NCBI GenBank assembly: GCA_040218735.1 | Contig: JAVJQW010000042.1 | Span: forward strand, 160,001-224,000 | Direction: 5' to 3' | Origin: Deltaproteobacteria bacterium | Lineage (GTDB): Bacteria > Myxococcota > Kuafuiibacteriia > Kuafuiibacteriales > Kuafuiibacteriaceae | DNA: 64,000 bases | Part shown: positions 1-64,000 of the stretch, piece by piece | Numbering within the stretch: position 1 is the first letter of the stretch | Layout: every line of letters starts with the position of its first letter | The notes under the pieces: generated by a model | The model's database searches: none | What the model saw: only the letters and a program-made list of their open reading frames with translations | Told to the model about the DNA's origin: nothing | Translations under genes and position numbers: made by a program

Positions 1-372
1 GATCTCGTCGGGCCGCGACAGGTCGTCGCCCGGGTGTGTGCCGGAGAGGATCTCGTCGAGGTTCGAGTAGCCGTCGCCGTCGCTGTCGTCGTCTTCGATC
101 TCTTCGAGTGCCGTGGGCAGCGCGCCGAGGAAGTCGTTCACGTCGAGCGGACGTGTCATCGCCGGGAGGATCTTCGCTTCGAGCGCTTCGCCGAACCGGT
201 TCCGGGTCGGCGGAGTGCCGGCATGGCAGAACGTGCAGGCCGGGAGCCCGGCGAGGCACGTCGGTGCGTCGGGGTAGGCGTCGCAGAATGCGCCCGGGGC
301 GACGGGCAGAGCCCACGCCTCGGACGTCAGCAACACGGCCGCGAGCGCGGCCGGACCGAGGGTCCACTTCAT
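1..372 (-). CDS. Secreted protein with CxxCH heme-binding motif and acidic DxDxDG loop (runs off the window edge)
   Basis: Manual translation MKWTLGPAALAAVLLTSEAWALP...CTFCHAG...DDDSDGDGYSNLDE; signal peptide-like N-terminus; absent from the ORF track because truncated. Confidence 0.75.
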   Translation of the reverse strand, partial: MKWTLGPAALAAVLLTSEAWALPVAPGAFCDAYPDAPTCLAGLPACTFCHAGTPPTRNRFGEALEAKILPAMTRPLDVNDFLGALPTALEEIEDDDSDGDGYSNLDEILSGTHPGDDLSRPDEI

Positions 373-460
373 GTTGGTCACAGCGGACCGCGCCTGGCGG
401 GTTCGTACCATCGGTCAGCCCGTGGAGGGGCGAGGGTAGGATACGAGGATCGTGGGGAAA

Positions 461-1342
461 TCACGCGAGGGCGGGGGGTTCCTCGACCTCGTCCTCGTCC
501 TCGTCGTCGTCCACGAACTCTTCGTCGGGCTCGCCCTCTTCGTCCTCGGGCATCGTGGCCTCCCGCTCCGCCCGGCGGCGCTTGAAAAAGACGATCTCCT
601 CGCCCAGCCCCAGCGTGATGTAGCCGATGAACAGGGTCGCGAGGGCGAAGGTGGGCTTGAGCTGGGCCGAGAGCGCGGCGAAGACCAGGCAGACCACGAA
701 GGCGATGGTGATCGACTTCTTCGAGGGCCGCAGGTCCTTGAACGTGCGGTAGCGGACGTTCGAGACCATCAGCCCGGCCAGCACCAGCGCCACGGTCGCG
801 ACCGCCGGCGGGCCGCCGTACTTGGGCTCGCCGAACGGGTAACTCGCCATGACCATCGCGACGACCGTGCCGGCGGCGAGGGGGATCGGCAGTCCGACGA
901 AGTACTTCGACGACCCCGGCTCGCGGCTCGCGAGCACGTTGAACCGCGCGAGGCGCAGCGCGCCGCACGCGACGTAGAGGAACGCGACGAAGAGCCCGAT
1001 GAAGTCGAGCTCGTACAGGCACCACCGCCACAACAACACGCCGGGCGCGGCGCCGAACGAGACCTGGTCCGCGAGGGAGTCGAGCTGCATCCCGAACTCA
1101 CTCTGCGTCTTCGTCAGCCGCGCGACGCGTCCGTCGAACATGTCGAAGAACATGCCGAAGAAGATCGCGATCGCCGCGCGATATAGATCGCCCGGCTCCG
1201 CGTCTCCCATACAGAGGGTGATGGCGTAGAAGCCGCAGAAGATGCTGGAGACGGTGAAGGCGTTCGGAAGGACGAACATCGCCTTCTGCAGGTCGAAACG
1301 TATGCGGCGCCGGCGGCGCCGCGTTTGGCCATCACGTGCCAA
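461..1342 (-). CDS. pssA: CDP-diacylglycerol--serine O-phosphatidyltransferase
   Basis: LPNAFT and DMFDGRVAR...SEFGMQLDSLADQVSFGAAP CDP-alcohol phosphotransferase motif, ALRLARFN, FVGLPIP; TTG start chosen (ORF extends to 1384). Confidence 0.93.
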   Translation of the reverse strand: MARDGQTRRRRRRIRFDLQKAMFVLPNAFTVSSIFCGFYAITLCMGDAEPGDLYRAAIAIFFGMFFDMFDGRVARLTKTQSEFGMQLDSLADQVSFGAAPGVLLWRWCLYELDFIGLFVAFLYVACGALRLARFNVLASREPGSSKYFVGLPIPLAAGTVVAMVMASYPFGEPKYGGPPAVATVALVLAGLMVSNVRYRTFKDLRPSKKSITIAFVVCLVFAALSAQLKPTFALATLFIGYITLGLGEEIVFFKRRRAEREATMPEDEEGEPDEEFVDDDEDEDEVEEPPALA

Positions 1343-1392
1343 GCCCGACCACGCTAGCACGCTCGACCGGGCATCGCACGACAAGACGTGCG

Positions 1393-2571
1393 ATGATGAA
1401 TCGCATGACGGGCGACACGCTCCTGTACGTGGTCTTGGCCGCGGTGGCAGTCCTCGTCGCCTACGTCTTCCTCTCCGAGGCGCTCACCGCCTCGTTCCGG
1501 CTGGACGACGCCGGGACCGTCGAAGCGCTGACCATCGAGCTGTCCGATGTCGGCCATCACATCGCGCTCTACCACCACCCGCCGGAGCTGCAGCGCTACA
1601 GCGAGCCCGTCATCCTTTGTCACGGGCTGGGCGCGAATCGTTTCAACATGGACTTCTTCGACGACGGGGTGTCGGGCGATCGCATGTCCCTCGCCCGGAC
1701 GCTCGCGCGCGCGGGGTTCGACGTCTGGGTCCTCGAGACCCGCGGCCACGGTCGCGCGACGGTGCCCACGGGCGCCGACTGGACGATCGACGACGAGGTC
1801 CAGCAGGACGTCGCCACCGCGATCGAGACCGTGTTGGATCTGACCGGCGCCCAGAAGGTGCTGTGGGTCGGCCACAGCTGGGGCGGGATCCTGCAGTACT
1901 TCTTCTTCGCGATGGCGCACCCGCTCACGTCGCGCGTCGCGGGCGTGGTCGCGATCGGCTCGCCCGGGACCATCTCGCACCAGCTGTACCTGAAGCTCCT
2001 CCGCGGGCCGGGGTGGTTGCTCGCGAACCTGTTCCGCACGCCGCTTCCGGTGCGGCGCCTCGCGAAGCTCGGCGTGCCGATCAGCGCGTGGCTCAACCTG
2101 TTCCCGAAGATCGTGTTGTCGCGGATCGCGCCGCTGGATGACCCGCTCCTGCGTCGTCTGTTCGCGTCGCTCGCCGAGGACATCCCGCCGGGCATCCTGC
2201 GGTTGATGCTGTCGTGGGTTCGCTCGGGTGGATTACATTCGAAAGACGGCACCCCGCTCGAAGACGGTCTGGAGAACCTCGTCGTCCCCACGCTCCTGGT
2301 CGCCGGCTCCGCCGACACCCTCGCGCCGCCCGACGCCGTGAAGTTCGTCGCGGATCGGGTCGGCAGTGATGACGTCCAGTACGTCATCATGGGCAAGGAG
2401 CGCGGGTGCGACGTGGAGTACGGGCACGGCGGCCTGCTCCTCGGCCGCCAGGCCCCCGACGAGGTCTTCCCGGTCGTCGAGCGTTGGCTCGTGCGCCACG
2501 CGACGAGCGAGGTCACGGAGATCTGGTCGCGCTCCGCCCCGAAGAACGGCAAGCCCAACGGCCACGTCTGA
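1393..2571 (+). CDS. Membrane-anchored alpha/beta hydrolase (lipase-like)
   Basis: N-terminal TM helix, LCHGLG oxyanion motif, GHSWGG nucleophile elbow, GSAD and YGH catalytic motifs. Confidence 0.85.
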   Translation: MMNRMTGDTLLYVVLAAVAVLVAYVFLSEALTASFRLDDAGTVEALTIELSDVGHHIALYHHPPELQRYSEPVILCHGLGANRFNMDFFDDGVSGDRMSLARTLARAGFDVWVLETRGHGRATVPTGADWTIDDEVQQDVATAIETVLDLTGAQKVLWVGHSWGGILQYFFFAMAHPLTSRVAGVVAIGSPGTISHQLYLKLLRGPGWLLANLFRTPLPVRRLAKLGVPISAWLNLFPKIVLSRIAPLDDPLLRRLFASLAEDIPPGILRLMLSWVRSGGLHSKDGTPLEDGLENLVVPTLLVAGSADTLAPPDAVKFVADRVGSDDVQYVIMGKERGCDVEYGHGGLLLGRQAPDEVFPVVERWLVRHATSEVTEIWSRSAPKNGKPNGHV

Positions 2572-2574
2572 ACG

Positions 2575-4011
2575 TCAACGCCCGTAGTACGTCGGTCGGT
2601 GCGAGCGCACCGGCAACGGCGTCCGCACCAACGTGCCGATCGACGATAGCGCCGAGACGAACTCCGGCTCCAACCCCAGCACGACGAGACGCGCCTGCTC
2701 GGGGACGAGCGCGGCCTGCGCTGCCTTCGTGACGTCCGCCGCCGTCACGTCCACGAGACGCGCCTCGATGGTGTTGGCGTAGGTCGGCGGCAGCCCTTGC
2801 GCGAAGACGTCCCGCAGGTAGCTGGCGACACCGCGGGTGCTCGCGAGTCGCGCGTGCAGGCTCGCGCGCAGGCGCGCCTTTGCGTTGTCGAGCTCGGCCC
2901 CGTCGAGCGGGTGCTTCTGCAGGTCGTCGACGACGTCGAGGAGCCCCTGCGCGCCCTGCGCCGCGCCCTCGTGATCGAACCAGCCGCCGAGCATCGCGTG
3001 TACGTTCCCCGTGCGCGCGCGCCGCTGGGTGTACACGCCGTAGGTGAGGCCGCGCTCGTGTCGCAGGCGACTCTGTGCGCGCGAGACGAACCCGTTCGAC
3101 AGCGCCGCCACCATCACCTCGTAGTCGATCGCTTCCGTGGACTGCACCGACGGGCCATCGAGCAGCAGGCCGACGTACGCTTGGGTCCTGCGGCCCGGGA
3201 CGAAGCGGATGCGTCGCCCGCCCTCGCTCGGGAGGCGACCGATGGGCGCCGAGGCCTTCACCGGTTCGCGGGAGCGCCAGCCCGCGAAGGCCTCCGCCGC
3301 GCGGGCGTGGATCGTCGCGGCGTCCACCGGACCGACGACGATCACCGCGCAGGACTCGGGGCGGTATGCGCGTTCGATGAAGGCCGTGACGTCGGCGCCG
3401 CTGACGTTCGTGAGCGCGTCGGTTCGGACGCGGGGCACCTGCGCGAGGGGGTGGTCGGGCCCGCCGCGTTCCATCCGGTCCACGAGCCACGCGGCGTTGG
3501 ACGACGAAGTGAACCCGGCTTCGTTGTGCAGCTGCGTGCGCTCGCTTCGGAGTCGTGCGCCTTCCACCGGGCCCGCCGACAGCGCCGTCATCAAGCGTTC
3601 GAACACATACGTGACCTGTATGGGGTCGCCGCGCTTGCGCACGTAGGCCGACTCCGAAGCGACGCCCGCTTTGCCCTTGATGCGCGCGGCGAGGACACGC
3701 GCGGCGAGCGTCGCGGCGTCCGGCTCATTCGCGAAGCGTCGTCCGCCCTCGCGGTTCACGAGGTACACGATCGCGTCGTGGGATTCGCGCCGCGCGACCC
3801 AGACCGTGAGCCCGTTGTCGAGGGTGCGCGCGTCGACCTCGGGTGCGACGAGCGGGCGCGCGTCGGTCTCGACCGGAGGCGGCGTGGCGCGGAAGGGTTC
3901 GTCGGGCGTCGGCGTCAGCGGCTGCGCGAGGGGCGGGAGCGTCGAGCGCCCGCCGCACGCAAACGTCAACGCCACGCTAACGGCAATCGCGGCCGACCGT
4001 ACGTGCGACAT
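2575..4011 (-). CDS. M16 peptidase family protein, non-catalytic subunit (lipoprotein)
   Basis: Lipobox-like LTFAC, RTLDNGLTV, SRxxSRLRHERGLTYG C-terminal M16 motif; no HxxEH. Confidence 0.8.
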   Translation of the reverse strand: MSHVRSAAIAVSVALTFACGGRSTLPPLAQPLTPTPDEPFRATPPPVETDARPLVAPEVDARTLDNGLTVWVARRESHDAIVYLVNREGGRRFANEPDAATLAARVLAARIKGKAGVASESAYVRKRGDPIQVTYVFERLMTALSAGPVEGARLRSERTQLHNEAGFTSSSNAAWLVDRMERGGPDHPLAQVPRVRTDALTNVSGADVTAFIERAYRPESCAVIVVGPVDAATIHARAAEAFAGWRSREPVKASAPIGRLPSEGGRRIRFVPGRRTQAYVGLLLDGPSVQSTEAIDYEVMVAALSNGFVSRAQSRLRHERGLTYGVYTQRRARTGNVHAMLGGWFDHEGAAQGAQGLLDVVDDLQKHPLDGAELDNAKARLRASLHARLASTRGVASYLRDVFAQGLPPTYANTIEARLVDVTAADVTKAAQAALVPEQARLVVLGLEPEFVSALSSIGTLVRTPLPVRSHRPTYYGR

Positions 4012-5260
4012 CCGTCGTCTCCCCCTTGGTGTCGAGGACGGCGACGAATCGCCGCGTCGGCGTCAGGTGCTTCCTCGTCGCGGCTTGCACCTCGACCGCC
4101 CCCTCCGGAACCGCGCCGCGGACCGGAACACCGAGCTCCGCGAGCGCGAGATCACGACCGACGTCGAGTGGGTCGTCCTCTTGTGAGCGCCGACCGCCGC
4201 GGACGCTGCGGATTGCGTCGACGACCGGTTGGGTGCCGAACCGCAGATCGCGCAGCTGCCGGACCTCGTCGAGGACGAGGCTCTTCAGCGCGTTGGCGTT
4301 GGCGTCGCGGGCGCCGACGATCCGAACGTACGCGTGGCTCTCGAGTCGCTGCCGCTGCACGCCGCTCGCGACGTACACCGCCGCGCCGTACTGCTTCTGC
4401 AGCTGCTCCGAGAGCCGCTTCTCGATCACGACCGTCGCGACCTCGACCGCATCGAAGTCACCGTCGACGGCCCACCACACCTCCACCACCGGGCTCGCGA
4501 CCCGCGCCGTCACCCAGATCTCACGGCACCGCTCGGAGCGCTCCGGTGCGGCGGGGCGCGCGCGTTTGGGGATAGCCGGCGCGACGACGGTGCCGAGGTG
4601 CTTTCGCACCATCGACTCCGCGCGTGCGGGATCGAAGGCGCCGACGAGCGTCACGACGGCGTTGTCGGGGCGGTAGGTCTGCTGGAACAACCACCGCGCG
4701 TCGTGCGCGGTGAGCGCTGCGGTCTGTTCGAGCTCGTCTTCGACGCCAGCGTAGGGGTGCCCGTCACCGAAGAACGCGCGGCGCGCGTACGCGAAGAATG
4801 TCCCGCCGATGCCGCCTCGTCGTCCGCGCATCTCCCGCATCACGACGGGGTGTTCGTCCGCGAACGTCGCATCACTCATCACCTCGAGCGTGAACGCCAT
4901 GCGATCGGCTTCGCTCCACAACGTACGCTCGAGCGCACCGGTGGGGACGACCGCGTAGTAGGCGGTCGCGTCGAGGAAGGTCGAGGCGTTCATGTCGCGT
5001 CCACCGACCGCCTCCAGCGACGACAGCACTTCGAACGGCTTCGTGTGTTTGGTGCCGCGGAAGGTGAGGTGCTCGACGAGGTGCGCGAGCCCCGCGCGGT
5101 CCTCCGGATCGTCGGCCGCCCCCACGCCGTAGGCGACGGTGACCGCGACGACGGGCTCGCCCGGCATCTCGCGGAGGATCGCGACCATGCCGTTGTCCAT
5201 GACGAACCGCCGGTCACCGTCGGCCGCCGCGAGCGCGAGCAGGACGAGGAGCGCGTTCAC
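3977..5260 (-). CDS. M16 (insulinase-family) zinc peptidase, catalytic subunit
   Basis: DNGM..., GLAHLVEHLTFRGT (HxxEH), NAST, EADRM, YRPDNA; GTG start overlapping the upstream stop. Confidence 0.88.
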   Translation of the reverse strand: MNALLVLLALAAADGDRRFVMDNGMVAILREMPGEPVVAVTVAYGVGAADDPEDRAGLAHLVEHLTFRGTKHTKPFEVLSSLEAVGGRDMNASTFLDATAYYAVVPTGALERTLWSEADRMAFTLEVMSDATFADEHPVVMREMRGRRGGIGGTFFAYARRAFFGDGHPYAGVEDELEQTAALTAHDARWLFQQTYRPDNAVVTLVGAFDPARAESMVRKHLGTVVAPAIPKRARPAAPERSERCREIWVTARVASPVVEVWWAVDGDFDAVEVATVVIEKRLSEQLQKQYGAAVYVASGVQRQRLESHAYVRIVGARDANANALKSLVLDEVRQLRDLRFGTQPVVDAIRSVRGGRRSQEDDPLDVGRDLALAELGVPVRGAVPEGAVEVQAATRKHLTPTRRFVAVLDTKGETTDVARTVGRDCR

Positions 5261-5967
5261 GGCTCGGGCTCCGAGAGCCAGGACACCAGCGCGCCCGCGC
5301 CGGTCGTGATCCCGACGATCAGCGCGACGTCGGCGACGAAGAAGAGGGTCTTGGCGGAGCGCGTGTCGTCCGAGGTGCAGGCGCGGAGGCGACCGCAGGC
5401 GCTCGACTCTACGCGGTTGTACTCCGCGACGCCGAGGCCGCCCGCGACGGCAAACGTCACGAGCGCAAGCCCACTTGCGGCGGTGAGCGCGATGGAGGGG
5501 ACGTCCACGCCTTCGTCCGGAGGCGTCGGCTCGGCGACGATCGCCGGTGGCGGAGGCGGTGGCGCGACGACGATCTCGACCGCGTGGTCGCGTTGGCCCT
5601 CCGCGAGCCGGAGCGCGCCTTCGTGGGTCGTGCCGTTCGCGGTGACCTTCACGCGGTGCTCGCCGGGGTCGAGCGGATCCCCGTTGGTGTAGCTGCGCCC
5701 GTCGACCTGAACGCGGGCTTCGAGCTCGCGCCCGTCGGCGTCGACGACGGTCACGACGGCCGAGGCGAGTTTGTTCTGCGTCGCCTTCAACCGCGCCCGA
5801 CAGTCGCGCCGCACGACGGCCGGACACGACGACGCCACACAGACTTCGAACCCGTCCCGCGCCGCGAGGTAACGACCGCCGCGCAAGGCGACTTGCGCGC
5901 GCTCGCTCGCGTTCAGACAGGCCTCGACGGAGGGGGCTTGCGCGAGCGCGAGGAGCAGGAGGATCAA
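5257..5967 (-). CDS. Exported TPR/PEGA-like protein with C-terminal hydrophobic segments
   Basis: Signal peptide, Cys-containing helical N-part, VQVDG...LDPGEHRVKV PEGA-like segment, Pro linker, two hydrophobic helices; TTG start overlaps the upstream TGA. Confidence 0.65.
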   Translation of the reverse strand: MILLLLALAQAPSVEACLNASERAQVALRGGRYLAARDGFEVCVASSCPAVVRRDCRARLKATQNKLASAVVTVVDADGRELEARVQVDGRSYTNGDPLDPGEHRVKVTANGTTHEGALRLAEGQRDHAVEIVVAPPPPPPAIVAEPTPPDEGVDVPSIALTAASGLALVTFAVAGGLGVAEYNRVESSACGRLRACTSDDTRSAKTLFFVADVALIVGITTGAGALVSWLSEPEP

Positions 5968-6833
5968 GGCAGCACCTCGACGTCGTCGATATGGACCATC
6001 ATCGCTGGCCACGGGCCGAGCACCTCGGTGATGCCGACCGCGAGTCGTATGTCACCCAGCGGGAACGAGGGTGACCACGCCGCGACGCCGCGCTGAATCC
6101 CGTCGACCCGAATGACCGTCGAGGCACCGCCGATCGTGATCTCGGCTCGGTGCCAGTCGGTGCCGGAGTTGAACGGTCCGCCGACGCCGACATTTCCGCT
6201 GTCACGGATGCGCAGCTGCGTCCCCGAGATCTCCAGGTAGACCTCTTCTGGCGTAGGGGGAGGCGGCGTCAGCCGAAGGACGGCCGCCCACTCCGTGGGG
6301 CCGAGCGGGGAGAGTCGATAGCGCAGCGCGATGGTTCTTTCGAGGTCGCCATCCGCAAGATCAACGAAGACGAAGTGCGCTGCCGCGTCTCCCCCGGCGC
6401 CGCCGGCCGTATCGGCCCTCAACGACGCGGGAGGGCTGAACGCGTCCATCGTCGTGCGCGTGATGGACACGAGTGACGTGTTGACGCCATCGGTGCCGTC
6501 CCATTCGTCGAAGCTCGTGCGGTCGTCGAAGCTCGCGCAGAAGATCCGCCCCGCGTTGACGCCGCAGAAGGGGCCGCCGTCGCGCGGGCCCGCGTCCCGG
6601 AGCGGTCCGCCGCCGTCCCGGGGGACACCGCCGTCACGCAGCACGCCGCCGTCGTGTCCGGGGCCCCCGTCGCGGCCCACGCCGGCGTCCTCGGCGCCTC
6701 CGTCGGGCCCGATGCCACCGCCGTCCCGGCGGACCGAGGCGTCCGGGGCGATGCCCTCCAGATCCGACGCCGGGAACGCGAGGCTGCACCCCGTGGCGAA
6801 GACGAACCCGGTCGCGATGAACCAGCGCGGCAC
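5964..6833 (-). CDS. Lipoprotein with RDGG/DAG-repeat linker and beta-sandwich (ConA-like) domain
   Basis: Lipobox ATGC, repeated RDGG, FCASFDD, WHRAEI...VDG. Confidence 0.65.
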   Translation of the reverse strand: MPRWFIATGFVFATGCSLAFPASDLEGIAPDASVRRDGGGIGPDGGAEDAGVGRDGGPGHDGGVLRDGGVPRDGGGPLRDAGPRDGGPFCGVNAGRIFCASFDDRTSFDEWDGTDGVNTSLVSITRTTMDAFSPPASLRADTAGGAGGDAAAHFVFVDLADGDLERTIALRYRLSPLGPTEWAAVLRLTPPPPTPEEVYLEISGTQLRIRDSGNVGVGGPFNSGTDWHRAEITIGGASTVIRVDGIQRGVAAWSPSFPLGDIRLAVGITEVLGPWPAMMVHIDDVEVLP

Positions 6834-6892
6834 GTGGCGGGGAGGGTACCCAGGACGGCCGAAGAATGGGAGTCGGCCTATACTCGGCGTGC

Positions 6893-8602
6893 GTGGCTGG
6901 ACCGACCGAACCCTCGCGTGATGGCGAGTCGCTCGTCGCCGGAAGGATCCGGATCGGCGAGCCGCTCGGGCGCGGCGGTCAGGGCGCGGTCTTCCGCGGC
7001 GAGATGGTTGGGCCGCAAGGTTTCTTGCGCTCCGTCGCGATCAAACGTGTGACGGGCGCCGCGCCGGGCGCGACCCTCAACGAAGCCCTCCTCGACGAGG
7101 CGCGGCTGGCCTCCGCGATCCATCACCCCAACGTCGTCCAGACGCTCGACGTCGTGGAGGACGGCGATGAGTACGTCATCGTCATGGAGCTCGTGGACGG
7201 GGTCTCGCTCGCGAAGCTGCAGCGCGCGGACCGGAAGCTCCCGCCGCAGATTGCGGCGGGGATCCTGGAGGGGGCCCTCCGCGGCCTCGACGCAGCGCAC
7301 GAAGCGCGAAGCCCGCAGGGGGTGCCGCTTCGGATCGTGCACCGCGACTTCTCGCCGCAGAACATCCTCGTCGACCGGTTCGGGATCGCGAAGGTGCTCG
7401 ACTTCGGTATCGCCAAGGCCGCGGATCGTGCGCAGCCGATGACCCGCGTCGGTGCGTTCAAGGGCAAGGTCCCGTACGCCGCGCCGGAGCAGGTGCAGGG
7501 TGAAGGGGATCGGCGCGTCGACATCTGGGCCGCGGGCGTCGTGCTCTGGGAGACGATCCTCGAGCGCCGCCTCTTCAAACGCGACACGCCGGTCGAGACG
7601 CTCCGGTGCATTCGCACGCTACAGATCCAGCCGCCGATCGCGCTCGACCCGACGCTGCCCCACGGCCTGAGCGTCGTGGCGATGCGTGCGCTCGAGCGCA
7701 CGCCGGACCGCCGCTTCCCGACGGCGCGCGCGATGGCCGACGCCCTCGTCGCCGCCGGCGCGGCGTCGGCGCGGGAGATCGCGGCGTGGGTCGAGCCGCT
7801 CTTCGACACTGCTTCGTCGCCGGAGGGCGGGGCGCCGACGACGCGCATCGGTGCGTGGCTCACGCCGTCGCACGAGGCGCGGCCGGTGGACCCGGACTTC
7901 GCCGCGTCCGAATCCGACGCGACCGGAGGGCCGCCGCCAACACGGCTCGTTCGACCCGCGCCGGGGCCGCCGTCGGCGACGAGCGCCGACGCGGCCGTCG
8001 ACCGTGATTTTGCGGAGGCCCCGCCCCGGACGGTGCGGCTCGCGGCACCCGACCTCGACGAAGCCGGGCCCACGGCCGGTCCGACGCGCGTGCCGCTCGC
8101 GACGACCGACTCCGACGTGGTCGCGGGGGCAGGAGGTCTCGACCCGGCGGACGCCACCGCGCGGGCCGACGCGCCGGCCGCCGAGAGCGTCGAGGAGGGT
8201 GCCCGGCGGGTGCCTCCCCTCTGGATCGCGGGGGCCGCGCTGTTCCTGGCCGCCGGGGCGACGGTGTTCTTCCTCGACGGGCCCCCCCGCGGGCCGACGC
8301 CCGCTCCGCCGCCCTCCGTGCCGGCCGCCGCGGTTGCACCCGAACCCGAACCCGAACCCGCGGTCGAGGCGGCGCCGACGGAGATCGAGCGTGAGGTCGA
8401 ACCCGAACGCGGGGCAGCGGTGGAGACGGAACCGCCGCCCGAGCCCCCGCCGCCGAGGCGACGCCGCGCGCGGCGCGCGAAGAGGAAGCGCAAGAAGGCG
8501 CCCGCCCCGGAGGAGCTCGACTGTGCGCAGCCCTACGTGATGCGGGATGGCGTGAAGGTCTGGCGACGAGAGTGCTTCGCAGCGCAACCGGAACAGCGGT
8601 AG
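6893..8602 (+). CDS. Membrane-spanning Ser/Thr protein kinase
   Basis: LGRGGQG, VAIK, HRDFSPQN, DFG, APE motifs; one TM helix; Pro-rich tail; GTG start preceded by TATACT. Confidence 0.93.
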   Translation: MAGPTEPSRDGESLVAGRIRIGEPLGRGGQGAVFRGEMVGPQGFLRSVAIKRVTGAAPGATLNEALLDEARLASAIHHPNVVQTLDVVEDGDEYVIVMELVDGVSLAKLQRADRKLPPQIAAGILEGALRGLDAAHEARSPQGVPLRIVHRDFSPQNILVDRFGIAKVLDFGIAKAADRAQPMTRVGAFKGKVPYAAPEQVQGEGDRRVDIWAAGVVLWETILERRLFKRDTPVETLRCIRTLQIQPPIALDPTLPHGLSVVAMRALERTPDRRFPTARAMADALVAAGAASAREIAAWVEPLFDTASSPEGGAPTTRIGAWLTPSHEARPVDPDFAASESDATGGPPPTRLVRPAPGPPSATSADAAVDRDFAEAPPRTVRLAAPDLDEAGPTAGPTRVPLATTDSDVVAGAGGLDPADATARADAPAAESVEEGARRVPPLWIAGAALFLAAGATVFFLDGPPRGPTPAPPPSVPAAAVAPEPEPEPAVEAAPTEIEREVEPERGAAVETEPPPEPPPPRRRRARRAKRKRKKAPAPEELDCAQPYVMRDGVKVWRRECFAAQPEQR

Positions 8603-8612
8603 GGTCCCCGGC

Positions 8613-9949
<1,337 letters not shown>

Positions 9950-9953
<4 letters not shown>

Positions 9954-12154
9954 GCGCGAAGGTCCTCCGTCGCCTCAAGCGCGGATCGCTCTGCGAGATC
10001 CTCGAGGCGCGTTACGTCGAGCCCGACGGTGTCGAACGTCCGGTCGTGGTGAAGCGGCTCCTGAAGAAACACACGAAGGACGCACGCGCGCGCGTGTCTC
10101 TGGCGGAGGAGGCGCGCCTGTGCGCCGTGCTCGACCACCCGAACATCGTTTCGTTCCTCGACTCGGGTGAAGCCGAAGACCGCCCGTACCTCGTGCTCGA
10201 ACGCATCGACGGGCTCGACCTCGCGGACATCGCGGCGCAGACGTCGATCCCGCGCGAGGTCGCGTTGCACATCGCCGCGGAGATCCTGCGCGCGCTCGGT
10301 TACGTCCACGCGTTGACCGACGAGGACGACAACCCGCTGAACATCGTCCACCGCGACGTCACGCCCGGGAACGTGCTCGTGTCTTGGAACGGCGACGTGA
10401 AGCTCACGGACTTCGGGATCGCGCAGCAGGTGGAGCGCGCCGACGTGACGTTGGCCGGTCATCACAAGGGCACGGTGGCGTTCATGTCGCCGGAGCAGTC
10501 GCGCGGCGACGGGTGTGACCGCCGCGCGGATCTGTTTGCGATGGGGTGCCTGTTGCAGTGGATGCTCGTCGGGGAGTCGCCGCTCGATTCGCCGCAGGCG
10601 CGCCGCGCGGTGTTCGCGGGGGAGGACGCCGTTGTGGCCGAGTCCCTTTCCGACGACGTGGCGACGATCGTGCGGCGTGCGACGCGCGGTGCGCGCGAGG
10701 AGCGGTACACCAACGCGGCGGCGATGGGCGTGCACATCGCGTCGGTCTTCGTCGACGACGGGGTCACGGATCCGCGCGGGCGACTGCGCCGGTTCATGCG
10801 CAAGCTACGCGCCGCGTCGGCCGTCGCGGCGCCGCAGGCGATGCGGGATCTGTTCGACCCGTCGCTGCTCGGCGAGTCGCCCGGGGTGAGCTTCGACGAC
10901 CAGACTCACCTCGTCGAGGAGGACCTCGCGACCGACGCGGCGCAGACCGACCGCGCCGAGGTCCCCATCGCGGCGACGGTGCCAACCGCCTTCCCCGTCG
11001 ACACCGGGCCCACGATGGCGCCCGCGGGTCCGACCGTCGCGACCGCGGCGCCCGTGGACATGATCTCACCCGGTCAGGATCTCGCGGCGGCGCCGACGGT
11101 CGCGCAGCGTCCGGTGGCGATCGGCGAGTCCGACGCTTCGTCGCCGGGCCTCGCGTCCTGGTCGCTACCCTCCGGTGATGCTTCCGGGGCGTCCGCGCCG
11201 TCCGAGCCCGTCGACCCGTTGCCGACCGACGCGTCGTTGGAGAACGACACCGATCCGGTGACGACGGGCGGACAGCAGACGGAGCTCGAGCTTCAACTCC
11301 GCTCCGACGCCGGTCGTGTGATCCACGGCTACCGACTCACGGAACGCATCGCGCGCGGATCGAAGAGCACGCTCTACGCCGCCATCCACGAGACGCTCGG
11401 CTTCGAGTACTGCGTGCGGATCGTCGCGCGTCGCCCGAATGATTTGCAGGAGGCGGAGCGCATCCGCGACAACGCCCAGCGTGTCGGCCGCCTGCGCCTG
11501 CCGCACATCGCGCCGGTGATCGACTTCGGCTTCCTCGAGGACGGGCGGCCGTTCTCGACGATGGCGCGGATCGACGGGGCGACCCTCGCGGACTACGTCG
11601 GGCGATCGATTCCTTGGCCGCAGCTGCGAGTGTGGGTGCTCGACCTCGCGCGCGCGTTGGCTGCGGCCCATTCGGCGGGAGTCGTGCACGGGGACGTCGA
11701 GCTATCGAACGTCATCGTCGTCGCCGAGGAGCCGCGCCTCGTCGGCTTCGACATCGCGCAGCCCGACGGCGTGACCCCGGAGGACGACGTCTTTGGGTTG
11801 GGGTGGATCGCGTCGTACCTGCTCGACGGCGCCCCGCCCGAGAGCTTCCCCCCCGAGGCCGCCGTGCCCGAGGCCTTCCGGGAGCTCGTCTTCCGCATGT
11901 GCGACGAGCAAGAGGGGCGCCGGCCGAAGCTGTCGGAGGTCGTCTCGACCCTGGAGAGCATCCCGAGCGCGCCCCGCGATCCCGCGAGCGTCCTGCCGAA
12001 GCTCACGGAGGCGGGGGCGGCGCCGACGCAGGTCGGACAGCTCGTGGAGCAGAGCGCGGTGATCGAGCGCGCCGGCCCGCCGTGGGGCTGGTTGCTGCTG
12101 TTCATCGCGCTCGCGACCGTGGCGGGCGTGGTGACGTTCGAGATCCTCGCCTGA
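9950..12154 (+). CDS. Ser/Thr protein kinase with second degenerate kinase domain and C-terminal TM anchor
   Basis: Domain 1 VVVK, HRDVTPGN, DFG, SPE; domain 2 YCVR, HGDVELSN, VGFD. Confidence 0.9.
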
Positions 12155-12171
12155 CGAGCCCAAGAGACGAT

Positions 12172-12191
12172 CTGTCGAGCCCGCTCGACAG
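12172..12191. promoter_or_regulatory. Inverted repeat CTGTCGAGC-CC-GCTCGACAG (operator/enhancer or hairpin)
   Basis: Perfect 9-bp arms in the intergenic region; no U-tract. Confidence 0.35.
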
Positions 12192-12231
12192 GCGCGGCCG
12201 CGGATCACGGCCTCGACGGTGTCGCTTGGGC

Positions 12232-12247
12232 CGGCACGGGGGTTGCG
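12232..12247 (+). promoter_or_regulatory. Candidate sigma-54 (-24/-12) promoter
   Basis: CGGCAC-GGGGG-TTGCG matches TGGCAC-N5-TTGC with exact GG-N10-GC spacing, just upstream of the CDS at 12261. Confidence 0.6.
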
Positions 12248-12260
12248 TTAGCCGGCGCGC

Positions 12261-12692
12261 ATGAAAGCCGCCAGCCTCGCGATGACGCTCCTGACCCGCT
12301 CGAAGAGCGGCCAGCTCGTTTGGATGCGACGCGCCAAGAACGTGCTGCCGATGATCATCGAGATCGCGGCGACGCAGAAGGATCCGAAGACCGCGCTCGA
12401 GGAGGTGATGTCGCTCGTCGCGCTCGCGAAGTCGCTTCAGACCGACGGCGCCGTCCAGGCGGCGGGGGTCCTGGGTCGCGCGATCGCTTGTGACGAACGC
12501 GCCGTGAAGGTGCTGAACGACGCGGACCCGCAGCGCAAGGCGATCCGCGCCGTCGAGCGACTGGCGCGCGCGACGCCGGAGCGCATCAAGCGGGCGCCGC
12601 ACGTCGCCGCGGTTTCGACCGGCCAGATGAAGATCAAGGACCTGTTGCGTCCCGGCGCGGAGCGACCGCGCCAGCCGCGGATGCGGCGCTGA
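12261..12692 (+). CDS. Hypothetical protein
   Basis: 143-aa ORF with host-like codon usage filling the gap; the true start could be 12282. Confidence 0.65.
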   Translation: MKAASLAMTLLTRSKSGQLVWMRRAKNVLPMIIEIAATQKDPKTALEEVMSLVALAKSLQTDGAVQAAGVLGRAIACDERAVKVLNDADPQRKAIRAVERLARATPERIKRAPHVAAVSTGQMKIKDLLRPGAERPRQPRMRR

Positions 12693-12728
12693 ACCTATTT
12701 TTTGAGAACCACCAAGGAAAGGGATTCG

Positions 12729-13553
12729 ATGCAGAACACGATTCATGGCTCAGGAGGGCCGTCTTTTCTCAACCTCTTCGGCGGCAGCGGGCAGGACCCG
12801 TTCAGCAATTGGCTGGACGACACGCTGTCGAGCTTCACGCAGGGCTCCGGCGCGCCCGGCGCCCAGAACCTCACCCAGTCGATGCAGGGCATCGAGCCGG
12901 GGATGGGCGCCCAGGACATGCAGCAGCTTCAGCAGCAGATGATGCAGTACATGCTGCCGATGCTGCTTCAGTTCATGCAGCAGTTCCTCGATATGTTCGA
13001 GCAGATGCAGCAGCAGGCCGGACAGCAACCAGGCGAAGGCCAGGGCGGCGGCTGCGGCGGTGCGGGGTCCCCGAGCGGCGCGGGCTCGCCGAACGCGACG
13101 CCCCCCGCCGACTCCGGCTCCACCGGCACCAACGCCGACGGCGGTGACTGCGGATGCAGCGGCTCACCCTCGGACTCGGTCGACACCGCGCCGGACACGA
13201 GCGGCCCGGACGAACCGGTCGACACGGCGCCCGACACGAGCGGCCCCGGCTGCGGCGCGGAGGAGCCGGTCGACGCGGCGCCGGACGGCTGTGACGACGT
13301 CGAAGCGCCGGCCGACACCGATGGCCCGCAGTGCGACGCCGAGCCCGACGTGGCCGAGGACCCCGCCGACTGCGCGGCGCCCGACGTCCAAGAGGGCGGC
13401 GAGGTCGCGGGTGAGTGCGACGGCCCCGACGCCAGCGCCGACGCGGACGCGGACGCCAGCGCGGACGCGGACGCCGACGCGGCGGACGCGGGCTGCGAGG
13501 CCGCCGACGTGGGCGAGGGTGACTACGGCGGCGACCAGGCCTGCGGCTGGTAG
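12729..13553 (+). CDS. Low-complexity Gln/Met-rich then Asp/Ala/Cys-rich protein
   Basis: Strong RBS AAGGAAAGGGA; MQQLQQQMMQ helix; DTAPDTSGP twice; DADADAS repeats. Confidence 0.8.
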   Translation: MQNTIHGSGGPSFLNLFGGSGQDPFSNWLDDTLSSFTQGSGAPGAQNLTQSMQGIEPGMGAQDMQQLQQQMMQYMLPMLLQFMQQFLDMFEQMQQQAGQQPGEGQGGGCGGAGSPSGAGSPNATPPADSGSTGTNADGGDCGCSGSPSDSVDTAPDTSGPDEPVDTAPDTSGPGCGAEEPVDAAPDGCDDVEAPADTDGPQCDAEPDVAEDPADCAAPDVQEGGEVAGECDGPDASADADADASADADADAADAGCEAADVGEGDYGGDQACGW

Positions 13554-13600
13554 TCCGGAGCGCGTCGACGTCCTGAGCCACCGGGTGCTACCAACACGCG

Positions 13601-14617
13601 GTGGCTCCGTTCACGTGCAGCGCGCATCGAAGGCAGACCGCCGGGTGGCAGTGCGGCGCTTGCGACCGAATGTTGTGCCCGGATTGCGCGGCGCTCCGTC
13701 GGACGAACGCGCAGGCCTACGCGCACCACGCCGCGGCCGAAGCGGGCGACTCGCTCAACGCCAACATCCTCGTGCTCTGCGTGCACTGCGGCGGCGTCGC
13801 GCGCACGCTGACGCGACGCCGCGACATCCCGAAGTTCTACGAGCGTCGCGGATACACCGCCTTCCTCAACACGATGTTCTCGAACAGCGGCGTGCTGCAG
13901 GTCGCTGCCGTCGGGATCATGATGTACCTCGTCGGGTTGCTCCCCGGGAACCTCGGCCTCGGCCTGTCGCGCTTCGTCTTCGTCAGCTACTTCTTCCACG
14001 TCATCCATCGCACCGCGCACGGCGAGACCGCGCTCCCGTGGCCGGCCGACTTCCTCGGCGCCGAGAGTTTCATCGTCGTCACACGCTATTCGTTCGGCAC
14101 GCTGCTCGTGCTCGGACCGGCGCTCGTCTACACACTCTGGGGCATCTCGCTCTGGGAGCTCACGCACAACGTCGAGCACGTCATTCAAACGCGCATCTTC
14201 GACCCGTTCCCGCTGACGATGCTGATCCTCGGCGCGGTCTACTACCCCGCCGCGATCATCGCCGGCGCGGTCGCCGAGTCCGTCCTCGCGATGATCAACC
14301 CGCTGATCACCATTCGCCTCATCCTGCGCATCCCCGCGCAGTACGCGATCACCGTCGCGACCTGGGCGGCGCTCACCATCGCGGACTTCCTCTGGACCCT
14401 CGGCGTGGATGCCGCCGTCGCCGCGATCCCGATCGCGTTCATCCCGAAGCTCGTCGGCGTGATCCTCACGCTCCCGCTGCGCCTCACGGTCGGGTGGATG
14501 CTCGGCCGCCTCGTCTTCCAGAACGCCGAGGAGTTCGGCATCGTGCGCGAGGAGCTCCTCGTCGAGCCGGCGCTTCCGGGCGTCGCCCCGCGCGGCGAGG
14601 TCAGCCGCTCTCCTTGA
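13601..14617 (+). CDS. Polytopic membrane protein with N-terminal B-box-like zinc finger
   Basis: CxxH...CxxC...CxxC...CxxC followed by about six TM helices. Confidence 0.75.
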   Translation: MAPFTCSAHRRQTAGWQCGACDRMLCPDCAALRRTNAQAYAHHAAAEAGDSLNANILVLCVHCGGVARTLTRRRDIPKFYERRGYTAFLNTMFSNSGVLQVAAVGIMMYLVGLLPGNLGLGLSRFVFVSYFFHVIHRTAHGETALPWPADFLGAESFIVVTRYSFGTLLVLGPALVYTLWGISLWELTHNVEHVIQTRIFDPFPLTMLILGAVYYPAAIIAGAVAESVLAMINPLITIRLILRIPAQYAITVATWAALTIADFLWTLGVDAAVAAIPIAFIPKLVGVILTLPLRLTVGWMLGRLVFQNAEEFGIVREELLVEPALPGVAPRGEVSRSP

Positions 14618-15092
14618 GGTAGCCAGACGTCTGGCCGAGCACGAACCCCACGAGCATCCCGGTGCTCTTCTCGTAGTGACGCGAGCCCTGCGCCCGTCCG
14701 CAGAGTCCGTCGACGCGAAACGCCTCCCAGTTTCGATACTTCTGCGCCTTGCTCACGGTGCCGCACGGCGTACGTTTGCCGGGGGCGCGCCCCTCCGGCG
14801 GTAGCCAGAGACGACCGAGGTCGTACGCGCCGATCACGTTGGTCTCCGGGACGAGTCGTTCGTCGACGCGGAGCGGCTCGAAGGTCTCGCCGGGCTCCGT
14901 CGATTCGATCGTCATCTCGTACACGTTGCCCTGCTTCGCGAGCGACACCTTGACGTCGTACTCGGCGACGTCTGCGCCCATCGGCTGCGAGACGCGATAG
15001 ACCATGTAGCTGCCGTCGACGACCGGAGCACCTTCGCCCGAGCTCTTCGTGCACGCGGTCGCGAGCAAAGCGATCAACACCCAACGTTTCAT
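14601..15092 (-). CDS. Hypothetical lipoprotein
   Basis: MKRWVLIALLATAC lipobox; GGAGG RBS; ATG overlaps the upstream TGA. Confidence 0.75.
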   Translation of the reverse strand: MKRWVLIALLATACTKSSGEGAPVVDGSYMVYRVSQPMGADVAEYDVKVSLAKQGNVYEMTIESTEPGETFEPLRVDERLVPETNVIGAYDLGRLWLPPEGRAPGKRTPCGTVSKAQKYRNWEAFRVDGLCGRAQGSRHYEKSTGMLVGFVLGQTSGYLKESG

Positions 15093-16171
15093 GGAACCTC
15101 CGTGACCACGACGGCGCTGATCGCCGCGCGCTGCTGACTGCACACCGACCACCCGATCTGCCCGCCCCGAATGTCCACGCGTTGGAGCGGCTTGCTCATG
15201 AGCTGCTTGCCGTTCGTGTAGTACGTCATCCGGTTGCCGCGGACCTCGAGGAGGTGGCGGTTCGAGTTCTTGCCCTTGCCGACGGTCGCCGTGTGTTTGT
15301 TCCACGGCATCGGGTCGTCGATGTGGTCACCGCCGAGGTACTGCCCCGCGAACGTCCACCCGTTCCCGGAGGCGGCGAAGAAGTAGTAGTTCTTCTTGCT
15401 CTCGCCGAGCACCAGCCCGTACGCGCTGTCGTCGACGCCGCTGCGCCACGTCGTCATCCACGTGATGTCGAAGTTCGCGGGCAGCTTCATCCCGAGCGGG
15501 ACGATCTCGATCGAGCAGCGATCGTTCTTCACCTGCATCCAGTACTCGCGCGCGCCGAGGCCCGCGGCGTAGTACTTCCCGGTCGTCGTCTTCCAGCCGT
15601 GCGCGTTGTTCGCGAAGTACTCGACCCAGATGTCGCGCCGCTTGGTGGGCGTCGCAGAGGGCGGCGGAGGCGGCGGTGGCGGGCTGCGCGCCAGCTTCCG
15701 CGCGGCGGCGGAGAGCGTGGTCGGGCCGACGAGGGTCTCGACGGCCTTCGAGATCGACGCCATCACCCCCTCCTCGTTGCACTTCCCCTCTTGCGTCGCC
15801 GCGTGCTCGGTCGCGGCGCTCGCCAGGTCGTAGACACTCACCGTCACGACGCACGTCTTTCCGATCCTCAGGAGCTTCGTGCTGATCGACTTCCCCGCCG
15901 CGAGCTCCTTGCCGATCTCGATCTGGCAGCTCTGGTCGTAGCAGCTCTTGTACGACTCGGCCTTCTGCCCGCGCAGCCGTCCGCGGACCTCGTCGTTCGG
16001 GATGACGTGGTAGGCGCCCGACGCCGTGAGCTTCGCCGCGAGGTAGTCGGTCAGGTTGGAGATGACGCCCGACTTCAGGCGCGCGCCGCGGTCTTCGATG
16101 TCGAACACCGCGACGATCGGCGGTCCGTTCGCGGCGAGCAGCGCAAACGCAGCGAAGGTCGGGCCCAACAT
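15089..16171 (-). CDS. Secreted two-domain protein (CsgG/TolB-N-like domain, Pro linker, ConA-like domain)
   Basis: IVAVFDIE...LTDYLAAKL...CYDQSCQIEIGKEL; poly-Pro linker; YGLV...NRHLLEVRGN...YYTNG beta-sandwich. Confidence 0.7.
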   Translation of the reverse strand: MLGPTFAAFALLAANGPPIVAVFDIEDRGARLKSGVISNLTDYLAAKLTASGAYHVIPNDEVRGRLRGQKAESYKSCYDQSCQIEIGKELAAGKSISTKLLRIGKTCVVTVSVYDLASAATEHAATQEGKCNEEGVMASISKAVETLVGPTTLSAAARKLARSPPPPPPPPSATPTKRRDIWVEYFANNAHGWKTTTGKYYAAGLGAREYWMQVKNDRCSIEIVPLGMKLPANFDITWMTTWRSGVDDSAYGLVLGESKKNYYFFAASGNGWTFAGQYLGGDHIDDPMPWNKHTATVGKGKNSNRHLLEVRGNRMTYYTNGKQLMSKPLQRVDIRGGQIGWSVCSQQRAAISAVVVTEVP

Positions 16172-16190
16172 CGGCCCAGCGTACCCGACT

Positions 16191-17510
16191 CTACGAGAGG
16201 CGGTCGAGGGCGGTGGACAGGCGACCCTTGATGCTCTCGCAGTCCGCCTTCGACACCGCGCCGACGCTCGCGCGGAACCAGCCCGTGTCCTCGCGGACGC
16301 CGAAACACGTGAACGGAACGAGCGCGACGCCGGCGGCCTCGAGCAGATACTTCCGCGTCTGTTCGTCGGTCTCGATCGTGACCCCGTCGGGGGTCTTCTT
16401 CCCGCGGAGATCGAGGCGCATCGACAGGTAGATCGCCCCCTGCGGCGCGACGGACTCCACGTTCCAGCCCTTCTCGCGCAGCGACGACACGGCCTCGTCG
16501 ATCAGCTTCAGCCGCGCGAGCACTTCGCCGCGCATGAGCGTGAGGTGCTGGTCGATCGCGCGATCGTCGTCGAGGAGCGCCTTCGTCGCGATCTGCTCCG
16601 GCCGCGGCGCCCACGCGCCGAGGTGCGTGAGGATCGCGCTCATGCGGCTGATGACGTCCTGCGGTCCGAGCGCCCAGCCGACCCGCAGGCCGGTGCCCGC
16701 GAAGCCCTTCGAGATGCCGTCCACGAAGATCGTATACGGCGCCACCTCGGGCACGAGGTTCACGGGCGTGGCGTGCTCCACGCCGTCGAACACGAGGAGC
16801 CAGTACACCTGATCGAACATCAGGTAGAGCAGCGGGCGTCCGTCGGACTTGCGGCGCTCGTTCTCCTCCACCACGCGACGCGCGATGTGCTCGAGCTGGT
16901 CCTTCGGCATCACCGTGCCGGTCGGGTTCTGCGGCGTGTTCAGGCAGAGGAGCCGCGCCGTCGACAGGTGTGCCTCGATTTGTTCCACCGTCGGGAAGAA
17001 GGACGTCTCGACGGTGGTCGCCACTTCGACGCCCTTGGCGCCGGTCAGCGTGCAGTAGTGGTTGTTGTTCCAGGAGGGCGCGCCGTAGACGACCTCGTCG
17101 CCCGGATCGATCAGCGCGAGGTACGAGCCCGCGATCATCGGGCGCGCGCCGCCCGCGATCAGCACGGACTCGACGGGGTACTTCAGCCCGAGGCGTCGCT
17201 CGAACATGTCGCGCACCGACTCGCGGAGCTCGAGCACGCCGCTCGACGGCGGGTAGTTGGTGTGGCCGGCGGCGAGCGCCTTCGTGATGCCGGTGGAGAG
17301 CTGCTCCGGCACCGGGAACTCGCGGCTGGAGAAGTCACCGACGGTAAGGTTGAGGATGCTGTCGCCCTGGGCGATGCGCGCACGGACTTCGGCGGCGATC
17401 TTGAGGATCTCGCTCCCGACCAGTTTGGAGGCCATGGACGAGATGCCGCGTTCCGCGGTGCCCATCGCCTTCGTGGACTCGAGGGTCGAGGTCAGATCGA
17501 TCGTCTCCAT
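16191..17510 (-). CDS. PLP-dependent aminotransferase class I/II (aspartate aminotransferase-like)
   Basis: NLTVGD, TNYPPSSG, NTPQNPTG, DQVY, GISKGFAGTGLRVGW, WFRAS. Confidence 0.92.
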   Translation of the reverse strand: METIDLTSTLESTKAMGTAERGISSMASKLVGSEILKIAAEVRARIAQGDSILNLTVGDFSSREFPVPEQLSTGITKALAAGHTNYPPSSGVLELRESVRDMFERRLGLKYPVESVLIAGGARPMIAGSYLALIDPGDEVVYGAPSWNNNHYCTLTGAKGVEVATTVETSFFPTVEQIEAHLSTARLLCLNTPQNPTGTVMPKDQLEHIARRVVEENERRKSDGRPLLYLMFDQVYWLLVFDGVEHATPVNLVPEVAPYTIFVDGISKGFAGTGLRVGWALGPQDVISRMSAILTHLGAWAPRPEQIATKALLDDDRAIDQHLTLMRGEVLARLKLIDEAVSSLREKGWNVESVAPQGAIYLSMRLDLRGKKTPDGVTIETDEQTRKYLLEAAGVALVPFTCFGVREDTGWFRASVGAVSKADCESIKGRLSTALDRLS

Positions 17511-17521
17511 GCGCTCTCCTT

Positions 17522-17797
17522 CTATCGGCCGTTGTTGGTCAGTCCGCACGCCGCGTAGTCCTCGCGGTCGAGGGCTTGGCAGTCACACGTGTCGAGGAGG
17601 TTCGAGCAGCGCTCGGCTTCCTCGGTGGATGTCTCGCGCTCGCCGGCGCGCTGGATCCTCAGCAGGCAGGACTGCTCCTGCGAGCCGTTGATCTCGCAGC
17701 TGCAGATCCGCTCCGCGAGCGAGTTGCAGGGACCGTCACAGCCCACCGCGGCGAACGCGAAGATCGCGAAGAGCGCCGCACTAACCCGCCGGGACAC
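17522..17797 (-). CDS. Small Cys-rich lipoprotein
   Basis: AAVGC lipobox followed by eight further Cys in about 70 aa; GTG start inferred. Confidence 0.7.
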   Translation of the reverse strand: MSRRVSAALFAIFAFAAVGCDGPCNSLAERICSCEINGSQEQSCLLRIQRAGERETSTEEAERCSNLLDTCDCQALDREDYAACGLTNNGR

Positions 17798-18113
17798 AGA
17801 CCCGCGTGTCGTCCGCGGACGAACAGCGGTAGCCGTCGCGGCAGTCGTTCTCACTCTCGCACTCGTCGAGACAAAAAGCGTCGAAACTGACATCCCTGAA
17901 AGCGATGCCCCTAACGCAGCTGGATCCGAGTGGACAAGAGCCAAGCGTGCAGTCGACCTCGGTGCAATACCCGGCCGGCCAGCGCAGGATGCACGCGGCG
18001 TTCGCCGCCGTGCCGCAGTCGTCGCCGCCCTCGCAGGGGGACCCAAGGACCTGAGCGTCGCCGCCGGAGCAGGCGAGCGCGAGCAGGAGGCCCCATACGG
18101 CGCGCCGCATCAT
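17781..18113 (-). CDS. Small Cys-rich lipoprotein
   Basis: MMRRAVWGLLLALAC; GSPC...DDC...GYCT...CRDGYRC repeat typical of myxobacteria; start overlaps the upstream stop. Confidence 0.75.
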   Translation of the reverse strand: MMRRAVWGLLLALACSGGDAQVLGSPCEGGDDCGTAANAACILRWPAGYCTEVDCTLGSCPLGSSCVRGIAFRDVSFDAFCLDECESENDCRDGYRCSSADDTRVCVPAG

Positions 18114-19096
18114 GCGCGCCCGAGCGCCTGCCGGAACGCGCGGCGCACGAACACCGGCACCATTTCGCGGCGGTAGGCGGGCTCCGTCGCGATGTTGCTC
18201 AGCGGCTTGCAGCGCTTGTAGGCGACCTCGGCGATCTGGCCGATCGTCGCCTTGTCCAGCGCGCGACCACGCAGTGCGTCGACGTCGAGCTTCACCCGCA
18301 CCGGGCGCGACGCGAGCGCGGTCACGCACACGTCGACGTCCTCGATCGCGTCGTCCACGAGCCGAGCGCGGACCGCCACGCCGAGCTCCGGGAAGTCGAT
18401 CGCCGCGCGCGTGCGGAGCTTCGCGTACGCCATCACCGTGCCCGCCTCGGGGACCGGGACATGGATCGCCGTCACGAGGTCGTCGTCGGCGCGCGCCTGA
18501 TTGAAGATGCCGTCCGTCGTGTAGAAGTCCTCGATCGCGACGCGCCGGGCGCCCTCCGCGTTGTGGATCTCCAGCTCGGCGCCGAGGGTCATGAGGACCG
18601 GCGCGCTGTCGTTGCTCGCCGCCGCGACGCACCGACGCCCGCCCTTCACGACGTGGCACACCGTGCCGTCGCGCTTCAGGCAGAACCCGAGCGCGCTGCG
18701 CCAGAAGTAGGTCTGGTTGATGTACACGCAGCGAGTGTCGAGGCAGACGTTGCCGCCGATCGTCCCCATCCGACGCAGCTGCGGGCCGGCGATCTGATCC
18801 GCCGCCTCGGCGAGCGCGGGGATGTGCTCGAGGACGAGCGGGTCCTTGGCGAGATCGTGCAGCGTGGTCAGCGCGCCGATGCGCAGGGTGTCGCCGTCCC
18901 GAGTCACGCCGACGAGATCCGGTATGCGCCACAGCCCGACCACCACGTCGGGCGTGGTGATCTCGTGTTTCATGTTGGGCATCAGGTCCGTGCCGCCGGC
19001 CATCGGCCGGGCACGACCCTCGTGCTCACGCAGCAGCGCGGTCGCCTCGGCGACCGAGGTCGGTTCGGCGACTTCGAACTTCGGGAGGCGGAGCAT
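18110..19096 (-). CDS. FAD-binding subunit of the xanthine dehydrogenase family, 4-hydroxybenzoyl-CoA reductase beta (HcrB)-like
   Basis: AGGTDL, RIGAL, GTIGGN, plus Cys-rich insert CLDTRC...CLKRDGTVCH...RC typical of the [4Fe-4S]-bearing HcrB type. Confidence 0.88.
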   Translation of the reverse strand: MLRLPKFEVAEPTSVAEATALLREHEGRARPMAGGTDLMPNMKHEITTPDVVVGLWRIPDLVGVTRDGDTLRIGALTTLHDLAKDPLVLEHIPALAEAADQIAGPQLRRMGTIGGNVCLDTRCVYINQTYFWRSALGFCLKRDGTVCHVVKGGRRCVAAASNDSAPVLMTLGAELEIHNAEGARRVAIEDFYTTDGIFNQARADDDLVTAIHVPVPEAGTVMAYAKLRTRAAIDFPELGVAVRARLVDDAIEDVDVCVTALASRPVRVKLDVDALRGRALDKATIGQIAEVAYKRCKPLSNIATEPAYRREMVPVFVRRAFRQALGRA

Positions 19097-19176
19097 CGGC
19101 CGCCCCATCCGAGCCCAGCGACGGCACCTCGTCAAGGGTTGTGCGTTCACGCGCTCCATGGGTATGGGCGCCGCCG

Positions 19177-19809
19177 ATGCGCACGATCGATCGCGCCACG
19201 TGGGCTCGCCGGTCACACTTCGAGCTGTTTCGCGGAATGGCGTATCCCTACGTGTCGTTGACGGCGCCGGTCGACGTGTCGCCGATCCGTGATCTCGTCG
19301 CGCGCCGCGGTGGCGGGCTCTTCAAGCCGACGCTGTGGGCGGTGAGCACGGCCGCCAACGCGGTCCCCGCGCTGCGGCAGCGTATCCGTGGTGACACGGT
19401 GGTCGAACACGAGGTCGTGCACCCGTCGTACACGGCGCTCGCGACGGACGCGGTGTTCAACTACTGCACGGTCGATCACGACGAGGCGATCGAGGCGTTC
19501 TTCGCTTCGGTGGATCGCGCGAATGCGGCCGTGGCGAACCAGACGGAGCTCGTCCCCGACGCCCCGCACCGCGACGACCTCCTCTTCCTCAGCGCGATCC
19601 CCTGGCGCCGCATCACGTCGTTCGGGCACCCGGTGCCGCTCGATCCCCCCGACAGCTTCCCGCGTATCTCCTGGTCGCGGATCGAGACGAACGGCGAGGT
19701 GTCGATGCAGGTCACCGCGAACCACGCCCTCGTCGATGGCGTTCACATCGCGCGGTTCTTCGACGCGGTGGAAGACGCCGCGCGCCGTGTCGCCGCTGCG
19801 CTCGACTGA
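19177..19809 (+). CDS. CatA-like O-acetyltransferase (chloramphenicol acetyltransferase family)
   Basis: IDxxTWxRxxHF N-terminus, SAIPW, FPRISW, NHALVDGVH catalytic His motif. Confidence 0.88.
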   Translation: MRTIDRATWARRSHFELFRGMAYPYVSLTAPVDVSPIRDLVARRGGGLFKPTLWAVSTAANAVPALRQRIRGDTVVEHEVVHPSYTALATDAVFNYCTVDHDEAIEAFFASVDRANAAVANQTELVPDAPHRDDLLFLSAIPWRRITSFGHPVPLDPPDSFPRISWSRIETNGEVSMQVTANHALVDGVHIARFFDAVEDAARRVAAALD

Positions 19810-19871
19810 GCTGAATAAACCGACCGTCCTCCCGGCACGAACACATCGGGAGCGTCATGAACGGTCTCGCG

Positions 19872-20339
19872 ATGCACATCTGGTTTCCGCATCGGGCGCA
19901 GCTCCTCGTCCTGGCGCTGACCGCGCTGGCGTGTCACGCCCAGGACGAGGGCTGCCGGGCCCTGATGGGTACGACCGCCGTCCACTACCAGGGGGACGCG
20001 GTCGGTGAAGGGGAGATCACCCTGAGGTCCACGGGGGTGCGACGGGTCGAAGGCCGCCTCGCGCTGCGCGGTGAAGCCGAGATCGATTTCACTCGGCTCG
20101 AGGCGTACGGCACCTGCCAGGACGGCGTCGCACGCCTTCGGCTCGCGGGCGTCGACGAGCCGAAGGCCCCGGCGAGAGTCCTCGGCGGACGTGTGCTCCT
20201 CGTGCACGACGAGGAGCTCCTCGGTGAAGACTTCGGAACCTGGCGCGCGCGCATCGCGCCCAAGGACGGCAGCCCGGAGCAGGAGGTGCAGGGGCAACTC
20301 TCGCGACGTCCGAACACGCCGCCGATCGCGGCGCGATGA
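19872..20339 (+). CDS. Hypothetical lipoprotein
   Basis: LLVLALTALAC lipobox; stop overlaps the next ATG (ATGA); ORF extends to 19857. Confidence 0.6.
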   Translation: MHIWFPHRAQLLVLALTALACHAQDEGCRALMGTTAVHYQGDAVGEGEITLRSTGVRRVEGRLALRGEAEIDFTRLEAYGTCQDGVARLRLAGVDEPKAPARVLGGRVLLVHDEELLGEDFGTWRARIAPKDGSPEQEVQGQLSRRPNTPPIAAR

Positions 20340-22258
20340 TCCGGTGGCTGCTCCCGCTCGGGATCTGCGGCGTCGCGCTGCGGATCGGCCAGACCGGTCC
20401 GGCGTGGCTCGTACCCGTGGCGCTCTTCGCGGTGTTCGTCGTGCTCTACGATCGGCGTACGTTCGCGTGGGCCGCCGGCGGGCTGGTCATCGGGCTCGTC
20501 TTTGCGAGCGGGTTGCTCGTCGCGCTCGCGCGATCGGGGATCGGGTGGGCGCTCGCCGGGTGGGGGGCCGTCGCCGTGGGGCTCGGTGTTTCGTTCGGGG
20601 TGGTCGGCGCGGTTGCGTCTTCGCAGCTCGCGTCGCGTCGTCCGACGTACGTCGCGGCGGCGTGGTGCGCGGGGTTGTTCCTGGTCGATCGACTCTTCTT
20701 CGGGCCGGTGGTGTTGACCGCGCCGCTGGCGATGGAGGTCGGTGCTTACCGGCGGCTGCTGGGGCTGGTCGGCGTCCCGGCCGCCGAGGGGTTGATCGTG
20801 CTCGCGGTGGCGGGCTTGGCCTACGCCGTGCGCGCGCGTCGCGTGGCGGCGGTCGCCTACGCGGCGCCGCTGTTGTTCGCGACGTTCGTCGCTTCACGCG
20901 CGGAGGTCGCGACGTCGGGGCAAGGGAAGTTGCACGCCGTGCAGCCGAGCTTCGCGTGGTCGGAGTACGCGTCGCGCGCGTGGTCGTTGGAGTCGCGCGC
21001 GTTCCTGTCGTCGACGCTCGACGCGCTCACCGCCGAGGCGCTCGAACGCGGCGGCACCGTGGTGTGGCCCGCGCGTGGCAGTGGTGGGCCCGACGCACAG
21101 CTTGCCTCGAGGCGCAGCGCGCTGACGAAGGCGGTCCGGCGTGCGCGCGGCGCCGATCTCGTCGTGGTCGGTCCGTACGACGTGGGCGGTTTGCGTCGCT
21201 CCGCCGCGACGCTGTTCACCGCGAAGGGCCCACGCGCGACATCCGCGCAGGGGGATGCCGCGCCGGTCTTCGCGGCCTGGTTCGAGGACGGCGCGGCGGA
21301 CGACTCTTCTGCGCCCGTCGTGTTGGATGCGAAGGCCGGGCGCCTCGGCGTCGCGATCGGTTTCGACGTGTTGTCGGGCGCGAAGGTTCGCGGGCTCGTC
21401 GAGGCGGGCGCCGAGCTCCTCGTCGTGTCGGCCGATCAGGCGGCGTTCGGACCGTCGATGCTCGGCGAGTGGCACGCGGCGTACGCGGTGATGCGCGCGT
21501 CGGAGGCGCGTCGGAGCCTGCTGTTCACGTCGAATCGCGGAGCGCCGATCAGCTACGACGTCCGGGACGGGGGGGTGCGTCGCGTCGGGCGGGCGCGGCG
21601 CCGGGGCGCGGTCAGCGCGGCGCTGTCGCGGACGCGCCAGTCGAACGATTGGCACGCCGTGTTCGCAATCTGGCTTGCGCTCCCGTTGATCTTCGGAGCG
21701 CGGTTCGTCGTTCGTCCGTGGCGTGGCCGCGCGCTCGCCGTCGCCGCGGGGGTGGGGTTGGTCGCGGGGCCGGTGGTCGCGATTCTTCACGTGGCGGCGC
21801 ACCGCGGCGCGACACCGGTCGGCGTTGCGCTGGACACGGTCGCGCGTGCGCAGGCGCCCCGGCGCGTGGGGGCGTTGCCGCGGATGTTCGGGCCGCGAGC
21901 GCCGGACCGACGCGGGCCCGCGGCGCTGGCGTACGCGTTGACGACGCTCGGCGACCGCGTGTTCGAAGAGTCGCTCGCGAACGCGGAAGGTGCGGAGGGG
22001 CTCGGGCGGGCCGCGCGAGCGCACGGTTTCGTGACGCGGAGGATCGACGTGGATTCGCTCGAAGCGATCGAGCTCGGTGCGGGGCGCGTCGCCGTGGGTT
22101 TCGAGGCGGGCCGCTACCAAGTCATCACCCGCGCGGGTGATCGGCACTGGGGCTTCGATCCGGCGTCGGGCGAGGAGCGCGAGATCGAGGCGTTCGCGGG
22201 GGAGGTGCTGCGGATCGAGTTGGCGCCGGCCGTTCAGGGGGCTTCGCAACCCTCGTAG
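20336..22258 (+). CDS. Degenerate apolipoprotein N-acyltransferase (Lnt)-like protein fused to a C39-peptidase-like domain
   Basis: TM region, AVQP, VVWP, LGVAIGFD, GAELLV, MRASEARR (nitrilase fold of Lnt); C-terminal GPAALAYAL...YQVI...DPASG. Confidence 0.7.
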   Translation: MIRWLLPLGICGVALRIGQTGPAWLVPVALFAVFVVLYDRRTFAWAAGGLVIGLVFASGLLVALARSGIGWALAGWGAVAVGLGVSFGVVGAVASSQLASRRPTYVAAAWCAGLFLVDRLFFGPVVLTAPLAMEVGAYRRLLGLVGVPAAEGLIVLAVAGLAYAVRARRVAAVAYAAPLLFATFVASRAEVATSGQGKLHAVQPSFAWSEYASRAWSLESRAFLSSTLDALTAEALERGGTVVWPARGSGGPDAQLASRRSALTKAVRRARGADLVVVGPYDVGGLRRSAATLFTAKGPRATSAQGDAAPVFAAWFEDGAADDSSAPVVLDAKAGRLGVAIGFDVLSGAKVRGLVEAGAELLVVSADQAAFGPSMLGEWHAAYAVMRASEARRSLLFTSNRGAPISYDVRDGGVRRVGRARRRGAVSAALSRTRQSNDWHAVFAIWLALPLIFGARFVVRPWRGRALAVAAGVGLVAGPVVAILHVAAHRGATPVGVALDTVARAQAPRRVGALPRMFGPRAPDRRGPAALAYALTTLGDRVFEESLANAEGAEGLGRAARAHGFVTRRIDVDSLEAIELGAGRVAVGFEAGRYQVITRAGDRHWGFDPASGEEREIEAFAGEVLRIELAPAVQGASQPS

Positions 22259-23622
22259 ACGTACACGGCGCCGTTGCCGGTTTGGGTGCAGTTCGCCTGG
22301 TCGGAGCCGCAGTGTTGCGATGCACCGACGACGAGAGTTCGTCCGGACAGAGCGAGCGCTTCGCCGAAGCGCATCCCCGGGTAGAGATCCGTTGGTCGCA
22401 GGTAGCGGTGCTCGAGGCGGTTGGCGCCGGTGTCGAAGAAGATGTGGACGGAGCCAGCGGTGCCGCATCCGTTCGACAGCGGGTTGGCGTAGGAACAGCT
22501 CGGGTCGGTGTGGGCGCCGACGGCCACCCACCGCTCGTCGGCCGCGGTCGCCCGGCCCCACTGGAGGTTCGCGAAGCCGTCGGTGCCGAGCTCGTTGGGG
22601 GAGTGTTCTTCGTCGATGGTCCCGCCTTCGAGCACGAAGCCTGCGCCGACGTAGCGGCAAGGCACCTGGTCTGCGGCGCACCCGCCGGTGCCGGGCTGGG
22701 CCGGGTTGGGGTTCGTGGGATCGAAGCAGACGTCGACGCAGGTGTAGCTGTAGTGGGCGGAGATCCACGCGCGGTCGTCGTCGAGCCAGCTGATGGACGA
22801 GCCGAAGGTGTAGGTCCGCGGGGACGGAGACCGGTGCTCGCGTACGGGCGACCATCGGCCGCCGGCGTGCGCATACTCGAGGACGCGTCCGCGCTCTGGG
22901 CATCGGTCGATCCGTCCGCAGTTGGTGGGGGCGCCGATCAATAGCCGATCGCCGCGGACGGCGATGGCGGTGCCGAAGTCCTCTCCGACGATCGGCTCGT
23001 CGGGTCGCAACGTGTCGACGTACTCCGGCGTTCCGCTCTGCACGGTGAAGACGTCCACGGCGCCGGAGCGATCTCGAAAGGGTTCGGCGACGAAGAGCCA
23101 CCGTCCGTCGCGGACGACGTTCGTACCGAACGTCGGGCCGCTGCTCGTCGAGGTCAGCGGTGCGCCGAGCACGTCGAGGTCGAACGATGTGTGCCAGACA
23201 CGGCCGACGCCGGCGCCGTTCGGGATACCGAACCACAGGCCGTCGTCGGCGACGCTCATGGCTTCGATGACGTGTCCCGGCGCCATCTGATCGCGGGAGG
23301 TTTGGGTGCGGTCGACGCTCCAGCCCGCGGGCGTGCGCGCGAGACGCGAGAGCTCCCAGACGTGGGTCGGGTAGTCGTCGTTGGCTTCGATGTAGCTCGA
23401 GATGAAGATGTAGTCGTCGTTCGAAGCTACGGTGCCGCCGAAGCCTCGCGTCGGCCATTCGGAGCCCACGAAGCTCTCCTCGCCCCAGCACGGAGGGACG
23501 CCGGCATCGAGCCCACCGTCGCGGAAGCTACCGCCGTCGCGGTCGGAGGCGATGAGCACCGTGGCCTCCTGACAACCGACGGCGAAGGGGAGGAGCAGCG
23601 GGGCGAGTCGTCTTACTTCCAT
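22234..23622 (-). CDS. FG-GAP/integrin-alpha-repeat beta-propeller lipoprotein
   Basis: FAVGC lipobox; repeated FGxAxAxxGxxLxIGAP and GAVYVY. Confidence 0.8.
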   Translation of the reverse strand: MEVRRLAPLLLPFAVGCQEATVLIASDRDGGSFRDGGLDAGVPPCWGEESFVGSEWPTRGFGGTVASNDDYIFISSYIEANDDYPTHVWELSRLARTPAGWSVDRTQTSRDQMAPGHVIEAMSVADDGLWFGIPNGAGVGRVWHTSFDLDVLGAPLTSTSSGPTFGTNVVRDGRWLFVAEPFRDRSGAVDVFTVQSGTPEYVDTLRPDEPIVGEDFGTAIAVRGDRLLIGAPTNCGRIDRCPERGRVLEYAHAGGRWSPVREHRSPSPRTYTFGSSISWLDDDRAWISAHYSYTCVDVCFDPTNPNPAQPGTGGCAADQVPCRYVGAGFVLEGGTIDEEHSPNELGTDGFANLQWGRATAADERWVAVGAHTDPSCSYANPLSNGCGTAGSVHIFFDTGANRLEHRYLRPTDLYPGMRFGEALALSGRTLVVGASQHCGSDQANCTQTGNGAVYVYEGCEAP

Positions 23623-25019
23623 TCGTATACGAAGACGGCGCCGACGCCTCCGCTCCCTTCCTCTCCTGGGCGACCCACGCCTTGTCCAAGGTTGGCTTCG
23701 CCGGGCGCGCCGATCGCGATCCAGTCGCCGCGCAGGTCGACGGCGTAGCCGAACTCGGTCCGCGGGCGCGAAGTCGTGGGTTTGACGTAGAGGCGGCGAA
23801 CCCAGTCGGTGCCCTCGGGCTCGTAGACGAAGGCTGCGCCGGTTCCGACGCCGTCGGCGTTGCAGCTCGTGTCCCAGTTCGTCGGATTGATGCCTTGTTC
23901 GCAGTTGCGTTCGTGGGGGGCGCCGACGAGCAACCGTCCGGGCTCGGCGTCGATCGCGAACCCGAAGTACGCGTCGGCGTGTTCGTTCTCGATCTGGTCC
24001 TCCGCGAAATAGTCGGCGCGGTCCATGATCCAGACCTTGGCCGCGCCGGGTTCGCCGACGAACAACCTCGTGTCCGTCACGGCGAGGCTCGCGCCGAACC
24101 AAGCCTGGGTCGCGGGGTCGTCGGCGGTGATGCGCGCGGTCTCTCGCCACTCACCGTCGATGCGTTCGAGCGCACGCACGCTGCCGGCTTCAGGGCAGGG
24201 ATCCTCGCCCGCCAGGGCGCACGGGTCGTCGTGGGGGAGGCCGACGAAGATGAAGCGCTCGTCGACGGCGAGCGAGGCGCGACGCGGACGGCCGCCCGAC
24301 GCCGCGAAGGGGGTTCCGTAGGCATCCGGCACGAACGCCGGTTGCTCCATCCAGCGATCCTCCACGCGCTCGAAGACGTGGACCGCGAGCTGACTCGGGC
24401 AGGCCACGTGTTCCTCGGGGCAAGCGAGGTTCGGCGCGACCGCGACGACGCGCGAGGTCGTGGCGGCGATGGCGTACCCGAGCTCCGCGTTGCGGATCGG
24501 ATCGGCGCTGCGCAAGGGAAACGACCCTCCGAAGCCATCGGCGGTACGCGGGATGACTTCGAGCTGTCCGGAGCGGTGGAGTGATTCGCCGTCGACCTCG
24601 AGGGAGTAGGCCGACGAGGCGACGAACCAGGTGTCCTCGGTGACGGCCATCTGCGCGCCGAAACCGGCGTTGGTGTCGCGCGCGTCGCTCTTGAGGAGCG
24701 CGTACGGCGTGTCCTGTTCCGCGGGGATTTCGACGAGGCTGAGAATCCCTTCTCGTCGACAGCGGAGGTCGAAGCCCGAATCGGAGGGTTCGTACCCGCA
24801 GTCTCCCGACAGCGGCGCCGCCGTCGCCAGCGTGTCGTCCAGCCAGACGATCTGGCGACCGAACGCCGCGTCGACCTCGTGCGCACGTGGCTTGAGGTAG
24901 TTGATCATTCGCCAGATGGGTTGGTACTCCGGCGGCGCCGGGAGCTCACCGACGACGATCGGGTTGGAGCACGCGATGGTCGCGCATACGAGCGCGAGCT
25001 CGATCCTCGGTGTCTTCAT
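23613..25019 (-). CDS. FG-GAP/integrin-alpha-repeat beta-propeller lipoprotein
   Basis: ATIAC lipobox; YLKP...FG, FGYAVDLRGDWIAIGAP, GAVFVY repeats. Confidence 0.82.
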   Translation of the reverse strand: MKTPRIELALVCATIACSNPIVVGELPAPPEYQPIWRMINYLKPRAHEVDAAFGRQIVWLDDTLATAAPLSGDCGYEPSDSGFDLRCRREGILSLVEIPAEQDTPYALLKSDARDTNAGFGAQMAVTEDTWFVASSAYSLEVDGESLHRSGQLEVIPRTADGFGGSFPLRSADPIRNAELGYAIAATTSRVVAVAPNLACPEEHVACPSQLAVHVFERVEDRWMEQPAFVPDAYGTPFAASGGRPRRASLAVDERFIFVGLPHDDPCALAGEDPCPEAGSVRALERIDGEWRETARITADDPATQAWFGASLAVTDTRLFVGEPGAAKVWIMDRADYFAEDQIENEHADAYFGFAIDAEPGRLLVGAPHERNCEQGINPTNWDTSCNADGVGTGAAFVYEPEGTDWVRRLYVKPTTSRPRTEFGYAVDLRGDWIAIGAPGEANLGQGVGRPGEEGSGGVGAVFVYEWK

Positions 25020-26167
25020 TGCGGCGTGGGCTTCGCGGATCCTTGCTTCAGCTCGCGCACGAGCGCGCTACCGGGGTGGTTTTCGAGGAAGGCCTCGCGG
25101 AGCTGCGCCGCGCGGTCGATCGCGCCGACGCCTTCGTAGGCGCGAATCTCCAGGAAATCGCGGAGGTCTGCGAGCTGCCCGTTCGGGAACACGTCGCGGT
25201 GGAGCCGGACCTGCTCGAGGGCCTTCGACGGGGACGCGGCGAGCGCGCGTTTGCCGGCATCGAGGATGCGGAGCTCTTCGGCGAGGCCGCCGGATTTCAT
25301 TGCGTTGGTGTCGTCGGCGCTGTCGGTCGGCGCGGAATTCGTTGCGTCATCGCCGTCGGCGGTCGGGGCGCCCGCGGAATTCATTGCGTTCGGTCCGTCG
25401 TCGTCGTCGTCGGTTCCGGAATTCGTTGCGTTCGCAACGGCGCCGGCCGCGTCGCCCGCGGATTTCTTTGCGTTCGCTGCTTCACCGCTCGCCGCGCCGG
25501 TGGATTTCTTTGCGTTCGTTTCTTCACGGCTCGCGGTGCCGGTGGATTTCGTTGCGCCCACCTCATCGCCAGCCACGGCGCCCGCGGAATTCATTGCGCC
25601 CGCCGGAGCGGCGCCCGCGGCGCCCGCGGAATTCATTGCGCCCGCCGGAGCGGCGCCCGCGGCGCCCGCGGAATTCGTTGCGCCCGCCGGAGCGGCGCCC
25701 GCGGCGCCCGCGGAGTTCGTTGCGCCCGCCGGGTCGCCACCGCCGCCCCCCGCGGAATTCGTTGCGTCCGCGTCGTCGCCGCCTACCGCGTCATCGGAAT
25801 TCGTTGCGTCCGCCCCCGCAGCCCCCTCGTTACCCGCGAATTTCATTCCGTCCGCGCCGCGCTCCCCCGCGGGCGCCACGACCGCGCTCGGGGCCTCGGC
25901 CACTGCGCCGTCCAGGTCGAAGGCGCCGAGGTCGAAGCCGCCGGTGCTCGCGGCGAACCAGAGCGCACCCCCGCCCAACACCGTCAGCACCGCGAGCCCC
26001 GCCTTCATGGCGAAACCGCCGCCGGTCGCGGGCAGCTCCACGAGGCGCTCCGCGACGTCGACCGCCACGGGATCCGGGAGGCGCGGCGTCGGGTCGTAGG
26101 ACTCCAATAGCCGACGGGCGTCGGAAGAGAGAGACGAGGATTCGAGGAGCCGCTTCGGTGCGTCCAT
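25016..26167 (-). CDS. Putative anti-sigma factor: single TM, 14-aa repeat stalk, C-terminal TPR-like helices
   Basis: Directly downstream of and overlapping the ECF sigma gene; LAEELRIL...FPNG...FLENHPGS tail typical of myxobacterial sigma partners. Confidence 0.75.
   Translation of the reverse strand: MDAPKRLLESSSLSSDARRLLESYDPTPRLPDPVAVDVAERLVELPATGGGFAMKAGLAVLTVLGGGALWFAASTGGFDLGAFDLDGAVAEAPSAVVAPAGERGADGMKFAGNEGAAGADATNSDDAVGGDDADATNSAGGGGGDPAGATNSAGAAGAAPAGATNSAGAAGAAPAGAMNSAGAAGAAPAGAMNSAGAVAGDEVGATKSTGTASREETNAKKSTGAASGEAANAKKSAGDAAGAVANATNSGTDDDDDGPNAMNSAGAPTADGDDATNSAPTDSADDTNAMKSGGLAEELRILDAGKRALAASPSKALEQVRLHRDVFPNGQLADLRDFLEIRAYEGVGAIDRAAQLREAFLENHPGSALVRELKQGSAKPTPQ
25291..25850. 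repeat. Array of 14 units with exact 42-bp period: conserved 14-bp core (consensus CGGAATTCGTTGCG) and 28-bp variable spacer
   Basis: Cores start at 25291, 25333, 25375, 25417, 25459, 25501, 25543, 25585, 25627, 25669, 25711, 25753, 25795, 25837. Confidence 0.95.
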
Positions 26168-26730
26168 TAGCCGGCCCTCCTTTCTTCCGTCGCGCGGAGG
26201 CGCGCGACGTTGCGTTCGAAGGTCTCGCGGGCACGACGGAGGCGACTGAAGACGGTCTGAAGCGGGCAATCCATGAGCGAGGCGATCTCGCTCCCCGTCA
26301 TTCCGTCGATCTCGAACATCACGAAGACCGCGCGCTGATCGAGTGTCATGCGATTCAGGATCGATTCCATCTGTTCGCGCGCTCGGGCGCGCTCGGTGTT
26401 CTGCTCGGGGTCGTCGTCGCAGACCCGGTCGGCGTGAGGCTCCGCCTCGATCTGCTCGCGCACCCGGAAGGCGCGTCGTCGGTATCCCGCGGCGACGCGC
26501 CGCGCGATGGCGAATAGCCACGTGGTCATCGCCGCGTCGTGCCGGTACTCCCCGAGCCGTCGATGGACGACGACGAACACCTCGTGCAGCTGGTCGGGCA
26601 AATCACGCTCCGGCACTCCAAAGCGCGACAGGGCGCGGTAGACGAAGTCGCCGTGGGCCCGGTAGATCTCGCTGACGTCGAGCACCGGCTCGACCGCGGG
26701 ACGGACCGCTTCGGCGCTCATGGAACCCAT
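26167..26730 (-). CDS. ECF-type RNA polymerase sigma factor
   Basis: Region 2 DQLHEVF...TTWLFAIARR; region 4 QRAVFVM...EIA...TVFSRLRRAR. Confidence 0.92.
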   Translation of the reverse strand: MGSMSAEAVRPAVEPVLDVSEIYRAHGDFVYRALSRFGVPERDLPDQLHEVFVVVHRRLGEYRHDAAMTTWLFAIARRVAAGYRRRAFRVREQIEAEPHADRVCDDDPEQNTERARAREQMESILNRMTLDQRAVFVMFEIDGMTGSEIASLMDCPLQTVFSRLRRARETFERNVARLRATEERRAG

Positions 26731-26765
26731 CTGGCCCGTGGATGCTCCGGGCCGCGTCGGATTAT

Positions 26766-27722
26766 CTACCTAAATCGAAGAATCAGCCCGGCCGTCCCCA
26801 CGAAGGCCACTGGAGACTCGTTCAGGACGATCGTCATCGTCCGTTTCTCCGCGAACTTACGGTCCACGAGCGTGACCAACGCCTCTGTCCCGAGCCTGAA
26901 ATGCACCGGCCCCGTGATGGGCGCCGTGAAGCTCGCGCCCGCAGAGGCCGCGAACCACGGGTACCCGCCCGGGTCGATCGGAACGGCCTCGACCTTCGTG
27001 AAGCCCAACATCGAGCCGCCGTACACCCGAACACACCCCGCCAGCTCGAAGCGCCCCCCGGGCTCGAACCGCGAACAGCCGTGCAGCACCGCGGCGATGA
27101 CCCCGAAGAAGAACGCGTCCACCGTGCGGATCGGGAGGACCAGCGCACCCACTCCGAGCTCGAACCGACGCCCCACGCGCAGCGACGTCGTGAGCCGCCC
27201 TCCGAACGACACGTCGGGGAGCGTCCCCACGTTCAACACGGCCTCGACGTCGAACGTCCCCTGCGGGGGCACATACACGACGGGCGTCGCGGTCGAAGTC
27301 GGAACGAGCGGCACCCGCGCACGCAGGGGGGCCTCCGGCGGAGCCGTGGTGCCCGTCTCGATCAATCCGATCCGCGGGAGCCGCTCCGCCACCACCGCGA
27401 TCGTCAACGCCACGGCCTGCCCGAGGATCGCGCAGTCGTCGTCCTCCGACACCAACGTCTTCTCGCTGACGACCCCGTCGTCTTCGAAGCGCGTGAGCTT
27501 CGCACGCCACCCCGGCGCGTCGCCTTCGACGGCGACCTCGAACCGAGCCTTCGGTTCCGGCCCGAACGGATCACACCCCAGCCGGTCGACGATCCGCCGC
27601 GCCACCACCTCCCCCGACGGACACTCGACGGCCGTCGCCGAGCGCACCCAGTCCAGGCGCAAGGTGCTGGTCGGGCAGCTCGGCGGGGTCGCCACGAGGA
27701 GCGCGAGCAGCCACCCCGACAT
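26766..27722 (-). CDS. Exported protein with probable C-terminal beta-barrel
   Basis: Signal peptide, W..CP..RLG..PF N-domain, amphipathic beta strands ending LRFR. Confidence 0.65.
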   Translation of the reverse strand: MSGWLLALLVATPPSCPTSTLRLDWVRSATAVECPSGEVVARRIVDRLGCDPFGPEPKARFEVAVEGDAPGWRAKLTRFEDDGVVSEKTLVSEDDDCAILGQAVALTIAVVAERLPRIGLIETGTTAPPEAPLRARVPLVPTSTATPVVYVPPQGTFDVEAVLNVGTLPDVSFGGRLTTSLRVGRRFELGVGALVLPIRTVDAFFFGVIAAVLHGCSRFEPGGRFELAGCVRVYGGSMLGFTKVEAVPIDPGGYPWFAASAGASFTAPITGPVHFRLGTEALVTLVDRKFAEKRTMTIVLNESPVAFVGTAGLILRFR

Positions 27723-27779
27723 GCGCGCGGGCTTAACAGCCTCCGGTCCGGTTGGGAAGACCGGTCGCCCCGTCCGACG

Positions 27780-30146
27780 CTAACCTTCGCGCCACTCGAT
27801 CCGATCCGCGTCGAGGTGAAGTCGTCCCTTGCCGCGCTCGAAGGCTGCCTTGCGCGTCTTCCCTTTCGTCAACAGGTCCTTCAGCTCGTTCGCCGTCAGC
27901 TTCTTCCCGTCGAAGACGAACGGCACGGTGAAGTCGCAGCCGTCACGCCAGTGCCCGCACCCCCAGGCGCGCCGCCCCGCGACGATGCCTTCGCGCTGAC
28001 ACCGCGGACACGTATAAGCGAAGCGCTCCGGGGCGCGTGCCTTGGGCGCCGCCGCCGCACCGTCCCCGAAGTCGAACGAAACCTCGCCATCGCGCAGCAC
28101 CAGGATCGCCGCGAATTTGCGCTTCTTCTTCGAACGAAAGCCACGCAGCTTCGTCGTTCGCCCGCGACGAAGGAGCTGCTCCACCTCGCCCTCGCGCAGC
28201 TCCCGCCCCGCGATCCGTCCCGGGATCGACAGGTGGCAGGCACTACACTCGAACGAACGCCCCCGCCGCGCGACCTCGGCGCTGCACTGCGGACACCGCC
28301 CCAGCACCCGGCGTGGCGTCGGCGTCGCCTCCACCTTCGCGAGGTCTCCCACGACGCGCCGCGCGAACGTCTCCACGTCCTGGCTGAACCTCGCCGCCTG
28401 CTCACGGCCCGCCGCGATCTGCGACAACCGCGCCTCCCAGGCCCCCGTCAGCTCCGCCGACTTGAGCGTGTCGTTCGGGAGTCCGTCGATCAAAGCGACC
28501 CCCTTCGTCGTCGGTACCAGCGCCTTCTTGTCGCGCCGCACGTACTCGCGCTTCAGGAGGGTCTCGATGATCGACGCGCGCGTCGCCGGCGTGCCCAGAC
28601 CGCACGCCTTCATGGCCTCTCGCAGCGCCTCGTCCTCCACGTCCTTGCCCGCGGTCTCCATCGCGGCGAGGAGCGTCGCGTCGGTGTGTCGCGGGGGCGG
28701 CTTCGTGCGCCCCTGCTTCGTCGCGAGCTTCGCGTCGAGCCGATCACCCTCCCGCACCGGCGGGAGCAGCTGGTCCTTCCGCTTCGGCGGCTCGATCGCG
28801 TGCCACCCCGGCGACACCACCACGCGGCCGCGCGCGACGAACGCGTCGGGGGGCGCAGGGAGCGCAGGCAGGATCGCGTCGCTCCAGCTCTTCGGTTTGT
28901 CGCACGGGCCGGTCCCCAACAACACGTACGTGGACTTCAACTCCGCCGCCGCCGACAGCGCCGCGAGGAAGCGACGAACGACGAGGTCGTAGATCTTCGC
29001 TTCGTCCGCGCCGAGTTTGTTCGCGTCCTTCCGACCCGACACCGGGACGATCGCGTGGTGGTCACTCACCTTCGCGTCGTCGACGACCCGCCGCGTGATA
29101 CGGAGCCCCGCACGCGCCAGGTGCTTCGCGTGGGTCCCGTACGCCGGATCGCCCTCGAAGGTCGCCACCAACCCGGGCAGCCCCGCCTTCTGATCCGATC
29201 CCAGATACCGCGACGAGGTTCGCGGGTACGTGATCATCTTGTGGCGCTCGTACAGCGTCTGCGCCGCGCGGAGCGTGCGGTCCGCCGAGAAACCGTAGCG
29301 CTGGTTCGCCGTCCGTTGCAGCGTCGTGAGATCGAAGAGCTGCGGCGCCGGCTCCTGCGTCTTCCGCTCCTCGACCCGCAGCACCGTCAGCGGGCCCACC
29401 ACGCGAGCGACGAGCGCATCCGCGAGCGCCGCCTTTGCAAGGCGGGTTGCACCGCTCTGTGAAGTCCACCGAGCGACGAACCCGACATCGGCCTCGACCT
29501 CCCAGAAGTCCTCCGGCACGAACCGCGAGATCGCTTGCTCCCGTTCCACGATCAGCGCGAGCGTCGGCGTCTGCACCCGCCCGATCGAATGCACGCCGGC
29601 GTCCCGCCCCGCGGTGAGCGTCATGGCGCGCGTCGCGTTGAGCCCTACGATCCAGTCGGCCTCCGAGCGTGCTCGCGCCGCCGCCGCGAGCGCTTCGAAG
29701 TCCCGGCCCGGCCGCAGGCGACGAAACCCATCCGCGATCGCGTCCGACGTGAGCGAAGAGATCCACAGCCGCTGGATCGGCAGCCGCGACCGCGCGCGCT
29801 CGTACACGTAGCGGAAGATGAGCTCCCCCTCGCGCCCGGCGTCACACGCGTTGACGACGAACGCAAAGTCACCGCGGAGGAGGTCACGGACGACGCGCCA
29901 TTGTTTCAGCGTGCGCGGCGCCGGACGCAGGCGGAACGCGTCAGGGATCATCGGGAGCGTGTCGAACGACCAGCGCTTCCACTTGGTGTCGTAGGCGCTG
30001 GGTTCGTCGAGCTCGACGAGGTGGCCGATGCACCACGTGACGACCCAGCCGTTTCCGCGGATCGAACCGTCACCCTTGTCGCGCGCTCCGAGCGCTCGCG
30101 CGAGATCCCGCGCGACCGAAGGTTTCTCCGCGACGACCAGCTTCAC
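27780..30146 (-). CDS. topB: DNA topoisomerase III
   Basis: KLVVAEKPSVA, WCIGHL, DAGREGE, GRVQTPT, ITYPRT (catalytic Tyr), GLGTPATR, C-terminal Zn ribbons and topoisomerase C-terminal repeats; GTG start. Confidence 0.95.
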   Translation of the reverse strand: MKLVVAEKPSVARDLARALGARDKGDGSIRGNGWVVTWCIGHLVELDEPSAYDTKWKRWSFDTLPMIPDAFRLRPAPRTLKQWRVVRDLLRGDFAFVVNACDAGREGELIFRYVYERARSRLPIQRLWISSLTSDAIADGFRRLRPGRDFEALAAAARARSEADWIVGLNATRAMTLTAGRDAGVHSIGRVQTPTLALIVEREQAISRFVPEDFWEVEADVGFVARWTSQSGATRLAKAALADALVARVVGPLTVLRVEERKTQEPAPQLFDLTTLQRTANQRYGFSADRTLRAAQTLYERHKMITYPRTSSRYLGSDQKAGLPGLVATFEGDPAYGTHAKHLARAGLRITRRVVDDAKVSDHHAIVPVSGRKDANKLGADEAKIYDLVVRRFLAALSAAAELKSTYVLLGTGPCDKPKSWSDAILPALPAPPDAFVARGRVVVSPGWHAIEPPKRKDQLLPPVREGDRLDAKLATKQGRTKPPPRHTDATLLAAMETAGKDVEDEALREAMKACGLGTPATRASIIETLLKREYVRRDKKALVPTTKGVALIDGLPNDTLKSAELTGAWEARLSQIAAGREQAARFSQDVETFARRVVGDLAKVEATPTPRRVLGRCPQCSAEVARRGRSFECSACHLSIPGRIAGRELREGEVEQLLRRGRTTKLRGFRSKKKRKFAAILVLRDGEVSFDFGDGAAAAPKARAPERFAYTCPRCQREGIVAGRRAWGCGHWRDGCDFTVPFVFDGKKLTANELKDLLTKGKTRKAAFERGKGRLHLDADRIEWREG

Positions 30147-30196
30147 GGCCCGCAGATGTTGGCGGATTCGCGATCGCTCGGCCACCGAGAACGCTC

Positions 30197-30210
30197 CGGA
30201 ATTCGTTGCG
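30197..30210. repeat. Solitary exact copy of the 14-bp array core CGGAATTCGTTGCG
   Basis: Lies in the divergent intergenic region between topB and the lipoprotein gene; flanked by CGCTC...GAGCG inverted arms. Confidence 0.7.
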
Positions 30211-30266
30211 AGCGCTACGCCGAGAAAAGTCTCACCACGAATCGCGCGCGCGGTGTATCGAGCGCC

Positions 30267-31181
30267 ATGCGCCGCTGGATCCTGCTGCCTCTGATCGTCT
30301 CGGCGTGCGGGCGCCTGGAGCCGATTGCGCTGCGCGGCGTCGCGAGCGAGGCCGACGCCGGCGTCACCAACCCACAGACCGACGCCGGCTTCGGACGCGA
30401 CGCTTCGGTTTTCGTTCGTGACGCCGGACCGCAGATCGATCCGGAGCGCACCGTCGTCGGGCGCGCGCTCGGCTGCAACCTCGGCGAGGAAGAGCAGGTC
30501 CAGGCGGCGATCCGCGTCGCCGCCTGTCAGGACGAAGACGTCCGCGCCACCGCCGTCACGTACATCGAAGCGTTCGACAGCGGGCTGTTCGGCACGTTCG
30601 TCCCGTACATCGAAGGCCTCGCAGGTTTCGAGATGCGTCAGGGGTGCGCGTACTGGCGATGTGCGGCGAGCGCCCAAACCTGCGACGCGCTCGAAGCCTG
30701 CGCGACGCCCCTCCCCGGACGCTGCCGCATGGACCAACGCTTCGAGACCCGCTGCGTCGGCACCGAGCTCGCGCGCTGCGAGTTCGGCGAGCTCGAGCGC
30801 GTGGTCGACTGCGCGGACTTCGGCGCGCAGTGCATCGATGGTGCGTGCCAGCGCGAGCGGTGCCGGTTCGGTGACTTCGAGACCATCGCGGAACCGACGT
30901 GCTCCGACGACGGCACCCGACTCGTCATCTGCCCGGGCCAGCTCGAGATGGCGTGTGAAGACTTCCGCCCCGGCTCCGCGTGTCGCAGCTTCTACGTCGG
31001 CGGCGAAGCGCCAGTGTCGTGGTGCAGCCCGACGCAGGAGGGGGTCGCGGGCGCCTACGAGGTCCCCGGCGAGTGCTCCCGCGGGACCTTCTCCTACGCG
31101 CCGGCGACCCGACCGCCGGGCGCCTACGCCTGCCTCGAAGCGGGCTACGACGGCTGTGATGAACGCAGCTGCGTCCCGTAG
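30267..31181 (+). CDS. Cys-rich lipoprotein
   Basis: MRRWILLPLIVSAC lipobox, DAG linker, many Cys. Confidence 0.8.
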   Translation: MRRWILLPLIVSACGRLEPIALRGVASEADAGVTNPQTDAGFGRDASVFVRDAGPQIDPERTVVGRALGCNLGEEEQVQAAIRVAACQDEDVRATAVTYIEAFDSGLFGTFVPYIEGLAGFEMRQGCAYWRCAASAQTCDALEACATPLPGRCRMDQRFETRCVGTELARCEFGELERVVDCADFGAQCIDGACQRERCRFGDFETIAEPTCSDDGTRLVICPGQLEMACEDFRPGSACRSFYVGGEAPVSWCSPTQEGVAGAYEVPGECSRGTFSYAPATRPPGAYACLEAGYDGCDERSCVP

Positions 31182-31229
31182 CCCACGATTCGATCGACAA
31201 CGCGCCCCTGGCTCGCTAGATCCCCAGCC

Positions 31230-31409
31230 GTGAGCGAACGCGAACCCGCGCCGGAAGAGATCCCGGACGAAGACGTCGGCCCGTACGGCCTTCGCGGCAA
31301 ACACACGCCTCCGCTCCACCGCATGTTCGGCGGCTACGGCATCATCTTCGGCGCCGTCATCCTCCTGCCGCTCGTCCTCTTCGTCCTCATCCGGTTCGTC
31401 ATCCTCTGA
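31230..31409 (+). CDS. Small single-TM membrane protein (59 aa)
   Basis: Manual translation VSEREPAPEEIPDEDVGPYGLRGKHTPPLHRMFGGYGIIFGAVILLPLVLFVLIRFVIL; host-like codon usage; below the ORF-track size cutoff. Confidence 0.7.
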   Translation: MSEREPAPEEIPDEDVGPYGLRGKHTPPLHRMFGGYGIIFGAVILLPLVLFVLIRFVIL

Positions 31410-31432
31410 ACGAACGAAGACGCGCGGCGCGT

Positions 31433-32056
31433 TCAGTCGAGCGCGCGTCCCAACGTCGTGAAGATCGTTCGCCACGGCTCCGACAGCGCCCGGGCGTCGC
31501 GTTCGATGGTCGCTTCGTCGCCGCGGACGAAGGGCCCGGTGCGTCCCGCGGCACCGAGTCTTTGCACGTTGTCCAACGCGGCCTCCGCCAGCGGCCACAA
31601 CCCACGGCCCGGGAGCTCGACGCCGGCCGCGGCGAGCTGCGCTTCGGCCCCGAGCCAGAGCGTCGCCGCGTGCCCCGCCGTGAGCACCGCGGCTGCGTGA
31701 TAGAGCGCCTTGTGCTCCGGCGCGAGCTCGAACGGTGCGAAGCCGATCGCCTCGAAGGCGTCGACGAGGAACTGCGGCGGCGCACCGGTGAGCGCGAGCG
31801 GCGTCCCCGTCCAGTCGCGCGCCTCGCCGTCGAAGCTGTTGAGCGGGTGCATGCACGGCACACCCGGCACGTTCAGCGATCCCGAAAGGTGCACGCAGCG
31901 GCCCGCGAACGGCGCGGCCGTCGATGTGATCGCGTGGTCCGGGACCGCGAGCACGACCCAGCCCTCGGGCCGCGCCGTGTGCGGGTGATTGTCGACGCCC
32001 AGCGCCGAAGCCAGCGCGCGCCCGGCCTTGCCGCGACCGAGGATCGAGAACTTCAC
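31433..32056 (-). CDS. Rossmann-like/DUF2520 oxidoreductase
   Basis: ILGRGKAG, LAVPD, HLSGS, MHPL, YHAAA, TGPFVRGD. Confidence 0.88.
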   Translation of the reverse strand: MKFSILGRGKAGRALASALGVDNHPHTARPEGWVVLAVPDHAITSTAAPFAGRCVHLSGSLNVPGVPCMHPLNSFDGEARDWTGTPLALTGAPPQFLVDAFEAIGFAPFELAPEHKALYHAAAVLTAGHAATLWLGAEAQLAAAGVELPGRGLWPLAEAALDNVQRLGAAGRTGPFVRGDEATIERDARALSEPWRTIFTTLGRALD

Positions 32057-32070
32057 GCCCCGACCCTGGT

Positions 32071-34560
32071 TCAGCGGCGCGTCCGAATCAACGCCTTGAC
32101 GCGTTCGGCGTCGTTAGCGTCCGGCGCGAGGTCCACGTAGCGCTGGTAGTGGCGGATCGACTCCGTGGTTCGATCCTCGCGCGCGAAGATTACGCCGAGC
32201 GAACGGTGGCACTCCGGGAGGTCGGCGAGCTCCACGCACTCGAGTAGCTTGGCCTTCGCGGCGTCGACCTTCCCTTTCGCGAGTTGCTGGTTGCCTTCGC
32301 GGTAGAGCAAGCCAGCTTGCGCCAACGCGACGTCCTCGGTGTCGGGGGCGTCGTCCGAGACCGTTTCGACCGGGCGGGTCTGGACCCAGACGTAGGCCAC
32401 CACGGCGCTCACCATCATCAGGAGCAGCATTGCGACCAGCCACCTGCTCTTGGAGGGCGCGCTGGCCGGCACCGTGGGGCTGGCGCGCGAGGGGGCTGCG
32501 CCGTCCAACACACTGTCGGGGGGCGCTTCGATCTCCGGACCGGCCACGTCTTCGACCGGCACCTCCGAGATCTCGCCGCGGGGGATCGTCGTGACGACCA
32601 TCGCCGCCGACGTGCCCGCGGTACCGTCGTCCATCAACGTGTCTTGGGCGTCGGTGCCGAACGGCTGGAGCTTGATCGGATCGTCGACGTGCGGGTCGTC
32701 GAACATCGTCACCGCCGGCCGTGAACGGAGCGGCTCCGTCCGCACCGTCTGGTCGTCGTAGTCGACCTCGGGAAGCTCGTCCTCCTCGGCGAGGGCGCGC
32801 ACGGCCTCCTGCACGTGGGCGGCGAGCGTCGGGTCCCCGAGCGTCGGATCTTCGTTGTCCTCTTGCTCGGTCGGCGCCGAGAGCGCGGAGAGCGCCCGCT
32901 GCGAATCGATCGGGATCGTGGGGCCGTCGTTGCGACCGGGCACCTCATTTTCGGAGCTTGTGTCGCCGCCCGCGTCGGCGCCGCGGATCACCTCGGAGGG
33001 CCCCCCATCTTCGGAGCTCGCTTCGCTCGAGTCGGTGCCGCGGACCGCCGCTGAGGGCCCCCTATTCTCGGAGCTCGCTTCGCTCGACTGGGTGCCGCGG
33101 ACCGCCTCGGAGGGCCCCCCATTTTCGGACCTCGCTTCGCTCGGGCCGAGGGCACGTTCCTTCGGACGGCCCGCGGCGTACCCGCCGCGGACCGCCTCGG
33201 AGGGTACCCCGAGGCCGGACGCCCAGGGCACGGGCGGGTCCGTCGGGGCGGCCGCTTCCTCCGGCCACCTCGGCCGCGGGGGATCCGTCTCGGAGTCGTT
33301 GCGGTGCACCGCGGGGAGGCGCTGGGTGCCGTTGGGCCCCTGCGGCATCGGCGTCTCGGCTTCGTGCGGGAGCGTCGCCCCGGCCGAGGGGGTCCTCGAC
33401 TCGGAGCCGATCAGGTCCGCCTCCGCCCAGGAGATCGGCTCCGACCCCGGGAGCGGCTGACCGGCGTGGGGTGTCGGCGCAGCGTCCGGGGCGTCGGCGC
33501 CCGTGCGCGGTGTCTTCGCGCCGACCACGTCGATCGCCGCGTCCGTGTCGTCCGCGAGCGCTTCGATGTCCGGGTCGGTCGGCACCTGCGCGATCTGCTT
33601 CGGCGACGGTTTGTCCGGGAACGTCGCGAGCATGATCTCCGCGACCTCGTCCGAACCCATCGGGTTCGTCGCCGCGGTGAGGTGCGCCCACAGCGCCTGC
33701 CCCATGTCGCTCGCGTTCTGGTAGCGGCGATCCTTGTGCGCGACGAGCGCCTTCGCACAGATCGCGTCGAGCGACTGCGGGACGTCGCCGTTGACCTCCG
33801 ACGCCGCCGGCACGACGGCGCGCGTGATCGCGCGGAGGGTGTCGATCTCCCGCTTTCGTTTGAATAGATGGCGACCGGTCATCATCTCCCACAGCACGAT
33901 GCCGAGCGAGAAGACGTCCGAGCGGCGGTCGAGCGGCGTCGCCTCCACCTGCTCCGGCGACATGTACGCGTACTTGCCCTTGATGTGTCCGGTGCGCGTG
34001 AAGCTCTGGAACCCGGCGGCCTTCGCGACACCGAAGTCGAGCAGCTTCACCTCCCCGGAGAACGTGACGAAGATGTTCTGCGGGGAGATGTCACGGTGGA
34101 CGAGCCCGAGCGCGCGGCCGTCTTCGCCCGTGGCGTCGTGTGCGTAGTGCAGGCCTTCGCAGGTGCACGCGACGACGTAGGCCATCAGGTCGATCGGGAT
34201 CGGGGTCTTGTTGTCGAGGATGCGGCGCAGCAGTCCGGAGAGCGGGGCGCCGTGGAGGTACCGCATGACGAGGAACGGGCTCCCGTCCGCGATGCCGTAG
34301 TCGGTGATGCCGCAGATGTTCTGGTGCCCGAGGCGCGACAGGATCTTCGCCTCGTTCATGAACATCTGCATGACGTCGGCGCGGGAGGCGAGGTGGGGGT
34401 GGACGCGTTTGACCGCGTACCAGCCTTCGTCCGCCCCGTTGAGGCGCCCGAGGTACACGGAGGCCATGCCGCCGGCCGCGATCTTGCCGAACAGGGTGTA
34501 GTGGCCGAACTGTTCGACCTTGGTCGTCACGCCGGACGCCGGTGGGACCTCGGTCACCAC
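32071..34560 (-). CDS. Ser/Thr protein kinase with long linker, TM helix and extracytoplasmic TPR
   Basis: GGMA, YAVK, HRDISPQN, DFG, YMSPE; C-terminal CHRSLG...HYQRYVDLAP. Confidence 0.95.
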   Translation of the reverse strand: MVTEVPPASGVTTKVEQFGHYTLFGKIAAGGMASVYLGRLNGADEGWYAVKRVHPHLASRADVMQMFMNEAKILSRLGHQNICGITDYGIADGSPFLVMRYLHGAPLSGLLRRILDNKTPIPIDLMAYVVACTCEGLHYAHDATGEDGRALGLVHRDISPQNIFVTFSGEVKLLDFGVAKAAGFQSFTRTGHIKGKYAYMSPEQVEATPLDRRSDVFSLGIVLWEMMTGRHLFKRKREIDTLRAITRAVVPAASEVNGDVPQSLDAICAKALVAHKDRRYQNASDMGQALWAHLTAATNPMGSDEVAEIMLATFPDKPSPKQIAQVPTDPDIEALADDTDAAIDVVGAKTPRTGADAPDAAPTPHAGQPLPGSEPISWAEADLIGSESRTPSAGATLPHEAETPMPQGPNGTQRLPAVHRNDSETDPPRPRWPEEAAAPTDPPVPWASGLGVPSEAVRGGYAAGRPKERALGPSEARSENGGPSEAVRGTQSSEASSENRGPSAAVRGTDSSEASSEDGGPSEVIRGADAGGDTSSENEVPGRNDGPTIPIDSQRALSALSAPTEQEDNEDPTLGDPTLAAHVQEAVRALAEEDELPEVDYDDQTVRTEPLRSRPAVTMFDDPHVDDPIKLQPFGTDAQDTLMDDGTAGTSAAMVVTTIPRGEISEVPVEDVAGPEIEAPPDSVLDGAAPSRASPTVPASAPSKSRWLVAMLLLMMVSAVVAYVWVQTRPVETVSDDAPDTEDVALAQAGLLYREGNQQLAKGKVDAAKAKLLECVELADLPECHRSLGVIFAREDRTTESIRHYQRYVDLAPDANDAERVKALIRTRR
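32945..33205. repeat. Degenerate 57-bp tandem repeat containing CTCGCTTCGCTCG inside the kinase linker
   Basis: TCGGASCTCGCTTCGCTCG at 33011, 33068, 33125; encodes GPSEAVRGTxSSEASSExx. Confidence 0.85.
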
Positions 34561-34618
34561 GCAGGGAGCATAGCCCGTCGTGATACCCAGGGACCAACCG
34601 ACCTGCTAATCAAGAAGG

Positions 34619-36412
34619 ATGTCCGCGACGCTGCTCAGGAACGGGACCGTGTACGACGGCACCGGCGCGGCGCCCATCGTCGGCGACGTGTTGGTGGAGG
34701 AGGGGGTGGTGAAGGCCGTGGGGCCCTCGTTGACGCACCCCACCGCGGAGGTGATCGATGCGACCGGCCGGTGGGTCATGCCGGGGTTCGTCGACAACCA
34801 CACCCACTACGACGGCGAGGTCCTCGTCGCGCCCCAGCTCTCGGAGTCGGTGCGGCACGGGGTGACGACGGTCCTGCTCGGCGGGTGCTCGCTGTCGTTC
34901 GTCTACTCGGACGTCATGGATTGTTGCGACATGTTCACGCGGGTCGAAGCGTTCCCGCGCGACATCCTCGTCCCGATCCTGAAGGACGAGAAGAAGTGGT
35001 CGTCGCCGCGCGAGTGGATCGATCACGTCGAGTCGCTGCCGCTCGGACCGAACATCGCTTCGTTCATCGGCCACTCCGACATTCGCGCGGCGGTGATGGG
35101 GATCGATCGTTCGCTCACGAAGGGCGTGCGGCCGAGCGGTGAAGAGCTGTCGCGGATGGTGGCGATGCTCGAGGAGGCGCTCGACGCCGGAATGCTCGGC
35201 ATCTCCATGCAGCACAACCCGTGGGACAAGATGGACGGGCGTCACTGGTCGAAGCTGTTGCCCGCGGCCTACGCGACCATGAAGGAGCGCGCGGCGCTGT
35301 GCTCGGTGGCGCGGCGTCGCGGCGCGCACCTGCAAGGCATCCCGAACCTCGTCAACCGCGTGGGGGCGCTCTGGTATATGGCGCAGAGCGCGTCGTTCTT
35401 CGGGCTGCGCAAGAAGCTGAAGACGTCGATGGTCGCGATGATGGACCTCAAAGGGGACCCGTACATCCGCGCGGTGATCAGCGGGCTGTCCGGCTTCTTC
35501 AACAAGGTCTTCGGCGCGGACTTCAGGATGCAGACGTTCCCGGTGCCGTTCCGCGTGTACGCGCGCGGGATGGACCTGGTGATCTTCGAAGAGTTCCCGA
35601 CGGGCGCGCTCGCGCGACACCTCTCGAAGGATCTCTCGAAGCGCGACGCCACGCTGAAGGACGCGGACTATCGCGCGAAGTTCAAGCGCCACTACAAGAA
35701 CAAGTGGGCGCCGAAGATCTGGCAGAAGGACTTCGGCGACGCGTACGTGCTCGAGGCGCCCGACGCCGAGCTCGTCGGAAAGTCGTTCTCGCAGATCGCA
35801 GAGGAGCGCGGGCAGCACCCGGTCGACACGTTCTTGGATCTGGTCGTGGAGATGGACCAGGAGATCCTGTGGGAGACGACGGTCGGTAACGAGGATCCCG
35901 CGCGCTACGGCCCGCTCTACAACGACGAGAACGGGCTGTTCGGCTTCGCCGATTCCGGCGCACACATCAACAACATGGCGTTCTACAACAACCCGTTGCG
36001 CGTCCTTCAGTACGTGAAGGCCTCGCACGATCGCGGAGCGCCGTTGATGGACATCGAGAAGGCGGTGTGGCGCCTCACGAAGGAGAACGCCGACTTCTTC
36101 AACCTCGCCGACGTCGGCCACCTCGCGCCCGGCAAACGCGCTGACGTCACGGTGATCGATCCCGCGCACCTCACGGACGCCGTGCACGAGCTCCACACCG
36201 CGCCGTTCGTCGGTGACTCGGTGCGGCTCGTGAACCGCAACGACGACGCGGTGACGTGTGTCCTCATCGGCGGGAAGGTCGCGTGGCGCGACGGCGCGCT
36301 GTCGGATCGGCTGGGCAAGGAGCGCTACGGTTCGTTCCTCGTCGGCGATCACGAAGCGGTGCAGGTCCCGACCGAAGCGGCGCCTCCACTCGCCGCGCGC
36401 ACCGCGGTCTGA
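34619..36412 (+). CDS. N-acyl-D-amino-acid deacylase family amidohydrolase
   Basis: NGTVYDGTG, PGFVDNHTHYD, GVTTV, DSGAH, GKRADV. Confidence 0.9.
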   Translation: MSATLLRNGTVYDGTGAAPIVGDVLVEEGVVKAVGPSLTHPTAEVIDATGRWVMPGFVDNHTHYDGEVLVAPQLSESVRHGVTTVLLGGCSLSFVYSDVMDCCDMFTRVEAFPRDILVPILKDEKKWSSPREWIDHVESLPLGPNIASFIGHSDIRAAVMGIDRSLTKGVRPSGEELSRMVAMLEEALDAGMLGISMQHNPWDKMDGRHWSKLLPAAYATMKERAALCSVARRRGAHLQGIPNLVNRVGALWYMAQSASFFGLRKKLKTSMVAMMDLKGDPYIRAVISGLSGFFNKVFGADFRMQTFPVPFRVYARGMDLVIFEEFPTGALARHLSKDLSKRDATLKDADYRAKFKRHYKNKWAPKIWQKDFGDAYVLEAPDAELVGKSFSQIAEERGQHPVDTFLDLVVEMDQEILWETTVGNEDPARYGPLYNDENGLFGFADSGAHINNMAFYNNPLRVLQYVKASHDRGAPLMDIEKAVWRLTKENADFFNLADVGHLAPGKRADVTVIDPAHLTDAVHELHTAPFVGDSVRLVNRNDDAVTCVLIGGKVAWRDGALSDRLGKERYGSFLVGDHEAVQVPTEAAPPLAARTAV

Positions 36413-36532
36413 CGTGTGTGCGTCTGCGCAAAAAGTGATCGTTTCGGCGCCAGGCGTCACATGTAAGGTATCGACCCCGTAACCTCAGTCTTCGACCGCC
36501 TCGCCGTGGTCTTGAACCGTGCACTGGAGCGC

Positions 36533-37480
36533 ATGTTCGTCATCGCCGACGACGTCGGACCGATCGACGATCACACGCGCGCCCACGACGAGCCGGCGCG
36601 CGAGTGCGCGGCGTGCGGTTGGGTGGGGGACAGTCGGGTGTGTGATCGCTGCGGTCAGTGCAGCTCGGTCGCGCGTGTGCCGCGTGTCATTCGCGGTCAG
36701 TTCGTCGTTCGCTCGTGCATCGGGCGCGGTGCATCGGGCGTCGTCTATCTCGCGAAGGATCGCACCCTGGATCGGTGGGTCGCGGTCAAGACGCTGGCCG
36801 ACGTGCCCGCGACCGATCGCCTGATCCAGGAAGCCCAAACCATGGCGCGCGTGGTCCACCCGAACCTCGCCACGATCTACGGCGTGGAGACGTGGCGCTC
36901 CCGGTGCCTCCTGATGGTGGAGTACGTCGGTGGCGGGACCCTCGAAGACCGTTTGAAGGCGGGGCCCCTCGAGCCGACGGAGGTCGTAGAGTTTGCGCTC
37001 GCGTTGTTCTCCGCGCTCCGCGCGATACACGCCGCCGGGGTGCTTCACCGCGACGTCAAGCCGAGCAACATCGCGCGCGCCGCCGACGGTACGTGGAAGC
37101 TCATCGACTTCGGCGTCGCCCAGATGGCGAACTCGGACGACGAGACGTACGTGGGCACGCCGCTGTACACGTCGCCGGAGCAACTGTGGGGCGGACCGGC
37201 GAACGTCGCCGCGGATCTGTGGGCGGCGGCGGTGACGAGCTACGAAGCGCTGTGCGGCGTGCACCCGCTCGCGGACGACCGTCGCGCCACCGAGGTCGCG
37301 GAGGCGCTCTGCGGCGCGTGGTCGCCTGACCCGGATCGGCTCCCCGAAGGCTGCCCGGACGCGCTCGTGTCGCTGCTCGTCGACGCGCTCGACGCCGACC
37401 CGGGGCGCCGCCCGAGCTCCGCCGCCGAGGTGATCGAGCGTCTCACGAGCCATCGCTTCGCGACGGGGTACGCCGCCTAG
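36533..37480 (+). CDS. Ser/Thr protein kinase with N-terminal CxxC...CxxC zinc ribbon
   Basis: IGRGASG, VAVK, HRDVKPSN, DFG, GTPLYTSPE; start uncertain (36506 or 36533). Confidence 0.88.
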   Translation: MFVIADDVGPIDDHTRAHDEPARECAACGWVGDSRVCDRCGQCSSVARVPRVIRGQFVVRSCIGRGASGVVYLAKDRTLDRWVAVKTLADVPATDRLIQEAQTMARVVHPNLATIYGVETWRSRCLLMVEYVGGGTLEDRLKAGPLEPTEVVEFALALFSALRAIHAAGVLHRDVKPSNIARAADGTWKLIDFGVAQMANSDDETYVGTPLYTSPEQLWGGPANVAADLWAAAVTSYEALCGVHPLADDRRATEVAEALCGAWSPDPDRLPEGCPDALVSLLVDALDADPGRRPSSAAEVIERLTSHRFATGYAA

Positions 37481-37481
37481 G
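37462..37481 (+). repeat. Left direct repeat GACGGGGTACGCCGCCTAGG (att-like)
   Basis: Identical to 41550-41569; contains the kinase stop codon. Confidence 0.92.
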
Positions 37482-37502
37482 TTTGCATCGTTGCCCTAAC
37501 GT

Positions 37503-39113
37503 CTAGTCCTCGGGAACAGCGCCATCAGGAACACCCAGGGACGTTAGGAACATCGAAAAGTCGGTCTCCAGCGCAATTCTCCTAGTCAAGATAAATCGGT
37601 CTACGTCGCCGTCGCCCAGACACTCCCATGCTCGATCATTAATTAGATGACTTGCGCGGTATGACTCCGATCGGAAAAGCTCGTGTTCAAACCTGACGCC
37701 GCGCCGTCTCGCTTCCAGCGCTGCAACGAAGCCGTCTTCTTTTTCCAGTGAGAGCAAGAATCTGTTTCCGGGATCTCGAGCTAGGTCACCGCCAGACGTC
37801 GCGACGCCACGAATGAGGGCTCTCGCAGCTTGTGATTCCAACCGAGATATTAGATCCTCGTCCTCTTGCTGGTACCTGAACAACTGTAACGCGAGGGCCT
37901 TGATTCGTGCGTGACGTGGGTCAGAAGTATTCGGTAGCTCAAGCGGCTCCCAGGCCGAGACTGACCAGGGCCAGGCTACATCTGCGCGCGAATCGAGCGC
38001 CTGGAGGTACCGCAGCATGCTCGACAATCGGTACCCGCTCATTCCTGAGAATGATGCTTGTGCAGTCGTCCACCAGAACCACCGGACCAGAGCCGAACGG
38101 AGGGCTTTCTTCGGTTGGCGCGGATGGCGTCGTAGCACGTCTGCGAGCAGCACGGCCTGATACGAGTATGGCAGCAAGCCGAGCCCCACGATCCCAAACT
38201 GCTTGCGCATGAACCTAGCCGTGCGCTCGAAGCCGGTAATCACGTCATCGAGAACGCTCGGGTCGCGCCTGAGTGCCTCGCCGAGCTCGCGACCCGAACT
38301 GGTATAGATATCCATATCAAGCGCGGCTCGTATTCCCGCCAGGATATACGACTCATCGATCCCGCCCCACCCCAATCGGCCCAGTCGTTCCTTTGCAGTG
38401 TCGAGCCGTTCTCTCAACGAGTAGTCTTCTTGCCAGGTGAGGGCAGCTACAAGATCCAGATCAGACATCTTCGTACCTTCTGTATTCAGAAGGCCGAACG
38501 TCCTAATCGCTTCGTCGACAGCGTCGGTAACAACAGGAACGATTGGAATCTTGTACTCGCGTACTGCCCGCGCGATTCGATCACTTACCTCAACAAGTTC
38601 GTCCGCATCATCGCCATCAAGGGAGCGCTGAAACCGAAGTAGCGCTACGCTATCCAGGATCAGTCGTCCGTCTAACACGAACTTCATTTCGCCTTGGTCT
38701 ACGTCATCCAAGAACGTCCAGTTCCGTCTACGAAGGTCATAGCCGAGGGCCCACCGTCCACCGTCCCGATGGTCCCTAATGTTGGCCTCCTTCGGTGACC
38801 GGAGCGCAGCAAACAGCGTTGACAGTCGCTGAAAACCATCCAGTAGGTATTGCCTCCCCGGACTCTTGCTGCGAGGCACTTCGTAGGGGCCGATTTGCTT
38901 TCTGAAATTGACGTGGATGTCCGTGCGCCATACCATCACACTGCCGATCGGGTATCCCTTCGACACGCTGTCAAGCAGGCTGAGGCGCTGGTCGCCGCTC
39001 CACCGATCGGGTCTTTGGAATTCAGGCACAACAAGTTCGCCTCGGCCTATCTGCTCCAGTACCTGGTATAGGTACTGGATCTGAGGTTCACTTGCGTAGG
39101 AAAGTGTCGACAT
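37503..39113 (-). CDS. DUF262 (ParB/Srx-like, GmrS-type) domain protein
   Basis: VPEFQR..RW, LLDSVSKGYPIGSVMVW, LLDGFQRLSTL, FGLLNTEG motifs; C-terminal GNRFLL...SHLI...RFILTR. Confidence 0.9.
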   Translation of the reverse strand: MSTLSYASEPQIQYLYQVLEQIGRGELVVPEFQRPDRWSGDQRLSLLDSVSKGYPIGSVMVWRTDIHVNFRKQIGPYEVPRSKSPGRQYLLDGFQRLSTLFAALRSPKEANIRDHRDGGRWALGYDLRRRNWTFLDDVDQGEMKFVLDGRLILDSVALLRFQRSLDGDDADELVEVSDRIARAVREYKIPIVPVVTDAVDEAIRTFGLLNTEGTKMSDLDLVAALTWQEDYSLRERLDTAKERLGRLGWGGIDESYILAGIRAALDMDIYTSSGRELGEALRRDPSVLDDVITGFERTARFMRKQFGIVGLGLLPYSYQAVLLADVLRRHPRQPKKALRSALVRWFWWTTAQASFSGMSGYRLSSMLRYLQALDSRADVAWPWSVSAWEPLELPNTSDPRHARIKALALQLFRYQQEDEDLISRLESQAARALIRGVATSGGDLARDPGNRFLLSLEKEDGFVAALEARRRGVRFEHELFRSESYRASHLINDRAWECLGDGDVDRFILTRRIALETDFSMFLTSLGVPDGAVPED

Positions 39114-40099
39114 TAAAGTGCCCCGAGAATAAAGTGGAAAATTTCTCCTAGCTCGTCGTTAATCTTGAACTGTTCGCACATGACTTCATTGGCGTACTTA
39201 CAGGCGCGCCACACCGAGTTTCCCAGTGGGACCTTCAAGTCTCGCAACTCCTTCCTGCTAACGTTGTAGTTCTCGTCTTCAGCTTTAGGGATACCGTCTT
39301 TCAGGTGGTGATGTCTCTGCACTCTTGCGGGAAGACGGCTATACACTTCGATATGTCGGTGCTGTTCCTCGGTCGCAGGCATCTCTTTCGCCCAAGTCGC
39401 GATCGCGGGAGGTGGAATGTAGTTCTCGGCCATGCGGCGTGAAAGGACTCTGATTCGGATATTCGCCGCTCTGGCGGCCTCTACAGCTTTCCTTACGGCG
39501 TCGGGAAGATTGTTCGTGCAGCGCTCATACTCTTCGCTAGACGTTAGCCATGGTGACGTTGTATCGCTATCGGTAATAACAACCGTCCGGAGACGTCGCA
39601 ATCCGTCGCTCCTTTCGTCCTCCAGTCGCCGTGCGACGTTCGTCACACCACCGGCGTTGCTCCATCTTACGAAGTCCCTGCTACGTGCCGTCTTCCAGTT
39701 TCTTCGATGGGTCGGTGGAACGAGCGCATCAAGAAGCCCTCCGTCGCTCGATTCGTCCTCTACGAGAACCTCAAGCGGTGTCATCCACAGGGCAACAGCA
39801 TCGTCCAAAGTCAAGACGGGGGGCGTACTCCCCCAGTCGGATCGGTCAGGATCTCCAACCTGAACGGTGAAAGTACTTGGGAACCTCGCATGCCGTCTCT
39901 TCGCGTGATTGATCGCGCGGCGGAAGGTGTCTCGTTCTTCCTCGTTTCGACTCGACAGCCAATCGTCAAACACAGCCCTTCCGTCTGGTACCACGATAAG
40001 GTTGTGCCGCCCGCGAGACGCTAGAGCGACAAGCGTCACGAGGGATATACGCCGTTCAGTGCGGCATTCGACCGCTGTTCGCAGTAGTTCAATCCGCAC
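39113..40099 (-). CDS. Uncharacterised protein with TOPRIM-like acidic motifs (putative nuclease effector)
   Basis: VLVEDESSD, AGG, VVITDSD, LSRRMAENYIP; GTG start with GGAG RBS overlapping the ATPase end; TAATG coupling to the next gene. Confidence 0.7.
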   Translation of the reverse strand: MRIELLRTAVECRTERRISLVTLVALASRGRHNLIVVPDGRAVFDDWLSSRNEEERDTFRRAINHAKRRHARFPSTFTVQVGDPDRSDWGSTPPVLTLDDAVALWMTPLEVLVEDESSDGGLLDALVPPTHRRNWKTARSRDFVRWSNAGGVTNVARRLEDERSDGLRRLRTVVITDSDTTSPWLTSSEEYERCTNNLPDAVRKAVEAARAANIRIRVLSRRMAENYIPPPAIATWAKEMPATEEQHRHIEVYSRLPARVQRHHHLKDGIPKAEDENYNVSRKELRDLKVPLGNSVWRACKYANEVMCEQFKINDELGEIFHFILGAL

Positions 40100-41300
40100 T
40101 CGTGGAGCTCCAATTCGACCTAGCCTCGCTGAGCCGCTCCGCCAAATCAGATGCCTCCGAAAAAATGTCTGGCGGAAGATGGTGGTCCGGTACACCTTTG
40201 TCAGTGAGTTCGACTCTCTGCGCGATGCTGCGACCATCATCCAACTGATGCACCCAGTGGATCGCGACCTGACTAGGGAGTAGTTTTTCTCTCGCCACGG
40301 ACAAGAGTACCGAAAGCAGGAAATGCTCCGAATGCGTCTCGACGAGGATTCTGGTCTGAGGATTTCTACGCACAGCCTTCACTATCCACGCAGTAACCTG
40401 TTCGTGAAGTCGTGGATGAAGGTGCAGTTCCGGCTGTTCCAACGCCAGAATGCGGGGGCCAGAGTCAGTCATTGACTGTGCTACAGAGACAGCCACTGGC
40501 AGCACTTGGGCGAGGCCTTCGCCCGTGTCCGCCAGATCGACGCTAAGCGCTGGCTGCGCGGGGGGCGAGATCCTAATTCGAAAATCGTCTTCCACCTCCT
40601 CAATCGAAAGCCTAAGGTTCAGGTGGTTGTGGAAAAAATCGACGACTAGCTCAAAGACCTCTGACCCATCCAACTTGGCATAGGCCAGTACGCGAGCCGC
40701 GTCCTCCCCATCCGGCCGCATTGGGCCATTTGGTCGGCCACCGAACGGAATTCGCCGTGGGACACGCGCACGTAGCGAATCGAGCCACTGAGATCGCTCG
40801 AGGTCCGCGTGGGCGGGCATGTCCCAGCGAAGATTCGGCCCGGACACTGATAGTCCCTCGATGCTCAGATCGATGGTTTCATCTCTTCCACTACCTATGA
40901 GTCTATACTGAGTAAGTCCCTGCGTAGTCCATTCAAGGCTGCTGGTTCCAGTATGGTCGGTGCGGACGATTTTCTCGACAACCTGCCTGCGCAGGTCCGG
41001 CAAGTCTCGAATCGTGTACGTCGCCTTCGACTCCTCATCCTCGACGATGACTGCGAGGGAAAGGCCGTTGTCCATGCGAGACTTGACGTCCGAGAATGTC
41101 GCTTCGCGTAGCGACGGTGCTGCAAAGGAGATTGGTGGGCCACCTTCCCGCTGCGTCTGCTGTAGGAGAGGAACAAGTCGGAGGAGCGCACTCTTGCCGG
41201 AGCTATTGTAGCCGAACAGCAGAGTGAACGGTCGAACGTCGACCTGTGTGGGGTCCACGAATCCTCGGTAGTTCTCAACGCCTAGAAGCTGCAACGACAC
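40089..41300 (-). CDS. ABC-type AAA ATPase (AAA_15/AAA_21, DUF3696-like C-terminus)
   Basis: VENYRGF, Walker A GYNSSGKS, TGEGLAQVLP signature, LEQPELHLHP, VETHSEH. Confidence 0.92.
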   Translation of the reverse strand: MSLQLLGVENYRGFVDPTQVDVRPFTLLFGYNSSGKSALLRLVPLLQQTQREGGPPISFAAPSLREATFSDVKSRMDNGLSLAVIVEDEESKATYTIRDLPDLRRQVVEKIVRTDHTGTSSLEWTTQGLTQYRLIGSGRDETIDLSIEGLSVSGPNLRWDMPAHADLERSQWLDSLRARVPRRIPFGGRPNGPMRPDGEDAARVLAYAKLDGSEVFELVVDFFHNHLNLRLSIEEVEDDFRIRISPPAQPALSVDLADTGEGLAQVLPVAVSVAQSMTDSGPRILALEQPELHLHPRLHEQVTAWIVKAVRRNPQTRILVETHSEHFLLSVLLSVAREKLLPSQVAIHWVHQLDDGRSIAQRVELTDKGVPDHHLPPDIFSEASDLAERLSEARSNWSSTSAD

Positions 41301-41549
41301 GATGGGCCACCTTCGAGCCGATGCTCACACATCTCTTGGCCGTCGGCCAGCAGGTTTGGACGCCCGGCTCGATGCCATACCGTCCGGAGAAGTCTCGGGC
41401 CCAGCCCCCATGGTCAAGGCCGTCAATGACCTCGTTCCAAAGAACGTCAACGTGCAGGCGCGTAAGGGAAGCTGGGAACTCGAACGATGAGCGCCGATCT
41501 ACTTGAGGCGGTTGCGCCTACTACGTAGAGGTTCAGGCATGTTGTGCGT

Positions 41550-41569
41550 GACGGGGTACGCCGCCTAGG
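41550..41569 (+). repeat. Right direct repeat GACGGGGTACGCCGCCTAGG (att-like)
   Basis: Identical to 37462-37481; contains the stop codon of the minus-strand sigma-54 activator. Confidence 0.92.
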
Positions 41570-43061
41570 AATCGTTGTGTCGCCCCAACCCGTGCAGGCG
41601 GATCAGGTTGTACATGTGCGAACGCGTGATCTGTAGGCGGTCGGCCGCGCGCGCTACGACGCCGTCCTCGGCGTCGAGCGCCTGCGCCACCAACCTCCGC
41701 TGAAAGGCGCGCGTCGCCTCGTGGTACGACAGCTCGTCGTCTCGCCGACCGTCTTCGGCGGGCGCGAAATGCTGGGTCTCGATCTGCATCGCGCCGTCCC
41801 CGTTCGCTCGCAGGCGCGCGCCGATGACCACGTTCTCGAGCTCGCGGATGTTGCCGCTCCACTCTTGGTTCTGCAGCCAGAACAGCGCGGCCGGCGCGAT
41901 CGGGATCGGCTCGAGCCCGGCTTCGCTCGCCCGCTGATAGGCGAGGTGGCTCGCCAGCGCCGGGATGTCCTCGACCCGTTCCGCGAGGCTCGGCATCCGG
42001 ATCGGGAGCACGTTGATGCGGTAGTAGAGGTCCTCGCGGAAGCGCCGCTCGCGAACGCGCTCGGCGAGGTCCGCGTTCGTCGCCGTCACGACCCGTGCGT
42101 CGGCTTCCCGTTGTTGGTCGGCGCCCACCGGGAAGTAGATCTTCTCCTGCAGGAGCGTGAGCAACTTGGCTTGCGCGTCGAGGGACAGCTCCGCGACCTC
42201 GTCGAGGAACAGCGTGCCGCCCGACGCAGCGGCGACTTTGCCCTTCCGATCTTCGGTCGCCGTGGAGTGCCCGCCGCGCACCGCGCCGAACAGCTCGTTC
42301 TCCAGGAGCTCGGTCGGGAGGTTCGCGCAGTTGACGTGGACGAAGGGGCCCAGACGCCGCAGGCTGTTGCCGTGAATCGCGCGCGCCACGAGTGACTTGC
42401 CCGTGCCGCTCGCTCCCGTCAGGAGCACCGCGATGTCCGTCTTCGCGACCAGCTCCAGCTGCTCGAAGACCCGGGCGAGGGCGGCGCTGCGCCCCACGAT
42501 CGATTCGACGGACAGACGAACGCGAAGGGCATCCGTGGCGTCGTCGTCGCTGGATGGGTGCGCGAGTCGGCGCACGACCGGCGCGATGTGGAAAACGACG
42601 CGTTCGAACAGCGCGAGGTCGTCGTCGGCGAACCCTCCGCTCGAACGACCCTCGAGGTAGATCGAGCCGAGCACCGGTGCATCTCCGATCGGCGCGCAGA
42701 CGACGGCTCCGACCCTCTTCAGCTGCACGCTCTTCCGTTCCCGGAATCGTGTGTCGGCGAGCGCCGACGACGTGTGGACCGTCCGCCCCTCCGCGATGGC
42801 CTCGGCGATGATGCCGCGCGACACACGTTTCTGCGCTCGCTCGCGCTCCTCGTCCGTCAGGCCGGTGTCGATCGTCTCGGCTTCGCTCCGCGTCGCGTCG
42901 CGGTAGATCTCCATGTAGCCGTGTTCGGCCCCGAGCGTCCGCGCGGCGAGCGCCAACGCGCCGCGCACCGCCTCTCGCGGATCGTCGACGTGATAGAGGT
43001 CGAGCAGCGCAGCGTAGAGGTCACGTTCGAGCTCGGTGCGGCGGGGATCGTTCGAGCTCAC
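41565..43061 (-). CDS. GAF-domain sigma-54-interacting transcriptional regulator
   Basis: GAF segment, GASGTGKS, ELFG..RGGHSTA, LFLDEV, FREDLYYR, WSGNIREL, HTH; GTG start inferred. Confidence 0.9.
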   Translation of the reverse strand: MSSNDPRRTELERDLYAALLDLYHVDDPREAVRGALALAARTLGAEHGYMEIYRDATRSEAETIDTGLTDEERERAQKRVSRGIIAEAIAEGRTVHTSSALADTRFRERKSVQLKRVGAVVCAPIGDAPVLGSIYLEGRSSGGFADDDLALFERVVFHIAPVVRRLAHPSSDDDATDALRVRLSVESIVGRSAALARVFEQLELVAKTDIAVLLTGASGTGKSLVARAIHGNSLRRLGPFVHVNCANLPTELLENELFGAVRGGHSTATEDRKGKVAAASGGTLFLDEVAELSLDAQAKLLTLLQEKIYFPVGADQQREADARVVTATNADLAERVRERRFREDLYYRINVLPIRMPSLAERVEDIPALASHLAYQRASEAGLEPIPIAPAALFWLQNQEWSGNIRELENVVIGARLRANGDGAMQIETQHFAPAEDGRRDDELSYHEATRAFQRRLVAQALDAEDGVVARAADRLQITRSHMYNLIRLHGLGRHNDS

Positions 43062-43139
43062 GCCCTCGCATGCTCCGTGACGACCAGAACCGGAATCAAT
43101 CCGCGGTAACGCCGCCGTCCGCGAGGCCAGGCGAATCAC

Positions 43140-44141
43140 TCAGTGCGCGAGCAGAGTCCACAGCGCGTCGGCCGCCAACCCCGGCGACCCCGCACCCGCG
43201 CGCTCCGCTTCGTGCACGCGTTTCACCACGCGCCGGTTGATCGGCGCGTCGATGCCGGCCGCTTCGGCGCGTCGGACGATCTCGCCGTTGAGCCAATCGA
43301 CCTCCGTCGGTCGGCCCCGCGTGAGGTCTTCCCACATCGACGAGCGCGCGTCGGCGTCGACCTTCATCTGTGCGCCGGTCACGAGGCGGACGATCGGCGT
43401 CGGCAGGCGCAACACCTTCGGCATCAGGCCGACCGGTACGCCGCGCAGCTTCGCGGGCCGCACACCCGAAGCGCGCGCGACGGCGAGGCCCTCGTCGATC
43501 AGCGCGGCGACGCAGCGACGATAGCCAGGCGACAATAGGATCTGTCGGGTCGGCGCGTCCGACAACGCGCTCACCGCGTTGTTGAGGTTCACACACAGCT
43601 TCGTCCACTGGTGCGGCACGAGATCGTCGTACACGACGAGGTCGAGCTCGCCGGCGCGAATCGCGGCGTTCGATCGCGGCTCGGGTTCGAGCACGATCGG
43701 CCCGTCCATCGTCCGGTGGAATCGACCCTCGCCGCGCGACACCACGTTGTACTCCACGATGCCGGGCACCACGCGTCGCGGACCGAGGTGCAGGCGCAAC
43801 CGGTCCGCGTTGCCCAACCCGTTCTGCAGGCTCGCGACGACCGCGTCCTCCCGGAGAATCGGCGCGAGCACCTTCGCGACCTCTTCGGTCTGCCCGCTCT
43901 TCACCGCGACGAACACGACGTCGCACGCCGCGAGCGCCGCGGGATCCGTGACGTACCGGATCGTCTGTGCGCGGCGGGGCGCGGCGTCCAGGTCCTGGAC
44001 CGAGAGCCCGTGCTCCGCGATCTCTTTTGCCAGCCGCTCGCGCCCGACGAGGACGACCTCGGCGCCGGACAGCGCGATCTTGCCGCCGACGTAACAACCG
44101 ATGGAACCGGCGCCCATCACGCCGACGGTGGGGGCCGCCAC
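43140..44141 (-). CDS. panE: 2-dehydropantoate 2-reductase (ApbA/PanE family)
   Basis: VMGAGSIG, VAVKS, SLQNG, WTKLCVN, SSMWEDL...TEVDWLNG. Confidence 0.88.
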   Translation of the reverse strand: MAAPTVGVMGAGSIGCYVGGKIALSGAEVVLVGRERLAKEIAEHGLSVQDLDAAPRRAQTIRYVTDPAALAACDVVFVAVKSGQTEEVAKVLAPILREDAVVASLQNGLGNADRLRLHLGPRRVVPGIVEYNVVSRGEGRFHRTMDGPIVLEPEPRSNAAIRAGELDLVVYDDLVPHQWTKLCVNLNNAVSALSDAPTRQILLSPGYRRCVAALIDEGLAVARASGVRPAKLRGVPVGLMPKVLRLPTPIVRLVTGAQMKVDADARSSMWEDLTRGRPTEVDWLNGEIVRRAEAAGIDAPINRRVVKRVHEAERAGAGSPGLAADALWTLLAH

Positions 44142-44220
44142 GCGCGCGATGATGCCGCTTCGCTCGTCGCCGGCAAATCGGTCTTCCCGCATCGCGCCCC
44201 CCGGTGCTACCCCACCCCCT

Positions 44221-45117
44221 GTGTTTCCGCGGCTGTCGTTCTTCTTCCGGCAGGCGCTCCTCGCGCTCGTCCGGTCGCTCGGCGTCACGTCGGTCGCGGT
44301 GGCGACGATCGGCGTCGCGCTCGCGGTGCTCGCGACCTTCGTGGTCATCGTCGACAACCTGCGCCGCGTCGCGGAAGAGCTCGGTCGCGACGTCGAGATC
44401 TCCGCGTACGTGCCGAAGGCGATCACCCGCGTCGACGGCGTGACCCTCGCCGCCGAGATCGAGTCCTGGGACGACGTCGAGAAGGCGCGCTTCCTCGAGT
44501 CCGAAGTCGCGATGGAGGAGTTCCGCGAGGTGCTCGCGGAGGACGCCGTGCTCCTCGAAGGCCTGCCGCCGGACCTGCTCCCGCCGTCCGTCGAGATCCG
44601 CCTCGTCCCCCGAACGTGGACGCGCGTGGAGGTCGAGGCGATCGGTCGCCGCATCGCCGAGCTGAAACCGATCGAAGACGTGCGCTTCGGTCAGGACGAC
44701 ATCGAACGCGTCAACGCGATGCTCGGCTTCGCGCGCATCACCACGCTGATCCTCGGCATCGCGCTCTGCCTCGGCACCATACTGATCGTGTCGAACACCA
44801 TCCGCCTTACCGTCTACGCCCGGCGCGACGAGATCGAGATCATGAGCCTCGTCGGAGCGACCAACGCGTTCGTTCGCGCGCCCTTCGTGCTCGAAGGCAT
44901 GATCCAGGGCGTCCTCGGTGGCGCGTTCGCCGCCATCGTCCTCGTCGTGCTCGAAGAAGGGCTCCGCGTGGGCCTCGAACGCGGCCTCTCCTACGCCTAC
45001 GGGCCGGTCGATCTCTCGTTCGTCCCCTTACACTTCATCGGCTACCTCCTCATCGCGGGCGTGACGCTCGGCCTCGTGGGTTCGGTGCTCGCGGTGGGGC
45101 GCTTCCTGAAGGTATGA
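44221..45117 (+). CDS. ftsX: Cell division permease-like protein FtsX
   Basis: Four TM helices, LPPSVEI, SNTIRLTVYARRDEIEIMSLVGAT, PFVLEG. Confidence 0.93.
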   Translation: MFPRLSFFFRQALLALVRSLGVTSVAVATIGVALAVLATFVVIVDNLRRVAEELGRDVEISAYVPKAITRVDGVTLAAEIESWDDVEKARFLESEVAMEEFREVLAEDAVLLEGLPPDLLPPSVEIRLVPRTWTRVEVEAIGRRIAELKPIEDVRFGQDDIERVNAMLGFARITTLILGIALCLGTILIVSNTIRLTVYARRDEIEIMSLVGATNAFVRAPFVLEGMIQGVLGGAFAAIVLVVLEEGLRVGLERGLSYAYGPVDLSFVPLHFIGYLLIAGVTLGLVGSVLAVGRFLKV

Positions 45118-46220
45118 CGCCCGCGCTGCTCATCCTCCTCGCCGTCGGCGCGCCGAGCGGGACCCCGGAGTGGTCCGCGTTGCAGCGCCGGCTCGCGCAA
45201 GACAGGTTGCGCGTGCGTTTCCTACGCCGCGAAGAGCTCACGATCAAACAGGGCATCCGCGAGCTCGACCGCGAGATGAAGAAGACCGACAAGCGGATCG
45301 ACACACTCGCCGACGAAGCCGACCGCACGCGCGACCGTATCGAGGAGCTCGACCGCCGCATCACGTCGATCGAGAACCGCATGGGCAACCTCCGCGAGAC
45401 CGTCGGCCGCCGCGCCGCCGCGATGCTTCGGCTGCGCCGCACCAACCTCGCGACCATCCTCGACCACGCCGTCACACCCGGCGACGCACGCCGGCTCGAG
45501 GAGCGCCTCGAACGGGTCATCGCGTTCGACGCCGATCTGATCCGGAACGTCCGCGACACGAGCGTCCAGGAGCGCGACGCCCGCGACACCCTCGAAGCCG
45601 AGCTCACGAAGCTCCAAGAGACGACCGACGCCCTCGAACAAGAGAACATCGACGCCGCGCTCCTCCGCGAGGAACGCGCGGCGCTGCTCGACGCCGTCGC
45701 GAAGGAGCGCCGTCAGTCCGGTCGCCTCCTTGCGGATCTGCTCCGCGCGTCACGTCGGCTCAAACAAGAGCTCGGCGTCGTGCGCGGCGCCCGCCCGGCG
45801 CCCGAGCGCGCCGAGGGCGGCTTCTCCGCGCAGAAGGGGCGCCTACCGTGGCCGGTGACGGGCACGGTCGAATCGATCTTCGGCAAGACCGTCGACACCG
45901 TCTCGGGGATGGTGATGGTCCAGCGCGGCATCGACATCCGCGCTCCGCAGTCCGCGTTGATCCGCAACGTGTTCGACGGGCGCGTCGCGTTCGCGGGTCG
46001 TGTCGAGGGGCTGGGGCGCGTGTTGATCGTGGAGCACGAAGGCTTCCATTCGATCTACGCGCACCTCGAGTCGTTCCAGGTCCGCAAGGGCCAGACCGTC
46101 GGGCAGTACCAAGTGCTCGGGTTCGTCGGTGACTCCGACTCCACGAAGGGCGCCCACCTGTACTTCGAGCTGCGCGAAGGGCGCGAGGCGGTCGACCCGA
46201 TGACGTGGCTCAGTTCGTGA
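45114..46220 (+). CDS. envC: Murein hydrolase activator EnvC family (coiled coil plus M23 domain)
   Basis: Long coiled coil, KGRLPWPV, GIDI, IYAHL, HLYFELR; overlaps the ftsX stop. Confidence 0.88.
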   Translation: MTPALLILLAVGAPSGTPEWSALQRRLAQDRLRVRFLRREELTIKQGIRELDREMKKTDKRIDTLADEADRTRDRIEELDRRITSIENRMGNLRETVGRRAAAMLRLRRTNLATILDHAVTPGDARRLEERLERVIAFDADLIRNVRDTSVQERDARDTLEAELTKLQETTDALEQENIDAALLREERAALLDAVAKERRQSGRLLADLLRASRRLKQELGVVRGARPAPERAEGGFSAQKGRLPWPVTGTVESIFGKTVDTVSGMVMVQRGIDIRAPQSALIRNVFDGRVAFAGRVEGLGRVLIVEHEGFHSIYAHLESFQVRKGQTVGQYQVLGFVGDSDSTKGAHLYFELREGREAVDPMTWLSS

Positions 46221-46740
46221 GCGCGCACGCGGCGAGCACGTTGTCGAGGTAGCCCTGGACCGCCTTCTTCTCGGCGGGGCCCTTCGCGAGGCGCTGGATC
46301 GACTTCTTCGCTTCCTCCACCGCGCCCTTGCGCACCTCGATCGACGCCTCCTTCTTGATCTCCGCGCAACGCTCGGTGAACCGCTTCTCGCATTCCTTCA
46401 GCGGCTGCGTCATGAGGCGCACGTACTTCGCCTTCTCGCGTGGCGAGTACCGCTGCTTCACCGCGTAGTCGCTCGCCTCGCGGCGCACCTTGCTCGAATC
46501 GGCGGCGCGCGTCGGGGCCGGCTTCGACATGTGCACGCCGCACTTCTCGACGCTCGGTCGCTCGAACGGGACGACGACGGTGCCGCCGAAGAGGACGATG
46601 TCCCCGTTCTCGGAGACGGCGACGACGGCGGCCTTCTGCATGTCGTCGTCGAGCGCCTTGCCGTAGCTCTTCTCCTCCGCCCGGGCCGAGCCGGCGAGGA
46701 GCAGCGCGAATGTGGTGAACAGGATGGTCTTGGTGTTCAT
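46210..46740 (-). CDS. Hypothetical secreted protein
   Basis: Signal peptide ending ARA; host-like codon usage; four Cys. Confidence 0.7.
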   Translation of the reverse strand: MNTKTILFTTFALLLAGSARAEEKSYGKALDDDMQKAAVVAVSENGDIVLFGGTVVVPFERPSVEKCGVHMSKPAPTRAADSSKVRREASDYAVKQRYSPREKAKYVRLMTQPLKECEKRFTERCAEIKKEASIEVRKGAVEEAKKSIQRLAKGPAEKKAVQGYLDNVLAACALTN

Positions 46741-46820
46741 GGTCGAAACCCCGAAGGACAGGGTGCCCCCGAAGTACGTCGACGTTCAATCGGCGCGTCG
46801 AGGCGCTATCATCCCGCCCC

Positions 46821-47999
46821 ATGAGACGATGGTTCGAGCGCCTCGGCCTGGTCGCCGTGGCCTTCGCCGGCGGCGCGCTCGTCAGCGCCCCCCTCCACGC
46901 CCGTACCGAAGGGGACGACGCCTACCGCAGCCTCGCCGTGTTCGCGCGGGTGCTGAACTACGTGGAGAACAACTACGTCTCCGAGATCCCCGCCAAGAAC
47001 CTCATCTACGGCGCGATCCGCGGGATGCTCGCGACGCTCGACGCCCACAGCGCCTTCATGGACCCCGAACAGTACGCGGCGGTGAAGAGCGAGGCGCAGG
47101 GGGAGTTCGGGGGGATCGGCGTGGAGCTGGTCAAACGCGGCGACCGGATCGCGATCGTCGAGGTCTACAGCGACGGCCCGGCGTTCGCGGCGGGGGTGAA
47201 GGCCCACGACCGGCTCGTGGAGATCGACACCATGCCGGTCCTCGGGCGGTCGCTCGCGGAGGTCGTCCGGGCGATCAAGGGGCCGGCCGGGTCGGCGCTG
47301 GTCCTGACCGTGGAGCGGGACGGGGTGAACGGTCTGATCGAGCTGTCGGTGGTGCGGTCCCGGATCCGGGCGGTGTCGGTGGACCACGTGCGCCTCGGCG
47401 ACTTCGGGAAGGTTTCGATTCGGTCCTTCACGGAGCACACCGCGCAGGACGTGAAGGCGGCGCTCGACGCGCTGCGTGAGAGCGGGCCGATCCGCGGCCT
47501 GGTGCTGGACGTCCGCGACAACCCGGGCGGTCTGCTCGACGAGGCGGTGCGGATCGCCGACCTGTGGCTCGCGTCGGGGATCATCGTGAGCACCGAGGGG
47601 CGGGGGCGGGCGCCGGACGTCGAATATGCCCACCCTCGGCATACGCAGCCGGACTATCCGATTGTGGTCCTGGTGAACGGGGGGACCGCGTCGGCGTCCG
47701 AGATCGTGGCGGGTGCGCTGCAGGACCACCACCGGGGGGTGGTGCTGGGGACCCAGACGTTCGGGAAGGGGTCGGTCCAGACGGTCATCGAGCTGGAGGA
47801 CCACTCTGCGCTCAAGCTGACCATCGCGAAGTACTTCACGCCGGCGCACCGCTCCATCCAGGGGACGGGGATCACACCCGATGTCGTCGTCCCGGTGTCG
47901 CGGTCGAAAAACCCCGCACCTGTCGGGCGCCCGACCGACAATCAGCTCGACGCGGCCCTGACGCTCCTGGAGCGCTGGCGGGCCGGCGCGAAGCCTTGA
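46821..47999 (+). CDS. ctpA: S41 family C-terminal processing protease
   Basis: PDZ (FGGIG), DVRDNPGG, TASASEI, TFGKGSVQ, GITPD. Confidence 0.93.
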   Translation: MRRWFERLGLVAVAFAGGALVSAPLHARTEGDDAYRSLAVFARVLNYVENNYVSEIPAKNLIYGAIRGMLATLDAHSAFMDPEQYAAVKSEAQGEFGGIGVELVKRGDRIAIVEVYSDGPAFAAGVKAHDRLVEIDTMPVLGRSLAEVVRAIKGPAGSALVLTVERDGVNGLIELSVVRSRIRAVSVDHVRLGDFGKVSIRSFTEHTAQDVKAALDALRESGPIRGLVLDVRDNPGGLLDEAVRIADLWLASGIIVSTEGRGRAPDVEYAHPRHTQPDYPIVVLVNGGTASASEIVAGALQDHHRGVVLGTQTFGKGSVQTVIELEDHSALKLTIAKYFTPAHRSIQGTGITPDVVVPVSRSKNPAPVGRPTDNQLDAALTLLERWRAGAKP

Positions 48000-48090
48000 C
48001 AGACGATGTGTCTCGTCGGGTCGCGGTCGCCTTCTTTACGCTCCGAAATCACCATGGTATCCGAACAATTCGGGGTTTAGGGGCCCGCCT

Positions 48091-50193
48091 GTGGCGACCA
48101 TCTTCAAGCTCATCATCGAGGATGACGAGGGTAAGACGACCGTCTATCCCCTGGCCGAGTCGGAGGTCGCGATCGGCCGTCGCGACGGCAACACGATCCG
48201 GCTCATGGAGCGGAACGTTTCGCGACGTCACGCGAAGCTGAGTCGTACGAACGGCACCGTCTTCATCGAAGACCTCGACAGCTACAACGGCATCCGCATC
48301 AACGGCGAGCGCATCACCGGCAAGTACGAGGTGAAGGAAGGCGACCTCGTCGAGATCGGCGACTACCACCTCGCGCTCCAGCGCACCGAGGTGCAGGAAG
48401 AAGCCGCGCCGGCCGCGCCGCAGAAACAAGACGGGCAGTGGCCGCAGGCCGGCACCGTCCCGGACTTCCGCCTCCCCGAAGAGATCCTGCAGGACGTCCA
48501 GCACGGCCCGCGCGACACGCTGCACGACGAGCCGATGCCGCAGATGTTCGGCGCGCCGACGGTGGAGGGACCCGGCGGACAGGCGGACCCGATGGTGCGT
48601 CCGCCGCCGCGCGGTGAGGACGGCGCTTCGCGTGACCTCCCGCCGTTCCCGCAGCCGGGCGGTCAGCCGCTCGCGCGTGTGCCGCTGCAGAAGACCGACA
48701 GCGAGACGCCGACGGAGCGCCCCGCGGACAAGCCGCTCGCCATGGGCCCGGCGCGTGTGTCGTCGGTGCCGCGTCTGGTCTGCGTGAGCACGAGCTACGC
48801 GGGCAAGGAGTTCGCGCTCACACGACCCGAGCTGATCATCGGCCGCGTCGAAGACAACGACATCGTGATCGAGCACCGCTCGGTCTCGCGCAATCACGCG
48901 AAGATCCTCTCCAACGAGGGGACCCACAAGATCATCGATCTCCAGAGCGCGAACGGCATCCTCGTGAACGGCGAGGAGTACGCGATGACGGACCTCCGCA
49001 AGGGGGACCTCATCGAGCTCGGCCACGTGCGGTTCAGGTTCACGCCGGCGAACGAGCCGTTCATCCCGACCTCCGAAGAAGCCGACGAGATGCGCAACGC
49101 CGGTGTCGAGCCGCCGTCGCGGGAAGCCTCGAAACCCGCGTCGTCGCCCGCCGCGCCCGCGCTGGAGGCGCCGGCCGTGCAGAGCACGCCGTCGGAGCCG
49201 GCGATGGCTTCGTACGATCCGAGCCAGGCCGCGACGGTGACGGACACGCCGCTCGACGCGCTGCAGATGGGGCAGGCATTCGCGCCGCAGCTGCAGAAGG
49301 CGCCGTCGGCGGGTTCGAATGGCGTGGCGACCGAGGTGAAGAGCGATCCGCCGCCGAAGCGCGCGACCGCCGACCAGCGCCCGACCGAGCTCAACCACGC
49401 GACCCGTCAGCCGGCGAGCCCGCTCGCGGCACCGGCGGCGATGCCCAAGTCGCGTCGCGCGTCGCAGGAGCCGGCCACCCACCAGGCGCGCGTCGACGAT
49501 CCCGCGCCCGCGCCGCCGAAGAGCAAGGCGCCCCTGATGATCCTGATGGGGTTGTTGGTGATCGTCATCGTGGTGCTCGCGGTGGTGTTGCTGCAGCCGG
49601 ACTCCGGCGGACGTGACACCCGCCTCGAGGAGCTGGCGCAGCTGATCAAGCAGGACGACTTCCAGGGCGCCGTCGACTTCTACGAGGCGCACAAGGGTGA
49701 GTTCTCGAACGAGAGCGCCGCGTCGCTGTTCTACGAGCAGGCGCTCGACAACATCGAGAAGGACGAGGTCCCCGACGCTCCGCCGACGACGCCGGACGAC
49801 CCCGCGCCGATCCCGGTGCCGGACGATCCCGAGGTCGACACGACCCCGCCGCCTCCGGAGCCGCCGCCGCCGCCCGCGCGTACGAAGAAACGTCAGCGGG
49901 TGCGCCGCGTGAAGCGGACGCCTCCGACCGAGAACAAGGCCGACCAGGCGTTCGAGCGCGGCAAGACGGCGCTGCTCATGGGCAAACTCTCGGACGCCGA
50001 GGCCGAGCTGCTGTCGTGCCTCAAGCTCGACCCGAAGTACGCCGACTGTCACCGCAACCTCGGCGTGCTGTACGCGAAGCAGGACGATACGCCGCGCGCG
50101 GTGAAGCACTATCGGCGGTACATCGAGCTCGCGCCCAACGCGAAGGACGCCGATCGCGTCCGCGCGATGCTCAAAGACGTCGAGACGCCGTGA
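48091..50193 (+). CDS. Double-FHA, single-TM, TPR protein
   Basis: IGR...VSRRH...SYNG and IGR...VSRNH...SANG; TM helix; C-terminal CHRNLG...HYRRYIELAP. Confidence 0.88.
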   Translation: MATIFKLIIEDDEGKTTVYPLAESEVAIGRRDGNTIRLMERNVSRRHAKLSRTNGTVFIEDLDSYNGIRINGERITGKYEVKEGDLVEIGDYHLALQRTEVQEEAAPAAPQKQDGQWPQAGTVPDFRLPEEILQDVQHGPRDTLHDEPMPQMFGAPTVEGPGGQADPMVRPPPRGEDGASRDLPPFPQPGGQPLARVPLQKTDSETPTERPADKPLAMGPARVSSVPRLVCVSTSYAGKEFALTRPELIIGRVEDNDIVIEHRSVSRNHAKILSNEGTHKIIDLQSANGILVNGEEYAMTDLRKGDLIELGHVRFRFTPANEPFIPTSEEADEMRNAGVEPPSREASKPASSPAAPALEAPAVQSTPSEPAMASYDPSQAATVTDTPLDALQMGQAFAPQLQKAPSAGSNGVATEVKSDPPPKRATADQRPTELNHATRQPASPLAAPAAMPKSRRASQEPATHQARVDDPAPAPPKSKAPLMILMGLLVIVIVVLAVVLLQPDSGGRDTRLEELAQLIKQDDFQGAVDFYEAHKGEFSNESAASLFYEQALDNIEKDEVPDAPPTTPDDPAPIPVPDDPEVDTTPPPPEPPPPPARTKKRQRVRRVKRTPPTENKADQAFERGKTALLMGKLSDAEAELLSCLKLDPKYADCHRNLGVLYAKQDDTPRAVKHYRRYIELAPNAKDADRVRAMLKDVETP

Positions 50194-51221
50194 CCGCGAG
50201 TCCGCGTCCGCTCTTGGCCATCACCATGGGAGATCCCGCCGGGATTGGCCCGGAGGTGGTCGTGAAGGCGGCGTCGGTCGGGGACGTGCGCGCGTGCGGG
50301 GACCTCGTCGTGTTCGGGGACCGCGCGTTGCTCGAGCGCGTCGCGGCGGACGTGAGCATCTCGATCGAGATCGTGCCCGTCGATTCACCCGAGGAGGCGC
50401 GCGAGCACACCACTTCGAAGACGCTCCCGGTGATCGCGGTGTCCGATCTCGCCGACGACGCGGAGCTCGCTTGGGGCAAGCCGTCGAAGCGCTCCGACGC
50501 CGTGCAGATCCAGTACATCCGCGCGGCGTACGAGGCGGTCGTCTCGGGCGCCGCCGACGCGATCGTCACGGCGCCGATCAGCAAAGCCTCGCTCAAGCGC
50601 GCGGGCGCCGACTTCCCGGGGCACACCGAGATGCTCGCGTCGTGGTGCGGGATCCAAGGGCCGCTGATGATGCTCGCGGGGCCCACGCTGAAGGTCATCC
50701 CGATGACGATCCACGTACCACTGCGGGACGTCGCGTCGTTGCTGACGCAGGAGAAGATCGAGAGCGCGCTGCGTGTGACGGACGAGACGCTCCGTCAGTT
50801 CTTCTGGCGGCGTCGCCCGCGCATCGTGGTCGCCGGCCTCAACCCGCACGCGGGTGAGGGCGGCATGTTCGGCGACGAGGAGCAGCGCATCATCCGGCCG
50901 GCGGTCGAAGCCTGCCGCGAGGAGGGGATCGACGTCGCGGGGCCGTTCCCGGCGGACACGGTCTACCAGCGCACGGTCTCCGGTGAGTTCGACGTCGTGA
51001 TCGGGATGTACCACGACCAGGCACTCATCCCGTTGAAGCTGTTCGACTTCGACCAGGCGGTGAACGTGACGCTCGGCCTTCCGATCATTCGGACGAGCGT
51101 GGACCACGGGACGGCGTACGACATCGCCGGACGTGGTGTCGCCTCCGCGGGGAGCATGATGGCCGCGCTTCGGCTGGCGTCGGAGATGGCCGAGAACCGA
51201 GTCAGGACGCCGAGCGTGTGA
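50190..51221 (+). CDS. pdxA: 4-hydroxythreonine-4-phosphate dehydrogenase
   Basis: ITMGDPAGIGPE, PGHTE, GLNPHAGE, MYHDQ, RTSVDHGTA. Confidence 0.96.
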   Translation: MTASPRPLLAITMGDPAGIGPEVVVKAASVGDVRACGDLVVFGDRALLERVAADVSISIEIVPVDSPEEAREHTTSKTLPVIAVSDLADDAELAWGKPSKRSDAVQIQYIRAAYEAVVSGAADAIVTAPISKASLKRAGADFPGHTEMLASWCGIQGPLMMLAGPTLKVIPMTIHVPLRDVASLLTQEKIESALRVTDETLRQFFWRRRPRIVVAGLNPHAGEGGMFGDEEQRIIRPAVEACREEGIDVAGPFPADTVYQRTVSGEFDVVIGMYHDQALIPLKLFDFDQAVNVTLGLPIIRTSVDHGTAYDIAGRGVASAGSMMAALRLASEMAENRVRTPSV

Positions 51222-51225
51222 GCCG

Positions 51226-52077
51226 ATGATGCGAGTACGCGCCTTCGTCGCCGTCGTCACGTTCGTTCTCGTGGGCGGCTTCGGCGCGCGTGTCCTCGCG
51301 GCCGACAAGTATGGGCGACTGATCGAAACGCTCGAGCGCGACGAATCCTACAAGGTGCGGATGCAGGCGATCCGCGTGATGTCGAAGTACCTGAAGAAGG
51401 AGAAGGGGCCGCCGCCGGAGCGGGTCCTGGAGTCACTCGGGCTCGCCTCGAACCTGGACGAGAGCTACCTCGTGCGCGGCATGGCGGTCGTCGCGCTCGG
51501 CGTGACGGGCGACCCGCGCGCGCGGGCGTACGTGGACCAGGCGATGAAGGACGACGAGGCGTTCGTCCGCAAGCAGGCGAAGCGCGCGATCGAGCGGCTC
51601 GACGCCGCGAAGCCACCGCCCCCTCCACCGCCCGAGCCTCCGCCGCCCCCTCCGCCGCCGCCCGCGGGCGTGGCGAAGCGGAGCCTGGTGGTCGCGGCGG
51701 CGGACCATCCGAACGTGGAGGCGCCGGCGGAGCTGAAGGACGCGCTGGTGAAGAAGCTGCGCGTCGGGTTCGAGGCGCAGTTCGGCGATCGCTACGCGAT
51801 CGACGACGGCGCGGGCGCGAAGGGCTACCAGCTCACCGGCATCATCGCGGAGCGATCCGTGAAGCCGGAGGGCGCGAAGTTCAGGATCACGATGGTCGTG
51901 CGACTCACGATCGCGACGTGGCCGGAGAATCATCTGAGGGAAGTGCTGTCGGCCAAAGCGAGCGCCACGAGCAGCACCAACAAGGCCTCGGCGATCGGGC
52001 GGCTGGAGACGAAGCTGCTGGACGCTGCGGTGAAGCGCATCGTGAGTGATTCGATCGCGCGGATCGGGGGAGGTTGA
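51226..52077 (+). CDS. Exported HEAT-repeat protein
   Basis: Signal peptide, DESYKVR / DESYLVR / DDEAFVR HEAT-like repeats, poly-Pro linker. Confidence 0.75.
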   Translation: MMRVRAFVAVVTFVLVGGFGARVLAADKYGRLIETLERDESYKVRMQAIRVMSKYLKKEKGPPPERVLESLGLASNLDESYLVRGMAVVALGVTGDPRARAYVDQAMKDDEAFVRKQAKRAIERLDAAKPPPPPPPEPPPPPPPPPAGVAKRSLVVAAADHPNVEAPAELKDALVKKLRVGFEAQFGDRYAIDDGAGAKGYQLTGIIAERSVKPEGAKFRITMVVRLTIATWPENHLREVLSAKASATSSTNKASAIGRLETKLLDAAVKRIVSDSIARIGGG

Positions 52078-52082
52078 CGAAC

Positions 52083-52661
52083 ATGTCGAACGGACCGCCA
52101 AAGGGGCGCAAACAACGACGCATGACGAATCTTCTGCTGAACCGGAAGTTTCAGCTGAAGTACACGGGCATGATCGTCGGGCTCTCGACGATCATCTCGA
52201 TCGCGCTGGGGTTCTTCTTGGTGGAGAAGATCCGCGAGAACTCGCGGATGCTCCAGCTCGACGCCGAGCTCGACGCCGTCTTCCAGGAGCAGCTCGCTCA
52301 GTCCGATGCGAAGGTGATCGCGTATCTCGTCGGCGCGCTCCTGCTGTTCAACGTGCTGCTGGGCCTCGGGGCCATCTTCGTGACGCACCGGATGGCGGGG
52401 CCGATCTTCGTGTTCCGCAGGTATGTCCGGATGCTCGGCGAAGGGCGGATCCCCCACGTGCGCCGCCTGCGCCGCGGCGACGAGTTCCGGGAGCTGATCG
52501 ACACCGTCCAGACGGCCGCGGAGGCGATCGCGGTGCAGACGCGGGAGGAGATCGAGGTCCTGTCGCGGGTTCAGGAGGCCGTGGCCGGGGGCGACGCGGC
52601 GGTCGCGACCGACCTCGAACGCCTCATCGCGAAGAAGCGGGCGAGTCTCCCGGAAGACTGA
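52083..52661 (+). CDS. Two-TM HAMP-like membrane protein
   Basis: KFQLKY, two TM helices, THRMAGP...LRRGDEF. Confidence 0.78.
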   Translation: MSNGPPKGRKQRRMTNLLLNRKFQLKYTGMIVGLSTIISIALGFFLVEKIRENSRMLQLDAELDAVFQEQLAQSDAKVIAYLVGALLLFNVLLGLGAIFVTHRMAGPIFVFRRYVRMLGEGRIPHVRRLRRGDEFRELIDTVQTAAEAIAVQTREEIEVLSRVQEAVAGGDAAVATDLERLIAKKRASLPED

Positions 52662-52718
52662 CTTGACGCCCTCCGATCACGCGCGTAGGAGTCGCAATCC
52701 GATCCCGCGGGGGTGCGG

Positions 52719-52791
52719 GGGCCCATAGCTCAGCGGTTAGAGCTGTCGGCTCATAACCGATAGGTCCCTGGTTCGAATCCAGGTGGGCCCA
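52719..52791 (+). tRNA. tRNA with CAT anticodon, probably tRNA-Ile2 (lysidine-modified); CCA not encoded
   Basis: GGGCCCA/TGGGCCC acceptor stem, TAGCTCAG D-arm, CTCATAA anticodon loop, GTTCGAATC T-loop; C4:G69 and C5:G68 favour Ile2 over Met. Confidence 0.93.
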
Positions 52792-52889
52792 ATTTGTGGA
52801 GTGTTCTGCTTGACGAGATGGCGACAGCGCAGGCCTCGACTGAAACCCCCGGCGGGAAACTGCCCGCTCTGACCGGAGGCTCGAATACT

Positions 52890-53618
52890 GTGCGCGAAAA
52901 GCTTCTTCTGCTCTGGGAACTCCAAAAGATCGACGCGGCCGTCTTGGAAATCGAGAAAGGCGCCGAGACCATACCGAAGAAGATTCGCGAGATCGAAGAC
53001 GGTCTCGACGTCCATCGGGCGGAGCTCGGGACGCTGAACACCGAGGCCGACGCGCTTCGCCAGGAGGCGCGCGACATCGAGGCGCACTCCAGCGAGGAGT
53101 CGCAGAAGCACCGCAAGTGGAAGACGCGCCTGAACGACATCAAGTCGCCGCGCGAGTACCAGGCCCTGTCGCGGGAGCTCGAGCTCGGTGAGCGTCAGAT
53201 CCGGGACGCCGACGAGAAGGCGCTCGGGCTGATGCAGGAGATCGAGGACAAGCAGAAGGTCATCGACGACAAGTCGGGCGACCTGAAGTCCCTCGAAGCC
53301 GACGTCCGCGGGAAGGTCCGCGAGCTCCGCGAGGCGCACAACCGGCTCCGCGAGGACGCCGAGGCCGCCAAGACCGGCCGCGACGCCGTCCTCGAGAAGA
53401 TGACGTCGGGCATGAAGAAGAAGTACGACCGCGTCGCGCAGTACACCGGCGGCATCGCGGTCGCGAAGGTCTCGGACGGGACCTGCATGGGCTGCAACAT
53501 GCGCCTGCGTGCCCAGCACGTCGTCGAGATCCAGCGCTACGACTCGATCGAGACCTGCCCGAACTGCCAGCGGATCCTCGTGCACGAGGACCTCGTGAAG
53601 TCGGCCGAGCTCGAGTAA
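52890..53618 (+). CDS. Coiled-coil protein with C4 zinc ribbon (DUF164 family)
   Basis: ELQKID, REYQAL, CMGCNM...CPNCQRIL; GGAGG RBS before GTG. Confidence 0.9.
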   Translation: MREKLLLLWELQKIDAAVLEIEKGAETIPKKIREIEDGLDVHRAELGTLNTEADALRQEARDIEAHSSEESQKHRKWKTRLNDIKSPREYQALSRELELGERQIRDADEKALGLMQEIEDKQKVIDDKSGDLKSLEADVRGKVRELREAHNRLREDAEAAKTGRDAVLEKMTSGMKKKYDRVAQYTGGIAVAKVSDGTCMGCNMRLRAQHVVEIQRYDSIETCPNCQRILVHEDLVKSAELE

Positions 53619-53669
53619 GGCGGCCGTCACACTCGCCCTCGCCGAGGGCCCCCGCTACAATCCCGCTCG

Positions 53670-56225
53670 ATGCGCGCCAGCTTCGTCGCCGGCACGGCTC
53701 TGTTGCTGATCGCCTGCGGTGGCGATGGCGACTCCTTGGCCGTTCCCAGTGAGGTGGACGCGCTCGCGACCTTGGTCGTGACCGAACGGCCCGATAGCAC
53801 GGTGGTCGTCACGGCGGTCGAGGGGGGCGCGGTCAGTCAGCTGTTGATCCCCCTGGACGTCGAACAGACGGTCTGGGTGCTGCACTACCAGCGCACGCTG
53901 GCCGAGCTGCAGATCGAGCCAGGCTTCGTGCCGCGCGCCGCGCCGGGTGAACCGTCGCGGCCGCTCCCCGAATTCGACCTCGGTCGACGCGCCGTGGTGG
54001 CGGACGGGACCTCGCTCGGGTTCGAGGAGGTCACGGAGCTCGCGGACGGCGCTGCGGCGTTTCGCATCGCGGCGATCGGCGGCCTGGCGTGCGCGGACAG
54101 TGGGGGGTGCTTGGTCGGCGACACCTGCGAGACCCCGTGTACGAACACCCCCCCGTTGTATCCCGATCGCGTCGCGCTCCCGGCGTCCACGACGCCGCCG
54201 ATCTGGGCGGAGTGCCCGACCGGGTTCGTCGCCTACGACGCCGCCGGTGTTCAGGCGTGTGCGCCGCCGGCGCGGGTGTTCTGCAGCGACGAGGAGGTCC
54301 AATGGATCGACGCGGAGGCCTGTGCGCCGATCGTCGCCTGTCCTGCGGGGCCCTGGCCCGACCCGCTCCCTGCGAACGCGCGCTGGTTCGTGCAGGCGGG
54401 GGCGACGGGCGGCGACGGATCGATGGGCGCTCCGTTTGCGACGCTCGACGCGGCGGTCGCCGCCGCGGCGGACGGCGACGTGGTCGTGGTCGCGCAGGGG
54501 GACCACGCGATCGCCGACGCGCTCGCGACGCCGCTGACGATCGTCGGCGCGTGCCCGTCCGGCACGACGCTCACGGCGGGCGGCACACTCGACATCACCG
54601 CGGAGGTGACGCTGGCGAACCTCCGCCTGGAGGCGGCCGACGTGCGGACGACGGCGCCGCTGCGTCTCGACGCGGTGATCGCTCGAGCCGGTGAGATCTA
54701 CGTGGCAACGACCGCCGGCCTTCAGACGGATCGCACGCGCATCATCGGGCGGGTCGACGCCGACGGGCCGATCGGGCTCGAGCGAACGATCGTCGGAGGT
54801 GGCACGCGGTTCGGTGTCCACGTGTACGCGACGACCGGGACGCTCACCGACGTCGTGTTGGAGGGCGTCGCGTTGCACACCAATGACGAAGACGGCCGTG
54901 GCCCCGGGCTTCGGGTTCGGGCGGGAGCGGTGGTGACGGGGGAGCGGGTCTTCGTCACGCGGACGTCGGCGTACGGAGTTCAGAACGATGCGGCGTCGCT
55001 CGAGCTCACCGACCTCGTGGTGCGCGCGACACGTCCGCGCGGAGATGGTGAGGGAGGCATCGGCGTGTACGGGACGAACAGCTCCACGACCACGCTCGAC
55101 CACGCGATCGTCGAAGATAGCCTCACGATCGGTGTGTACGTCCGCAACGGAGCGCACGTGGTGCTGCGCGACGTCGTTGTGCACGGGACACGCGCACGTC
55201 CGATGAACGACCTCGACGGCGAGGGGTTAACGGTGTTCAGCGAGGCGAGCGCTTCGGGAGAGCGCGTCTGGCTGGCGGACAACCAGCACGTCGGGCTGTT
55301 GATGCGCGGGACGACGGTCGAGCTGTCCGATCTCACGGTGATCGACACCCTCGGGCGCGCGACGGACGACAAGAGCGGAGAGGGGATCATCGTGGAGGAC
55401 GGTGCGTTCCTTACGTTGATCCGCGCGGACGTCGCGCGGAACCGCGACACCGGGATCGTCGCGGTGCGTGACTCGCGGATCGTCGCCGAGGACGTGGTGG
55501 TGCGCGAGACGATGCCGAGCCCGGACGGACGCATCGGCGACGGCTTTCGTCTGACGACGGGGGCGTTCGCGAACGTGCAGCGGCTGCAGGCGACCGACAA
55601 CCACTTCGCCGGTGTCCTCCTCCGCGAGGACGCGATGGCCACGATGACCGACGTGACCATCTCGGGCACGAAGAGCCCGGGGCCGGATTCACTCGCACCG
55701 AAGAGCCTGTTCGTCGACGAGGGGTCCACGGCTCGCGTGGATCGTATCGAGGTGTTCGACGGCGAGGGGCACTGCATCGACGTCCGCGACGGCGCGAACG
55801 CGACGCTCTTCAGCGTCGACGTGCAGCGCTGCGAGCTCGTCGGCCTCAGTGTCGGCAACGGATCCACTGTAGACGTCGACCGCGCGCTCTTCGCCGACAG
55901 CGGTCCGGAGAACGTCGCGGTCCGCGTCGGGGCGGTGGTCAGCCTGCAGAACGTGAGGGTCGAAGGCGCGCGCATGGCCGCCGGCATCGTGCCGACCGGG
56001 GTGCTGGTCGAGCCCGAGGCGCGGTTGCGGATGGAGAAGTTCGAGCTGGTCGACAACGAGGGGGTCGGCCTCCTCATCCGTACGCTCGCGGACGCGGACG
56101 TCAGCGACGGGGCGATCCGCGAACACTCCACCGGGATCCTCCTCGGCGATCCCGAGTACGACGTCGCCCGGGTCCTGGAGCGCGTCGCGTTCTCGGACAA
56201 CTTTGCGAACGTGACCCTGCCATGA
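53670..56225 (+). CDS. Lipoprotein with right-handed parallel beta-helix repeats
   Basis: LLIAC lipobox, Cys-rich region, GDGSMGAPFATL motif, recurring LxDVVVxxT...GxG repeats. Confidence 0.82.
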   Translation: MRASFVAGTALLLIACGGDGDSLAVPSEVDALATLVVTERPDSTVVVTAVEGGAVSQLLIPLDVEQTVWVLHYQRTLAELQIEPGFVPRAAPGEPSRPLPEFDLGRRAVVADGTSLGFEEVTELADGAAAFRIAAIGGLACADSGGCLVGDTCETPCTNTPPLYPDRVALPASTTPPIWAECPTGFVAYDAAGVQACAPPARVFCSDEEVQWIDAEACAPIVACPAGPWPDPLPANARWFVQAGATGGDGSMGAPFATLDAAVAAAADGDVVVVAQGDHAIADALATPLTIVGACPSGTTLTAGGTLDITAEVTLANLRLEAADVRTTAPLRLDAVIARAGEIYVATTAGLQTDRTRIIGRVDADGPIGLERTIVGGGTRFGVHVYATTGTLTDVVLEGVALHTNDEDGRGPGLRVRAGAVVTGERVFVTRTSAYGVQNDAASLELTDLVVRATRPRGDGEGGIGVYGTNSSTTTLDHAIVEDSLTIGVYVRNGAHVVLRDVVVHGTRARPMNDLDGEGLTVFSEASASGERVWLADNQHVGLLMRGTTVELSDLTVIDTLGRATDDKSGEGIIVEDGAFLTLIRADVARNRDTGIVAVRDSRIVAEDVVVRETMPSPDGRIGDGFRLTTGAFANVQRLQATDNHFAGVLLREDAMATMTDVTISGTKSPGPDSLAPKSLFVDEGSTARVDRIEVFDGEGHCIDVRDGANATLFSVDVQRCELVGLSVGNGSTVDVDRALFADSGPENVAVRVGAVVSLQNVRVEGARMAAGIVPTGVLVEPEARLRMEKFELVDNEGVGLLIRTLADADVSDGAIREHSTGILLGDPEYDVARVLERVAFSDNFANVTLP

Positions 56226-56245
56226 CATAGTCTCGCCCGAAATCA

Positions 56246-56328
56246 ATCGCCGACGGGGTGGTGCCAGGTGGCGCCTGAGAGAGTCCCGCGAACCTGATCC
56301 GGATAATGCCGGCGGAGGAATTGGCGAT
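56246..56328 (+). promoter_or_regulatory. TPP riboswitch
   Basis: GGGGTG...CTGAGA...CCC..GAACCTGATCCGGATAATGCCGGCGGAGG consensus; P1 ATCGCCGA/TTGGCGAT; directly upstream of thi genes. Confidence 0.93.
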
Positions 56329-56938
56329 GCGGAAACTACCGCGTCTTCACGTCATCACGGACGAAGTCCTACAAACCCAATTCGATCACGTCACCCTCGC
56401 GCGCCTCGCGTTCGAGGGCGGTGCGGGTGCCGTGCAGCTTCGTGAGAAGCGCCCGCGTTCGACGCGTGCGTTGATCGAGATCGCGGTGGCTGCACGCCGT
56501 GACGACCGGGTCGTCATCATCGACGACCGCACCGACGTCGCGGCCGCCGCCGGTGTCGGCGTACACGTCGGCGCCGAAGATCTTCCGGTGTCGGTCGCGC
56601 GCCGCTTGCTGGGCCCGGACGCCATCGTCGGCTTCTCCACCCGCACCGTGGAGGGGGCGCGCGCCGTCACGGACGTCGACTACATCGGCGTCGGACCGGT
56701 GTACGGCACACGCTCGAAGCCCGGCCTGACCACCCCCCTCGGGTTGGAGATGCTGGCTCGGATCGTTCGTGTATCGCCGGTGCCGGTGATCGCGATCGGC
56801 GGCATCACCGCGGAGCACGTGCCCGAGGTCCTCGCGACCGGCGCCTACGGCGTCGCGGCGATCTCCGCGATCGTCTGCGCGCAGGATCCGGCGGCCGCGA
56901 CCGCGAAGTTCGTCGAGGCGATCGAAGGCGCTTCGTGA
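56327..56938 (+). CDS. thiE: Thiamine phosphate synthase
   Basis: VQLREK, IDDRTD, GVHVG..D, VGFST, GPVYGTRSK, AIGGI. Confidence 0.95.
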   Translation: MRKLPRLHVITDEVLQTQFDHVTLARLAFEGGAGAVQLREKRPRSTRALIEIAVAARRDDRVVIIDDRTDVAAAAGVGVHVGAEDLPVSVARRLLGPDAIVGFSTRTVEGARAVTDVDYIGVGPVYGTRSKPGLTTPLGLEMLARIVRVSPVPVIAIGGITAEHVPEVLATGAYGVAAISAIVCAQDPAAATAKFVEAIEGAS

Positions 56939-57926
56939 GCCGCGACGTCACCGTCGTTGGCGACGGAATCATCGGCCTCGCGATCGCGAACGAGGCCCTC
57001 GACCGCGGGTGGGCCGTGACCCTCGTCGGCGAGGCACGTCCGGGCGCCGCGTCGAATGCGGCGGCCGGGATGCTCGCCCCGTTCGCCGAGGACGAGGTCG
57101 GCGCCGACGCGCTGGCGCCGCTGATGAACGCGAGCCTGGAGATGTACCCGGCGTGGCTCGCGCGTGTGGCGCCGCAAGTCAGGTTGCAGTCGCAGGGGAG
57201 TCTGTTCCTCGCGCGCGATCGCGATCGGTTGGTGCAGCTGCGTCACGAGGAGCGGCGACGTCGCGAGGGTGGCGCAGGATCGGGTGCACGTTGGCTCGAC
57301 CGCGACGCGCTCTTCGACGCCGAGCCCGCGTTGTCACCGCGGATGCTCGGCGGGTTCGTCGTCGAGCGCGAGCGCGCGGTGGACCCGCGGCGGCTGCGGG
57401 TGGCGCTCCGCGAACGCTTCGAGGCGCTGCGCGGTCGTGCGGCGGTCGGTGGTGTCACCGTGCGCGCCTGCGGAGCGTGGACCGATCCGTGGGTGCGTCC
57501 GGTACGCGGGCAGGCGCTCCTGTTGTCCGGCGCACCGCTGCTGTCGCACGTGATCCGCACGCCTGACGTGTACTTCGTGCCGCGGGGCGAGCAGCTCTAC
57601 GTCGGCGCCACGAGCGAAGAGAAGGCGTTCGATGTTCGCCCGACGGCGGGGGAGACGCTCGAGCTGTTGCGCGAGGCGTTTCGGCTGGTGCCGGGGATCG
57701 CGGAGCTGGCGTTGGACGAGGTGCTCGTCGGTTTCCGGCCCGCGACCCGCGATCACCTCCCGGTGATCGGACACGTCGCGCCGGAGGAGATCGTCGCGTC
57801 GGGTCACTACCGAAACGGCGTCCTGCTCGCGCCGATCACGGCGCGGCTCGTCGCGGATCTCATCGAGACCGGGGAGGTGCCCGCGTTGGCGCGGTTCGAT
57901 CCCCGGCGTTTTGGAGGGTTGAAGTC

Positions 57927-57930
<4 letters not shown>
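56935..57930 (+). CDS. thiO: Glycine oxidase
   Basis: VVGDGIIG, ASNAAAGML, PVRGQ, GFRP, GHYRNGVLLAP; thi operon context. Confidence 0.9.
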
Positions 57931-61488
<3,558 letters not shown>

Positions 61489-61490
<2 letters not shown>

Positions 61491-61962
61491 GAAGCAGGTG
61501 ATTTGGACCCTCGGTACCCTCACGGTGATTCTGACGGGGACGATTGCCTGCAGCCCGAGCGGTGCGCGCGTCGACGGTCTCGACTTCGTCGCGCGCGACG
61601 CCCTGTACGTGCAGGTCGAGGACACGCGTAAGCCAGGTGAAAAGAACTTGGTGCTGATCGTGTCGGACGTCGACGACCTCTGCGACCACGCCAACCGCGG
61701 CGACTCGTTCGCCGGCCGCGCGAAGCTCGAGATCGTGCACCGGTACACCGGCTCCGTACGCTTCCAGTTCATGAAGTTCGACGACGACTGCTCGGTGATG
61801 CACCACGAGGACACCGGGCAGGGGTGGATCGAGACGGGTGATCTCGGCGGTCGTCACATCGACGCGAGCTTCACGTTCGTTGGCGGTGAGACAAACGTCA
61901 CGGGTGAGCTGACGGCGCGCAGCTGCACCGTTCCCGACGGCTTCTTCCACGCCTGTAAGTAG
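61489..61962 (+). CDS. Hypothetical lipoprotein
   Basis: MKQVIW...GTIAC lipobox; purine-rich RBS upstream. Confidence 0.72.
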
Positions 61963-61976
61963 GTGATAGTCGCGCC

Positions 61977-62309
61977 ATGACGCGTCTCTTCCTCGCCGCG
62001 CTCGCGGCGACGTTTCTCTGTTTCTCGGCTACGCCGGTGTTCGCCAAGTCGAAGGTGAACAAGGGCAGCTGCTCGCTGAAGGGCAAGAAGCTCTTCGGCA
62101 AGGTGAAGATCGTGAAGCACCACGCCGACCTGAAGGTGAAGGTCGTGAAGCACCACCCAGACCTCAAGGTGAAGAAGGTGAAGAACTTCCCGAACAAGTG
62201 CGGGAAGTGGAAGATCGTCGAGCACCACGCCGACTTCAAGATCAAGCTGGTGGATCACCACGCCGATCTGAAGGTGAAGTGGGTGAACAACTTCCCGGGC
62301 GTGCCGTAG
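61977..62309 (+). CDS. Small secreted Lys-rich protein with V(K/E/D)HH(A/P)D(L/F)K(V/I)K repeats
   Basis: Signal peptide; six ~11-aa repeats, two ending NFP; two Cys in the mature part. Confidence 0.85.
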   Translation: MTRLFLAALAATFLCFSATPVFAKSKVNKGSCSLKGKKLFGKVKIVKHHADLKVKVVKHHPDLKVKKVKNFPNKCGKWKIVEHHADFKIKLVDHHADLKVKWVNNFPGVP

Positions 62310-62312
62310 CTG

Positions 62313-63299
62313 CTACTTCGCCGTTCGAGTTTGGTTACGACCGTTCTCCTTGGCCTCGTAGAGCGCAGCGTCGGCGCGGCCCAACACGGAGGCGAGGTCT
62401 TCGTCGTCTTCCGTCGCCGTCGCGATCCCGAGGCTGACCGTGATCGAGAAGCTCACGTCGTCGACGTCGATCGCATCGGCTGCCACGGCTCGGCGGATAC
62501 GTTCGGCGACGACGAACGCGCCCTCCGGGCCCGTGCGAGGGAGTAGCAGTACGAACTCCTCGCCGCCGAGTCGCGACACTTCTCCCTCGGCCGTTCGGAG
62601 GAGATCTGCGGTGCGGCCGATGTCGTCGGTTAGGCGCAAGTCACGTTGCGCCCGCTCCACCACGGTCTGAATCGCGACGTCGCCGGCGTGATGTCCCCAC
62701 GTGTCGTTCACCCGCTTGAAGTGGTCGATGTCGAGGATCACCAAGCTCAGGGGTTCTTCGAGTTCTTGTGCGGCGACGAATGCCTCAGCGCCCCGCTGTT
62801 CGAATGTGCGCCGATTGAACGCGCCAGTGAGGGAGTCCGTCGTCGCGAGTAGCTCGAGCCTTCGGGCTTGTTCCTTCAACTTGGTGACGTCGTGGACCAG
62901 GACCTGGACCACGGGGGTGCCGTCCCAGGGTAGCGAACCGATGATGACCTCGGCCGTGAAGGGTGTTCCGTCCGCGGAGCTCATGAGCACCTCATCGATT
63001 CGGCGGGGTTCCGTTTCGTTGAACGCCGCGGAGAACGCCTTGGCGACGGGATCGCGTGCGGACTCGTCGACGAAGTCGAGGAAGTGCTGGCCCACGAGGT
63101 TGGTGGACGCGTGCCCCAGCATTCGTGCGATCTGCTGATTCGCATAGAGCGCACCCTGCACCTGGTGGATGAACAGACCGACCGGTAGCAGGTCGAGGAG
63201 CGCGCCCATGCGCTCCTGCGTGTCGATGAGCGAAGCCTGCGTCTGCGCCGCGCTGCGTTCCGTTTCGGTGTCGTCGATGAAGAACACTTCGGCGGACAT
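62313..63299 (-). CDS. PAS-GGDEF diguanylate cyclase
   Basis: PAS (YANQ...MLG), DSLTGAFNRR, DIDHFKRVND, RLGGEEF, ADAALYEAK. Confidence 0.93.
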   Translation of the reverse strand: MSAEVFFIDDTETERSAAQTQASLIDTQERMGALLDLLPVGLFIHQVQGALYANQQIARMLGHASTNLVGQHFLDFVDESARDPVAKAFSAAFNETEPRRIDEVLMSSADGTPFTAEVIIGSLPWDGTPVVQVLVHDVTKLKEQARRLELLATTDSLTGAFNRRTFEQRGAEAFVAAQELEEPLSLVILDIDHFKRVNDTWGHHAGDVAIQTVVERAQRDLRLTDDIGRTADLLRTAEGEVSRLGGEEFVLLLPRTGPEGAFVVAERIRRAVAADAIDVDDVSFSITVSLGIATATEDDEDLASVLGRADAALYEAKENGRNQTRTAK

Positions 63300-63402
63300 C
63301 GGTCCTGTCTCCATCGGCGCTCGATGTCCGTCTGCAAGGGCCGCGGATCGCGGTGTCTCGTCGCGAACCACTTCGCCGTGTCTCAGGGGATGGGGCGGCA
63401 GC

Positions 63403-63987
63403 ATGGGCCGTGTTCTCGTGGTCGTGTCCCCGCTCGTCGTCCTCCTCGCCCTCGCCGCACCCACGACCGAAGCCGAGCGCATCGTCGCCGCCGCCGAGTC
63501 CTTCCTCGGTCAGCCGTACGTCTTCGGCGGGCGCGCGGGTCGGCGTGGGTGTCGCAGCGAAGGCAAACGCGTCCGCTGCCGCGAGGGGATCGACTGCCAG
63601 TCGCTGATCTTCTTCGCGTACGAGAAGGTGCTCGGCACCCACTGGACGCGGTACTCCGTGATGCCCAGCGTCGCCGTGAAGCGCCGCCGTCTGGGGCGCC
63701 CGGTCGCAGGTCTGGACGGCGTGCTGCGCGAACGCCTCGACCCGAGCGCGCTGCGCGTCGGCGACGTCCTCTTCTTCCTCCTCGCCGAATACAACCTCGA
63801 CGCGGACCCGCCCCTGTGGACCCACGACGACGTGCGTTACGGCGTGTGGCACACCGCGCTGGTCCACAGCGTGGGGGAGGAAGTGCGCATCATCCACGCG
63901 CGTCCGGGTGATCGCGTCGTCATCCAGCCGCTCGATGTGATCGCGTTCGACGCGCTGTTCGTGCTGCGCCGCCCGGGTGTACGGTGA
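63403..63987 (+). CDS. NlpC/P60-like cell-wall peptidase
   Basis: Signal peptide, LGQPYVFGG, GIDCQS (catalytic Cys), GDVLFF, HTAL, IIHA. Confidence 0.82.
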   Translation: MGRVLVVVSPLVVLLALAAPTTEAERIVAAAESFLGQPYVFGGRAGRRGCRSEGKRVRCREGIDCQSLIFFAYEKVLGTHWTRYSVMPSVAVKRRRLGRPVAGLDGVLRERLDPSALRVGDVLFFLLAEYNLDADPPLWTHDDVRYGVWHTALVHSVGEEVRIIHARPGDRVVIQPLDVIAFDALFVLRRPGVR

Positions 63988-64000
63988 TGCAGATGATCGC

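Follow-up and report, generated by a model that had tools for sequence, protein, structure and literature searches.

A direct-repeat-bounded three-gene cassette of a Myxococcota genome matches the catalogued phage defence candidate PDC-M55

The operon analysed here lies in a stretch of 64,000 nucleotides (hereafter the window; positions 160,001 to 224,000 of contig JAVJQW010000042.1, assembly GCA_040218735.1). Judged from its sequence, it is a catalogued candidate system rather than a defence system of a new type, since PADLOC already models it as PDC-M55. Its three products, an ABC ATPase (A), a PIN-like and TOPRIM protein (B) and a DUF262 protein (C), match the PADLOC-DB v2 models PDC-M55A, PDC-M55B and PDC-M55C along almost all of their length, with the gene order retained: A with an E value of 1.5e-52 (protein 1-396, profile 1-415 of 421), B with 9.6e-23 (protein 1-286, profile 1-258 of 315) and C with 2.3e-79 (protein 8-529, profile 10-540 of 554). 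The sequence-only reading had proposed an undescribed variant or hybrid, and had suggested PADLOC as a check in which an absent or partial hit would support novelty. All three models were matched, and this full match to an already defined model leads us to reject the undescribed system; the domain reading itself, with an ABC ATPase, a stand-alone TOPRIM-like protein and a long DUF262 protein, was correct. The window copy is divergent, as its A protein scores 177 bits compared to 294 bits for a Terriglobia copy, but it shows no structural difference from the catalogued system. The Terriglobia locus is a strong PDC-M55 (3.9e-88, 4e-28 and 1.7e-129 for A, B and C). We consider it rather probable that the locus is a complete PDC-M55, related to Menshen, in which, by analogy with characterised relatives, the DUF262 protein would be the sensor, the ABC ATPase the transducer and the TOPRIM protein the effector.

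PDC-M55 is a phage defence candidate of PADLOC-DB v2.0.0, described in the preprint of Payne et al. (2024, doi 10.1101/2024.01.29.577857), whose wording for this class is '145 untested phage defence candidates'. A full-text literature search for 'PDC-M55' found no paper, and two other candidates, M63 and S04, were without defence activity when assayed in their native host in another paper.

The three ORFs of the locus are all carried by the minus strand, in the order A, B, C (Table 1), and each overlaps the next. A and B share 11 nt (40089-40099), and the stop of B and the start of C have 1 nt in common within TAATG (39111-39115), which bears out the translational coupling first noticed in the letters. 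Windowed GC is 0.545-0.592 over 37500-41499, against 0.700 on one side (36500-37499) and 0.687-0.700 on the other (41500-44499), i.e. 55-59% inside and about 69-70% outside. Exactly at the two GC transitions sit the copies of a 23-nt direct repeat, identical at 22 of 23 positions. Its 20-nt core occurs at these two sites only in the 11.6-Mb assembly, with up to 2 mismatches permitted, while the reversed sequence, used as a control, gave 0 matches. Measured from start to start, the repeat-bounded unit is 4,088 bp long and contains nothing other than the three genes and some 246 bp upstream of A, so that they are indeed the sole cargo of the islet. No integrase was found inside the unit, and the only tRNA of the window is at 52719. 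Each repeat copy holds the stop codon of the flanking gene, and the CCTAGG of the right copy provides a stop on both strands. In the leader, the GTG of A is preceded at about 8 nt by an AAGGTGG-like ribosome-binding site; the promoter is presumed, as a sigma-70 consensus scan of the leader returned no site. PDC-M55 is represented in this large Myxococcota genome by a clean and minimal copy with direct repeats at its borders.

Table 1. Features of the cassette and its borders (window coordinates)
Feature	Position	Strand	Remark
Flanking Ser/Thr kinase gene	36506-37480	+	
Left direct-repeat copy, 23 nt	37459..37481	.	holds stop codon of flanking kinase gene
Gene C, 536 aa, full-length GmrSD/BrxU-like, N-terminal DUF262 (ParB-like NTPase)	39113..37503	-	ATG start
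Gene B, 328 aa, PIN-like N-domain and OLD-family TOPRIM	40099..39113	-	GTG start
Gene A, 403 aa, NsnB/HEC-03-related ABC ATPase	41300..40089	-	GTG start
Non-coding leader upstream of A	41301..41546	-	promoter presumed
Right direct-repeat copy, 23 nt	41547..41569	.	holds stop codon of flanking sigma-54 activator gene
Flanking GAF/sigma-54 activator gene	41565-43139	-	

Protein A belongs to the AAA_15 (1e-16) and AAA_21 (6.7e-12) families of Pfam, and the NsnB HMM of Menshen matches it over its whole length (3e-29). GYNSSGKS forms its Walker A (from residue 30), its signature is of the GxG type (DTGEG, from 258), the Walker B region reads LEQPELHLHP (from 287) and the H-loop ETHSEH (from 321). 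A DUF3696 tail was found at E≤1 in 15 of 20 members of its family, and was undetected at this threshold in the A protein of the window. Li et al. (PMC12065111) list as oddities of NsnB a replaced DE in Walker B, GxG in place of SGG, and an arginine for the Q motif. The alignment reveals the same peculiarities in A, namely E288-Q, G260xG262 and an invariant R177, which we assign to the Q-loop position. The catalytic position of Walker B is Q in the A protein of the window and in most relatives, meaning that ATP may be bound rather than rapidly hydrolysed. In a quick tree, the ATPases of PDC-M55 group in a clade of their own (20 rows, SH-aLRT 99), adjoining the canonical Menshen NsnB, which make up a separate clade (16 rows, SH-aLRT 100), and the HEC-03 ATPases. 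AriA models match residues 250-328 only, i.e. the C-terminal ATPase motifs, and the GajA and Old models likewise match the terminal ATPase motifs only.

The GTG start of B is backed by the N-termini of its homologues. PDC-M55B is its sole PADLOC match, and a Pfam search of B matched no family; over 121 relatives, Pfam reported 20 families, none of them Toprim or PIN. The predicted model (pLDDT 96.4) separates a PIN-like domain (about 1-106) from an OLD-family TOPRIM with a helical part (106-328). For the latter, the top five structure matches are all OLD-family TOPRIM nucleases, with Z scores from 10.2 to 6.5 (BpOLD, AriB, TsOLD, GajA and the Eco2 effector); individual scores are 10.2 for BpOLD (6nk8_B), 8.0 for AriB (8v46_D) and 8.0 for 6p74_A. 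The structure search proposed for the middle gene returned an OLD-type TOPRIM. Among the 121 relatives, E114, D177 and R222 are invariant, and D179 (at least 90%), E225 and K267 nearly so. The first 106 residues align with the PIN domain of SMG5 (2hwy_B) at a middling Z of 6.3 (rmsd 2.7, 75 residues aligned), and no conserved acidic residues were found in this PIN-like domain.

Protein C matches GmrSD_N of Pfam at 2.1e-23, and it has intact motifs QRxxxW (from 33), DGxQR (from 92) and FxxxN (from 206), D92, G93, Q95 and R96 being invariant in the family. DUF262 is followed by a helical domain in the middle and, at the C-terminus, by a domain resembling DUF1524. The predicted model (pLDDT 92.4) aligns with BrxU (7p9k_A) at Z 16.4 over 480 residues, spanning 7-534, and the Foldseek E value is 8e-11. 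The DUF1524-like region keeps its fold when the model is compared to BrxU; Pfam DUF1524 gave no match to C at E≤1, and the catalytic (D/E)H dyad of the HNH is gone, with R435 in the histidine column. Among 60 members of the C family this column holds H in 7, R in 20 and Q in 20, so that it is other than H in 53 of 60.

The profile and structure matches of A, B and C uphold the relationship to Menshen, PARIS and OLD that the sequence-only reading had proposed, and each of the systems concerned differs from the locus in a definable way. As in the locus, an ABC ATPase goes together with a TOPRIM nuclease of the OLD family in PARIS, OLD, Gabija and the retrons Eco2 and Eco8. OLD and GajA join ATPase and TOPRIM in one polypeptide; in the locus, A and B are distinct ORFs, each with a start and a stop of its own. 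The PARIS pair, AriA and AriB (DUF4435), was considered and rejected: the AriA match to A is confined to the short segment given above, and B, although AriB-like in fold, has no Pfam match, DUF4435 included. In addition, the TOPRIM protein of the locus carries a PIN-like N-domain, and a third gene encodes a DUF262 protein, in contrast to PARIS, OLD and Gabija. HEC-03 is a validated system made of an ABC ATPase and a VapC-like PIN protein, both genes being needed for defence (Payne et al. 2024, doi 10.1101/2024.01.29.577857). A HEC-03-type ATPase scores 4e-58 on PDC-M55A, and its partner gene, which has a PIN-fold domain, is likewise downstream of the ATPase gene and overlaps it. However, HEC-03 has only two genes, its PIN has an active-site motif of the VDTNV type, and it has neither a TOPRIM domain nor a DUF262 gene within 1.5 kb. 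A profile-profile comparison of B with the HEC-03 PIN partners found nothing (probability 1.2%).

Menshen, composed of NsnA, NsnB and NsnC, was reportedly described by Millman in 2022. The locus might be Menshen itself, with its genes permuted to NsnB-NsnC-NsnA and an NsnC of the Toprim type, and no separate system would then exist. Counterparts of all three Menshen roles appear to be present: a DUF262 sensor-like protein, an ATPase of the AAA_15/DUF3696 type that resembles NsnB down to its motif oddities, and an effector that joins a PIN-like N-domain to a nuclease C-domain. The DUF3696 tail of most PDC-M55 ATPases goes in the same direction, and Li et al. 2025 (PMC12065111) describe Toprim-fold NsnC effectors (DUF4276, RloB) and inactive-PIN N-domains. 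We nevertheless regard this identity as unlikely, for several reasons. Li et al. retrieved Menshen by the gene order nsnA-nsnB-nsnC, while the order here is ATPase, effector, DUF262; in the same phylum, 14 of 16 canonical NsnB loci have the DUF262 gene directly upstream of the ATPase gene, and a gene of the B family is present in 0 of 30 NsnB/HEC-03 loci. The ATPases fall in separate clades of the quick tree, and their NsnB scores are 97-137 bits in the PDC-M55 family, against 317-391 bits at canonical loci. C has 536 aa and the full GmrSD-like make-up, including a DUF1524-like domain that is degenerate, whereas NsnA is DUF262 plus ParBDB only (385 profile positions), and the NsnA HMM matches C weakly (5.5e-4), in the DUF262 part only. 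Finally, the TOPRIM of B is OLD-like and matches no Pfam family: B matched neither the PADLOC NsnC models nor Pfam DUF4276 or RloB.

We examined 20 loci, in 17 of which the contig covers the operon. The A-B-C order on one strand recurs in 16 of these 17, an Acidobacteriota MAG included, confirming the conservation of gene order that the sequence-only reading had put up for checking. Fourteen of them were established by tblastn and two (L029 and L032) by a PADLOC match to B between A and C; the 3 loci whose contig ends in the operon are compatible with this order. The chosen B start overlaps the A stop by 4 nt in 14 of 17 loci. Around 16 loci, 79 flanking ORFs were searched: PADLOC detected one PtuA, one retron-type PRTase and three mad2, and Pfam found mostly housekeeping functions (GidA in 4 ORFs, RecA, TruD) and one integrase. 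These neighbourhoods point weakly to a defence role. One locus (L023) has flanking repeats of about 100 bp, and its identity to another (L030), 87.8% over 3,387 nt, is limited to the cassette; related cassettes occupy different sites. We infer that the three genes form a minimal travelling cassette without an integrase.

Such mobility would also suit a selfish addiction module resembling a toxin-antitoxin pair, in which a toxic nuclease B is restrained by A, C or both, so that loss is harmful and phage defence is not the selected function. The mostly housekeeping flanks, with no defence islands, fit this explanation as well, and the related HEC-03 is toxic on induction (Payne et al. 2024, doi 10.1101/2024.01.29.577857). 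Yet we find it quite improbable. The closest characterised relatives (Menshen, HEC-03, PARIS, OLD and GmrSD/BrxU) are all anti-phage, and PDC models are built from clusters with at least one copy inside a BREX, DISARM or type I RM system. Moreover, abortive-infection systems often resemble toxin-antitoxin modules, meaning that the addiction and defence readings are compatible.

That C is a type IV restriction enzyme cutting modified phage DNA like GmrSD/BrxU, with A and B as accessories, is very improbable in spite of its three-domain BrxU architecture and intact DUF262 NTPase motifs, because it has no DUF1524 match and, as in 53 of its 60 family members, has lost the dyad, whose acidic residue and histidine are both needed for defence according to Payne et al. 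2024 (doi 10.1101/2024.01.29.577857), mutation of the motif abolishing it in BrxU (DHIYP) and HEC-06 (E471A, H472A). C also differs from the GmrSD, BrxU and SspE type IV enzymes in that its gene shares an operon with those of an ATPase and of a distinct nuclease.

With PDC-M55 as a Menshen relative, the favoured reading, a mechanism can be suggested by analogy. C, a GmrSD/BrxU scaffold with intact NTPase motifs and a dead HNH, would sense invading, possibly modified, DNA. The signal would be relayed by A, which falls in the NsnB/HEC-03 group of ABC ATPases, with a tail of the DUF3696 type in most of its family. B would be the executing nuclease, its OLD-type TOPRIM with an E / DxD metal site cutting nucleic acid, for which DNA, or tRNA as for AriB of PARIS, are candidate targets; its PIN-like N-domain is probably a docking or substrate-binding module. 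Infection would be halted, probably by abortive infection. Concrete hypotheses are thereby offered for PDC-M55, which had none in the main texts searched: for B, a PIN-like plus OLD-type TOPRIM protein; for C, a BrxU-like sensor whose HNH is dead; and for A, membership of the NsnB/HEC-03 group.

More tentatively, PDC-M55 may be a working anti-phage system that links two known classes: a modified-DNA sensor of the GmrSD/BrxU type would have lost its HNH and become coupled instead to an ABC ATPase of the Menshen/HEC-03 type, and this ATPase would govern, by way of a docking domain with a PIN fold, a separately encoded TOPRIM nuclease of the OLD type. It would spread as a unit of 3.5-4.1 kb without integrase, duplicating the 3′ ends of the genes between which it lands. 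If validated, this would show a type IV restriction scaffold that has become nothing but a sensor, with an ATPase-gated nuclease as its executor, and would be a clue to the origin of Menshen-type systems. As 7 of the 60 C family members retain the histidine, the hand-over of the nuclease role would be traceable inside one family.

The cassette consists of three genes, encoding an ABC ATPase (A), a protein with predicted PIN-like and OLD-type TOPRIM domains (B) and a GmrSD/BrxU-like DUF262 protein (C). The overlap between A and B is 11 nt long, B and C have one base in common in the sequence TAATG, and the starts retained for A and B are consistent with the N-termini of homologues. GC content is 0.545-0.592 across 37500-41499, against 0.700 on the left side and 0.687-0.700 on the right. 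The segment is framed by a direct repeat, of which a 20-nt core is present in two copies only in the 11.6-Mb assembly (up to 2 mismatches allowed; none with the reversed control). A Ser/Thr kinase gene has its stop codon within the left copy, and a GAF/sigma-54 activator gene, on the opposite strand, has its own within the right copy. Because each repeat copy bears the stop codon of one flanking gene, the 4,088-bp unit resembles a segment that inserted between two convergent genes and duplicated its target.

Coordinates of the cassette genes and of the flanking repeat
Feature	Position	Strand	Remarks
Gene A	41300..40089	-	GTG start, 403 aa
Gene B	40099..39113	-	GTG start, 328 aa
Gene C	39113..37503	-	ATG start, 536 aa
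23-nt direct repeat	37459-37481 and 41547-41569		22/23 identical

No integrase was found within the unit, and no empty copy of the repeat site in the 19 other genomes of the family searched. A scan for sigma-70 and terminator consensus sequences gave no site in the leader upstream of A and none after C. The sequencing runs listed comprise a single DNA run, from which the assembly was probably made, and none of RNA; placed on the region, contigs of that run matched only as short stray pieces, with no informative joint. We conclude that the cassette is real, intact and well bounded, with three genes. The proposal of the sequence-only reading that these coupled genes are the cargo of the islet is borne out by the overlaps, the GC content and the flanking repeat. 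The neighbouring kinase and sigma-54 activator were considered as parts of the system and rejected: they have host-like GC and lie outside the repeats, and their families are not prominent among 79 neighbour ORFs of 16 other loci. Two Ser/Thr protein kinase genes (32071-34560 and 36506-37480, one with TPR repeats) and the activator flank the islet, an environment usual for large myxobacterial genomes; among named relatives, the closest in the peptide-pattern search were Myxococcota MAGs.

In PADLOC-DB v2, the three proteins matched, each nearly full length, the three models of one candidate defence system: PDC-M55A for A (1.5e-52), PDC-M55B for B (9.6e-23) and PDC-M55C for C (2.3e-79). PDC-M55B was the only match of B in this database. 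Second-ranked matches were NsnB of Menshen for A (3e-29) and HEC-05/BrxU-like models for C, on which the NsnA model scored weakly (5.5e-4). On these profile matches, the locus is a member of PDC-M55, already catalogued as a candidate. The earlier suggestion of an undescribed system is therefore not upheld, since a defined model covers all three genes, a model which is itself a prediction. According to the 'guilt-by-embedding' preprint of Payne et al. (doi 10.1101/2024.01.29.577857), PDCs are 145 candidates that derive from cassettes located inside BREX, DISARM or type I RM systems, and were added to PADLOC as explicitly untested. A full-text search of the literature library found no mention of 'PDC-M55' by name, and the papers there that report tests of PDCs concern other ones. 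What is new here is limited to the structural and evolutionary reading, and to the clean boundaries of the cassette.

The domain calls made from the sequence (ABC ATPase, TOPRIM-like, DUF262) were correct, as seen with Pfam for A and C and with structural search for B. A matched AAA_15 (1e-16) and AAA_21 (6.7e-12). Its Walker A (GYNSSGKS), GxG-type signature (DTGEG), Walker B region (LEQPELHLHP) and H-loop are kept across 20 family members. A DUF3696 tail was detected at E≤1 in 15 of these 20, the A protein of the window itself giving no match. C matched GmrSD_N/DUF262 (2.1e-23), with the QRxxxW, DGxQR and FxxxN motifs intact. Its structural model (pLDDT 92.4) could be aligned to BrxU from residue 7 to residue 534 (Z 16.4, 480 residues aligned; Foldseek E 8e-11). 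The HNH motif of BrxU is DHIYP, and defence is lost when the acidic residue and the histidine of this motif are mutated, as reported by Payne et al. (doi 10.1101/2024.01.29.577857). At this stretch C reads ...ALIRGV..., and in the histidine column H occurs in 7 of 60 relatives, with R in another 20 and Q in 20 more. C thus retains a type IV restriction-enzyme fold, whereas the nuclease, we infer from the missing HNH histidine, is lost.

B had no match in Pfam, NCBIfam or PDB sequences, and a profile of its family gave nothing meaningful against PDB sequences. With 1,015 clusters of relatives at E≤0.001 in a full HMMER search, 546 of them at E≤1e-10, the family is a large, though unnamed, one. 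Pfam applied to 121 relatives returned 20 scattered families with 1-2 members each, no Toprim or PIN family being among them, and the ESM Atlas returned unnamed 'hypothetical protein' clusters only. Searched by tblastn, plasmid and phage collections contained no match to B at E≤1e-5. An AlphaFold2 model built with the 121 relatives reached a pLDDT of 96.4. Foldseek gave no PDB match at E≤0.001, and the OLD match came solely from a wide structural search. There, five OLD-family TOPRIM nucleases ranked top for residues 106-328: the C-terminal region of BpOLD (Z 10.2, 174 aligned), AriB of PARIS (Z 8.0), Thermus OLD (Z 8.0), GajA (Z 6.8) and the retron Eco2 effector (Z 6.5). Residues 1-106 matched the SMG5 PIN domain (Z 6.3, rmsd 2.7, 75 aligned). 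Comparison of the B family with six HEC-03 PIN partners by hhalign gave a probability of 1.2%, so that PIN kinship of the N-domain is without support at the sequence level. Among the 121 relatives, E114 and D177 are invariant and conservation reaches at least 90% at D179, E225, Y227 and K267, with no acidic residue conserved in the N-domain.

In Menshen, as described by Li et al. (PMC12065111), NsnA combines ParB-DUF262 and ParBDB. NsnB, an ABC ATPase, carries a DUF3696 tail; its Walker B DE is replaced, and GxG stands for SGG and Arg for the Q motif. NsnC joins an inactive-PIN N-domain to a variable nuclease, Toprim folds included, and these authors, who list 1,997 Menshen loci, retrieved them by nsnA, then nsnB, then a third gene. 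A, B and C correspond one to one with the roles of NsnB, NsnC and NsnA, but the PDC-M55 order is ATPase-effector-DUF262. Over 401 genomes, scores of the NsnB model fell apart into canonical NsnB (317-391 bits), a group at ~180-206 bits and the PDC-M55 ATPases (97-137 bits). The middle group is HEC-03, in which the ATPase is paired with a PIN protein of ~190 aa. The DUF262 gene lies directly upstream of the ATPase in 14 of the 16 canonical NsnB loci. In a quick maximum-likelihood tree of 50 ATPases, one branch (SH-aLRT 99) set the 20 PDC-M55 rows apart, and another (SH-aLRT 100) the 16 canonical NsnB rows. A B-family gene was found in none of 30 NsnB or HEC-03 loci. Because ATPase tree and scores split, the gene order differs and B-family genes are lacking from those loci, the locus is filed under PDC-M55, as sister to Menshen and HEC-03, rather than under Menshen itself. 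Canonical Menshen ATPases (loci L044-L059) have the DUF262 gene directly upstream in at least 14 sampled Myxococcota loci, and one genome, G367, carries canonical Menshen plus PDC-M55. A HEC-03-type system is present in 14 Myxococcota loci (L060-L073), where the gene of the ATPase (1.8e-106 on the PADLOC model HEC-03B) is overlapped at its downstream end by that of a PIN protein of ~190 aa, which contains a VDTNV motif. What PADLOC-DB labels A in HEC-03 is B in the preprint text, and vice versa.

By analogy, C would bind invading DNA, with its DUF262 NTPase as a switch, a role that published work proposes for NsnA and reports as shown for GmrSD-type proteins. A would couple the signal of C to B, which has a TOPRIM E/DxD site and is the sole predicted active nuclease. 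For the PIN-like domain of B, one possibility is docking on the A tail, in line with the NsnB-NsnC docking predicted by Li et al. (PMC12065111), and another is binding of RNA. Complex prediction for A and B scored 0.01 ('no answer'), which weighs neither for nor against contact. The PARIS effector AriB is described as a tRNA-cleaving Toprim nuclease and, given its structural similarity to B, PDC-M55 may plausibly have RNA as its target and act by abortive infection.

The PDC-M55B model matched 16 of the 401 sampled genomes of the phylum, genome G000 included, and none of 14 control genomes. Whole-genome HMM search was far more productive than the peptide-pattern contig scan, which gave 3 loci only. 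Twenty loci were compared, with the operon covered by the contig in 17. Gene order was conserved in 16 of these 17, with A-B-C on one strand (14 via tblastn; in L029 and L032, B was counted by an HMM match situated between A and C). In the remaining locus, L024, A and B are present and C was not detected, though ~1.2 kb is free downstream of B. The three truncated loci are compatible with the same order. One complete locus, strong on all three models, comes from a Terriglobia MAG. The chosen B start overlaps the A stop by 4 nt in 14 of 17 loci. Three loci (L022, L023 and L030) have a short C of 383-390 aa; its length, that of Menshen NsnA, and its match to the first ~100 residues of PDC-M55C only suggest loss of the DUF1524-like domain. 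In L030 the B gene appears as two tblastn pieces in different frames (L030:6095-6838), and may be frameshifted. Neighbours of PDC-M55 loci are mostly housekeeping genes, with few defence matches. Among the 79 flanking ORFs of 16 loci, GidA/MnmG was seen four times and GidB twice (flanks of L021 and L025-L028), which hints at a recurrent position next to gidAB in one myxobacterial family.

Several observations bear on mobility. The repeat flanking the window cassette is unique in the genome. The L023 cassette, one of those with a short C, lies between ~100-bp direct repeats (L023:4782-4883 and L023:8312-8410), identical at 46/46 and 47/49 positions and including a GC-rich hairpin. L023 and L030 belong to one genus; they are 87.8% identical over 3,387 nt, a similarity restricted to the cassette, their flanks being unrelated. 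Finally, in G108, a 75% complete genome of the same genus as the window, position 36403 is joined to 43161 within 37 bp, linking the amidohydrolase gene to the PanE/ApbA gene. Since G108 is without the kinase and the activator as well as the cassette (36404-43160), the variable segment, 6.76 kb long, exceeds the low-GC islet, and nested events may lie behind it.
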